Origin: Eledone cirrhosa
Taxonomy: Eukaryota
Length of the DNA: 64,000 nt
NCBI GenBank assembly: GCA_964016885.1
Contig: OZ024745.1
Location: forward strand, 123,132,001 to 123,196,000
Direction: 5' to 3'
Positions 1 through 64,000 of the stretch are shown here, piece after piece; positions within the stretch are counted from its first letter, which is position 1; the number at the start of each line of letters is the position of its first letter. Made by a program: the position numbers and the translations under genes. The notes below the pieces were generated by a model, which was not told where the DNA came from, searched no databases, and worked only from the letters and a program-made list of their open reading frames with translations.

Positions 1-15
1 AATAGAGTAAGAGAA

Positions 16-109
<94 letters not shown>

Positions 110-973
110 GTAAGAGCAAGATATAGAGGGAAAAAATTGACCCCAGTATTAAAACTGGTACTTTATTTATCAACTTGGAATGGATGAAAGGCAAAGTTGG
201 CCTGAGTGAGATTTGAACTGAGTGGAAAAGACCAGAGCAAATAGTGCAAAGCATTCTAACTCTACTACTTCTCCTCTTTAACTTTAATAGACTCCAAACC
301 TTTTAAGCAAAGGTATGCATATATTTCAAACATACATTGAATGAATATATATACACACTATACACACTATACGCACACAAGAGACATATACTGTCAAGAT
401 TAATTAGAATTATATTAAATATGATTTTTTTAAATATATCATAAAATCGTTTTTTTTTTTCTTTTTCTCTTTATGCATGACTTTTTAAAAAATATCTTTT
501 CTTTTTTAGAGTTTTCTTAATTCATTCTCAATTTAAATCTTAGAATGGTGATAATATTAAAAATGGTAATAATAATAATAATTGTTATAAATATATAAAT
601 AAATAAATAAATAAATAAATATTAAAAATTGGCAAATTCAAAGAAGAAGAAGAAGAAGAAGAAGAAGAAGAAGAAGAAGAAGAATTAAGAAATAAATGAG
701 ATTATTTACAGGTAAACGGAATAAGGAAAAGTATAGATTGTAAAAGGTAAGAATAAAAATAAAGATTTTGCTGAATTTCTTGGGGCAGAAATTTGGTAAA
801 TTGAAAGTAAGAGTACTAAGAGAGATTTTAAGAAGCATAGGGATTTAAAAAAAAAAAAAAAATTTTTTTAAAATAAAATATATGAATAAATGGAAAGAAA
901 GTGATAAAAGTAATTAGAGTAATAATAATAATAAAGGTGATAATAATAATAATAATAATAATGGTAATCACAC

Positions 974-1240
974 CTGTTTCTCATCCTTGGTTTTGTTGCT
1001 TGTAGTTACTACTGCTCGATCACAATAGCTCCCTTCCAACAGGGCCACTCCTGACGGCCGGCTTGCAGAATCATTCTCATAGTAAAACAGGAAATTCTGG
1101 TAAAGTATGAACCACCTGAGCTGCCACTTGCCTGTGTCAGAACTTTTCTTGTACAGGTAACCACACAGAGTGTTCTCCTGGCGAGCCTTTTGGGCCAAAT
1201 ATAAAATTTGGCTCTCATTGAAACGAATTGCTTTTTGCAT
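974..1240 (-). CDS. RasGRF: First coding exon of Ras-specific guanine nucleotide-releasing factor (RasGRF1/2-like), N-terminal PH domain; gene continues beyond the left edge of the window
   Basis: ATG at 1240 gives MQKAIRFNESQILYLAQKARQENTLCGYLYKKSSDTGKWQLRWFILYQNFLFYYENDSASRPSGVALLEGSYCDR...KDEKQ, matching the recalled vertebrate RASGRF1 N-terminus (MQKAIRLN...KWQTKWFALLQNLLFYFE...RPSGLYLLEG..CDR...EKQ). The exon ends at donor CAG|GTGTGA (phase 0, 89 codons). Confidence 0.93.
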
Positions 1241-1309
1241 TGTCGAATTTTTATATATGTTTGGTGGTTTTATTCCCCAAGACACGGGAGTTGTTAGTTG
1301 AAGTATATG

Positions 1310-1342
1310 CTGTAGTAGTAGTAGTAGTAGTAATAGTAGTAA

Positions 1343-1412
<70 letters not shown>

Positions 1413-2180
1413 TTTGGTGGTGGTGATGATGGTGGTGGTGGTGGTTTTGGGGGTTGGCAGTGGAGATGATGATGATGGTGGTGGTGGTAGTGGTGGTGGT
1501 GTTGGTTGTGGTGGTGGTAGTGTTGGTATTGGTGGTGGTGGTGAGGGCGGTGGTGGTATTAGTGGTGGCTAATGCTATAGTGGTGATGGAAAGTGTCGGT
1601 GATAAAGCTGGTGGTAGTGATGGTGTTGGTGTAAGTGGTGGTGGTGAAGTTGGCGTTGGAGGTGCTTGTTGGTGGTAGTTGCCGTCGTCGCCGCCACCGT
1701 CGTGTTAATTGCAGCAGTGGTATTGGTGATGATGGTGGTGGTGGTGGTGGCGGTGGCGGTAAATCTAAGTCTGAAGAAGCTGAACAACAACATTAACAAC
1801 AACAACAACAACAACAAATGGTCAATGACTTTTGTTCGACGGCAGCGACGACGGCGGTGGTGGTGGTGGTGGTGGTGATGGTGATGATGGCTATTGGACT
1901 GATAATGAACTTGATGATGATAAGTGACGATGATGGTGGTAGTAGTGAAAGTGGTGATTGATGGTGGTGGTGGTGGTGGTGGTGGTGGTGGTGGTGGTGG
2001 TGGTGATGATGATGATGATAGTTGAGGTTTTAGTAGTTGTGGCTATAGTTGTGGTTGTGGTTGTGGTACGAGACGGGGTTGGGGGTAGGTTACGTTGATT
2101 ATGACGATGACGATGACGATGATGATGATGATGATGATGATGGAGGCGGCGGCGGCGGTGGTGGTGGTGGTGGCGATGGC
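1310..2180. repeat. Compound trinucleotide microsatellite block (GTA/GGT/GAT/CAA/GGC)n immediately upstream of the RasGRF ATG
   Basis: Direct reading of sequence; explains the poly-V/poly-G pseudo-ORFs. Confidence 0.95.
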
Positions 2181-2249
2181 GGGGAAGTTGTTGCTGTTGT
2201 CGTACTTGTTTTTCGTTGATGCTACAGTTTCAGTGTTGCTGCTGCTGAT

Positions 2250-3060
2250 GTTTCAGTGACCACCAGAACTGAGCCTACCTCTACCTTCAACACTTCATTA
2301 CACCGTCTTTTACGTCGGGCTTTACTCTTTTTTTCCTTTCTGTTGTTTTTGTTTTTTGATATTTATCACCCCCTTTGCTGGCTTCTTTTTCTCACTCCGC
2401 TATCCCCTCATATTTCCACTCTCTCACTCACACTTCCACTCCGTCTCTCCCTCCCTCTCTCTATGTCACTCTTACTTACTCCCTCACCGTGTCGCCGTCA
2501 CTCGTTCGTTCGTTTGCTCCTCCCTCTCGTCCGCTGCGTGATTGACTGTGTCTTGTCTCTGTTTCGTTTCCCTCCCCTTCTTGCTCTCCCTCTCTCTCTC
2601 TTTTTCTCCCATTCTGTCTCTCTCTCTCTCTCTCTCTCTTGCGCTCTCTCACCCTCTCTCTCATTGTTAGTCTTAAACGTTGTTATACGTATGCGCGCGT
2701 CACCAGCCGTGGCAATAGCAGTCGAAGAATGTGCCAATGATATCGTTGGCTGTGCCAATAGTATCAATCCTCGTGCAAATAGAAGCAACATCTGTTGCAC
2801 CAGCAGTAGAGGCCGGGCTGATAGCAGTAATTTGAAGGCCTATACCTTCGATCTTTTTCTTTTCTTTTCTCTCTCTTTTTTTATCTTTCTCTTTCATACA
2901 AGTTTCAAAGGAGGGGAGGGGTATATCATTTCTAAACGAATCAAAGCAAGAGTGAGAATGCCAAAATAACAACAATTAAACAAACAAACAAACAGACATA
3001 ATTGATTGTTCATATTACTATTTACCAAACAAAACGTCAACGCAACATCCTTAACAAAAC
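2250..3060 (-). promoter_or_regulatory. Candidate RasGRF 5' leader/promoter segment
   Basis: Non-repetitive, relatively CpG-rich sequence with CT tracts 1-1.8 kb upstream of the ATG; no TSS evidence. Confidence 0.3.
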
Positions 3061-3590
3061 AAATAAATAATGAATTTCTGTCTGCAGAAAGATAAAATCT
3101 GAAATATTTAGATTTTAGAAAAATGAGAAGTTGTCATTTATGCTTTCTTTAAAAAAAAAAATAAAAATAAAAATAAAAAGACCGCTATAAAATGTAAGGA
3201 AAAAAAAAAAAAAATCAGTAAGAAAGAGAGTTGTGTCATTAGAATATTGAAACCAACCCCCAAAACCAACGGTGCGTCGAAAAACATAGAATCGCGAATA
3301 CAAAAACAGCGAAGAAAATTAATGATGATTATAACGAGACGACGACGATGATGATGGTGATGGTGATGGTGATGATTATGATGGTGGTGATCGAGATGGT
3401 GGTGGTGGTGATGATGATGGTGGTAGTGGTGGTGATGATGATTATGATGGTGGTGATGATGATGATGATACTCGTGATAATAATTGTTTCCTTTAAACTA
3501 ACATACAATATCAATAGCAGAAGAAGAAAAACAAAAAAAAAATACTTCAATCATATCAATGAATAAGCCAACACGTAAACACAAATAATA

Positions 3591-3777
3591 CAGTGAAATT
3601 CCGTTATAACGAAATTCCGTTTACGAAAAATAAAATTCGTTGTAACGAAAAATTCTTTATAACGAGATCGACCTAAAGAAATCGAGCGTTTGTTTGTTAT
3701 TACTTCGGGGATTGAAAAAATTTCGTTATACTGAAAAATTCGTTATAATGGTATTCGTTATAACGGAATTTTACCTG
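3591..3777. mobile_element. pogo/Tigger-like MITE
   Basis: TA|CAGTGAAATTCCGTTATAACGAA ... TTCGTTATAACGGAATTTTACCTG|TA: imperfect TIRs, TA flanks, internal CGTTATAACG motifs. Confidence 0.8.
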
Positions 3778-4279
3778 TAATAATAATAACAAATGATAGT
3801 TACAACATTAACAACAGGAATTAGATAAACAAATAAACACAATAATATAGAAACACATTAAAAAAACAACCTTAAAACAAAATTGGCAAACTTTATCTCA
3901 CTTTTGCCATCTTTTACCTGTTTCGTTTTGTTTAGTGTTGTTGTTGTTGTTGTTGTTGTTTTTCTCTCTTTCTCTCTCTTCGTCTGATTACAGGTGTTTG
4001 TACACCTGTAATCTTATTACGAGAATACGTGCGCGTGTGTGTGCGAATGTTCGAAGTGGATCGTTCTGTGAGCGCGTGTGTCTTCAATGTTATGAATGAA
4101 TAAAATTTGGTCTGGGATGAATGAAAATACGAGCATAGAGACGTTTAAAACTTATATGTAGATCATGTTTTTCATACATACACGCTCCTGTATCTCTGTG
4201 TATACATACACAATGTATATCGGATAATCGGATAATCGGATAGATATGTTCGCTAAAAAAAGTCTTATATTAATGTGCA

Positions 4280-5040
4280 ACACATACATACATGCATACA
4301 ATCGTACGTACATACATGCATACATTCAATCGTACGTATATACATACATTCAATCGTACGTATATACATACATGCATACAATCGTACGTGTATACATACA
4401 TACATTCAATCGTACGTATATACATACATACAAACATACATTCAATCGGATGTATATACATACATACAAACATACATTCAATCGGATGTATATACATACA
4501 TACATACATACATACATTCAATCGTACGTATATACATACATGCATTCAATCGTACGTATATACATACATGCATTCAATCGTACGTATATACATACATGCA
4601 TTCAATCGTACGTATATACATACATGCATTCAATCGTACGTATATACATACATGCATTCAATCGTACGTATATACATACATACATTCAATCGTACGTATA
4701 TACATACATACATTCAATCGTACGTATATACATACATGCATACAATCGTACGTACATACATACATACATTCAATCGTACGTATATACATACATACAAACA
4801 TACATTCAATCGGATGTATATATATACATACATACATTCAATCGTACGTATATACATACATGCATACAATCGTACGTACATACATAGATACATACATATA
4901 TACGTGCATACAATCGTACATACATACATACATATATATATATATACAATCGTACATACATACATACATACATACATACATACATACATACATACATACA
5001 TACATACATACATACATACATACATACATACATACATGCA
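4280..5040. repeat. ~28-bp minisatellite (CATTCAATCGTACGTATATACATACATG) grading into (CATA)n
   Basis: Direct tandem repetition. Confidence 0.95.
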
Positions 5041-6729
5041 TTCATACATTCATATATTCATGTGGGTGAGTTTGTGCGTATATTTGTCAGCATGCATGCA
5101 TATATATGTGTAAATGTTTACATATAAGTATGACCACAATCGTATTTCGACTGAATTATATGTATGCGTGTGTATGTATATTAATACATATATATTTACA
5201 TATATATGTATAAATATATGTATGCATATTATGGATTTTAAAATCTTGCCGAAGCTTACAGTGAGTGATTCTTAAAATTGTTTCTTCTTAAGGGAAATAG
5301 TTATGCCCGATATAATTTTCTTTTCTTTCTTTCATTTAAAAATAAAACTTTTTTTTTCTTTTCCTTCTTCGTCGTCTTTTTTTTTCTTCTTCTGCTTCAT
5401 ATTTCCTTCTTTCTTCATCTCTTTTCAATATTCTTGACATCTTCAACTCCAACATCTTCAGTTTTTCTTTCTTCTCTGTTTCCTCTTCCTTCTCCTTGGA
5501 CACTTTCAGGTGCATGGTTGGTAAAGATTAAAAGCCAAAGACTTCAGGTAGATAGAACATATTGTCATACATTCTCGACCATTCAAAACACGCTGCAAAT
5601 ACCGACTTCTCCACTCTTTCAGCGCACTTTATCTCCTCTCTTGACCACTATTAATGTTCTCTTTCTCACTCTCTCTCGCTCTCCTCATCTCTTTCTTCCT
5701 CCCTCCTTCCTTCGTAATTTCTATCTCTCTTCTGTTTACTTTTTCCATCGGCAGCTTTCTTTTTCGTTTTTCCCCCATATACTTTCTTTTACGTTTGTAT
5801 ATTTTTACACAAACTTTCTAAATTCCTCTCCTCGTCTCCCCTTCATCATACTGCCTTACAATCCTCTCTTACATCTACTCATCTGGATATGAATTTAATG
5901 AATTTTTCTCAAATACTAAAGACATTTTACTTAATAAAATCTGTTACTTTTTTTTTTCGTGTCTTTAACTTCATTTCTCCACCTCTTTTCATCTCTTACA
6001 CCCCCCTAACACACTATTCCCCTCCTTATACCCCGCCTTTTCACTCAACATCTCTCTCTCTCCCTCTCTCTCTCTCTGTACCTTTTACTCTTTCTCTCTA
6101 AACTTTACTCTCACATATGCATTCATTCTGTTGTAACTGCTCGACACTACGTGTTCCGCGCTTTCAATATAATTCATAGTTGTCACTTTGGCATTACCCG
6201 GCAATCTCATTCATAAAAGTTAGTAGTGTTTTCTTCTTCGTCGTTGTCATCGCCGTCATCTTATTTCTCTTGCTATTGTCTTTAGTAACAATATTCTATC
6301 TTTCTAGCTTCCCGTTACCGGTTGAATAAGTCACTACTATAAACGATTCCTATCGTTGCTATATGACTATAAAATGCAGCAGCCTTTCTTTTCTTCATTT
6401 CAATGTGCGTGGCGGAGAACCCGCTCCGTATAAGAAGGGTGGGTATAGGTTGTTATGATTTTGATTTTGCTAACGAGGACAACATCAACAGCGAAACGAC
6501 AGTTGAGAAAAAGACAGTGGGGGAGAGGAAGGGTGGTGAAAAGGCGTGCCATTGATGAGCTTGTGTCGAGATTATCAAAAATGAACACACCTCGCAGCTT
6601 GACTCCACATCGCATCTGCTTACTACTTGACGACAACGTATACTAGACAGTTTAACGACACCTACTAGATAGAGAGAGAGAGAGCTCTCTCATAGTCGTG
6701 CGCACACCGTTTCTTCCATTCATGCAGTC

Positions 6730-7596
6730 GTATGTATGTGTGTATGTATGTATGCGTGTACGTATGTGTATTTATGTATGTGCATGTACGTATGTATGCG
6801 TATGTATGTACGTATGTATGCATATATGTACGTACGTATGTATGTGTATGTATGTATGTCTATGTACGTACGTATGTATGTATATGTATATGTAAGTGTG
6901 TACGTACGTATGTGTATGTATGTATGTGTGTATATTTATGTATGTATATGTGTGTATGCATGCATGTATGTATATGTACGTACGTATGTATATATATGTA
7001 TGTATGATTGTGTATGCATGTATGTGTATATGTATCTAATTGTGTATGTATGTATATGTACGTATGTATGTATATATATGTATGTATGTATGTGTTGTAT
7101 GTGTGTATATTTATGTATGTATATGTGTGTATGCATGCATGCATGTATATGTGCGTACGTAAGTCTATATATGTATGTATGATTGTGTATGTATGTATGT
7201 ATGCATGCATCCATGCATGTATGTGTGTATGTATGTAAGTGTATGCATGTATATGTATCTGTATATATGTATGTATGAGTGTGTGTATATATGCATGCAT
7301 GTATAAACGTATGTATGTATATGTGTGTGTGTGTATGTGCTTACGTATATATGTATGTATTTGTGTATATGTCCTTAGGCATGCAGTTATGTGTGTATGT
7401 GCATAGGCCCTCATGCCTATTTATACGCATGCATATATATGCCTGTATATATATGAATGAATGTAAGTCCTCGTGCTTGCATATGTGTATGTATGATTGC
7501 ATGCGTATGTTGGCTTGAATATGCATATATATATACATATACATATTTATATATATACATGTATATACGTATATATATACATATATACATACAAAT

Positions 7597-7667
<71 letters not shown>

Positions 7668-8370
7668 TGATTGATTATGTTAGTATGTATGTTCTGATTA
7701 TATTATTTTACAATAAAGTACCAGTAATGCACTGGGTAATTGCTGGCCTTGTGCCTAAAGTAGAAACAATTATTTTACAATAAAGGTATATATGCATGTA
7801 TATATATATATATATATACATATATGTATGTATGCTTGTATTTATGTAGACATGTATGTATGTATGCATGTATGTATGCTTGTATTTATGTAGATATGTA
7901 TATTTGTCTGTATGTATGTATATGTGTCTGTATGTATGTATATATGTGTGTATGTATGTGTACGTAATTTCGACATGTATGCTTGTATTTATGTATATAT
8001 TTGTCTGTATGTATATATATGTGTCTGTATGTATGTATATATGTGTGTATGTATGTGTACGTAATTTCGACATGTATGCAATGACTTATTTTCATATTCC
8101 ATACACATTTACACAAATACACAAACACACAAACACACACACATGCACACACTCACTTTCTCTGCGTCTCTCTCTCTCTCTCTCCCACATGCATACACAG
8201 CAGTTACAAGAAGGTCATTCACCTTACTGAAGCAGGGTTTAGCCATATCAAGAAGGGGTGGGAAGATCCAAGACAGGTTTCAAACTCATAAGGGGTTCCT
8301 ATTTAAGGAAATATAAAAAAAAATGGGTACCCATCTTTGCTGTGTGCCATCACTCAGCGACACATGCACT

Positions 8371-8427
<57 letters not shown>

Positions 8428-8466
8428 GTATGCATGTATGCATGTATGCATGTATGCATGTATGTG

Positions 8467-8519
<53 letters not shown>

Positions 8520-8599
8520 CCAGTAGCATTCAAGATATATAGATATATATACATACACATACACATACATATCTACATATACATACATACATACATACA

Positions 8600-8631
<32 letters not shown>

Positions 8632-8665
8632 CAGATATATATATACAGATATATATATATATACA

Positions 8666-8729
<64 letters not shown>

Positions 8730-8809
8730 CATACATACATACATATATATACAGCTATATTGATATATATACATACATACATATACATACAGATATATAT
8801 ATATATACA

Positions 8810-8841
<32 letters not shown>

Positions 8842-8847
8842 CATACA

Positions 8848-8912
<65 letters not shown>

Positions 8913-9566
8913 ATATACATACATATATACATATATATATATATTAAATAGTTAAACAAGATTCAATGAGTCTGTCAAAGAATGAGTTTTACAGTAGATT
9001 GGAAGCACTCTACAGTTAAAAATAATTTTCCAGAGTTATTAATATTAAAATACAAATATTAATAAAATAGATATTCTTTTGATCAATTAAATTTTATTAT
9101 ACATATTTCGGAGGTACAACAGTACGTCCTCATCAGACAAAATATAATGATACATGACATAACCTGAGATGTTAAATGGTTAAGATTTAATCAAGGTAGT
9201 GATTAACCTAAGAGAAAACTCAACATGCGAAAACATAATAAATTAAACAGAGAATATGTGAGTAAGATATATATATATATATATATACAGATATATATAT
9301 ATATATATATATACATACATATATACATATGTACGTACATATATATATATACATACATATATATATATATACAGATATACATACATACTTACATATACAT
9401 ACATATACATACATATATACATATATACATACATATATATATATACATATATACATATACATATATACATATATATATATACATATATACATACATATAT
9501 ATATACATATATATACATACATCATCATCATCATCATCGTTTAACGTCTATCTTCCACGCTAGCAT

Positions 9567-9617
<51 letters not shown>

Positions 9618-9644
9618 CATATATACATACATACATATACATAT

Positions 9645-9677
<33 letters not shown>

Positions 9678-9768
9678 CATACATACATATACATATATAT
9701 ATATATACATATATATACATATATACATACATATACATACATATATACATACATATATATACATACAC

Positions 9769-9825
<57 letters not shown>

Positions 9826-9960
9826 TATATACATATATACATATATATACACATATATAATATATATATATACTTATATATATAACATATACATATACAT
9901 ACATACACACACATATACATATACATATATATACATATATATATACATATATGTAACATG
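6730..9960. repeat. Extended (TA)/(TATG)/(CA) microsatellite field with short SINE and RTE-tail fragments
   Basis: Direct reading; SINE-A 3' end at ~7710-7770 and RTE tail at ~9520-9572. Confidence 0.9.
9091..9143 (-). ncRNA. Minimal type-I hammerhead ribozyme motif (family A)
   Basis: Minus strand: auuuugu-CUGAUGA-GGAcGUAC uguu GUACcUCC-GAAA-uaugua-UA^auaaaau. Intact core, stems I and II, near-palindromic short stem III. Confidence 0.8.
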
Positions 9961-10130
9961 TAACTCAGTACAGCCTGTCACATGGTAGAGTCGTCAGCGA
10001 CTAAACCGGCAACCCCACCAAGTTTACTTGGTGAGGAGGGAGATTTTGGACACCCTGCAGGACAAAAAATAAAACCTGACAAAGGGCGGAAGAACTCATA
10101 AGAGTCAACGGCCATCCGAAAGTGTATAAA
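9960..10130 (+). mobile_element. Interspersed repeat, probable LINE 5' UTR fragment (second copy ~52965-53146)
   Basis: Shared CAGTAC..GCGACTAAA.C.GCAACCCC.CCAAG..GGACACCCT..CTGACAAAGGGCGGA..GAGTCAACGGCCATCC between the two loci; LINE assignment is inference. Confidence 0.5.
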
Positions 10131-10502
10131 TATGTATATACACATGTACCGCGCGGTTAAGCCGCTGGGAGTGAAGGACCCCTAGCCTTTGTCAGGGCAT
10201 TCTTCTAGAAGAAGGCATCTCAGGAAACTGGGATAACTCCGACATAAAACCTGCGGCTCAGTAGTTACCGATGATGTTGATCTTTTCTTCCTTTCGGGTT
10301 ATAGCTACTGTCACTCAGAGAGTGGGACTGGCTCAGTGCACAGTCTTTCCTCACTTTAAAAAAATTTTCATGCACAGGCATTGCACGATAGAATTAATTA
10401 ATAATTATTTAATAATGTTATATCATGCAATGGCCATACTCAATAATGAGGGGGCAGCCATCATATATATATATTTATGTAATAAAAAACATAAGATAAT
10501 TG

Positions 10503-10566
10503 TTTCATTTACCAGTGGTTTCCTGAAGTCAGATATTTATGTCTGTCTTCATTCATCAGAAAAATA
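10503..10566 (-). ncRNA. Degenerate hammerhead-like motif
   Basis: CUGAUGA-a UGAAG..CAGA..UCUG..CUUCA g-GAAA-CC acu GG-UA; base of stem II mismatched and stem I weak. Confidence 0.4.
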
Positions 10567-10780
10567 ATATGAAATATTTATTTAATATGGATTTGAAAAC
10601 ATAGTTTACAATAAATGAAAGTGAGGCTGAAATAATATAATGGGCAAAAAAAAAAATATATATATATAAGAAAAGGGACGTAAGGTTCTATCCAAAAGAG
10701 TGGTTATAGAGAAAAGGGTTTTCCAATTTCACCTTTTCTCTGTCTCTCTCTCTCTCTCCTATATATATATATATATGATA

Positions 10781-10970
10781 TAATTGTTTCTACTTTTGGC
10801 ACAAGGCCAGCAATTACCCAGTGCATTACTGGTACTTTATTTTATCGACCCCGTAAGGATGAAAGGCAAAATTAACCTCGGCGGGATTTGAACTCAGATC
10901 GTAAAGGGACGTAACTATGCTGGAAAGCATGGCGTCCGACCCTCTACCGATACTGCCAATCCACCGCCCT
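10781..10970 (-). mobile_element. tRNA-derived SINE family A (~190 bp)
   Basis: A-box TGGCAGTATCGG, B-box GAGTTCAAATCC, body GCCTTTCATCCTTACGGGGTCGATAAAATAAAGTACCAG (resembles Deu/Nin-type SINE domain, from recall), tail GCTGGCCTTGTGCCAAAAGTAGAAACAATTA. More than 15 copies or fragments in the window. Confidence 0.85.
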
Positions 10971-11028
10971 ATATATATGATATAATATATGATATATATA
11001 TATATATATATATATGATATAATATATG

Positions 11029-11059
<31 letters not shown>

Positions 11060-11067
11060 ATAATATA

Positions 11068-11118
<51 letters not shown>

Positions 11119-11151
11119 ATAATATATGATATATATATATATATATTTATA

Positions 11152-11229
<78 letters not shown>

Positions 11230-11354
11230 TATATAGGGAGAAATATGTATGCAGTAGATGTACAGGGAAATTAGACAGTAGAAGTTGCATTGATAGACAC
11301 ATTTTTCAGATGTAGGAGGGCGCTATAGAAATGGTGGATAGCTTTATTTCCCAT

Positions 11355-12275
11355 TACTCCAGTTTACTCAGCTGTAGAAATGAGATGATAGGACTGGGGT
11401 CCCTATCATTCCACTGTAAAGTGGTCATGGAGATGCCATGGCAAAAAAAAAGCACCCAGCCAACACTGTAAAGTGGACGTGTAGGCGCCACAGGAAAAAA
11501 GCACCCAGCCAACACTGTAAAGTGGACGTGTAGGCGCCACAGGAAAAAAGCACCCAGCCAACACTGTAAAGTGGACGTGTAGGCGCCACAGGAAAAAAGC
11601 ACCCAGCCAACACTGTAAAGTGGACGTGTAGGCGCCACAGGAAAAAAAGCACCCAGCCAACACTGTAAAGTGGACGTGTAGGCGCCACAGGAAAAAAAGC
11701 ACCCAGCCAACACTGTAAAGTGGACGTGTAGGCGCCACAGGAAAAAAGCACCCAGCCAACACTGTAAAGTGGACGTGTAGGCGCCACAGGAAAAAAGCAC
11801 CCAGCCAACACTGTAAAGTGGACGTGGAGGCGCCACAGGAAAAAAGCACCCAGCCAACACTGTAAAGTGGACGTGTAGGCGCCACAGGAAAAAAGCACCC
11901 AGCCAACACTGTAAAGTGGACGTGTAGGCGCCACAGGAAAAAAGCACCCAGCCAACACTGTAAAGTGGACGTGTAGGCGCCACAGGAAAAAAGCACCCAG
12001 CCAACACTGTAAAGTGGACGTGGAGGTGCCACAGGAAAAAAGCACCCAGCCAACACTGTAAAGTGGACGTGGAGGTGCCACAGGAAAAAAGCACCCAGCC
12101 AACACTGTAAAGTGGACGTGGAGGCGCCACAGGAAAAAAGCACCCAGCCAACACTGTAAATGAGGTTGGTGTTAGGAAGGGCATCCAGCTGTAGAAATCA
12201 AGCCAGAATCAGTTACCGTCCCACCCTTGCAAACAGGGAAAAGCAGACGTAAAATGATGATGATGATGATGATAT
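11355..12275 (+). mobile_element. 5'-truncated SINE family B carrying ~15 tandem 49-bp units
   Basis: Body CTCCAGTTTACTCAGCTGTAGAAATGAG, array GCACCCAGCCAACACTGTAAAGTGGACGTGTAGGCGCCACAGGAAAAAA, then GTTAGGAAGGGCATCCAGCTGTAGAAA and an (ATG)n tail. Confidence 0.85.
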
Positions 12276-12743
12276 CATCATCATCATCATTTTACGTCCG
12301 CTTTTCCCTATATATATATATATAGTAAGCAGGAATGAAGTATCAATTTAGCATCATATACATATATTCACTTGTGACACACATTTCCCAATCAACCAGC
12401 TAAAGATATGATTGATGATGATTGGGCCCTGACTCTGGTATCAGTGGCTTAACAGCCTTGGGATGAGCTATTGATTCAAACGGCCTGATTGTGACTGATC
12501 ATATCTTGAGCTGATCAACTAAAAACACACATCACAAGTGAATATAATATATATATATAATACTAAATTGATACTTCATTCCTGCTTACTAACTATTGAC
12601 ACTTTGCATGTTATGGATGCCAAAGCTGATGACGACACAAACGTTGAATCCTACATTGATAACTTGATCTACATAATAGCATTGAGTGCTCAAACTGGTG
12701 AACCATCAGTAACTCAATGTTACACACCAAACAACATACATAT

Positions 12744-12779
<36 letters not shown>

Positions 12780-12866
12780 GTAAAAGGTAAACAGAAATAA
12801 CAACACAATCGGTACAGTATATGGAAGGAATATATTAGGTTAACGCTTGATATAGCAGGAAGAGGG

Positions 12867-12902
12867 TCTTAACATTTCAGACGCTAGTCCTTCATCAGAA
12901 GA
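12867..12902 (-). ncRNA. Minimal hammerhead motif (family B) inside a dispersed ~150-bp repeat (12780-12925)
   Basis: ucuu-CUGAUGA-a-GGAC uagc GUCU-GAAA-ug-UU^aaga. Confidence 0.65.
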
Positions 12903-13367
12903 AAGAATGAGAAATAAAATAGAGGGCTCGATAATGATAATATATATATATCAAAATAGTTTCAGAAGATCCCGTTAAGGGTGAAAGCAACGATTCTGTG
13001 CTGAAACTTTAATCTGTTATTTTAATATATATATAAATACGAAGACACAAAGCAGGCTTTGTTTAGAAAGGGCTAGGGGATTTGAAAATTAGGTAGTAAC
13101 ATGTACTTACGCTGTATTTGACTAAATAGAATTAGTCTGTTAATTAGGATTTTAAAAAACCCTCTGAATGGGAAAAAGGATGAATATTGACGTTCATGGG
13201 ACACAAACCTACATCTTTGGTTTGCCGGACCAATGTGTTACCATTGTAACACTCTGCTCCCATGTATGTCAATACTCATCCTTTTTTCTATTCGGGGAGA
13301 TTTTTAAAATCCCAACAAACAGACTAATTCTTTTTAGTCAAATACAGCCTAAGCACATGTTACTACC

Positions 13368-13407
<40 letters not shown>

Positions 13408-14105
13408 CATCATCATCATCATCATCATCATTTTACGTCCGCTTTTCCCTGCTTGTATATATATATATACAGTTTGTGCATGGAATTTTTTCCATTGCTC
13501 ATAATTTTGAATTTGACTGCCATAAACCGGGGTTACCTCCCTTTGCAGTAAGTGCTATCACACTTGGTTTTGGGTTAGAACGAAAGCCTGTTGAGAAAGT
13601 AAATCCTCTGTTCGACCTTCCAGAAACCTAACTTGTATACACCACAAGAGGATTTTGTTGATTTCGGATTTACAGAAACCTCACTTAGATATTCAATAAT
13701 TTCTAAGACACGGTCCAGGTATGTTATATATACAGATATGTGCATATGCGTATGTACATGCATATATGTATACGTATATATATATATATATGTGTATGCA
13801 TGTATGTGTGTGTTTATCTATGTGTGTGTGTGTGTGTATTTCGTTTTCTCACTAGTCAGTTCTTTCGTTGCTACAGATCACGCAGCTGAATTAGCGGTCG
13901 CTATTTTCAATTTGCAAAGCCCTTTAAACTGTATGTTATTACTCTGAGGTCTATACCTTATTGAGTGCTTGGCTGCACTGCTGAAGGCATTCGTTGGCTT
14001 GGCTGCTGCTCGAACTTCGAATATGCTGTACTTTCATTTGTATACATACATATATATATATATACGATATTAATAAATGGAAACTATATTTATAAAACCA
14101 TATTT

Positions 14106-14168
14106 ATTTCATTATACATATTTCAGGGATACCAAATTAAAATATGGTATGCCTTCATCAGATAAAAT
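14106..14168 (-). ncRNA. Minimal type-I hammerhead motif (family A)
   Basis: auuuuau-CUGAUGA-AGGcAUACCA..UGGUAUcCCU-GAAA-uaugua-UA^augaaau. Confidence 0.78.
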
Positions 14169-14521
14169 ATAATATATAAACAGTTTTATAAATAATTTTG
14201 ACGTACCCTATTAAATGCAACCATTATTTTTGGAAGCTGTCTGGATAGTGAAATGTTTATATTATTTTATTAGTTATAGTGTTAAGCACAATTAGAAAAA
14301 GACGGAGAGAAAGAAAGAAAAAAAAAGACGGAAAGAGAGAAGGAGAGAGAAAGAAGGAGAGAGAGAAAAAGAAAACCTGGAGAAATATCGGAGAGAGAGA
14401 GAAATGTATGTAGAAAAGAAAGAGATAAATAGATAGGAGGAAATAAAAAAAGAAAGAAAGTGCTTTATATCAGTTATAAAATATTTACTTGTTGTATCCC
14501 AACAATTTTAAATAGAACTTT

Positions 14522-14595
<74 letters not shown>

Positions 14596-14741
14596 AACAG
14601 ACATTCGTCTCAATCTGACATCACCAGTCATGTCTCTCCATGTGCGTTTAATTTTCATAATTACGTGTGAGGTGAACTGGCCTGTCTTTAAATTCCCTTT
14701 TTGGCATATTCTACAGTGGTATTAGGGTTATCGTGTTTTGA

Positions 14742-14821
14742 GCTCTGCTGATGAACGGTTCCAACCGTGACCATCCCCACTGAAAGTTTCGCGAAATAGT
14801 CTTTTTAAGACTATACAGAGC
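14742..14821 (+). ncRNA. Type-I hammerhead motif with long stem III and disrupted stem II
   Basis: GCUCUG-CUGAUGA-[38 nt]-GAAA-UAGUCUU uuu AAGACUA-UA^CAGAGC. Confidence 0.6.
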
Positions 14822-15419
14822 ATTTGTAGTTTTTCCAAATTGAAGGATGAGTATTTAAACTTTATTTTATTTTGAGTTAAGACTCTATTGGTTTTTCCAT
14901 GGATTTCACAAAATTCTGTGGATTAATCTATGTCTTGATTTTCTTTGAATTGAGTTTGAATTATTTTCCCACATCTTACGTTAACTATTTTTCCATTTTG
15001 ACGTGATAGTCACTTATATATTATGAAATACCTTTGGCTTCACGCTCACAACAATTTCTATACTTTAATTTATATATATACATATATATATATATATTCC
15101 CACGCCACCGCCCCACACACATTTCTTGCTGCTGCCCTATTGTGAAGTGGCTGTTGATAGAAAGGACAAACAGCAATAGAAAGCTTGCTAAGCAAAGGGT
15201 TGGGAGGACGCTCAGTTGTGTCAAAGACATAACAACCTCTCCTGTGCATACAGTAAGTCTGTACATAAGTGAGACGACAGATCGTTGGCTTGTCTGGGAG
15301 ATCAGTAGCTTTGCTTCAGTACTGACCTGGTCTATGTAGACACATCCAACTTTCCCTAGCAGGGAAAGCTGACATTAAAACGACAATGAAGAAGATCATT
15401 ATATATATATGTAAATGTG

Positions 15420-15800
15420 TGGTGAATTGGCAGTATCAGTAGAGCATCAGACACCATGCTTTGCAGCATAGAGTTATAGCCCTTTGCGTTCTGAGTTCAA
15501 ATCCTGCCTAGGTTAGCTTTGCCTTTCATCCTTACGGGGTCGATAAAATAAAGCACCAGTAATACACTGAAAGGAATTGGCTGGTAAGAGAAACAGAGGC
15601 CTTGTGCCAAAACGATGGCTTGATAATGTCAACCTATGGACTGAACTTGATCTTTGCTTTTTAAACTCCGCTGTTGGTGACCAATCTTTGTGGGGGGAAA
15701 TATCTCATGTTCATGCACTGTCTGCAACTGGCGGAGTTGAGCGTCTAACAACGAATGCACTGGGGTAATTGCTGGTCTTGTTCCTAAAATAAAAGCAATT
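15420..15800 (+). mobile_element. SINE-A interrupted by a ~185-bp LINE 3'-end-like fragment
   Basis: SINE head/body 15420-15570, tail resumes ~15755. The insert translates RNRGLVPKRWLDNVNLWTEL..DQSLW, like an RTE C-terminus. Confidence 0.6.
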
Positions 15801-16570
15801 ATGTATATATATATATATATGTAATTGTTTTTCTGTGCTTATGTCTCATCTAATCCTCAAATTCTGAGGCCAATCCAATGGGTAGTTAGCTAAGTTGATT
15901 ACAATATTGTGCTATCAACAAATAATGTAGATTCAAACCTCTATACTCTCCAGCTTTCAATTTTCTGCTTCCTATATTTTTATTATTATTTCAGTGTATA
16001 ATATGATTGTGTATCGGCAAAATCCTTAGAGAGCTGGACAAAATGCCTCCCTATTATTCGATTACAGACCTTTACATTCTGAATTCAAATTACACTGATA
16101 TTAACATTGCCTTTCATCATTCAGTGGTTGATAAAATAAAGTGCCTTTCAAATATTGGTGTCAATTTAATCGACTTTCCCCTCTCTCCAAAATTGCTGGC
16201 CTTCTCCCTAAATTAGAAACCACATTATTTAAGTGGATAGAGTGTAGTGTATTAGACACTGGAAAGCTATAAATGTTTTGGAAAAGAATCAATTTCTTAC
16301 ATGAAAGATAACTTTTCAAGAGAAATCCAATAGCATTCTATCAAATCAAACATGTTTTAATTAAGAACAATTGTGATACATGTATAACTACTGTTGAACA
16401 AGAACAATGTAAGGTATACTGTTAGTATACATATATGTGTGTGTATATAGATATAACTATATCTATCTATCTATCTATATATATATATATATATGTATGT
16501 AAAAGATTAACAGAAATAACAACACAATCGGTACAGTATATGGAAGGAATATATTAGGTTAACGTTTGAA

Positions 16571-16623
<53 letters not shown>

Positions 16624-16991
16624 TATTTATATATGAAATTATTTCTTTTGTAACCACACCCAACAAAGCCTATAAAAACAAGAGATGTAAACCAACCATG
16701 ACCCATCATATGAATACAATTACACAGCTACAAATACCACGTTTAACATAATCATCTAAAATGAATGACTTAACAACATACCATGTCCATATTAAAAATA
16801 TAGATACATATAACACCTTCATTAAACATACCTTAAACAAAGGAAACCATTATATTCCTCCTTCAATTAACACCTTATCTATACAAACATTACACCCAAC
16901 TAATTCTATTAAGGGAGAAACTTCATACCAAAAACCTACCTATCTATCTATCTACTTATCTATTTATCTGTCTATTCACCTATCTATTGAC

Positions 16992-17051
<60 letters not shown>

Positions 17052-17052
17052 T

Positions 17053-17169
17053 GGAAAAAGTATGACCCCGACGGCAGAACTCAAGCCGTTTCGACGGCTA
17101 TTTCTGGACTATTTCCAGAAATAGCCGTCGAAACGTCTTGAGCTCTGCCGTCGGGGTCATACTTTTTCC
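17053..17169. repeat. Near-perfect GC-rich hairpin palindrome (~56-bp arms); related copy at 56880-57035
   Basis: GGAAAAAGTATGACCCCGACGGCAGA..CTATTTCTGGA / TCCAGAAATAG..TCTGCCGTCGGGGTCATACTTTTTCC. Confidence 0.9.
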
Positions 17170-17319
17170 TATTTCCCACTCTACTACCCTAAGTATTGAG
17201 TACTCTGGTGCGTTATGGTCCATCTGGTTCCTTACCACATTTCCTTTGTTATATATATATATATATATATATATTACTTCAAAATATTAATAAATATAGG
17301 CATTCATGTGATCAAATAT

Positions 17320-17383
17320 ATTCTATTATATATATTTCAGAGGTACTGAGCTGTTTCCTCAGTATGTCCTCATCAGATAAAAT
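17320..17383 (-). ncRNA. Minimal type-I hammerhead motif (family A)
   Basis: auuuuau-CUGAUGA-GGAcaUACUGAG gaaacag CUCAGUAccUCU-GAAA-uauaua-UA^auagaau; flanks homologous to the 9091 copy. Confidence 0.75.
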
Positions 17384-17584
17384 AAATTGATGTCTGACAT
17401 ACCTCAACTGTGCTGATGGTTCAATTCCAGTTTTGGCTGGGCAGGCAGGCCGGTACACATTTCTACAGCTGAGTAAACTGGAGCAACGTGAAATAAAGTG
17501 TCTTGCTCAAGGAAACAACACATCACCCGGTCCTTATTGAACATGAGATACACACACACACCCAGACACTAACAGCAACATGTT

Positions 17585-18566
17585 ACACAGTAATACAGAA
17601 GACCCGACATTCCATGGATACAAGCCGAAGCTGAAGCATATAGACAGTATGCCCCCACCCCCTCCAACTCTAAAGTGGTCGTGTAGGTGCCACGACAAAA
17701 AGCACCCAGCCCACCCTGTAAAGTGGTCATGGAGGTGTCACAACAAAAAAGCACCTAGTCTACACTGTAAAGTTGTCGTGGAGGTGTCACAACAAAAAAG
17801 CACCCAGCCCACACTGTAAAGTTGTCATGGAGGTGTCACAACAAAAAAGCACCCAGCCCACACTGTAAAGTTGTCGTGGAGGTGTCACAACAAAAAAGCA
17901 CCCAGCCCACACTGTAAAGTGGTCGTGGAGGTGTCACAACAAAAAAGCACCTAGTCCACACTGTAAAGTGGACGTGTAGGTGCCATGACAAAAAAGCACC
18001 CAGCCCACACTGTAAAGTTGTCATGGAGGTGTCACAACAAAAAAGCACCCAGCCCACACTGTAAAGTGGACGTGGAGGTGTCACAACAAAAAAGCACCCA
18101 GCCCACACTGTAAAGTTGTCGTGGAGGTGTCACAACAAAAAAGCACCCAGCCCACACTGTAAAGTGGTCGTGGAGGTGTCACAACAAAAAAGCACCCAGC
18201 CCACACTGTAAAGTGGTCGTGTAGGTGTCACAACAAAAAAGCACCCAGCCCACACTGTAAAGTGGTCGTGGAGGTGTCACAACAAAAAAGCACCCAGCTC
18301 ACACTGTAAAGTGGTCGTGGAGGTGTCACAACAAAAAAGCACCCAGCTCACACTGTAAAGTGGTCGTGTAGATGTCACTGTAAAAAGCACCCAGCACTCA
18401 CTGTAAATGAGGTTGGTGTTAGGAAGAGCATCCAGCTGTAGAAATCAAGCCAAAATCAGTTCTGTATGAGCTAAACATGGTCACCTGACCTGACATTGCC
18501 AACAACAGGACAACCCGTCTAACCCATACTAGCGTGGAAGAATGGATGTAAAACGGCGATGATGAT
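17585..18566 (+). mobile_element. RTE LINE 3' end with ~15 tandem 49-bp units in the 3' region
   Basis: Begins with CAGTAATACAGAAGACCCG (..VIQKTR, the end of the RTE ORF as at 26997), then array, GTTAGGAAG.GCATCCAGC segment and AACCCAT.CTAGCGTGGAA..(ATG)n tail. Confidence 0.85.
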
Positions 18567-18720
18567 ATATAAATATATATACAAATATATTAAATTCATA
18601 GGGATATATCATCATGTATATATTTAGACATAGTCACAGATACATATATGAGTGTGGCTACCTTCCACGGTGTGGCTCAATGAAAACATTTTATTAAGCA
18701 AATAATTATTAATCAGAGCT

Positions 18721-19285
18721 ATATATAAAAGTTCAAGTTTGAAGAATTATTAGATAAAATACAGTCTTTCCTCTCCCTAGTCCACAGAAATCAACCACAG
18801 AAATAATCATTTAAACGAGGCTATAAGTTTAAAATGTAACTATGAAGAAATAATAGACAAATGAAACAGACTATTTTCCGCAAGGGACAGCCAGATAAAA
18901 TTTATCTAGTCATTCCTTTTAGGCCGTAGAAATTAACTAGACAGATGATCAACTAAACAGAGTTAGGTCTAAAATATAAGTTAGAAGGAATTTTGGTAAA
19001 GTTTATGTGCATTTTTTTCTTCTAACTTATATTTTAGACCTAATTCCGTTTAGTTGATCATCTGTCTAGTTAATTTCTACGGCCTAAAAGGAATGACTAG
19101 ATAAATTTTATCTGACTGTCCCTCGTGGAAAATAGTCTGTTTCATTTGTCTATTATTTCTTCATAGTTACATTTTAAACTTATAGCCTCGTTTAAATAAT
19201 TATTTCTGTGGTTGATTTCTGTGGACTAGGGAGAGGAAAGACTGTATTTTATCTAATAATTCTTCAAACTTGCAATTTTATATAT
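18721..19285. repeat. Long near-perfect inverted repeat (foldback), ~255-265 bp arms, ~30-bp spacer
   Basis: CAAGTTTGAAGAATTATTAGATAAAATACAG...AAGTTAGAAG mirrored by CTTCTAACTT...CTGTATTTTATCTAATAATTCTTCAAACTTG; TA-rich flanks. Confidence 0.95.
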
Positions 19286-19662
19286 ATATATATACAAACA
19301 GAGGTATCCACAGTAAGTTGTGGGATCTATTCTGCATGAAGAACTCGATGTAATCCATATGTTGAAAATGTTGTAGGTTAAGATAAATCTCGGAAAACAA
19401 TAAAACATTAAAATATAAGTTAAAACAATGAAATAAAAAATCAAGTCATTATATATATATATATATATATATAATAAGGAAATGACAGGAGGCTGGACTT
19501 GTGTAAATCCTTGAAAGGTTTATTATACTATGATCATTTCAATGACCAGGTTCCGTATGAATCCGGTGATATCAACAGGTATTCGAAACATAATAAGTGA
19601 ATGTAATAGGTAAAATCCATGGGGCTGAAAATCAAAGGCCCGAGGACGACTGCCATCCAGCA

Positions 19663-19963
<301 letters not shown>

Positions 19964-19967
19964 GTAC

Positions 19968-20033
<66 letters not shown>

Positions 20034-20034
20034 C

Positions 20035-20224
20035 GGGCGGTGGATTGGCAGTATCGGTAGAGGGTCGGATGCCATGCTTTGCAGTACAGTTATGTCCCTT
20101 TACAGTCTGAGTTCAAATCCCGCCGAGGTTAACTTTGCCTTTCATCCTTATGGGGTCGATAAAATAAAGTACCAGTAATACACTAGGATAATTGCTGGCC
20201 TTGTGCCAAAAGTAGAAACAATTA
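20035..20224 (+). mobile_element. SINE-A full-length copy in (TA)n
   Basis: Same A/B boxes, body and tail as the 10781 copy. Confidence 0.85.
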
Positions 20225-20668
20225 TATATATATATATATAAAGTGGCTGCCTCTCAGTTTTGAGAATTACCATCCCTTGACCCTTTTTTTTTTCATACAA
20301 GGGTAACATGAACATGACTTTTTAGCCCTGCCAAGGACTTATATTTCTTTTTACATATGCGCGCGTGTGTGTGTGTGTGCTTGTCTGTGTGTGTGTGCAG
20401 TGATAAGTTTTAGATGGTATTTGCCAAAGCTATGTCTAACTTAATAGTACCATCTGGAAAATATATATATACAACACTTTTTAGCCCGGTTATACAGTGA
20501 GGAGCCCTTCCTATCACCAACCACCTTTCAGGGTGTCATGGGTGTATCTTCATGGAACAGCAGTAGAGAGTTTATTTTGGGTGTTGCCCCAACTAAAGAA
20601 TCCTATCTGTTTCACAGAGAGGAAGGAAAAAAAGAGAGGAAAGATAAATATAAAGTTATGGATATATA

Positions 20669-21021
20669 CAGTCTTTCAAGGCCTCGGCATTCGTGGCCCC
20701 AGTTATTCGCGGAATTTTCCCCAGAACCTAACCAATAATTGGTTAGGTTCTGGGAAAACCACCGCATATTTGCAGAATCGTAAATATCTTCCGCGATTTT
20801 TTAATAGCTTTTTTCGTGGCAATATATTTTTTTTCATGCTTTTTAACGATAAATTATTAATAACAATATAGCGTATTTGCTGGCCTATATATTATGTTAT
20901 GTTTTGATGTTTATAGGTATTTTTTATGGACCACATCCAATATTCGTGGTTTTTCACTCTTCGCTGGTGTTCTAAGAACATAACTCCTGTGAATACCGGG
21001 GGGGGGGGGGGGGGGCAACTG
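20669..21021. mobile_element. Tigger-like MITE (related truncated inverted copy at 47026-47300)
   Basis: TA|CAGT...ACTG|TA ends, TATTCGCG-type subterminal motifs; internal sequence is the reverse complement of 47026-47285. Confidence 0.7.
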
Positions 21022-21340
21022 TATATAGCAGGTGTGGTGGGATTTGACAGGGTAACGAGTAGGAGGGAGGGTGATCTCTGACAGCCAAGATTGAGTGGTT
21101 ACTGATGTCAGGATTTTAGAGGGGCATTTGTAGTGATGGTGAGAATAATTAAGGAGTTATAGTGGAGGGGCATGGTTGTGAGGTGGGGGGTATAAAGGAA
21201 TGGATAGAACAGCTACTATATATATATAGTAACAAGACACAACATAGCCATAAAGAATATTTAAACTCCACTTTGGTATTGAGTACTCATTCTCATGTCC
21301 ATCAATAACACATATGTGTATATATATATATATATATATA

Positions 21341-22462
21341 ATCATCATCATCATCGTTTAACATCTATTTTCCATGCTAGCATGGGTTGGACGGGTTTGT
21401 CCCACTTGAGGCAGATTGGTCGGGTGATCGTGTCTCGCTCGTACAGAACTGGATGCCCTTCCTAACACCAACTACATTTACAGTGTGGACTGGGAGCCTT
21501 TTTACCGTGTCTCCTACACGACCACGTTACAGTGTGGACTGGGAGCCTTTTTACTGTATCTCCTACACAACCACTTTACAGTGTGGACTGGGAGCCTTTT
21601 TACCATGTCTCCTACACGACCACGTTACAGTGTGGACTGGGAGCCTTTTTACTCTGTCTCCTACACAACCACTTTACAGTGTGGACTGGGAGCCTTTTTA
21701 CCATGTCTCCTACACAACCACTTTACAGTGTGGACTGGGAGCTTTTTTACTGTGTCTCCTACACAACCACTTTACAGTGTGGAGTGGGAGCCTTTTTACT
21801 GTGTCTCCTACACAACCAGTTTACATTGTGGAGTGGGAGCCTTTTTACTGTGTCTCCTACACAACCACTTTACATTGTGGAGTGGGAGCCTTTTTACTGT
21901 GTCTCCTACACAACTAGTTTACATTGTGGAGTGGGAGCCTTTTTTACTGTGTCTCCTACACAACCAGTTTACATTGTGGAGTGGGAGCCTTTTTACTGTG
22001 TCTCCTACACAACCAGTTTACATTGTGGAGTGGGAGCCTTTTTACTGTGTCTCCTACACAACCAGTTTACATTGTGGAGTGGGAGCCTTTTTACTGTGTC
22101 TCCTACACAACCACTTTACATTGTGGAGTGGGAGCCTTTTTACTGTGTCTCCTACACAACCAGTTTACATTGTGGAGTGGGAGCCTTTTTTACTGTGTCT
22201 CCTACACAACTAGTTTACATTGTGGAGTGGGAGCCTTTTTTACTGTGTCTCCTACACAACCAGTTTACATTGTGGAGTGGGAGCCTTTTTACTGTGTCTC
22301 CTACACAACCAGTTTACATTGTGGAGTGGGAGCCTTTTTTACTGTGTCTCCTACACAACCAGTTTACAGTGTGGACTGGGTGCTTTTTGTCATGACACCT
22401 ACATGATCACTTTACAGTGTTGACTGGGTGCTTTTTGTCATGTCACCTACACGACCACTTTT
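21341..22462 (-). mobile_element. RTE-type 3' fragment with ~20 tandem 49-50 bp units (GGAG/CTCC variant)
   Basis: (CAT)n tail, CCATGCTAGCATGGGTT, GGATGCCCTTCCTAACACC, then TGGGAGCCTTTTTACTGTGTCTCCTACACAACCACTTTACAGTGTGGAC repeats. Confidence 0.85.
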
Positions 22463-22629
22463 CAGCAGACGGAGGTGAGAGGATGGAGTAGAGGTGTGGG
22501 ATGAGGTGGGGTGGTGTCTTCATGCATGGAGATGTTATAAAATAGTGAATATGATAGAGTGAAGACCCTTAGAGATGCATAAAGAAGTTGCCATCAGTCG
22601 CTACAAGGAAACAAACCTTGTATCTCCTA

Positions 22630-23490
22630 GATATGTGTGTGTGTGTATGTGTGTCCGTTTGTGTCTGTGTGCGTGTGTGTGAGAGAGTGTGCCTGTGTGT
22701 GAGTGTCTGTGTGTGTGCATGTGTGTGAGTGTGAATGTGTGTGTCTGTGTGTGAGTGTGTGTGTCTGTATGTGTGTCTGTGTGTGAGTGTGTGTGGCTGT
22801 GTGTGTGTGTATGTGTGTGTGAGTGTCTGTGTGGCTGTGTGCGTGAGTGTATGTGTGAGTGTTGTTGTGTGAGTGTCTGTGTGTGAGTGTGTGTGTGGCT
22901 GCGTGTGTGTATGTCTGTGTGAGTGTCTGTGTGTGAGTGTGTGTGGCTGTGTGTGTGAGTGTATGTGTGAGTGTCATTGTGTGAGTGTGTGTGGCTGTGT
23001 GTGTGTATGTATGTGTCTCTGTGTGTGGGTGGCTGTGTGTGTGTGTGTGTCTGTATGTGTGGCTGTATGTGTCCGTATCTCTGTGTGTCTGTGTGTGTGT
23101 GTGGCTGTCTGCGTCTATATGTGTCTATGTCTATGTGTGTGTGTGTTTGTGTATGAGTGTCTGTGTGTGAGTGTCTGTGTGTATGTGGCTGTGTGTGTGT
23201 GCATGAGTGTGTGTGTGAGTGTCTGTATGTGAGTGTTTGTATGTGAGTGTCTGTGTGTGTGTGTGCATGTGTCAGTGTGTGAGTGTTTGTATGTGAGTGT
23301 CTGTATGTGAGTGACTGTGTGTGTGCGCGTGTGTCTGTATGTGTGTGTGAGTGTCTGTGTGTGAGTGTGTGTATGTGAGTGTCTGTATGTGAGTGACTGT
23401 GTGTGTGCGTGTGTCTGTGTGTGAGTGTGAGTGTCTGTGTGTGTCTGTGTGTGAGTGTGTGTGTCTGTGTGTATCTATGGGTGTGTGTCA
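22630..23490. repeat. Degenerate (GT)n / GTGAGTGTCT microsatellite
   Basis: Direct reading. Confidence 0.95.
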
Positions 23491-23572
23491 TCATCATCAT
23501 CATTATCATAACCCCCCTCCTCCTCCTCATCATCATCATCACCACCACCACCGACGCCGCCGCTGCCGCCGT

Positions 23573-23604
<32 letters not shown>

Positions 23605-23628
23605 TCATCATTATTATTATTATTATTA

Positions 23629-23816
23629 AGGTGGTGGATTGGCAGTATCGGTAGAGGGTCGGACGCCATGCTTTCCAGCATAGTTACGTCCCTTTACGGT
23701 CTGAGTTCAAATCCCGCCGAGGTTGACTTTGCTTTCATCCTTACGGGGTCGATAAAATAAAGTACCAGTAATGCACTGGGTAATTGCTGGCCTTGTGCCT
23801 AAAGTAGAAACAATTA
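23629..23816 (+). mobile_element. SINE-A full-length copy
   Basis: A/B boxes, body and tail. Confidence 0.85.
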
Positions 23817-24280
23817 TTATTATTATTATCTTCATCAAAGGAAAATGGAGGGAAATCTGTTTATTTCTATTTTTATACCAAATTAATCCCAATATTGATA
23901 TATTTTCTCTAAAAAAGAATACAACTATTTACATTACTCCTAAACTTGTGATAAAACCCCCAATCAATTATAGGTAATAAAGGTGAGTAAAAGCATTTGT
24001 AAATATACAGTAAATATACAGTAAATATACAGTAAATATACAGTAAATATACAGTAATGCCGTTCCATGTGGTGGAAAATAACTCTTTTAATCTCTTTTG
24101 TGTTTCGAACAATTCTCTTTTATTAATATTAGATTGAATTTTTGTTCAATAAAAACCTTTTAAATAATACTATAACTATTTATTTTTTTTACTAAGATAC
24201 ACCTTTTAGCTCCCAAAATAGGGCACATATATCATCATCATCATCATCAACATCATTATCATTGTTTAATGTGTATTTTC

Positions 24281-24312
<32 letters not shown>

Positions 24313-24372
24313 CACATATATAATATATATACATGTATATATACATACTTATATATATATATATATACACTT

Positions 24373-24423
<51 letters not shown>

Positions 24424-24511
24424 TAATATATATACATGTATATATACATACTTATATATATATATATATACTTACACACACATATACATATACATATACA
24501 GATAGTTAGGT

Positions 24512-24547
<36 letters not shown>

Positions 24548-24551
<4 letters not shown>

Positions 24552-27442
24552 ACCTAACTATCTGTAACACAAACTTCAAAAAAGGTGAAAACCACTTGAT
24601 CACCTATAAATCAGGGAACACGCCAGCCAGATAGATTATATCTTTACTAGAAGACGGGACAAAGTGTCTGTTGTAAACACTAAATCCCTCCCCCGTGAAG
24701 AATGCACCTCCCAAAATAGCCTAGTAGTTAGTGACCTCACAGTCAGGAATAGACGTACTCAACGACAGAGGAGGCCTACCTTGAGGAAAAGAATATGGAA
24801 GTTGAAGGACCCCATAGCCAGTGACAAATTTAAAAGCTTATTACTTGATGCCTTTGACAATAAGGAAGAGCAATTAGAGACGTGCGATATAGAGGAACAG
24901 TAGCAATTCTTGAAAGTGAACCTGCTGAAAGCAACGGATGAAATCTGTGGCTGGAGCAGACCTATTGGCAGGAGGAGAGTAACTTAGTGGTGGAACAGTA
25001 AGGTAGAAGAGACAATCAAGGCTAAAAAGCAGGTATGGAAAGTATGGCAGAATGGGGGAAGTAGAGAGCACTATCAAGTGGCCAGTAGAGAAGCTAGGAG
25101 ACAAGTGTACCTTGCAAAAAGGGAAGCAGAGGAAAGAAAGTTCAAGCATGTTCAACAACGTGAGGACCAACAACGCGAGGTGTTCAGGATTGCTAGACAA
25201 TGTGTCAATGAAAACCGTGATATTGTCGGGGAGAAGTGAGTCCATAATGATAACGGTGTACTTGCGCTCACTGATGCTGATAAGAAGATAGCCTGGAAGT
25301 GTCACTACGAGAGACTATTAAATGAAGAGAATAAGTGGGAAAAAGATAGTCTGCCCCAAATCGATCCAATAGAAGGACCAGCGGTGCAAGTTAAAGGTAG
25401 TATAATAAGTAAGGCAATCAAAGATATGAAGACAGGCAAGGCAGCTGGGTTTTTGGAGATAGTTGCTGAGATGTTGAAGGCATCTGGAATGATGGGACAT
25501 ACTATGGTCCCCCGTATAGTTAACCAAGTAATACAGAATGGGGTCATACCAAAAGACTGGCATAGCAGCATCATCATTAACTGCTACAAGGGTAAAGGAG
25601 ATGCTCTAGATAGAGGAAACAATAGAGGCATTAAGTTAGTTGATCAGGTCATGAAGGTCACAGAAAGAGTTATAGCGTAACTAATCAGAGAGCGAATTGA
25701 TCTAGATGAAATGCAGTTTGGGTTTGTGTCAGGTAAAAGTACCACAGACGCTCTTTTCCTTCTACGACAACTACAAGAGAAGTACCTAGCTAAAAGTAAA
25801 CCCCTCTACTTAGCTTTTGTAGACCTGGAAAAAGCCTTTGACAGAGTCCCCCGCTCCATTATCTGGTGGGCTCTCAGAAAACTAGGTGTAGATGAATGGC
25901 TTGTGAGAGCTATACAAGCTATGTATAATGAAACAGTCAGTAAGGTTAGAATTAACAATGAACATTGTGAAGAATTTAGTGTAAAAGTTGGTCTTCACCA
26001 AGGCTCTGTCCTTAGCCCCCTCCTATTTATTATTGCCCTTCAGGCTATAGCAGAGGAGTTCAAGACCGGCTGCCCATGGGAACTCCTATATGCAGATGAT
26101 CTAATGCTCATAGCTGAATCAATGGCTGAACTAGAAAAGAAATTCCAAACATGGAAGCATGGCCTAGAATCAAAAGGCCTTAAAGTTAACTTGTCTAAGA
26201 CTAAAGTCCTAGTTTGTAGAAAGGAAAATAAGGCACAGGTACCCTCATGAAAATGGCCTTGCTCAGTGTGTAGGAAAGGAGTAGGCAGAAATTCAATTTT
26301 ATGTCCCAAATGCAAAGTATGGGTATATAAAAGATGTAGTGGGATCACAGATAAACTATAAGAATGTAGACTTTATATGTGGCCAATGCTCAGGTGCAAT
26401 AGGTAGCAAGTGTACACAGAATACTAGCCCCTTCTATTGCCCAGATGGTTCTATAGAAATAGTAGACACTTTCCGTTACCTGGGTGACAAAATCAGCTGT
26501 GGTGGAGGGTGTTCTGAAAGTACAGTAACCAGAGTCAGAACGGGATGGAAAAAGTTCAGAGAGCTTATACCGCTGTTGGTCACAAAAGGTTTCTCTCTAA
26601 AAATGAAAGGCAGATTGTATGATGTCTGTATACGAACAGCAATGCTACATGGCAGTGAGACATGAGGCTCTGCGTAGACTGGAAAGGAATGAAGCATGCA
26701 TGCTCTGTTGGATGTGTAATAGTAATATACGTGAACGGCAAAGCATAAATAAACTAAGTGAGAAATTAGGAATAAGAGGGGTCAGATGCTGTTTACTCGA
26801 GAGAAGACTACGTTGGTATGGCCACGTGATGCGCATGAAAGACGACAGCTGTATAAAAAGTGCAGGGCAATCAAAATTGATGGAAGTTACGGAGTAGGTA
26901 GACCCAGAAAAACCTGGGACGATCTGATAAATTCCGACCTTACACACTTGCACCTCTCTAAGACAATGTCACTGGACCGAGATCTTTGGCACTACGCAGT
27001 AATACAGAAGACCCGCCCTGCCTATGTACAAAGCAAAACCTGCAGTCAGTAGGCACCTCTTAACCAAATATACACCCCAATCCACTCCCCCTACCCTATC
27101 GTCCCACTCCCACCAACACCACCCTCTCTATAAAGTTGGTACCATAACATCCAGTTCAAATAAATGAGATAATGAGATCAAGATCGTGTAGGTGTCATGA
27201 GAAAAATAACAGACAGTCCACGCTGTAATGTGGTCGTGTAGGTAACATGGTAAATAGTTCCCAGTTCCACACTGTAAATGTGGTTGGTGTTAGGAAGGGC
27301 ATACAGCCGTAGAAAACCTGCCAGATAGTCCTATATGAGCGAGACATGGTCACCCGACCACACCTTGCCACAAGTGGGACAACTCCCGTCTAACCCATGC
27401 TAGCGTGGAAAATGGACGTTAAATGAAGATGATGATGATGAT
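24548..27442 (+). mobile_element. 5'-truncated, inactivated RTE-clade LINE (end of APE domain, RT, Cys-rich finger, 3' UTR, (ATG)n tail)
   Basis: [18 protein letters not shown] (APE C-terminus); KGKGD..RGIKL, QFGF..STTDA, AFVDLEKAFDRV, GLHQGSVLSPLLF, LLYADDL, FRYLGD, LHGSET, RRLRWYGHV, GRPRKTW. Several in-frame stops and frameshifts. Confidence 0.93.
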
Positions 27443-27461
27443 ATGTATATATATATATGTA

Positions 27462-27773
27462 TAGTGAAATTGTGTATAAGAGACATAAACTGTAGTGTGC
27501 GGGAGAGAAGACTGTGTTGGTATGGCCATGTGATGTTCAGGGAAGATGACTGTTGGGTGAAAAAGTGCCAAGAAATCTCGGTGGAAGGAAGACACAGTAG
27601 AGGAAGACCATGAAAAATATGGGTGGAGGTGGCGAGAGCTGACTTCAGATTGCTGAAGCTCACAGAGGAGATGATGAGGGACCATGATGAATGAAGAAAT
27701 GCTGTGCTGAAGCGGACACGTCCCACCCTTGCAAGCAAGGAAAAGTGAACATCAAATGATGATGATGATGATG

Positions 27774-27776
<3 letters not shown>
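27462..27776 (+). mobile_element. 3' fragment of a second RTE family (further copies 44360-44635 -, 62208-62415 -)
   Basis: ERRLCWYGHV..WVKKC..VEG..RGRP; tail CCCACCCTTGCAAGCA.GGAAAAG..(ATG)n. Confidence 0.8.
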
Positions 27777-27807
<31 letters not shown>

Positions 27808-27808
<1 letters not shown>

Positions 27809-28548
27809 GTTATAATAATAAATTTGAAGACTAAAATCCAAAGAGGGCTCGATAAGGATAAATATATATCAAATAAATAAGAACCATAGAGCAAATATTT
27901 ATTAAAATAACAGATTAAAGTTTAAGCAAAGAGTCGCTGCTTTCACCCTTAACGGGATCTTCTGAAATTAAAAAAATCAATCTGTGAACGCAGAAGTAAA
28001 TATTTTGAAAAACGTTACAACCGAAGGAAAACTGGAAGACGATACTTTGGTTTGTGGAGACGTTCCCTGGCAATGAACGGAAAAAAATTGCGTGTTTTTG
28101 TGTACATGCTTGTATTACTACTCATGCCGGGTGATTTCGTGTATGTACGTATATAGATGCGTGCATCTACATATTTAATTATTGTTGATTTCAATTACCT
28201 CTGTAATTTATTTACATTATTCTTAACTCTGAAGCCGAGAATCATTGGGTTTCCTAAATAGAATTTTAGTCTACGACTTCATTTATACCTTTAACTTGGT
28301 TTTGTCTTTGCGTGTAATTGTTTTCACCGCTCCAAATAATGACATATTATCTTCGTTTTTTTCCCCGTTCATTGCCAGGGAACGTCTTCACGAACCAAAG
28401 TATCATCTCTCTGTCTTCCTTCGGTTGTAACATTTTTCGAAATATTTACTTCTGCGTTCACAGATAGATTTTTTTAGTTTCAGAAGATCCCGTTAAGGGT
28501 GAAAGCAGCGATTCTTTGCTTAAACTTTAATCTGTTATTTTAATAAAT
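27808..28548. mobile_element. MITE/foldback element with ~190-bp inverted arms (27897-28088 / 28357-28548); fragments at 12958-13025, 32775-32946, 52524-52732
   Basis: ATTTATTAAAATAACAGATTAAAGTTTAAGCAAAGA..TTTCACCCTTAACGGGATCTTCTGAAA and its reverse complement; flanked by (TA)n. Confidence 0.85.
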
Positions 28549-28549
28549 T

Positions 28550-29982
<1,433 letters not shown>

Positions 29983-29985
<3 letters not shown>

Positions 29986-30760
29986 TGTTATACTTTGGGA
30001 GGGTCATGTTGCCAATAAGAAACACACGCACCAGTTGCTTTCACTTCAATTTATTATATATTTATAAATTTATAAGTTTATAAATTTATAAATTTATAAA
30101 TTTCTGGTTGGTTGGTTGGTTGGTTCCACAACCAGATAGTTGTTTATATATAGTCATAGTTCTTTCGTCACACACTCTGTGACCTCTTCAGTGACTGGGG
30201 ATTCCTTTCTTTGTTTCTGTGCCTCTCCTTTGTTCTGTCCTACGCCATTTTGTTTCTGTGTGTCTGTTGTGTGCTCAGTCTGCCCATGCGCCACATCCGG
30301 GTGTCTGTGTGTGTTTATGTTCATTTATTTATTTGTTTATTTACATGTTACTGGTTGGTTGTTTGTTCTATGTGTGTGTGTGTTTTCATTTTGTCCTTAA
30401 TTGTAAGTTGTGATGTTGCTGTTCCACTCATATTTTCTATTTAATTTTGGTTGTAATTCTTTTATGTTTATTGCCTCTGTAATTTGTCTAAACATTGCGT
30501 CTTTTCTGTGTGTAGATTCTATTTTTATTTCTATGTTCTCTAATTTACCCTTGTGTTCTATTTTTGCATGTTGGTAGAGTACAGATGATTCTTTATTATC
30601 TTGAAGGTCTCGCCAGTGTTCATTTATCCGTTCCCCTACACTACGAGCTGTCTCACCTATGTACACTATATTTTTGTCTCTACATTGTCCTTCAGTACAT
30701 CTTATGCTATACACTACATTTCTAGTTTTACAGTTAATATGGGGGCTTATTTTACAGGTT
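29983..30760 (-). mobile_element. Penelope-like retroelement 3' fragment: GIY-YIG endonuclease (30397-~30760), 3' region with hammerhead (30152-30196) and terminus
   Basis: NCKTRNVVYSIRC..C..IVYIGETARSVGERINEH..HAK..H..EAINI..QPKLN is a PLE-type GIY-YIG domain; downstream aguca-CUGAAGA-g-GUCAC..GUGAC-GAAA-gaac-UA^ugacu. Confidence 0.88.
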
Positions 30761-31254
30761 ATACATTGAATGTATAACCTGATATATACATGTATGTGTA
30801 TGTGTGTTTGTGTGTGTGAATGTGTATGTGTGTGAGTTTGTATGTGTGTTTGTGTGTGCATAGTTATATTTATTATAGAAAGAGCACAAAGATGGTGAAA
30901 AAATGTAGAGGAACTGTAACTGAAAAAAAAAGAAGAAAGTGAAGTAAAGAAGGGAATTAACTATCATCAGCTATCTATCATATATCTTCATGATTTCAGC
31001 ACCTTTCGACAGGATCACTTTACCCAATGGTGTGAATAGTATTAAAATCTAGTTTTAAACATGTTTGGCATAGAAATATATATGGCAATAATAATTAACA
31101 TGTACATATAAATATATATATTAACATGTAAATATAAATATATATAGTAATTAACATGTACATATAAATACATATATTAATTAACATATACATATAAATA
31201 TATATATATTAATTAACATAGTCTGGAATGCCTATCTTGCTCAGAAAGGCAGTA

Positions 31255-32175
31255 AGTAGTACTGGTGCCACAACAAAAAGTACTCAGTCCACCCTGTAAA
31301 GTGGTAGTACTGGTGTCACAACAAAAAGTACTTAGTCCACCCTGTAAAGTGGTAGTACTGGTTCCACAACAAAAAGTACTCAGTCCACCCTGTAAAGTGG
31401 TAGTACTGGTGCCACAACAAAAAGTACTCAGTCCACCCTGTAAAGTGGTAGTACTGGTGTCACAACAAAAAGTACTCAGTCCACCCTGTAAAGTGGTAGT
31501 ACTGGTGCCACAACAAAAAGTACTCAGTCCACCCTGTAAAGTGGTAGTACTGGTGCCACAACAAAAAGTACTCAGTCCACCCTGTAAAGTGGTAGTACTG
31601 GTTCCACAACAAAAAGTACTCAGTCCACCCTGTAAAGTGGTAGTACTGGTTCCACAACAAAAAGTACTCAGTCCACCCTGTAAAGTGGTAGTACTGGTTC
31701 CACAACAAAAAGTACTCAGTCCATCCTGTAAAGTGGTAGTACTGGTTCCACAACAAAAAGTACTCAGTCCACTCTGTAAAGTGGTAGTACTGGTTCCACA
31801 ACAAAAAGTACTCAGTCCACCCTGTAAAGTGGTAGTACTGGTTCCACAACAAAAAGTACTCAGCCCACCCTGTAAAGTGGTAGTACTGGTTCCACAACAA
31901 AAAGTACTCAGCCCACCCTGTAAAGTGGTAGTACTGGTTCCACAACAAAAAGTACTCAGCCCACCCTGTAAAGTGGTAGTACTGGAGTCACAAAAAACTG
32001 CTTCCAGTACATGCTGAAAAGTGGTTAGCATTAGAAAGGACACCAAGCCATAAAAACCAATCCATAAACAAAGTACACGAGCAGAGCATGGTCACCTCAC
32101 TAGTCTAGTTTCAATACATGATAATCTGTCTAACTTATGCAAACATGAAAAAATAGACATTTTAAGCAGTGATGA
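31255..32175 (+). mobile_element. Diverged RTE-type 3' fragment with ~15 tandem 48-bp units
   Basis: GTACTCAGTCCACCCTGTAAAGTGGTAGTACTGGTTCCACAACAAAAA repeats followed by a decayed GGTTAGCATTAGAAAGGACACC segment and tail. Confidence 0.8.
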
Positions 32176-33591
32176 TGGTGTTGATATATGTGAATTCACA
32201 TTGATTGTGTATAATTTTTTCCTCCATGGTTTATATAACAATGTCTCCAGCATAAAGATAATTCCCATGCAATCAATTGTTTATGCAGTTACAAGGTTAT
32301 GATTAATAGTCAAATTTGATGTTTTTCAAGAATTAATCACTGGCAAATATTTCAAACCAATTTCAGAATGAAAAACAATACATAAAGATCAAACTTGCTA
32401 AGTAAAGAAAATTATGTATATTAAAAGAGTGTATAGCATGTCCAAAAGAATATATGACAGAACAAAGAAATATAGTTAAGGATGTTTGATAATCTACATA
32501 TCTAAAAACAGAGAATGTCTGTCTGTCTGTCTGACTCCCCAAAACTCGAGAACCACCCAACCGATTGTTTTCAAACTTTACACATGTAATACTTATGGTC
32601 GTGTGAGTGTTTTGAGCGGAAAATATTTCAAATTTTCAATGCCCTAGGGACCGCATTAGGCGCCAGTTAGCGATCTCTCTCATTTTCTTAGTCTGTCTTT
32701 TTAGATAGATACATAGCTATAACGTCGCACTGTTATAATATATGTCTGTATGTCTGGCTGTCTGTATTACGACATTATGAAAACGTCTTCACGAACCAAA
32801 ATATCGTCTTCCTGTTTTCCTTCGGTTGCAACGTTTTTCGAAATATTTACTTCTGCGTTCACAGATTTCATTTTTTTAGTTTCAGAAGATCCCGTTAAGG
32901 GTGAAAGCAGCGATTCTTTGCTTAAACTTTAATCTGTTATTTTAATATATATATATATAATTATATATTTGTGTACAGATATTTTTGCATACACAAAAAC
33001 AAAATATAAACAAACGTATTTATTTCACGAAAGCACAGACGGCTTATCATCATTGTTACTGCTGATATGCCACACAAAACGTCCTCCTACTTTTGGCACA
33101 AGGCCAGCAATCACATAGTCAACGGTTAGGAAATCACATGCATCACTGACGAGTTTACTCCTTACTCTACCAGTTAGTCTTAGTATACTTCGTCCTGCTT
33201 TTAGGTCATGCCTCAAAGGAAGAAATACTCCATTGGCTGAAATACTGTGAAAGCAGCAAGAAAAAGAACAAGGCAGGCAAACGAATCGTCAGTGGAATCT
33301 GCTATTCGATGGTTGCAAGGCTGAGGTATTCCGTACTTCTCTGTACTGTTTCAGAAAAGAGGGATAAACATGCCAATCTATGTTTAGAATCTCGAGCAAC
33401 GCCGGGCCATTCTGCTAGTATACAAACTAAAGTATGGATACATACAGAAAACAGCAATAAATTGGTGAGGAAATACTTTAACCATTTTGTTATGATATTT
33501 CTAATGAAGTACACAACCCATGTATTTCAACTAATTTTGAAAATGATGAAGAATTTGGAAGAATTTAGGAATAATGTTTAACTTTCTTTTT

Positions 33592-35156
33592 ATTTGGCAG
33601 TATTGGTAAAGCATTGGACAGGCTTTGCAGCATAGGGTTACGGCTCTTTATGATCTGAGTTTAAATCCTGCCGAGGTGAGCTTTGCTTTTCATCCTTAAA
33701 GGGTCAATAAAATAAAGTACCAGTCACACACTTGGGTTGATTTAATCGACTTGCCCTTCCCCCAAAATCACTGGCCTTGTTCCTAAAGTAGAAAGAATTA
33801 TTAAGCTGGTGTTAAGGGATAGCAATATCAGTAGAGTGTCAGACACCATACTTTGCAGAATAGAGTTATATCTCTTTACATTCTGAGTTCTAATCATGCC
33901 TAGGTTAGCTTTGCCTTTTTTCCTTACGGGGGTCAATAAAATAAAGCACCAGTCAAGTACTGGGGTCAATTTAACTGACTTGCCTCGCCACACATTACAA
34001 TCACTACCAAATTGCTGGCTTTCTGCCTATACTAGAAACCATTATTAAGATGGTGTTGGTCGATTGGCAGTATAGGTAGAGGGTCGGACGCCATGCTTTG
34101 ATGCATAGATTTACTGCCCTTGCCATTCTGAGTTCAAATCCCGTCAAGGTTAACTTTGCCTTTCATCCTTACGGGGTTGATAAAATAAAGTACCAGTAAT
34201 ACACTGGGTAATTGCTGGCCTTGTGCCAAAAGTAGAAACAATTATTAAGATGGTGTTTGAAACATTACTTAGCAAAAGGTTTTGACATAAAATTTTATTC
34301 AAGAATGGAAAATAGCTGTAAAATGGTGGTGATGATGATGATGATGATGTTAAGAATTTAAAACTTGCAGTTTGGTATAATACAACCAGTGGCGATTGCA
34401 AATAGTTTGATATCATTGGGTTAAGATGTCTGCACAATTCAATAAATAAAATGTTAATTTTATTTGAATTTCTGCTAAGAGGAATTATTACACTGTGAAG
34501 TATTTTGACTACTGTTCTCATCTTGGTGGTTAAAATCCTAATGTTTCAGCTGCTGTACCCCTCCTTTAGGTTCCTAATTTATATCACATAGCTGTCCTAC
34601 AGGACAATAGCATGGTAAATATAATTGTTTCTATATTTGGCACAAGGCCAGCAATTATCCCAGTGCGTTATTGGTACTTTATTTTATCACCCCTATAAGG
34701 ATGAAAGGCAAAGCTAACCTCGGTGAGATTTGAACTCAGACCTTAAAGGGACGTAACTCTATGCTGCAAAGCATGGCGTCTGGCCCTCTACTGATACTGC
34801 CAATCCACCGCCTAGTAAATATAATCATTGGTGAAGTGAGCTAGTTTATCTGCTGGTCATGAGTTCAATATCTAAGTTAATGTATTTATCACCATCATCA
34901 TCATCATCATTATATATATACCCTAATTTAATCAGAACTAGCAAACGACATCACAAGTAACTAATAATTGTTTCTACTTTTGGCACACGGCCAGCAATTA
35001 TTCCAGTGCATTACTGGTACTTTATTTTATCAACCCCATAAGGATGAAAGGTAAAGTTAACCTCGGCGGGATTTGAACTCAGAATGGAAAGGGCTGTAAC
35101 TCTATGGTGCAAAGCAGGGCGTCTGACCCTCTACTGATACTGCCAACCCACTGCCT
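33592..35156. mobile_element. SINE-A cluster: three head-to-tail + copies (33592-34246) and two - copies (34622-34812, 34966-35156)
   Basis: Repeated A/B-box, body and tail motifs. Confidence 0.85.
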
Positions 35157-35164
35157 TACAAGTA

Positions 35165-35335
35165 ACTAATAAGAGAATACTTCAGACATGGACAAGAGAA
35201 TGAGAACAATCTACACCTGTGGTTTGAATAAAGAATTTGGATCAAATTTCTGAGAACATTCCAGAATACAAGAAACACCTGAAGAAGACCAGAGAGTACA
35301 ATGGTCAAAATAGTAGGACTATAACATCAAAGAGG
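35165..35335 (+). mobile_element. Decayed Penelope-like terminal remnant with degenerate hammerhead (35275-35320)
   Basis: RTIYTCGLNKEF resembles the PLE C-terminal T..P.GLN motif; CUGAAGA-a-GACCA..UGGUC-aAAA (GAAA mutated). Confidence 0.5.
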
Positions 35336-35789
35336 AGACAAGAAGTCTGAAAGCGTATTATCAACAAAAAGACAGAGTTCAAAGTAAACAAAAAGACATT
35401 TGACAAAACATATACGACAAGAGTTCACTTCACAACCACAAGGTTTTAAATTCAGTCTCATTGCATGGCACCTTGAGCAAGTGTCTTATATTCCAGCCTG
35501 GGGTTGAACAATGTCTTCATCATCACCGTTTTACATCTGCTTTCCATGCTTGCATGTGTTAAGAGGGAAATTTGGTAAATACAAAGTGTGTAGAAGCCTG
35601 TCATATATATATACATTCCATACACGTGTGGTTTTCCCTGTTTTATTGATGGTACACTATCTCTCTCTAGTGTGTTACCCTTTCAACATATTGTATTTTA
35701 AAGAGCTCAGGATTCCTTTTCCTTTGAGCACATTATTAATAGGGAATAACAAGAGTCTATGGCTCTGTTAATTTATCATGATATATATA

Positions 35790-35870
<81 letters not shown>

Positions 35871-36028
35871 CCCAGGTTCAATCGGGGGCTAACCACAGTA
35901 AGTAAGGTACTCAATATATAGCAGAGTATAAATATTTAATATAGAAATGGCTTCTGTTTCATTGTTTTACACTGATTTTTTTTCCTTCAAATGAAACAGT
36001 TCTAGTCCTGTAGAAGCCATTTCTATGT

Positions 36029-36067
<39 letters not shown>

Positions 36068-36924
36068 GTTTGTGTGTGTGTGTGTTTATGTGTGTGTGTG
36101 TCCATGCCAATATTTTATTTACTGTTTGTTTATGTTCATAACTTAACAGTTTGACAAAAGGTGATTGATAAAAATATGTATTGGGGGTCAATGTAATCAA
36201 TTTAATCCTTTCAAAGTGGTGCCTCAGCTTGACCACACACTAACAACAAAGACTAGGTAAAAAAACAAAAAGAATAATCCAACCCAAAATGAAAACTCAA
36301 GGATTTGAAATAGTCAAACATGCAAATGTTGTGAGAGTGCTTGCCAACTGATGTACAGTCATGTGACCATGACAATAACTTTACTGCCAAAATAATTTTG
36401 TTACCATTTATAACTCTCCCCAACACTGTCTGCATTCATAACGAAAAATATGCCAGAAGAAAATTACCTTGATTGGTATATTGATTTGTCAAATTATAGT
36501 AAAAAAAATATGGTCACATGATATTCCAAACCAATGAAGTTATAGGAGTCGATTTAGTGATAAGAGTTTTAGTAATATGATGAATATTCCATACAATTAT
36601 CCCCTATTTCCCCTCCTCTTTGCCAGCTTCATTTCAAATAAAGAAAACCAATCAGGAATATAAACCATTTACAGTTGTTGATTATGTTAATAGAATAAAA
36701 TAAAGGAGACTAAAATGCTAATAAAAAGGTTCTTCAGATTTAGCTTTCTGAATCACCAAAGAAAAAGACTATAGTGTTGAATTTAGAAACAGCTGATGTA
36801 CTATAACATGTAGCACCCACTTCATGCAAAGTATTAAATGACAATGGATCCTTTGTTATGCTTGACTTCACAGCTATTAGTGAGACAGTTTTACAAGATC
36901 TACATGTCAGCATATTCATTTCTA

Positions 36925-37432
36925 ATTTAGGCTGAAGGTCAGAACATTTTGGAGGAGGGTACCGTTGATTAACTCAATCCCAGTACAACACTGGTACTTC
37001 ATTTTATCGACCCTGGAATGATGAAAGGTAAAGTTGAGATTAACTCAATCTCAATCTCAGTACAACACTGGTACTTCATTTTGTCAACTCTGGAGTGATG
37101 AAAGTTGAGATTAACTCAATCCCAGTACAACACTGGTACTTCATTTTATCGACACTGGAGTGATGAAACGTAAAGTTGAGATTAACTCAATCTCAGTACA
37201 ACACTGGTACTTCATTTTATCGACACTGGAGTGATGAAAAGTAAAGTTGAGATTAACTCAATCCCAGTACAACACTGGTACTTCATTTTATCAACACTGG
37301 AGTGATGAAACGTAAAGTTGAGATTAACTCAATCCCAGTATTTTGCTGGTACTTTATTTCACTGACCCCAGAAGGATGAAAAGCAAAGTTGGCCACAATG
37401 GCATTTAAACTCAGAATGTAAAGAGCCAGAAC
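36925..37432 (-). repeat. SINE-A-related element with internal 71-bp unit amplified ~5.3 times
   Basis: Units start at 36967, 37038, 37109, 37180, 37251 and 37322 (GATTAACTCAATCCCAGTACAACACTGGTACTTCATTTTATCGACACTGGAGTGATGAAA..). Confidence 0.88.
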
Positions 37433-37559
37433 AAAATCAGATGATCTTTATCTATTTTGGACATTGTGCTAATTATGAGATTTTATAGTGTTATGGGGCA
37501 TTGATTGACTTTTCTTTTTTACTGTGTCTCATATGTAGTAGCCCAATGATTCAGTTCTG

Positions 37560-37910
37560 GAAAGCTTGGAAGCTATTAATTTGAGGTACCATAATCACGA
37601 AATTGTAACTCCTCTGTTGTTCTTGGGTGGTATTGGCCTCATGAGATACTGCAGAGTCTTGTTGGTAGGTGTACAGTCTTCTTTTGCACACACTCTCTAT
37701 CCACGGTCCATAAACCCTGAGGAAAGAGGTAAAGGCATGAGATCTTGCTTGCTGCTCACAATTCCCCAAACCATCACAGTTGCCGGAAACTGTGTATGCA
37801 TAACCATTGGAATACATTTAGGGTCTCTGCATAACTATCTGGCATTCCTTCAGTTGACCATTTGGCCCTGATCAAAATTTTTCTCATCAGAGAAAATCCG
37901 AAGCATTCCA
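37560..37910 (-). pseudogene. Tc1/mariner-superfamily (maT/DD37D-like) transposase relic
   Basis: IFSDEKNF..N*RNAR*..VMHTQFPATVMVWGIVS and, in another frame, PWIESV..YTYQQDSAVSHEA..TQ; stops and frameshift. Confidence 0.75.
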
Positions 37911-38192
37911 AACTCTTAATATTCCTACCCTTAGTCATCATGTTATGTTTGATTACTGCTGTAAAATCCCTATCAGCTGCTTCTAGCTCATTACAAATTT
38001 TGCAAACAAGGAAGTGGGTAACTTTCAGGAATTAGCAGTCTCTAAATCACTATCCTCTGACTTTGTGGTAGCAATTACTATGTGTTTTCATTTCCTGAGT
38101 TAGCTTGATGCCTGTCATCATTTATCTGAAAAGAAATGATAATCAGAACAAGTTAAAAAAATTAGAAATGTCCCCAAAGAAGTGAACAAGCC

Positions 38193-38264
<72 letters not shown>

Positions 38265-38279
38265 ACTGACTTCCCATGG

Positions 38280-38915
38280 GTTCAAGCTGAAGGTTAAGCA
38301 TATAGACAGTATGCCTCCCCCCGTCCCACTGTAAAGTGGTTGTGTAGGTGTCAATCCAAAAAGCACCCAGCCCACACTGTAAAGTGGTCATGTAGGTAAC
38401 ACAGTAAAAAAGCACCTAGTACTCACTGTAAATGAGGTTGGTGTTAGGAAGGGTATCCAGCTGTAAAATTCAAGCCAAAATCAGTTCCGTATGAGCAAGG
38501 CATGGTCACCTGATCTGGCATTGCCCACAACAGGACAACCCATCTAACCCATGCTAGCGTGGAAGAATGTACGTAAAATGGTGATGATGATATATATATA
38601 TATGTATAATCGTGAGGTTGTGAGTTCGATTCTCAGACCAGGTTTTGCATTGTGTTCTTGAGCAAGACTCTTTATTTCACGCTGCTCCAATTCACTCAGC
38701 TGTAGAAATAAGTTGTGATGTCAATCACTGGTGCCAAGCTGTATCGGCCATTTCCTTTACCCTTGGACAACACCGGTGGCATCGAGAGGGGAGACTGTTA
38801 TGCATGGGCAATTGCTGGCCTTCCATAAACAACCTTGCCCAGATTTGTACCTCAGAGGGGAACTTTCTAGGTGCAAAATCCCATGGTCATTCATGACTGA
38901 GGGGGGGTCTTTACC
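38280..38915 (+). mobile_element. RTE 3' fragment (38280-38590) followed by a CORE-like SINE with a different body (38610-38915)
   Basis: 49-bp units plus tail; then GGTTGTGAGTTCGATTCTC..TGTGTTCTTGAGCAAGAC.CTTTATTTCAC..CACTCAGCTGTAGAAAT. Confidence 0.7.
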
Positions 38916-39123
38916 CCTTTGTGTGTATATGTGTGTGTGCGTGCATGTGTGTGTGTGTGTGTGTTACACAATCCACACAAATGTTAGTGTGTACCATGTA
39001 ATAGACACGCCAGTACATAATTTTAATAACTACCATTCCCTGATACCTCTAGTAAATAGTTTTAGCTGTTCATATAAATGCATTGATAAACATACACAAT
39101 GTCTCTACTCCAGCATCTGCTGT

Positions 39124-39305
39124 TTGTCTATGTAGTGGGTCGTCAAGTATAAAATTTGTAGAAATTTGCTTTTTTTCTACAAATTTCTACAAATTTCGTA
39201 CTTGACGACCCAATACATAGACAATTGGGTCGTCAAGTATGAAATTTGTAGAAATTTTCTTTTTTTTCTACAAATTCCTACAAATTTCGTACTTGACCAC
39301 CCAAT
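39124..39305. mobile_element. Tandem pair of tiny mariner-like MITEs
   Basis: TGGGTCGTCAAGTA.GAAATTTGTAGAAATT / AATTTCTACAAATTTCGTACTTGACGACCCA occurring twice. Confidence 0.7.
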
Positions 39306-39624
39306 ATATTGCTCTAATGTATAGTTATAGAGTGTCTGTGTGTGTGTGCTGTGTGTGTGTGTGTGCTGTGTGTGTGTTTGCATAAATATAGATTAGCTTT
39401 TTCTACTTTTCATGATTTAATGTGATCATTTATATTTGTAGGATGTAAATATATGTGTAACATGTATTTATTTATCTATCTAGATATGTTCACAAATGTG
39501 TATGTGAGACAGAATGTGTGTGAGTTTAAGCAAGAGAAAGAGTGTGTGTGTGTGTGAGTTTGAGAAAGTATGTATGTATTTGAAAGAGAGGGTATGTGTG
39601 CGTGAGTGAGAGAGAGGGGGAGAA

Positions 39625-39656
<32 letters not shown>

Positions 39657-40801
39657 GGAGGGAGAGAGGAGAGAGGAGAGAAGTGTGTGTGTGTGTGACA
39701 GAGAGAGAGAGAGTGTGTGTGTGAGAGTGAGTGTGTGTTTGTGTTTGTGAGAAAGAGAGAGAGTGTGTGTGTGTGTGTGTGTGAGTGAAAGAGAGAGTGT
39801 GTGTGTGAGTGAGAGAGAGAGAGAGAGAGAAGGAGTGAGAGAGAGAGAGAGAGGATAAGTGTGTGTCTGTGTGTGTAAGAGAGAGTGTGTGTGTTTGTGT
39901 TTGTGTGTACGACTAATGAAAACAATATAATTTTGGAAGCCAAATATCTCTTCAGCTCTTACTATTTGCTTCTGCAGCAAATATTCCTGTTTAGTTATTC
40001 TATTAGAAGGAGAATATACATATATATATATATACAATAACATAGAAGAGAAGCCTGGGGGGGATCATACCTGAGGGAAGTGTTTTACATATTAAATACA
40101 CATTCAGCATAGTCACATATAAGTCATGTATTGAATTGAATGACGTTGATTAACTGTAAGAATCCATGCAATCATTAGACAAAGTTCCCCTCTAGGGGAT
40201 ACCCAAATGCCTTAAACCGCCTCTGGTTCTATGACGCAAAACTTTCTTTTAAAGTGTTTATATTTATCTGAAAATCTTTCATAATAGGTTTCTGTAAGAA
40301 CCTTTGTTAAGTTATGTTCCAAACATCAGATTTATAATGAGAAAGTTACTAAATCTCTCCAAATACGTGATTATCTTTTCAAAAATATTTCTAAATCGTA
40401 AGTACAAGGTAAAGTAAAGTGTTGGAACTAAAGCTGCCAAACATGTGTCCTATGTTCTTAGCAACTCTGCCAATCCAACACTCTAATTACCTCACTAATA
40501 ATAAAACCAAATTGAAACTCAACTATTTTTATTGGCAACATGTCCCTTCCAAAATTTGAATCATGAAATGGCCATTAGGAATAAGAACATTTTCTATCTG
40601 AAGTACTTATTCTTCCTAAATATATGTGCTTTGTATGTGTGTACAAAATACTGTGATATATGGTTCTTTCTTTCTCTCTCCATATATACATGTATCTATA
40701 AATTTGAATTATTGATACTCTGGACAAATGTCCATTGAGCTTTTCCAGTGAGAAGCACAAATATCATACATAATTGATATGTTATGGTACCTTATATTTG
40801 T

Positions 40802-41615
40802 ATCATCATCATCATCACCGTTTTATGTCCGTTCTTCCACTCTAGCATGGGTTAGACGGGTTGTCCTGTTGTGGGCAGTAGCCGGTCGACCATACCTTGC
40901 TCATACAGGAACTGATTCTGGCTTGATTTCTACAGCTGGATGCCCTTCCTAACACCAACCTCATTTACAGTGAGTGCTGGGTGCTTTTTTTTCCCTGGGG
41001 CCTACACGTCCACTTTACAGTGAGGGCTGGGTGCTTTTTTGCCATGGCAGCTCCACGACCACTTTGCAGTGGGAGGGTGTGGGGGCATATTGTCTATATG
41101 CTTCAGCTTTGGCTTGTACACGTGGGGGGTCGGGTCTTCTGTATTACTGCGTGACGCCAGAGGTCACGGTCGTGTGTCATCAAATTTGAGAGGTGTAATT
41201 GGGTAAGGTTGGCTTTTATCACCTCATCCCAGGTCTTCTTGGGTCTCCCCACTCCGCAGTTTCCATCGACTTCTAGTGCTCTGTACCTTTTTATGCAGCT
41301 ATCATCCTTCATACACATCACATGTCCATACCAACGCAACCGCCTCTCCTGCACACAGTATTTGATTCCTCTTATGCTCAGTCTCTCTCTCAATTCGTTT
41401 ATGCTTTACCGTTCGCGTATATTACTATTACACATCGACCGGAGCATGCAGGCTTCCTTTCTTTCTAATCTACGCAAGTCTTCTACAGACAGCGCCCAGG
41501 TCTCACTACCATGTAACATTGCTGTTCTTATACATGCATCATACAGTCTGCCTTTCATTTTGAGGGAAAAGCCTTTTGTAGCTAGCAGTGGCAGTAGCTT
41601 CCTGAACATCTTCCA
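40802..41615 (-). mobile_element. 5'-truncated RTE LINE of the same family as 24548-27442
   Basis: FRKLLPLLATKGFSLKMKGRLYDACIRTAMLHGSETW..ERRLRWYGHV..AVIQKTR, then 49-bp units and (ATG)n tail. Confidence 0.9.
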
Positions 41616-41631
41616 TTGTATATATGTATAC

Positions 41632-41962
41632 ATGGCTTAGTGGTTAGAGCATTGGCCTTGCAATCGAAAGGTTGTGAGTTCAATTCTCAGACCGGGTGAT
41701 GTGTTGTTTCCTTGAGCAAGACACTTTATTTCACATTGCTCCAGTTTACTCAGCTGTAGAAATGAGATTATAGGGACTGGGGTGCCTATCATTCCACTGC
41801 AAAGTGGTCGTGGAGGTGCCATGGCAAAAAAGCACCCACACTCACTGTAAATGACGTTGGTGTTAGGAAGGGCATCCAGCTGTAGAAATCAAGCCAGAAT
41901 CAGTTCCCATCCCACCCTTGCAAGTAGGGAAAAGGGAACGTAAAATGATGATGATGATGATG
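41632..41962 (+). mobile_element. Full-length SINE-B: tRNA head, CORE-like domain, RTE-derived segments (further copies 57293-57680 -, 61260-61588 +, 62680-63000 +)
   Basis: TGGCTTAGTGG A-box, GAGTTCAATTC B-box, TTGTTTCCTTGAGCAAGACACTTTA (CORE-like), one 49-bp unit, GTTAGGAAGGGCATCC, CCCACCCTTGCAAG tail. Confidence 0.85.
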
Positions 41963-41974
41963 ATATATATATAT

Positions 41975-42635
41975 GACTATTGTATGCCCCTTGCACTGGA
42001 GAAACACCAGGACTCTGGATTTACTGTAACACCGGCTCAGAGCAGGAGAGTTAAGGCGAAAAAGATATCGGATGCTGAATTTGTTGGCGACATAGTTTTG
42101 GTGACAAATACAGTGAAGGAGGCAGAGGATTTGATGTAGGAAGTTGAGATTATGTTGATGAGTGTGGGGCTGAGAATGAATGAGACTAAAACAAAGTATC
42201 TGGTAGAGAATGTTGAGAAGCCAGAGGGGATCACTAATGTAGGTGGGAAGCTGCTGGAATTAGTTGAGGACTTCCTGTATTTGGGAGCAAAGATTGGGAA
42301 TATAAAAGATGATGTGGTTGAGAGGAAGAGCAAAGCCTGGACGGCATGCCACAGCTTGAGATCGGTGTGGAAGTCGGACCTTCGTAGAGACCTGAAGATC
42401 TGCCTCTTCATTGCTGCAGTGGAGTCTGTGCTGCTGTAAGGGTCTGAGACTTGGACACTGACCAAGAAACTCACTCAGATGGTGGATGGGTGCTACACGA
42501 GAATGCTGAGGATGGCTCTGAACATTAATCAGTATATACTGAGGATGAAAAACTCAGAGCTGTATGGGAGCCTACCAAAAGTCAGCTCAAAAGTGACACA
42601 GAGGAGACTGAGCTGGACATACTCACCGACACTCC
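41975..42635 (+). mobile_element. Decayed RT fragment of a third non-LTR family (further fragment 47688-47893)
   Basis: ISDAEFVGDIVL (degenerate FADD)..VGLRMNETKTKYL..VEDFLYLG..ESVLL*GSETWTL..DGCYTRMLRMALNI. Confidence 0.8.
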
Positions 42636-43416
42636 ACTCAGTGTCAACACATGCTCACAGGGTATAGTAGAATATGCAAACCTCATAGATTCTTCAGAGA
42701 ATCTGCATATTCTACTATACCCTGTATTGTATTGACTGAATTCGCTATCCTATATTTCAGGGCTTTTGGGATTCACATTGAAAATTAAGACTCAAACATA
42801 CACTAGGTATCACCTGATACCTCTCCAACTCTTCCATCCTCTATATCTATATGTATAACCTTGTTTCTCCAACTGTATTTTCCACCTGATCTGTATTTTA
42901 TTCCTCCTGTATTTTGATTTCTTCGATATGTTCTTATATACTTCCTCTTTACTCCCTACTTCACCACCCTAGGTATGACTGCCTTTTATTTATGCATTTT
43001 ACTTATGTTTTTATTTATTTATGTATTTATTTACTCGCTTTATTCTCATTATATACTTATCATTGTACTCATTAGCACACCACCCTAGAATATTACTCTC
43101 TGTACCCTTATATCTGTTTATCTTTATTCACTCCCCCTACCCACCCAAGAATAACACTATATATAACCCGGACTAACTGGGGACTAAGTATAGTCTATTT
43201 GCACATTTCATCAGACTTTATCACTTTCAACCTCACATCATGGGTGTGAATAACTAATAATCTTTTGGTACACGTGATGATCTGACGGGTGTGGCGGCTT
43301 TCCCAACTACACGCCAGGCACTCGGGTTGATCAGCCTTCCTTGAGTGCTTGGAAAAATAAATTTCCCCTTCTTTCAGTAAACAAAATTACTCGGAACAGC
43401 TGCTTCGCCCTGGGGC

Positions 43417-44027
43417 CCTGGCGAGACCTTCAAGATAGTAAAGAATCATCTGTACTCTACCAACATGCTAAAATAGAACATAAGGGTAAATTAGAGAACA
43501 TAGAAATAAAAATAGAATCTACACACAGAAAAGACGCAATGTTTAGACAAATCACAGAGGCAATAAACATAAATGAACTCCAACCAAAATTAAATAGAAA
43601 ACATGAGTGGAACAGCAACATCACAACTTACAATTAAGGACAAAATGAAAACACACACGCACATAGAACAAACAACCAACCAGTAACATGTAAATAAATA
43701 AACGAATATAAACACACACAGACACCCGGATGTAACACATACACAAACTAAGCACGCAACACACACACAAAAACAAGATGGCGTAGGACAGAACAAAGGA
43801 GAGGCACAAAAACAAAGAAAATAATCCCCAGTCACTGAAGAGGTCCCAGAATGTGTGACGAAAGAACTTTGACAATATATAAACAACCATCTGGTTGTGG
43901 AACCAACCAACCAACCAGAAATTTATAAATTCCTAAATTTATAAATTTATTATAATAAATTGAAGTGAAAGCAACTGGTGCGTGTGTTTCTTATTGGCAA
44001 CATGACCCTCCCAAAGTATAACAATAT
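43417..44027 (+). mobile_element. Second copy of the Penelope-like GIY-YIG 3' fragment, hammerhead at 43830-43873
   Basis: WRDLQDSKESSVLYQH..QPKLNRKHEW; guca-CUGAAGA-g-GUCcC..GUGAC-GAAA-gaac-UU^ugac; same terminus CATGACCCTCCCAAAGTATAACAATA. Confidence 0.88.
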
Positions 44028-44081
44028 CGGTTTCAACACACGTTTTCAGATAAAGAATCTTGCTAAACAAATTCAGAAACG

Positions 44082-44150
<69 letters not shown>

Positions 44151-45889
44151 CTATAGTCTAGTTGAATTTTGTTATAAATATCCAAGTAGATAGAGCAACA
44201 AGTTGTGGCATATCTCAGTTTTTCCAGCTGAATGAACTGGAACAATGTGTAATATAATTCCTTGCTCAGTGACATGTCATGCCACGGGGATTCAAACTTA
44301 TGCTTTATAAACAATCAGCCAGACATACAGCCATATGCCTTCACTTATATATATATATATCATCATCATGATCAACATTTTTCATCCGCTTTTCCCTGCT
44401 TGCAAGGGTTGGACAGGTCCTATTCAGCACAGCATCTCTCCACTTGTCACGGTCGTTCGTCATCTCCTAGGTGAGTTTCAGCGATCTGAGGTCAGCTCTC
44501 ACCACCTCTGCCCATGTTTTACGTGGTCTACCTCTACTGCGTCTTCCCTCCACTGGGACTTCCTGGCACTTCTTCACCCAACAGTCATCCTCCATGCGCA
44601 TCATATGTCCATACGATCTCAGCCTTCTCTCCTGCTCCATCCTCCCACCCCCACCCCACCACCCTTTCTCTGTAATGTTATGTTGGTACCACAGAACATC
44701 CAGTCTACACTGTAAAGTGGTCATGTAGAAGACATGGTAAAAAGGCTCCCAGTCCACACTGTAAATGTGGTTGGTGTTATGAAGGGCATCCAGCCGTAGA
44801 AAAGCTGCCAGGTAAAGTCCTATATGAGCGAGATATGGTCATCCGATCAATCTTGCCTCAAGTGGGACAATTCCCGTCTAACCCATGCTAGTGTGGAAGA
44901 TAGACATTAAACAATGATGATGATGATATATAAATATATATATATCATGTCCCACCCTTGCAAGCAGGGAAAAGCGGACGTAAAATGATGATGATGATGA
45001 TGTATATATATATTATATCACACATGCATATATACTCATATTCGTTGGAAAATTCCATTGTCCTTGTTTTTGTTTTTCTTGTCAGGTTAACAATATTTGC
45101 TACACAATAATATCTAACCTTTACACTATTTTTGTTTAAGAACCTATAGTATTTGTATTTGGTAGAAAAATGGAAATATTTTCTGATCAGCACAGAAATT
45201 ATGGAAGGTAACTATGGAAGATATATTCTATGCTGAAGTATGATTGAACCAGAGGATTTTTCTTTTCTTTTATGTTATCTGGTATCTCTTTCAGTCTATT
45301 TTCCTTTTTTTACTTAAAACGTCATTGTAAAAGTCAACAAAATGTCAAGTGATTAACTGCATCATCTCAAAATAAAGGAATTGAATAAGGAAGGAATCAT
45401 TCTCTTGTTTGTGATATAACAACCAATAATAAACTGGAGTAAAAGTCAGTTAACCATGCTTCCCACTTTTCAGGAAAGAACATTGCATTTGATGAAAAAA
45501 GAACATACAAAACAAATCAAATCTAATCATATTTAAAGCACTTTTTATTCCTTTCACCATCACCAGAAGAAATGTGCAAATGATGGGAATGAGACTACAT
45601 CTATTATTTCTGCTAAAAATGAAATATTAAAGAAAAAATATTGAATCAATAGTGCATTTGTAAGGTTCTTCCAGGGTATAGTGAATCTATTTTCACACAT
45701 TTCAAGTTGGCATTTAAAGATCTAGTTTCTTCCAAATTATAAGACAGAGAAAAAAGAAAAAATATTTTACAAATATACAGTTGCTATATTACTTATAAGG
45801 TATAGCCACACTCTACAAACCATTGTTAGATAGATAGATAAATAGATAGATAAATAGATAGATAGATAGATGGATAGATAGATAGATAG

Positions 45890-46510
45890 ATTTCTTTATT
45901 AGCCACAGAGGCACACAAGAAGGGGACAATACAAAGGGGGAAGTTTACATACAATAAAAACGTGTAAAATACTATCACAAATGCAAATTAAAAATGAATC
46001 GATTTTTCCCAATAGGGGGAGACATTATATATGAGTAACACATACCCCCCAAAAAATGTGCAACCCTCATCTCCAGGAGTACAAAGAGTTTGTACCCCTT
46101 TCCTCTCTTCCTATTTTTGCTCAACCTACAGGCTGATATAGAGAGAAGGCCCATTCACTCGGGCCATTCTTGCCACTTTCACCCACCTTTCATAAAACTT
46201 GCTGGCGTACAGCACCTCTCTCTCCATCCTGACTCTTCTTCTAAAGTGGTATTTGAAAAAAAAATCAGTTGTTGGCCGGAGAGAAAGGTGTCTGACCTCA
46301 GCCCTTTTAACCTTGTCCACCATACAACCTCTTTCGCCATAGCTATCACACAAAGGAAAACCGCCTCTCCTTCGTTTTTGAAGGAGGGTGGCAGTTTGAT
46401 CATGACGATGGACTCGGTGGTCAACCGGATTGGTTCCACCAGCGACAATAGCCGTTCTACATAGCCCCACAGGCTGGTAACGCCCAGGCAGTGTACGAAT
46501 GCATGCACCC
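45890..46510 (-). mobile_element. L1/Tx1-like LINE 3' end abutting (GATA)n
   Basis: HAFVHC..LWGYVERLL..AKEVVWWTR..F.ERW pattern; 3' AATAAAGAAA directly followed by (TCTA)n. Confidence 0.6.
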
Positions 46511-47440
46511 AGTCCGTGAATCGAACTCCCAACCTCACGATTGCAAGCTCAATGCTCTAACCACTAAGCCATGCACCTTCAAAGTAAACAGTAAAAGAGT
46601 ATATATCTCTCAATATTCTACTTTATGTTCTCCTTGCTTCTAAAATCCCAAAGTAGAATTCTATAATCTTCATTTCTCTACCATAGTTATCTATCATTAT
46701 CCTATTTCTTTCAAATGCAATAAATTATAGTTCAGTTAATAAGAATGCCAGAGATTCTTGTTTATTTATTTTAAGTTATAATTTTAGCACCAATAAACAT
46801 AATATATGAAATTTAAAAAATCATAAACTCATTCATCCCTGGATAATAGTATGCAGCTAAAACAGTCTTATATTTTTTTCTTATTATTATTAAAGCTAAT
46901 GTGTGTGTGTAGCCATTTGTATGCATTAGTATTCATGTATGTGTCTGTGTGTGCGGCTATGTAGCCATTAGTATGTGTAAGTATTTACAAATACACACTC
47001 ACATATATATCATGCTATATATATACAGATGTCTCCCGGTATTCGCAGAAGTTACGTTCCTAGAAAACTCGCGAAGAGTAAAAACCGCGAATATTGAATG
47101 TGGTCCATAAAAATGCCTATAAACGTCAAAACATAACATAAAATATAGGCCGGCAAATACAGTATATTGTTGTTACTAATTTAGCGTTAAAAAGCATTAA
47201 AAAATATATTGCCACGAAAAAAGCCATAAAAATATTGCAGAAGATATTTACGATTCCGCGAAAATGCGGTGGTTTCCGCAAACAATTATTGCAAACAGAT
47301 ATAGCCAATCCTCTGCGAAACACGCGTAACAGGTCGATACGCAATAAATATTTTTCATATGCAAACGAAACTTCCTTGTTTTTTCTATTACACACACATA
47401 TATATAAATATATGTGTGTCTGTGTCTGTGTGTGTGTGTG

Positions 47441-47612
47441 TAATAGAAAAAACAAGGAAGTTTCGTTTGCATATGAAAAATATTTATTGCGTATCGACCT
47501 GTTACACGTGTTTCACAGAGGATTGGCTCAAGGTGACCCAGAGCAGTTATGGACCCACCTCCAGTATTGAGCTGCTCCTCAGACTGGTGATGTGACAAAA
47601 GATATATTTTTG
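47441..47612. mobile_element. ~200-bp microsatellite-embedded MITE (complete copy 55193-55398)
   Basis: Imperfect TIR TAATAGAAAAAAC.AGGAA.TTTCGTTT.CATATGAAAAATAT shared between the loci, with homologous interior. Confidence 0.75.
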
Positions 47613-47630
47613 TTGTGGTTTGTGGACCTA

Positions 47631-47672
<42 letters not shown>

Positions 47673-47890
47673 ATATATATATATAACTCACTCAGATGGT
47701 GGATGGGTGCTTTATGAGAATGCTGAGGATGGCTCTAAACAAAAATCAGTATACACTGAGGATGAAGAATTCAGAGTTGTACGGGAGCCTTCCAAAGTCA
47801 GCTCGAAAGTAACACAGAGGAGACTGTGGTTAGCTGGACATGCTCACCGACATCCAGAGTTGACACTGCATTCAGTGCTCCCGTGGGAGC

Positions 47891-47929
<39 letters not shown>

Positions 47930-48477
47930 GAAGAAATTGGTAGTTTACTTGAAGCATTGTGTAGTGAGGTATAAACGCTTGAAGTTGGAAAGCCAGAACA
48001 ATGCAGGTTTGGATATAGAATATAAATGCAAAAGATATCGCTGATAATTAGTCTTTTACCTTAATTTATTAGTATATCCTGACTGGTCAGCTTGACTTGG
48101 CAGCCCACTTCAAACACTGGATTAACCCCTTTACTTTCCTCAGACGAAGAGATATTATCTCGAAATATCAGTATATACTAATAAATCAAGGTAAAAGACT
48201 AATTGTCACCGTTATCTTTTGCATCTTCCACTCTTGTCATGCCATTGGCTGTAGAAAACAACAGCCAATGGCATGACAAGAGTGGAAGATGGTTTTTTGA
48301 AGGTGTTTTTTGACGATAAACCCCAGTGAGAAAATTTGCTCCGAACGAATTGCATGTGTCCGAAGGAACCTGCAGCCGTAGAATCAGCCAGATCAATACA
48401 GTGATCATGTCTATATATATATATATGTATATATTAGTTTTGCGAGGTTTTTTATATGAAATCGTGTGTCGAAACAA

Positions 48478-48989
48478 ATATTGTTATACTTGGGGAGGGT
48501 CATATTTGTGTAATATTGCCAGAATTAATAACAGAACACACTCACTGTTTGGTTGGTTTTCGCTTCTCGCTTCTGTGTCTTTTATATTGGTAATCTAACT
48601 TACTCGGTCCTCAATGTTGCCATTGACTGACCGACGGTCAAAAATAATACAGATACAATATAGACACAAACACATACATATAGTTTATCATAAATCTTTC
48701 GTTGCACATCTGCAACATCGTCAGTGGTGTTATCGTTTCCTCCTGTTGTATTATATGTCTACGCCATTTTTATTCAGTCTGTCTATATATTTATTTATTT
48801 ATTTATTTGCTTGTTTGTTTATTTTATTTTGTCTTCTTTGCGCATGCGTTTGCGTGTGTGTATAGTGTTTTGTTTGCTGATATAAAAGACACAGAAGCGA
48901 GAAGCGAAAACCAACCAAACAGTGAGTGTGTTCTGTTATTAATTCTGGCAATATTACACAAATATGACCCTCCCCAAGTATAACAATAT
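48478..48989 (-). mobile_element. 512-bp element with perfect 110-bp terminal inverted repeats enclosing a hammerhead motif (48686-48729)
   Basis: Arms 48478-48587 / 48880-48989; CUGACGA-u-GUUGCA gaug UGCAAC-GAAA-gauu-UA; terminus matches the PLE end at 29983 in 24 of 25 positions. Confidence 0.82.
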
Positions 48990-50144
48990 ATGTATATAAA
49001 TATATATATATATATATGTGTATGTGCATTCTATAAAGATTCAAAGACAAGATTACAGTTAATGTTTGCATGTCAACACATTCCTGATCTTCTTATAAAT
49101 AATTATGTTTATCACCTTAGTAGAAATCTTGGACCAAACATCCTCAGGACTAAAATATTTTAAAGAAGAATTCGATGAATGGATAAGAGTATATTAACTG
49201 AGTTAGCATAGTTGTGCATGTCATTTATCTTGTGTGTGTGCGTGCGTGCGTGTGGTTTATATAGGCAGCGAATTGACGAAGTTTTTATTGTGTTGAAAAG
49301 ACTATTTGTGCTGTTTGGTTTATCACACACACATTATACCAGCAGAAAGATTTATTTTTCTGTTGGCCGATCCAGCATTTTAGAATGGTACTCTCAATTA
49401 AATCATGCAAAACCATTTTGTTGGTCTGAGAGCTGATGATGGTGAAAATGTGTGTGTGTGAAAACTTGTCTTGTACATCGCCTTTCTCTATTTACTTCTT
49501 CTAGTCACTTCTATATATCAACACACTATTCCTTGTCCTCCTCCTATTTCAGTGATTCCTGTTTTACGTCTGCCTGTCACCCACATTGTGGATTGTCTCT
49601 TTGTTGCCCACTGGCTGCTGGTCTCTCCTTTGGGGCATTTTTGCCCATCACTGTCTTTGACAGCATTTAGCTGTTTTAACGGCTGTTGTAGCGATGAGTT
49701 TTCTCATTTTTATATGTATTGAAATACACCCACGCTTCATCTCGATCAGAGACGACATTGATTTTTTTTATTTTTAAAATATTTCCCTTGCTAAAACAGT
49801 AATTAGCTTTGAAAGCCCCACAATAGTCTTCATACTCATTATAGGGTCCTTTTTGATGCAATAATTTATATTCAAATGCCCTTCATTGAAGTGACCTTTT
49901 GATATACAGGGATATGATATACTTACACAGATTTTGGAAAGAATGCTTAATGGTGTTCTTATGCTCTGAGTTCAAATTCCACCAACATCAGCTTTGCCTT
50001 TCATCAATTCAGGATCAATAACTAACGTACCAGTCCAGAGGTAGTTGAATGGCAGAAGAGTTATAAGTCAAATAGGATGACTTATAATATCTGTTTGGAC
50101 TTTGTGCATTCTGAGAACAACAATGCCCACGTTGGTGATTAAAT

Positions 50145-50336
50145 TAATTGTTTCTACTTTAGGCACAAGGCCAGCAATTACACCACTGCATTACTGGTAC
50201 TTTATTTTATAGACCCCGTAAGGATGAAAGGCAAAATTAACCTCGGCGGGATTTGAACTCAGAATGGAAAGGGCCGTAACTCTATGCTGCAGAGCATGGT
50301 GTCCGACCCTCTACCGATACTGCCAATCCACCGCCA
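50145..50336 (-). mobile_element. SINE-A copy (another at 52737-52927 +)
   Basis: A/B boxes, body and tail. Confidence 0.85.
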
Positions 50337-51062
50337 TTAATAGTAGAGGATCAGTGAACTGAGAACATTTTATTGTGGCACCAACACTAGAGAGGCTGTC
50401 TGTGACATGACTAAAGCAGTCTCTCTATTCTATGTTGTAACCATTTGATTGCAAATCACTTTATAGGATGTACTCAATGCTTTGTGTAGCAGCACCAACA
50501 GAAAAGTTGCCTTGTTCTTTGCAAGGCTAAAAACACTTCTCAGCTTCATGGTGCCTTCATTCTTCGAATGCATATGTGACTGGGAATATGAACAGAAGAG
50601 GATTGATATCAAAATGGATGAAAGTGGAGACAATATGATTATGATTACGAGGGTAAACAGAGTGATAATATGATAGGGGATGGTGTAGTGGGGAAGGAGT
50701 AATGGCTGGGTGTTGAATGTTGATAGGCAATGCATGAACAGCATGGAGAAATATTAATAATGAATGTTTATATAAATGTATATGATATTTCAACCAGAAA
50801 ATGATAAAATAAACATGTGTGACACCTTTAACCTTTTTCTTTCCATTTTTTCTATATATTTCTTCCATTTCTCACATAATTCATTTTCGTTTGTTTTTGT
50901 TTTTGCAAAGGATTTACATCCAAAGTGTTATATCTTCTAATTTTCTAAACAAATACTTAATGATGGTTTTTGTTTTTGGTATTGATATTTTCATATATAC
51001 ACACACATATATATGTGCAAGCATGGAAAAATTATGATGATGATTATATATACATATATAAC

Positions 51063-51258
51063 ATTCCCATTATACCAACACAATCAATGTGGAAACTATT
51101 AAATTCACTGTAGCAAAGTATATTTACATAGTAAAAAAATGATTTTCGGTGATATCAACTTTTATATATATAATATATATAATATATATATATTTTTTAT
51201 ATATTTATATTCCTTCCATATACTGTACCGATTGTATTGTTATTTCTGTTTACCTTTT

Positions 51259-51313
<55 letters not shown>

Positions 51314-51416
51314 TTGATTTCACAGAAAGTCTTTTATATTTTTTTACTATATAAATATACTTTGCGACAGTGAATTTAATGGTTTCCACATTGATTGTGT
51401 TGGTGTAATGGAAATT
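51063..51416. repeat. Inverted repeat with ~78-bp arms
   Basis: CCATTATACCAACACAATCAATGTGGAAAC..GTATATTTACATAGTAAAAAAAT mirrored at 51338-51416. Confidence 0.85.
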
Positions 51417-51971
51417 TTCTTAATAATTGTCAATGTTATAAAAGTATGCAAATTAGCTTTCGCATCTATAAGCTAACCACTATGTAGTTATGAATTACTT
51501 TTTCTATCAGGCACATAAACGTAACAGAGTTAGGTGAGATTTCATGTTTTCAGTGAACAACAGTGTTCTATACCAGAGGAGTAGGTAGTAACTAAGTCAG
51601 CCATATTGTTGGTTACCTTGTCTAATCTGATGTTGACACCCAAAGGATGTCTTGGTTTTTAATATATTAAAACATAAACTCTGGTATATTCTGGCCGTAC
51701 AGTTACTTTATGGCCAGAATATACCAAACTAGGAAAATTATGCCAGCAACTGTCTGGAAAACACAGTAGGACAATGGGTAGTAACAAAATAAAAAGACAT
51801 TAGTCACTACCCTGGCATGAATAACTGGTTGCAATGTAATCATTAATTAACATGAAATAGTTTTCTGGAGAAAGACAATGAGAATAACATATTCCTCAGA
51901 TGAGATAACTGAAACATAGATAGAAAGGAAAGCTATTTTAAATATATAAAAATGAGTTTTAATTTATTTAA

Positions 51972-52192
51972 CCCTTTAGCATTTAAACTGGCTGTACCTT
52001 ACCAGAATTCTCTCACCTCTTTCCGTACAAATTGGCTGTAACTGGCCACTCATACTTATGTTATAGTATTGTTCTCAAAATAAATAATATCAAAATCTCA
52101 TAGATTCGATATTATGTGAGATAATTATGTGAGGTAAAGCTTTTACCATGAAAATATAATAGTAGATATAGAGTAATGTAAATGCTAAAGGG
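51972..52192. mobile_element. piggyBac-type MITE
   Basis: TTAA|CCCTTTAGCATTTA ... TAAATGCTAAAGGG|TTAA. Confidence 0.85.
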
Positions 52193-53510
52193 TTAAGACA
52201 GTTTCCAATTGTGTAGTATCTAGGGATCTGCCATTTACCATAACCTCAGGTTGACTCATGCATTGTGAGTGAAATTGGGTAGACACAAATTGTTTGGATA
52301 GACTGCACATGTAATACAAAGAGCCAGCGTAAACATACATTAAGTCATGCTGGATCTCTCTGAGAATTATATTAAGGGTACCCGTATCTGTGGAATGCTC
52401 AGCTACTTACACTTAATTTTATGAACAGGCTGTTCCATTGATTGAAAAATTGGAATAAACGCCAGCAAAACTGAGATCCATTGCATCATATTATATCATA
52501 TAATATTATATATGTATATATATATTTATTAAAATAACAGATCAAAATTTAAGCAAAGAATCACCGAAACTCAGAAGATCCTGTTAAAGGTGAAAGGAGC
52601 GATTCCTTGCGTAAACTTTAACCTGTTATTTTAATAAATATTTGCGGTATGGTTTTATATATTTATATATATATATATTATCCTTATCGAGCCCTCTTCG
52701 GATTTTAGTCTTCACATTTATTATTATTACTATATAGGCGGTGGATTGGCAGTATCGGTAGAGGGTTGGACGCCATGCTTTGAAGCATAGAGTTACCTCC
52801 CTTTATGATCTGAGTTCAAATCCCGCCGAGGTTAACTTTGCCTTTCATCCTTATGGGGTCAATAAAATAAAGTACCAGTAATGTACTGGGGTAATTGCTG
52901 GCCTTGTGCCTAAAGTAGAAACAATTATTATTAGTATATATATATATACTATGTCAGATCACTCTCGAGTGTTACTGGTTACATGTGACCCAGTACAACC
53001 TGTCTCATGGTCAGGTTGTTGGCGACTAAATCAGCAACCCCCACCAAGCTTGCTTCATGAAGAGGGTGCTATTTGGACACCCTATGGGATGAAATACAAG
53101 ACCTGACAAAGGGCGGAGGAACTCAGTAGAGTCAACGGCCATCCAAATAATATTTTCTTTTTATACGGAGAGGTTAAACTCTGAGGCATAAAAAGGTGAG
53201 GGCTGTCATATTTTCCATGGCAAATATTTGCACCGAAGATATGTGTCGTCAGTTCCAAAAAGTGTGGTTGGTCCTACACAAGCCTTGACCACTTAAAACA
53301 AAACTTTGTGTGGGTAGTTCAACATCAGTTCACTTTCTCACATCCACTTTTGTTGGACACTCATATGTCGGATATCGACGGGAGAGTCCATCATATATAT
53401 ATATATGTATATATATATTCGAGGTCACAGTCTATCCAAAACATTTATAAGGGATTAAAAACAATTATTTGATGAAAGAAGACTGAGTTTTCTTTGATAC
53501 TTTTGCATAT

Positions 53511-53564
<54 letters not shown>

Positions 53565-53718
53565 CATATGGAAGGAATATATTATTTTAACGCTTGAAAT
53601 AGCAGGAAGAGGGTAGTCCTATACGAGCAAGACAACCAATCTTGCCTCAAGTGGGAAAATTCCCGTCCAAACCCATGCAAGCGTGGAATATGGACGTTAA
53701 ACGATGATGATGATGATG

Positions 53719-53752
<34 letters not shown>

Positions 53753-54969
53753 ATATATATATACATACAGAGAGAGAAATAGAAAAAGAGAGAGTGTGCG
53801 TGAGAGAGAGAGAGAGAGTGTGTGTGTGTGTGAGAGAAAGAGATAGAGAGTGTGTGTGTGTGTGAGAGAGAGACGTACAGATAGGTGTATCAATGAAAGA
53901 AAATTCAACACGCCATCTGTCAATCCTTCATCATGTGACCCAGACTAATTAATCAGAAGAGAATTTATGTTTCCAATAACAATTAGCCTTCTTTAGATGT
54001 GGCAACCTCATGATGTAGATCACAGCATTTGAGTAATCAGTTGTGCTTTCACAATTGAAACTTTAAGTATTGCAGATTTAAGTCACAAGTTTAATGCCTC
54101 ATCATCATCATCATCTTCGTTTAATGTCTATCTTCCACGCTAGCATGGGTTAGACGGGAGTTGTCCCACTTGAGATAAGGTTGGTTGGATGAACGTGTCT
54201 CGCTCGTATAGGACTATCTGGCAGGTTTTCTACAGCTGGATGCCCTTCCTAACACCAACCACATTTACAGTGTGGAACTGGGAACTTTTTACCGTGTTAC
54301 CTACACAACCACATTACAGCGTGGACTGTGTGTTTTTTTTGTTGTGACACCTACACGATCTCGATCTCATTATCTCATTTATTTGGACTGAATGTTGTGG
54401 TACCAACTTTACAGACACACACACACACACTCACACACACACACACATATATATATACACATACACACACAGTAACACAGACACACACATCTATCTATAT
54501 TATACTACTAAAACTCTGTGATTGTGTGGTTGTCTATAATTTAATGTATATATTAAAATAATGGTTTCTTATATATTGTCTGTAATTTAATGAAGCCAAA
54601 ATGGTGCATTATGGGAAAATACTTTGAAAGGAAGTTGCCCATGAAATGGGAATACAAATAAAATAAAACAAGTTTTACGTAAATCAGATCATGGGTTCCC
54701 AAGATACAGGGTTTTTCCGGATACCTCCATAAATAGCCAACAGCTTTGTTGGGTCACAGGTGGTCTAGTATATTATAATGGCTTCTGATTTAGGCACAAG
54801 GCCAACAATTTTGGGGGAGGGGAAAGTCGATTGGACCGACCCCAGGGCATTACTGGTACTTTATATTATAATCATCATCGTTTAACATCTATTTTTCCAT
54901 GCTTGCATGGGATACACACACACATACATATATATAAATATATATATATACACACACACATATATATAA

Positions 54970-55000
<31 letters not shown>

Positions 55001-55026
55001 AATATATATAAATATATATATTATAT

Positions 55027-55057
<31 letters not shown>

Positions 55058-55073
55058 AATATATATATTATAT

Positions 55074-55125
<52 letters not shown>

Positions 55126-55393
55126 TAGGTAGTACAGTGAATTACTGGTATTGGTACCAAATCAAACACTCTATGCACAGGCAGAGTGTATATAATAGAA
55201 AAAAACGAGGAAATTTCGTTTACATATGAAAAATATACCTTTTGTCACATCACCAGTTTGAGGAGCAGATTAATACTGGAGTCGGGTCTATAACTCCTAT
55301 GGGTCACCTTGAGCCAATCCTCTGTGAAACGTGCGTAACAGGTCAATACGCAATAAATATTTTTCATAGTAAAGAAAACTTTCTCGATTTTAC

Positions 55394-55474
<81 letters not shown>

Positions 55475-55645
55475 TATATATAAATATTAAAACAATGAAA
55501 TTAAACACAAAACTCACTCTTTTTTTGCTTCACGACATCTACATACGGATTACATTGAGTTCTTCATACGGTTTAGACCCTACCATTGATTGGTAGATTT
55601 ATATATATAAAGAAGAAATTAAAAGAGGGTTAAAAGAGTTCCATA

Positions 55646-55714
55646 TATTTTATTATGCGCATTTCGAATATAAAATCATCTGGGACCAAAATTGTGTTCT
55701 CATCAGATAAAATA
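55646..55714 (-). ncRNA. Minimal type-I hammerhead motif (family A)
   Basis: uauuuuau-CUGAUGA-GAA..UUC-GAAA-UGCGCA-UA^auaaaaua; perfect 8-bp stem I and palindromic stem III. Confidence 0.75.
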
Positions 55715-56009
55715 AGGTATATCATCATCATCATCATCACCGTTTTACGTCTGTTCTTCCATGCTAGCATGGGTTAGACGGGTTGTCCTGTGTGGGCAGT
55801 GTCTGGTTGGCTGACCATGCCTTGCTCATACAGGAACTGATTTTGGCTTGATTTCTACAGCTGGATGCCCTTCCTAACACCAACCTCATTTACAGTGAGT
55901 GCTGGGTGCTTTTTTCCGTGGCGCCTACACGTCACTTTACAGTGTGGGCTGGGTGCTTTTTTGCTGTGGCACCTCCACGACCACCTTGCATGGGAGGTCG
56001 AGTACTCTG

Positions 56010-56040
<31 letters not shown>

Positions 56041-56150
56041 GTATATATAAAAAATTAGATTAAGGATGTCATGTCTGAGAATATCAGAAGCATGCACCAT
56101 ATCACCTGTGGAAATAAGCTCTAAGATTCCAGGTAGTAAATCCAAACATT

Positions 56151-56857
56151 TATATAAAATTAAAAGTAAGATGATGTATGTATGTAAAATAAACACATCA
56201 AACAGTTACAGGGGATAATTTGTGAAGAGTGTAACCACACATAGTTACGGAGGTAACATATTAAAAATTAACAAGAACCTAGCATATAGATACCTTGCAA
56301 TAATGATTAATCTCCTTTGTATATATTCCATTGAAGAAATATATTTCACCATTAATCAGAGAATTATAGAAGTCAAATCTTGGATCATTGGCAAAAGAGA
56401 AGATTTAACCATTTATAATCACACACTACAAACAAATCAAAGGATAACGGCTCCTAAGTATGTTTTAGTAGAGCTTATTATGTTGAAAGGAATCGGCTGT
56501 TATTTCTAGCTGTCGATAACTCTTTTCACACCACTGGCTTGATGGCGGAGTGACATGTGTTTTTTAAACTACACGTGCTCTTACGCCACTATCCCCTGAT
56601 TTGCTTGTAGTGTGTGATTATAGCTGGCTAAATCTTCTCTTTTGCCAATGATCCGAGATCTGACATCTCTGATTCTCTGATTAATGGTGAAATATATTTC
56701 TACAATGGAATATATATTCTAGATTCTTGTTGATTTTTAATATGTTACCCCCCCCCCCATAACTATGTGTGTTTACACTCTTCACAAATTATCCCCTGTA
56801 ACTATTTGATGTGTTTATTTTATATACATACGTCATTTTACTTTTAATTTAATATAT
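56151..56857. repeat. Diverged long inverted repeat, ~270-300 bp arms
   Basis: AAATTAAAAGTAA..CAGGGGATAATTTGTGAAGAGTGTAA..GGATCATTGGCAAAAGAGAAGATTTA mirrored in 56585-56857. Confidence 0.9.
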
Positions 56858-57104
56858 ATATATATATATATATAACAAAGGAATTGTGGTAAGGAACCAG
56901 ATGGACCATAACGCACCAGAGAACTTAATACTTAGGGTAGTAGAGTGGGAAATAGGAAAAAGTATGACCCCGACGGCAGAGCTCAAGCCGTTTCGACGAC
57001 TATTTCTGGACTCAGTCCAGAAATAGCCGTCGAAATTTACATTCAGTCTTAACATTGAGTGTTAATACTCCAATAACGCACACAATTATTGAAATTATTG
57101 AATA

Positions 57105-57147
<43 letters not shown>

Positions 57148-57711
57148 ATTCAATAATTTCAATAATTGTGTGCGTTATTGGAGTATTAACACTCAATGTT
57201 AAGACTGAATGTAAAAATTAATTAGTTCTGTGTATGAACATAAATAAATACTATAATATAATATACTATAGTATAATATAATATTATATATATCATCATC
57301 ATCATCACCATTTTACATCCATTCTTCCACGCTAGCATGGGTTAGATGGGTTGTCCTGTTGTGGGCACTGCCTGGTTGGCTGACCATGTCTTGCTCATAC
57401 AGAAACTGATTCTGGCTTGATTTCTACAGCTGGATGCTCTTCCTAGCACCAACCTCATTTACAGTGTGGGCTGGGTGCTTTTTTGCTGTGGCACCTCCAC
57501 GACCACTTTACAGTGGAATGACAGGGACTCCAGTCCCTATCATCTCATTTCTACAGCTGAGTAAACTGGAGCAATGTGAAATAAAGTGTCTTGCTCAAGG
57601 AAACAACTCATCACCCGGTCTGAGAATTGAACTCACAACCTTTCAATTGCAAGGCCAATGCTCTAACCACTAAGCCATGTGCCTCCATATATTTATTTAT
57701 ATATATATTAG

Positions 57712-58481
57712 ATAGTAATTGGAAGAACCTCAGCACAAGGAAGCTGTAAAAACAGCAAAATGCCGCCAATGGTGGTGGTAGGTAAAATTTACCCCAAAGG
57801 TAGAAACCAGTGGCTAGAAATGTGTTGGCTTGTAGAAGCAATAGGAAGAAATGTGAAAGGGATAAAATAGATGAGAGGGGATTTCACAAACATTAAATTT
57901 TCTCATCAGCTTTTAGACCGTCTGTGGTTTCAATGATTTAACTAAAAGGACCACGTAAGATAGACAGCTCATACCAATGGAGAAATAAATATCTCTGATG
58001 GTATAATGTTTATGAGAGAAACGAATAGATTTACAGGCAGATGAACAGGTCAGAGAGACAAGAATGAAGTCATCCACTCAGCTTCAAGTCACTGTAAGAA
58101 AGGGGAGAACAATGGCCCTCTAAGTGGAAGTGGTGTGTTTCTCTCTCTGACTCCTCTGCCTATCAATCTATTCATTTCTCCCACAAACATTATACCAACA
58201 GAGATACTTAATTCTCCGTTGGTACAAACCATCTATCTTACATGGTCCTTTTAGTTAAATCATCAAAACCACAGGCAGTCTAAAAGCTGATGAGAAAATT
58301 TAATATTTGTGAGATCCCTTGTCTATTTTATCCTGTGCTCCTTTCTTCCTATTTCTTCTACAAACCAACACACTTCTAGCCACTGATTTCTATCCTTTGA
58401 GGTAAACTCTACCTGATGCTGCCATTGATGGCATTTTGATGTTTTAACAATTTCCTTGCACTGAGTTCTTCTAATTACTAT
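57712..58481. repeat. Diverged long inverted repeat, ~345-bp arms
   Basis: e.g. TTAAATTTTCTCATCAGCTTTTAGAC / GTCTAAAAGCTGATGAGAAAATTTAA and GATTTAACTAAAAGGACCA / TGGTCCTTTTAGTTAAATC. Confidence 0.9.
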
Positions 58482-58668
58482 ATGAATTCTAATACACTCG
58501 CATTTCAAACTCGATATTCGAGATACATTTGTTTATATATATATCGGGAATATTACCCACCACATATATATATGTATGATGAACAGACCTGCTTCAAAAA
58601 ATGTTTTTCGTTTCAGCCCCTGCTCACTCTCCTCTATCTTTCTATTTCTTCTTTAATTTCACATTCTA

Positions 58669-58704
58669 TTTTCTGATGACGGACTAGCGTCCAAAACATT
58701 AAGA
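58669..58704 (+). ncRNA. Degenerate family-B hammerhead motif
   Basis: CUGAUGA-c-GGAC uagc GUCC-aAAA-ca-UU^aaga; GAAA mutated. Confidence 0.5.
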
Positions 58705-59914
58705 GTCTTTTCCTACAATATGAAGTGCAAAACTAATATATTTCTTCAATTTACTGCATCGTTTGCTTAATAATTTCTATTTACTTTTTGAATATATAAT
58801 ATATATAGTAATTTATTTAGGCTGATCCAGTAGCCTGTTTTGTGGGAGGTCCGTCATATATATAGAACATCGTTTTATTTTAGTAACATTTTCTAAAGTT
58901 AAATTTAACTGGAACATATCATCAGATGTCAGATAATCATCTATGTCTATGCAGTGTAGTTTTGTAATTTCAAAACACTTGTTTCAGTTTCATGTTTTTG
59001 ACTTGCATTAGATTTCTGCTACTTACTGTTACATACATATGTTTATGTGTGTTCATGCATCTGCATACACGCATATATCCATGCCCTTACACATATACAT
59101 ACTTTAGTGCATGTAGCTATTTTACAGAGTATTGAATAGAAAGTAGCAACAAGTAGCATAATATAAAAAGAAAGAAAAATCGGTAGTTGGATATCTTCTT
59201 TCTTCTTTTCCTTTCAAAGGATTTACTTTTTAGAAGAAAAAAAAATGACTGCTACAGGATCAATATTCACTTACTTTCATTCAAAGCTTTCATTCTCCCT
59301 TCCTATCCAATCCTTACCACACTAACTCTTTATTTCTCTTTTCATTTTATATACACATCCTCTTTTCTTTCTTTCTGCTTTATTTATTAATTTAATTCAT
59401 TGCATTCTATTCGCTAATATCAAAATAATATCATATCTCTTGTCAAATTTTGCATTTTACTCAGGTATGTAAAAGAACAGGTACATAAAATTACAGCTAT
59501 ACTAACACATGTTACAATAACACACACATTTTAGATTTTACACAGGTAAAAATAAAAGAACAAGTAAATTAATAGATACCACCATAAAATATATTTTAGA
59601 TTTTACATAAGTATACAAAATACACAGGTAAAATTACACACCCCATCATAAACCTGTTTTTTCAAATTTTTCACAGGTACACAATACAAAACAACTCAAC
59701 TTAAAAAGGCTGTCACCATTTTTGTTTTTCCTCTATATTTCTTCTGCTCATTCTTGAAGGAACATGTGTTAGAATAAAGGTTCTCAAACTCCCCCCCCCC
59801 CCCACAATCCTCACGGCCATGTAATACCCTCAGCACCCCCAACCCTATTACCAGAGAGGCCTGCCTACATGCAAATTGTAAATAATATATAATGAATAAA
59901 ATCATTAGATAGAC

Positions 59915-61165
59915 ACAATGCTTTGCATCTTAGAGCTATGGCCCTTTATGGTTTGAGTTCAAATCCCGCCGAGGTTAACCCTGCTTTTCATCCTTACGAG
60001 GTCGATAAAATAAAGTACCAGTAATGCACTGGGGGATGATTGCTGGCCTTGTGCCAAAAGTAGAAACAATTATTATCATTATTACACACATACACACACA
60101 CACGTACACATATATATATATATATATATATATGCAAAAAGTAAACAGAAACAACAAAACAAACAACACAGTACAATAAAGAAATATATTAGTCTAGTGC
60201 GTGATATAGTAGAAAAAAAGTCTCTATATTTCGGACACTAGTCCTTCATCAGAAGAGAGAATGAGAAGTAAAAGATGGAATAGAAAAATAGAGAGTGAGA
60301 AAAAAAAGGAATGGAAGAAAATATTTTGAGAAAAAGCACGTGTATATTCAGTCAGCCATTTTGGAGAAATAGGGGCAGGGGATTGATAGTACTGGTAGAG
60401 TATCAGATAAAATGTCTTGTGGCATTTAGTTACTGCCTTTTACATTCTGAGTTCAAATCTTGCCAAGGCCAACTTTGCTTTTCATCCCTTCTGGGTCGAT
60501 AAAATAAAGTACCAGTCATGTATTATTGGCTTTGTGACTAAATTAGAAATCATTATTGGTGGATTGGCAGTATCGGTAAAGGGTCGGACGCCATGCTTTG
60601 CAGCAAAGAGTTATGGCCCTTTATGTTCTGAGTTGAAATCCTGCCGAGGTTAACTTTGCCTTTCATCCTTACGGGGTCAATAAAATAAAGTACCAGTAAT
60701 ACACTAGGATAATTGCTGGTCTTGTGCCAAAAGTAGAAACAATTATTATATGTACTATGGCGGTGGATTGGCAGTATCGGTAGAAGGTCTGATGCCATGT
60801 TTTGCAGCATAGAGTTACGACCCTTTATGGTCTGAGTTCAAAATCCTGCCGAGGTTAACTTTGCCTTTCATCCTTATGGGGTCAATAAAATAAAGTACCA
60901 GTAATGCACTGGGATAATTGCTGGCCTCGTGCTAAAAGTAGAAACAATTATTTTGTATAATGTATACGTTTATGAATATGTATGTATTTATATTTGAATA
61001 CTGAAACATAGATAAGTTACCTCCCTTTGTGTGACATACAAAAGAACAAGAGCATTAAATCCCGCCGAGGTTAACTTTGATTTTCATCCTTACGAGGTCG
61101 ATAAAATAAAGTACCAGTAATAAACTGGGATAATTGCTGGCCTTGTGCCAAAAGTAGAAACAATT
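59915..61165 (+). mobile_element. Cluster of five SINE-A copies or fragments, three head-to-tail (60380-60950)
   Basis: Repeated SINE-A motifs. Confidence 0.85.
60221..60256 (-). ncRNA. Minimal family-B hammerhead motif
   Basis: ucuu-CUGAUGA-a-GGAC uagu GUCC-GAAA-ua-UA^gaga; intact core. Confidence 0.7.
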
Positions 61166-61851
61166 ATATATTAGTAAATAAATGTGTATATTGTGTGTTT
61201 GTGTATCTGTGTGTCTGTATGTGCATTGTTTCATGTCCACTTTCTCTGTTATGTATATATGGCTTAGTGGTTAGAGCATTGGCCTTGCAATCGAAAGGTT
61301 GTGAGTTCAATTCTCAGACTGATGTGTTGTTTCTTGAGCAAGACACTTTATTTTCACATTGCTCCAGTTTACTCAGCTGTAGAAATGAGATGATAGGGAC
61401 TGGGGTCCCTATCATTCCACAGCAAAGTGGTCGTGGAGGTGCCACGGCAAAAAAGCACTCAGCACTCACTGTAAATGAGGTTGGTGTTAGGAAGGGCATC
61501 CAGCTGTAGAAATCAAGCCAGAATCAGTTCCCGTCCCACCCTTGCAAGCAGGGAAAAGCGGACGTAAAATGATGATGATGATGATGATATATATATATAT
61601 ATATATATTAACAGTCGATCGACTTTCGTCAAATCAGACTGAGGAAACATTTCCATTGGTCTTTCCAATTGTTAATACTATCAGCCTCAAATCCAGGTAG
61701 AAGGAGCAATGTGAAATAAAGTGTCTCCCTTAAGGACATGATGCATTGCCCAGTCTGAGAATCGAACTCACAACCTCACGATTGCAAATCAAATTCTCTA
61801 ACTACTCAGCCATGTGCCTTCACACACACACACACATATATATACATATAC

Positions 61852-61894
<43 letters not shown>

Positions 61895-61898
<4 letters not shown>

Positions 61899-62072
61899 AT
61901 AAATAAGAGAGACGGTTTATTCGTACATCTTCATTTTATTATCTAATTCCATTATATGTATTTCAAAGATGCAAGGATGGTTATATAATAACCCCCTACC
62001 ACTCTTTCTTTCAGGTAATGGAATTAATAAAATGAAGATGTACGAATAAAACCATCTTTCTTATTTATTATA
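61895..62072. repeat. Inverted repeat with ~57-bp arms
   Basis: TAATAAATAAGA..TTTATTCGTACATCTTCATTTTATTA / TAATAAAATGAAGATGTACGAATAAA..TCTTATTTATTA. Confidence 0.85.
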
Positions 62073-63060
62073 CTAAAACTCCAGGTGATACGATACAGAG
62101 AAAATCCTAAGGAATACAAATCGTTGAGTGCTTTACATCTGTTTATGAAAAAGTCGGCAGATTTTTTGGACCCACCAACTGTCATCAACTGAATAAATAT
62201 AAACATACATCATCATCATCATCATCATTTTACGTCCGCTTTTCCCTGCTTGCAAAGGTGGGACGGGTCCTATTCAGCACAGCATCTCTCCACTTGTCAC
62301 GGTCCTTTGTCATCTCCTCCGTGAGCTTCAGCGATCTGAGGTCTGCTCTCACCATGTTTTTCGTGGTCTTCCTCTACTGCATCTTCCTTCTACTGGCATT
62401 TCTTGGCACTTCTTTATATATATATATCCCAAAAGTCACTAGACCATTACATGTATATATATCATATTGAATTCGTAAACGCTGAGCATATATTTTTAAC
62501 AGACCTTCTGTTAATCTGGTTAAGCTAACAACGTAATTAAAATTCAGTGACACAACTTCAAGTGTTCAGCAATTTTTAGACAACTTAATCAGTGAAACAA
62601 TTGTTAAGACTGAAAATAAAACACTTTTTTTGTACTGTTGACCATATTATTCTTCACTCTTTCTATATATATCTATATATTGGCCTTGCAATCGAAAGGT
62701 TGTGAGTTTAATTCGCAGACCGGGTGATGTGTTGTTTCCTTGAGCAAGACACTTTATTTCACATTGCTCCAGTTTACTCAGCTGTAGAAATGAGATGATA
62801 GGAACTGGGGTCCATATCATTCCACTGCAAAGTGGTCGTGGAGGTGCCATGGCAAAAAAGCACCCAGCACTCACTGTAAATGAGGTTGGTGTTAGGAAGG
62901 ACATCCAGCTGTAGAAATCAAGCCAGCATCAGTTCCCGTCCCACCCTTGCAAGCAGAGAAAAAGCGGACGTAAAATGAAATGAAGATGAATGATGATGAT
63001 ACATATATATACATATATATATATTCATATATATATATATCATCTCATATATATATATCA

Positions 63061-63106
<46 letters not shown>

Positions 63107-64000
63107 AATAAAATAACACGAGATTTATTTAATGAACTTACAGAGGAGTCTTATATGAAAAAGTTAATCTCGATAAGATATCAGGGTGGGATATAGAGTA
63201 AAGAATAAAGCCTTTTATTGTGAATCCTACCCAGCACCTCCTAACCATGTGTCAGCCAGTTTCGAGTGGTATCGTCCAGCGAAAGAAATGGAAATTAATT
63301 TTTCCGAGTACTCTAGGAACGTAGCTACCTTAGGCCCCGGGTGTGCTAACGGGAAGTCTACAATTTCTACAGGCCATCGTCTATACCAAACGAATACTAT
63401 TAATTCACACATGAGGGGTTTATTTACGTGCCAGTAGAGGCATGATACAGCTAACAGTTATGCCTAAGCCTGGAGTTTATAGGTATAAGTATAATATGGC
63501 GGTCAAAACAGGCTCTGTAAGTTCATTAAATAAATCTCGCTACCTTAACCTTTAATTTTCTAATAATTTTTTTATTTTTTTTTATTTATTTTTCAATTTA
63601 TTATTTTTTAATTTAGTTTCATCCTATAACTCGTAACATAAGTTTAACGTTCCAATTTTCTGTTCACACAATAGACCATACAGACACCCATTATATATGC
63701 CTTTGTTAAAATATAGATTCTTTGGAATAACATTTTTCGTGGCATTTTCTAGCATCACTGTAGTATGACCCTTACGCTGACTTCTTTCTTTTTTCTTCTT
63801 TCTTTCTTTCTTCCCCTTTTTTATTCTTTGATGGAGAGCTGGTAGTACATTATAAGCCTTCGCTCCCTCACCAGATGGTCATTAGCAGACTGAGTACCCA
63901 TCACTTTGAGGGCGACTGGCCGAGGTGAAAGTAGCTAGTTGGTCAGTCGTCCTCTCTGTCTCTGATTTTTTGGACCCATTGTTTTTACATATTTCTTTGT

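What the first reader, a model, noticed from the sequence alone, without database searches (positions are those of the whole stretch)
48478..48989. MITE-like element with perfect 110-bp TIRs that carries a hammerhead and a Penelope-type terminus
Seen: perfect inverted arms enclose a hammerhead core with a 6-bp stem II. The outer 25 bp (TATTGTTATACTTGGGGAGGGTCAT) differ at one base from the 3' terminus of the GIY-YIG elements at 29983 and 44027. Layout and orientation (terminus, TTGGTTGGTT, hammerhead ~200 nt in, TACGCCATTTT) are shared, while stem II sequence is different. Known: PLEs can make inverted partial terminal repeats at 5' junctions. Inference: a non-autonomous ribozyme-bearing retroelement that looks like a DNA MITE. 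This may also be the origin of other foldbacks in the window.
Basis: partly seen in the sequence, partly recalled or inferred. Interest (0 to 1): 0.75.

Follow-up and report, generated by a model that had tools for sequence, protein, structure and literature searches.

The report
Head-to-head Penelope retroelement stump
This mirror-ended repeat is not a mobile unit of its own but a one-off pair of cut-short ends of an abundant Penelope-like jumping gene, likely made when both broken DNA ends began copying the element's RNA at two fixed sites; the layout is already described, though the parent element's enzyme may belong to an unnamed lineage.

Summary
The arms, hammerhead motif and shared terminus are real, but this is neither a MITE nor a non-autonomous family. 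The inner junction occurs once in the genome. All 39 other scored copies lack the second arm at this position; most run on towards an RT + GIY-YIG ORF. The 'Penelope terminus' is codons 1-9 of the element's ORF. The terminus has 6,674 exact copies. In 35 of 35 foldbacks (94 nt to about 5 kb) exactly one end carries the tail, on the short arm in 18. That favours two primers at two sites over cDNA snap-back. Hammerhead stem I is weak; cleavage is untested. The layout is published (PMC8557442, PMC3846280), and the scan found it before on other DNA of this genome. One side lead: the parent RT has a telomerase-sized insert between motifs A and B, unlike the C-terminal-endonuclease PLE rows I read.

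The parts
48411..48432 (.). Left (TA)n tract; target-site duplication cannot be read
   Evidence: it adjoins a fragment of another repeat whose other copies lack the tract here
48433..48477 (-).
   Evidence: 100% to the stretch that follows the terminus in tandem copy L031; present in 15 of 30 loci
48478..48879 (-). Long arm: last 402 nt of the element unit (3' UTR / pseudo-LTR), 5'-truncated, non-coding except for the ORF start
   Evidence: 97.8% to L031 unit 3656-4053; other copies run on past this point
48478..48503 (-). Conserved terminus = start codon and codons 1-9 of the RT-EN ORF (MTLPKYNNI), shared with the sister family
   Evidence: in tandem copies the frame stays open from this ATG for 657 (L035), 546 (L040) and 453 aa (L123); same peptide at 44002 and 30007
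48686..48729 (-). Minimal type I hammerhead motif: full core, unpaired base before a 6-bp stem II, one-pair stem III (G-U), weak stem I (3 of the first 4 pairs); predicted cut after 48691
   Evidence: cleavage not tested
48879..48879 (.). Head-to-head junction with 1 nt shared by both arms; single copy in the genome
48880..48989 (+). Short arm: last 110 nt of the same element in the opposite orientation, ending at site 1 with no tail
48990..49018 (.). Right (TA)n tract, followed by single-copy DNA
29982..30768 (-). Sister-family PLE stump, no tail: GIY-YIG C-terminus, hammerhead at 30191 with 5-bp stem I
43419..44075 (+). Sister-family PLE stump with a 48-nt tail: GIY-YIG C-terminus, hammerhead at 43835

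Best explanation
The 557-bp insertion (48433-48989) is a single-copy pair of 5'-truncated 3' ends of an abundant RT + GIY-YIG Penelope-like element, joined head to head between (TA)n tracts, and it likely arose when both ends of a cut in the TA target primed reverse transcription on the element's RNA, one at each of two fixed sites inside the ORF start, after which the two unfinished cDNAs would have annealed and been joined. Shown: single-copy junction, autonomous parent family, two end sites (after codon 9, and 43-58 nt further on), one tail per foldback, free arm lengths, short overlaps at junctions. Inferred: cutting by the GIY-YIG domain at (TA)n, priming by both strands, joining by microhomology. 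The copy is inert: it has no RT or EN sequence and is not amplified as a unit. The hammerhead is a passenger of the pseudo-LTR.
For: Junction 30-mer 1 copy in 3.0 Gb; 39 of 39 other scored hits cover only 1-402 or 2-402 (40 of 1,437 candidates scored). [quoted passage not shown] Its AlphaFold model (pLDDT 90.8) matches telomerase RTs best (Foldseek ranks 1-3; VIA Z 15.2, rmsd 3.8, 360 aligned to 7trd_A). Tandem units of 4,053 nt show tail = ORF continuation. Tail on exactly one outer end in 15 of 15 converging pairs among the first 100 listed termini and 35 of 35 overall; 18 on the short arm, 15 on the long arm, 2 equal (long/short counted by hand). Control: 0 converging pairs within 6 kb among the first 100 tail-bearing termini (by eye) against 15 within 5 kb among the first 100 of all termini. 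34 spans measured, all different, 94-4901 nt; 21 of 26 simple junctions overlap by 1-9 nt. PMC11167929: a purified PLE protein cuts and extends both strands, prefers AT-rich DNA and starts at two RNA sites that bound the tail.
Against: No empty site was found, so target duplication or deletion is unknown. PMC11167929 saw no difference in start site between the two strands in vitro, so it does not explain why each foldback uses one site of each. Many copies have no inverted arm at all. Nine of the 35 foldbacks have extra sequence or interruptions and were left out of the junction count. Pfam and PDB sequence searches with the family protein itself gave nothing; RVT_1 and GIY-YIG hits came only from homologues, mostly below cut-off. 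No copy with a fully open ORF was seen among the loci fetched.
Confidence: 0.85

Rival explanations
1. Snap-back: one cDNA is primed, its 3' end folds back and copies itself, giving the short inverted arm; the tail is then trimmed from one end.
For: Arms are often near-identical (0 differences in L001, L020, L039, 9 of 20 loci done before the script failed). Three foldbacks are symmetric palindromes (L089, L095, L126). PMC3846280 proposes self-priming for inverted junctions.
Against: The short arm must be a copy of the long arm, so it cannot carry a tail the long arm lacks; 18 of 35 do. In one search arm-to-arm identity was not clearly higher than to other copies (others as close in 8 of 9 loci).
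Confidence: 0.08
2. A non-autonomous, ribozyme-bearing retroelement of fixed 512-bp structure mobilised in trans.
For: Short stumps can be amplified locally: one 197-nt foldback is repeated four times in tandem in L099.
Against: Junction single-copy; no two of 34 spans alike; interior is plain 3' UTR of the autonomous family.
Confidence: 0.03
3. A DNA-transposon MITE inserted at TA whose TIR resembles the PLE end by chance or by adjacent insertion.
For: Perfect TIR-like arms and TA flanks.
Against: The arm is the first codons of a retroelement ORF; the left end carries a tail outside the 'TIR'; no fixed-size copies.
Confidence: 0.01
4. Two independent insertions next to each other in one (TA)n, later fused by deletion.
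For: The family is abundant (6,674 termini) and targets TA tracts.
Against: Independent insertions would give tail-tail and tailless pairs; 0 of 35 (p 3e-5 for the 15 unselected pairs). No TA lies at the junction.
Confidence: 0.03

Closest known systems
Insertion unit of canonical C-terminal EN+ Penelope-like elements (Craig et al. 2021, PMC8557442, Fig. 2 legend; Pen2/Pen2a of Adineta vaga, Arkhipova et al. 2013, PMC3846280)
   Same: 5' truncation, partial tandems, adjacent inverted truncated copy, tail at one end only, pseudo-LTR that includes the first codons of the ORF (12 aa, 22 with tail, in Pen2a; 9 and about 24-28 here), hammerhead in the pseudo-LTR, Asn-rich stretch in the ORF.
   Different: Tail 43-58 nt against 30-40; the one-tail pattern is strict in the sample (35 of 35) where the papers say 'often' or 'optionally'; both arms are short, so it mimics a MITE.
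PAc / Poseidon_Ac of Anolis carolinensis (Frangieh et al. 2024, PMC11167929)
   Same: Two RT start sites inside the ORF that bound the tail; both target strands cut and extended; AT-rich targets.
   Different: Start sites at 111-118 nt of the ORF there, at about 26 and 69-84 nt here; hammerhead overlaps the start codon there, lies 187-221 nt upstream here; PAc has no linker zinc finger.
Nematis clade of PLEs (rows in Figs S2, S7 of PMC8557442)
   Same: C-terminal GIY-YIG with CCHH and a short linker finger (CX4CxxC-X7-C in 61 of 97 aligned relatives), as in the Nematis rows and unlike the long Neptune linker.
   Different: DKS instead of DKG; motif A Asp to motif B Gly is 129-135 aa in 97 of 97 rows against 60-63 counted by hand in the Penelope, Nematis and Neptune rows of Fig. 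S1.
Hydra clade of PLEs (PMC8557442)
   Same: (TA)n targets, KDHK and RW motifs, DKS/T, divergent motif B.
   Different: Hydra lacks CCHH and has no insert between motifs A and B; this family has both.
Minimal hammerheads of metazoan PLEs (Cervera and De la Pena 2014, PMC4209133)
   Same: Type I core, unpaired base 5' of stem II, almost no stem III.
   Different: Stem II 6 bp (7-8 there); stem I only 2 bp + mismatch + 1 bp (4-5 bp there and in the sister family); a single motif in this insertion, so no partner in cis.

Membership tests
MITE (DNA transposon) | many copies of fixed length with both TIRs | tested here: not met
MITE (DNA transposon) | target-site duplication | tested here: inconclusive
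   (TA)n on both sides; no empty site
Non-LTR retrozyme / non-autonomous PLE derivative | tandem or fixed-size repeated unit with hammerhead, amplified without ORF | tested here: not met
   junction single-copy; definition from 10.64898/2026.07.22.740005, part 1
C-terminal EN+ PLE | telomerase-like RT | tested here: met
C-terminal EN+ PLE | C-terminal GIY-YIG with CCHH and R, H, E, N residues | tested here: met
   motifs read and alignment; Pfam GIY-YIG above cut-off in homologue P0081, not in the family protein itself
C-terminal EN+ PLE | partial tandems forming pseudo-LTRs that include the ORF start | tested here: met
   L031, L035, L040, L100, L123
C-terminal EN+ PLE | inverted truncated copy and one-sided tail | tested here: met
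C-terminal EN+ PLE | hammerhead motif in the pseudo-LTR | tested here: met
   motif only
Minimal PLE hammerhead | helix I of 4-5 bp | tested here: not met
   3 of first 4 pairs, one internal mismatch, nearly family-wide
Minimal PLE hammerhead | self-cleavage | not testable with these tools
   needs an in vitro assay
Nematis clade | reduced CX2-5CxxC linker plus CCHH | tested here: met
   (comparison by eye with printed rows)
Nematis clade | no insert between RT motifs A and B; DKG | tested here: not met
   129-135 aa spacing; DKS in 80 of 97 rows, DKT 2, gap 15
Nematis / Neptune / Hydra clades | placement in an RT phylogeny with reference elements | not tested
Neptune clade | long linker between CxxC and the GIY strand | tested here: not met
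   7 aa here against about 25 in Fig. S2 rows
Hydra clade | CCHH absent; CxCX5C linker | tested here: not met
   CCHH present, CX4CxxC linker
Naiad / Chlamys | N-terminal endonuclease | tested here: not met
   EN is C-terminal

The most novel reading that the evidence does not exclude
The parent family marks an unnamed, widespread PLE lineage that joins a C-terminal Nematis-type endonuclease to an RT with a telomerase-sized insertion in the fingers (about 70 extra residues, conserved in 97 of 97 relatives), and its strict one-tail-per-foldback rule is the genomic print of an asymmetric enzyme dimer that primes the two target ends at two fixed RNA sites.
Probability: 0.35. Interest if true: 0.6.

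Novelty: new member of a known kind. Interest (0 to 1): 0.27.

Why it matters
The element itself is an ordinary dead stump. It is a clear warning that PLE foldbacks in (TA)n pass for MITEs in annotation. The family gives a large natural data set (thousands of termini) on an open question named in PMC8557442: how PLEs form inverted repeats and one-sided tails. The one-tail rule with free arm lengths argues for two primers at two fixed sites and can be tested in the existing in vitro system. If the RT insert is a true IFD in a C-terminal-EN PLE, it would change the statement that canonical EN+ PLEs lack the IFD and bear on the PLE-telomerase link.

Tried and rejected
The repeat finder on the whole window was swamped by TA repeats. 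Rfam gathering: 0 matches. Pfam and PDB sequence searches with the family protein: 0; a profile search of PDB gave only weak bacterial RT hits. The protein atlas was not available. Empty site: the right flank is single-copy; the left flank is a fragment of another repeat that continues differently elsewhere, so no TSD could be read. Sequencing runs: no RNA holder listed; contigs of 4 runs (at most 2 samples, 1 study) did not span the insertion. Hammerhead cut as the source of 5' ends: 1 of 62 arm breaks within 5 nt of the predicted site, rejected. Same-template test by arm identity: inconclusive, script stopped after 9 of 20 loci. Other foldbacks as products of this family: no blastn match; the A2 profile found no RT or EN in L102-L121. 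Only 18720-19286 was tested for layout; 58600-58830 is a high-copy repeat whose partner was not found. Motif search in the supplement of PMC8557442 found none of this family's motifs, but long sequence runs are cut there, so this is weak. Paper searches for an IFD in C-terminal-EN PLEs or a twin-priming model listed nothing that describes them; subscription papers and Repbase/Dfam were not searchable.

Full report
Observation. The two arms (48478-48587, 48880-48989) are perfect reverse complements over 110 nt. A hammerhead core with a 6-bp stem II lies on the minus strand at 48724-48691. The outer 29 nt match the ends of two other elements at 29982 and 44027 at 27 of 29, and those elements carry GIY-YIG C-terminal coding sequence. 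The left boundary should be 48433, since 45 nt outside the 'TIR' belong to the insertion.

Not a mobile unit. A genome search with the 512 nt scored 40 of 1,437 candidates. The window copy matched in full; the other 39 matched only positions 1-402 or 2-402. A 30-mer across the inner junction occurs once in 3.0 Gb, while the 33-nt terminus occurs 6,674 times. In the 29 other loci fetched, the 3' end is fixed and the 5' end varies.

The parent. [quoted passage not shown] Partial tandems give a unit of 4,053 nt in L031. In tandem copies the frame that starts at the ATG inside the terminus stays open for 657, 546 and 453 aa in L035, L040 and L123, and 129 and 175 aa in L031 and L100. So the shared terminus is codons 1-9, and the tail is the next 43-58 nt of the ORF. 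The sister family at 29983/44027 starts with the same nine residues, which explains the 25-nt match. No fully open copy was seen among the loci fetched. A homologue search returned 254 proteins at E <= 1e-10; the best (69%) is labelled Octopus vulgaris by its source. The model of 761 residues (pLDDT 90.8) matches telomerase RTs first.

The one-tail rule. Among the first 100 termini listed, 15 converging pairs lie within 5 kb. All 15 have the tail on one outer end only (L087 has an 11-nt remnant). Twenty more foldbacks seen in other loci follow the same rule, giving 35 of 35. L099's four tandem repeats count once, and L032 is read at its outer end. Left out: L043, L049, L080 (second arm is tail only or under 10 nt, all opposite a tailless end), L003, L027, L042 (internal inversions), L055, L064, L097 (partner unclear at that stage). 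The tail is on the short arm in 18, the long arm in 15, and 2 have equal arms (hand count). As a control, the first 100 tail-bearing termini hold no converging pair within 6 kb (by eye). The 34 spans measured are all different (94-4901 nt), and 21 of 26 simple junctions overlap by 1-9 nt. Tails end at 43, 45 or 57-59 nt, each at a TA step next to the flanking (TA)n.

Mechanism. Shown: two end sites, one of each per foldback, free arm lengths, short overlaps. Inferred: the endonuclease cuts (TA)n; each 3' end primes on the RNA at one of the two sites; the two unfinished cDNAs anneal and are repaired into a head-to-head junction. Snap-back cannot give a tail on the short arm alone, which is the case in 18 of 35. 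PMC11167929 (parts 1-2 of 4 read) shows cutting and extension of both strands and two start sites bounding the tail, but no strand difference in start site, so the coupling remains unexplained. PMC3846280 (passages read) argues for self-priming instead; symmetric palindromes such as L089, L095 and L126 may fit that.

Hammerhead. The core is complete and nearly invariant across copies, but stem I has 3 of the first 4 pairs with an internal mismatch, against 5 and 4 contiguous pairs in the sister copies. Stem III is G-U in the young copies and G-C in older ones. PMC4209133 (abstract and part 1 of 4 read) describes such minimal motifs, with helix I of 4-5 bp and low activity. Only 1 of 62 arm breaks lies within 5 nt of the predicted cut. 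It is likely a weak or inactive passenger here; untested.

Known or new. The layout is described in PMC8557442 (passages; supplement parts 54, 57, 58 and searches read): inverted 5'-truncated copy, tail often at one end. PMC3846280 notes that the pseudo-LTR and tail hold the first codons. The retrozyme preprint 10.64898/2026.07.22.740005 (part 1 of 5 read; supplements not seen) concerns tandem units, which this is not. Earlier notes of this scan report the same layout in other families of this genome and others; none matched this sequence. My reading was set before I saw them.

Side lead. In alignment A2 the distance from the motif A Asp to the motif B Gly is 129-135 aa in 97 of 97 rows, with 14 positions in the insert conserved in at least 80% of rows. 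By hand count from Fig. S1 of PMC8557442 it is 60-63 in Penelope, Nematis and Neptune rows, about 84 in one Naiad row and roughly 118-150 in two TERT rows (the TERT Asp position is assumed). The insert is modelled with confidence and is partly helical. The linker is short like Nematis, CCHH is present, and DKS replaces DKG. No described clade matches on all points. Three searches listed no paper describing it, but Repbase, Dfam and subscription papers were out of reach, supplement sequence runs were cut, no tree was built, and homology of the insert to the TERT IFD was not tested residue by residue.

Other foldbacks. None matches this family. The one tested in detail, 18720-19286, is another family with variable spans and a one-sided tail in 8 of 8 two-armed loci out of 10 fetched; no RT was found near it.

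Verdict. Real but ordinary: a one-off PLE foldback stump, new member of a known kind, interest 0.27.

Noticed in passing
L047:4208-6490, alignment A2 (model residues about 228-300): Parent RT has about 70 extra residues between motifs A and B (IFD position), conserved in 97 of 97 rows, with a C-terminal Nematis-like endonuclease; possibly an unnamed PLE lineage.
   Followed up: partly
window 18660-19286: Foldback of another family with a one-sided tail; same rule in 8 of 8 two-armed loci; no ORF partner found.
   Followed up: partly
window 12898 (-), 60252 (-), 58600-58830: A third hammerhead-like repeat family (4-bp stem II), high copy; 58623-58807 and 60117-60299 face each other; partner not found.
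   Followed up: partly
window 12323-12591, 13087-13372, 17050-17172, 27897-28548, 39130-39309, 47303-47528, 51060-51418, 56148-56859, 57036-57215, 57712-58481, 61895-62072: Further foldbacks, many beside (TA)n, none matching this family; candidates for the same mechanism in other families.
   Followed up: no
window 48222-48410: Fragment of a high-copy repeat with long inverted ends (L106/L107, L108); it breaks off where the (TA)n beside the tail begins, while other copies continue without TA. Raises the untested idea that flanking (TA)n is extended during insertion.
   Followed up: partly
L099:971-2063: One 197-nt foldback with tail repeated four times in tandem, separated by (TA)n.
   Followed up: no
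L034:787-2240, L007:1501-2397: Direct-orientation insertions in which a short tail-bearing stub and a (TA)n run sit at the 5' end of a tailless copy.
   Followed up: no
L036:3238-6084: Long Asn-rich low-complexity stretch in the N-terminal part of the ORF, like the N-rich inserts described for Adineta Penelope elements (PMC3846280).
   Followed up: no
window 31213-32091, 11354-12208, 17658-18415, 21320-22465: Arrays of a 49-bp tandem repeat related to a dispersed short repeat of the window.
   Followed up: no
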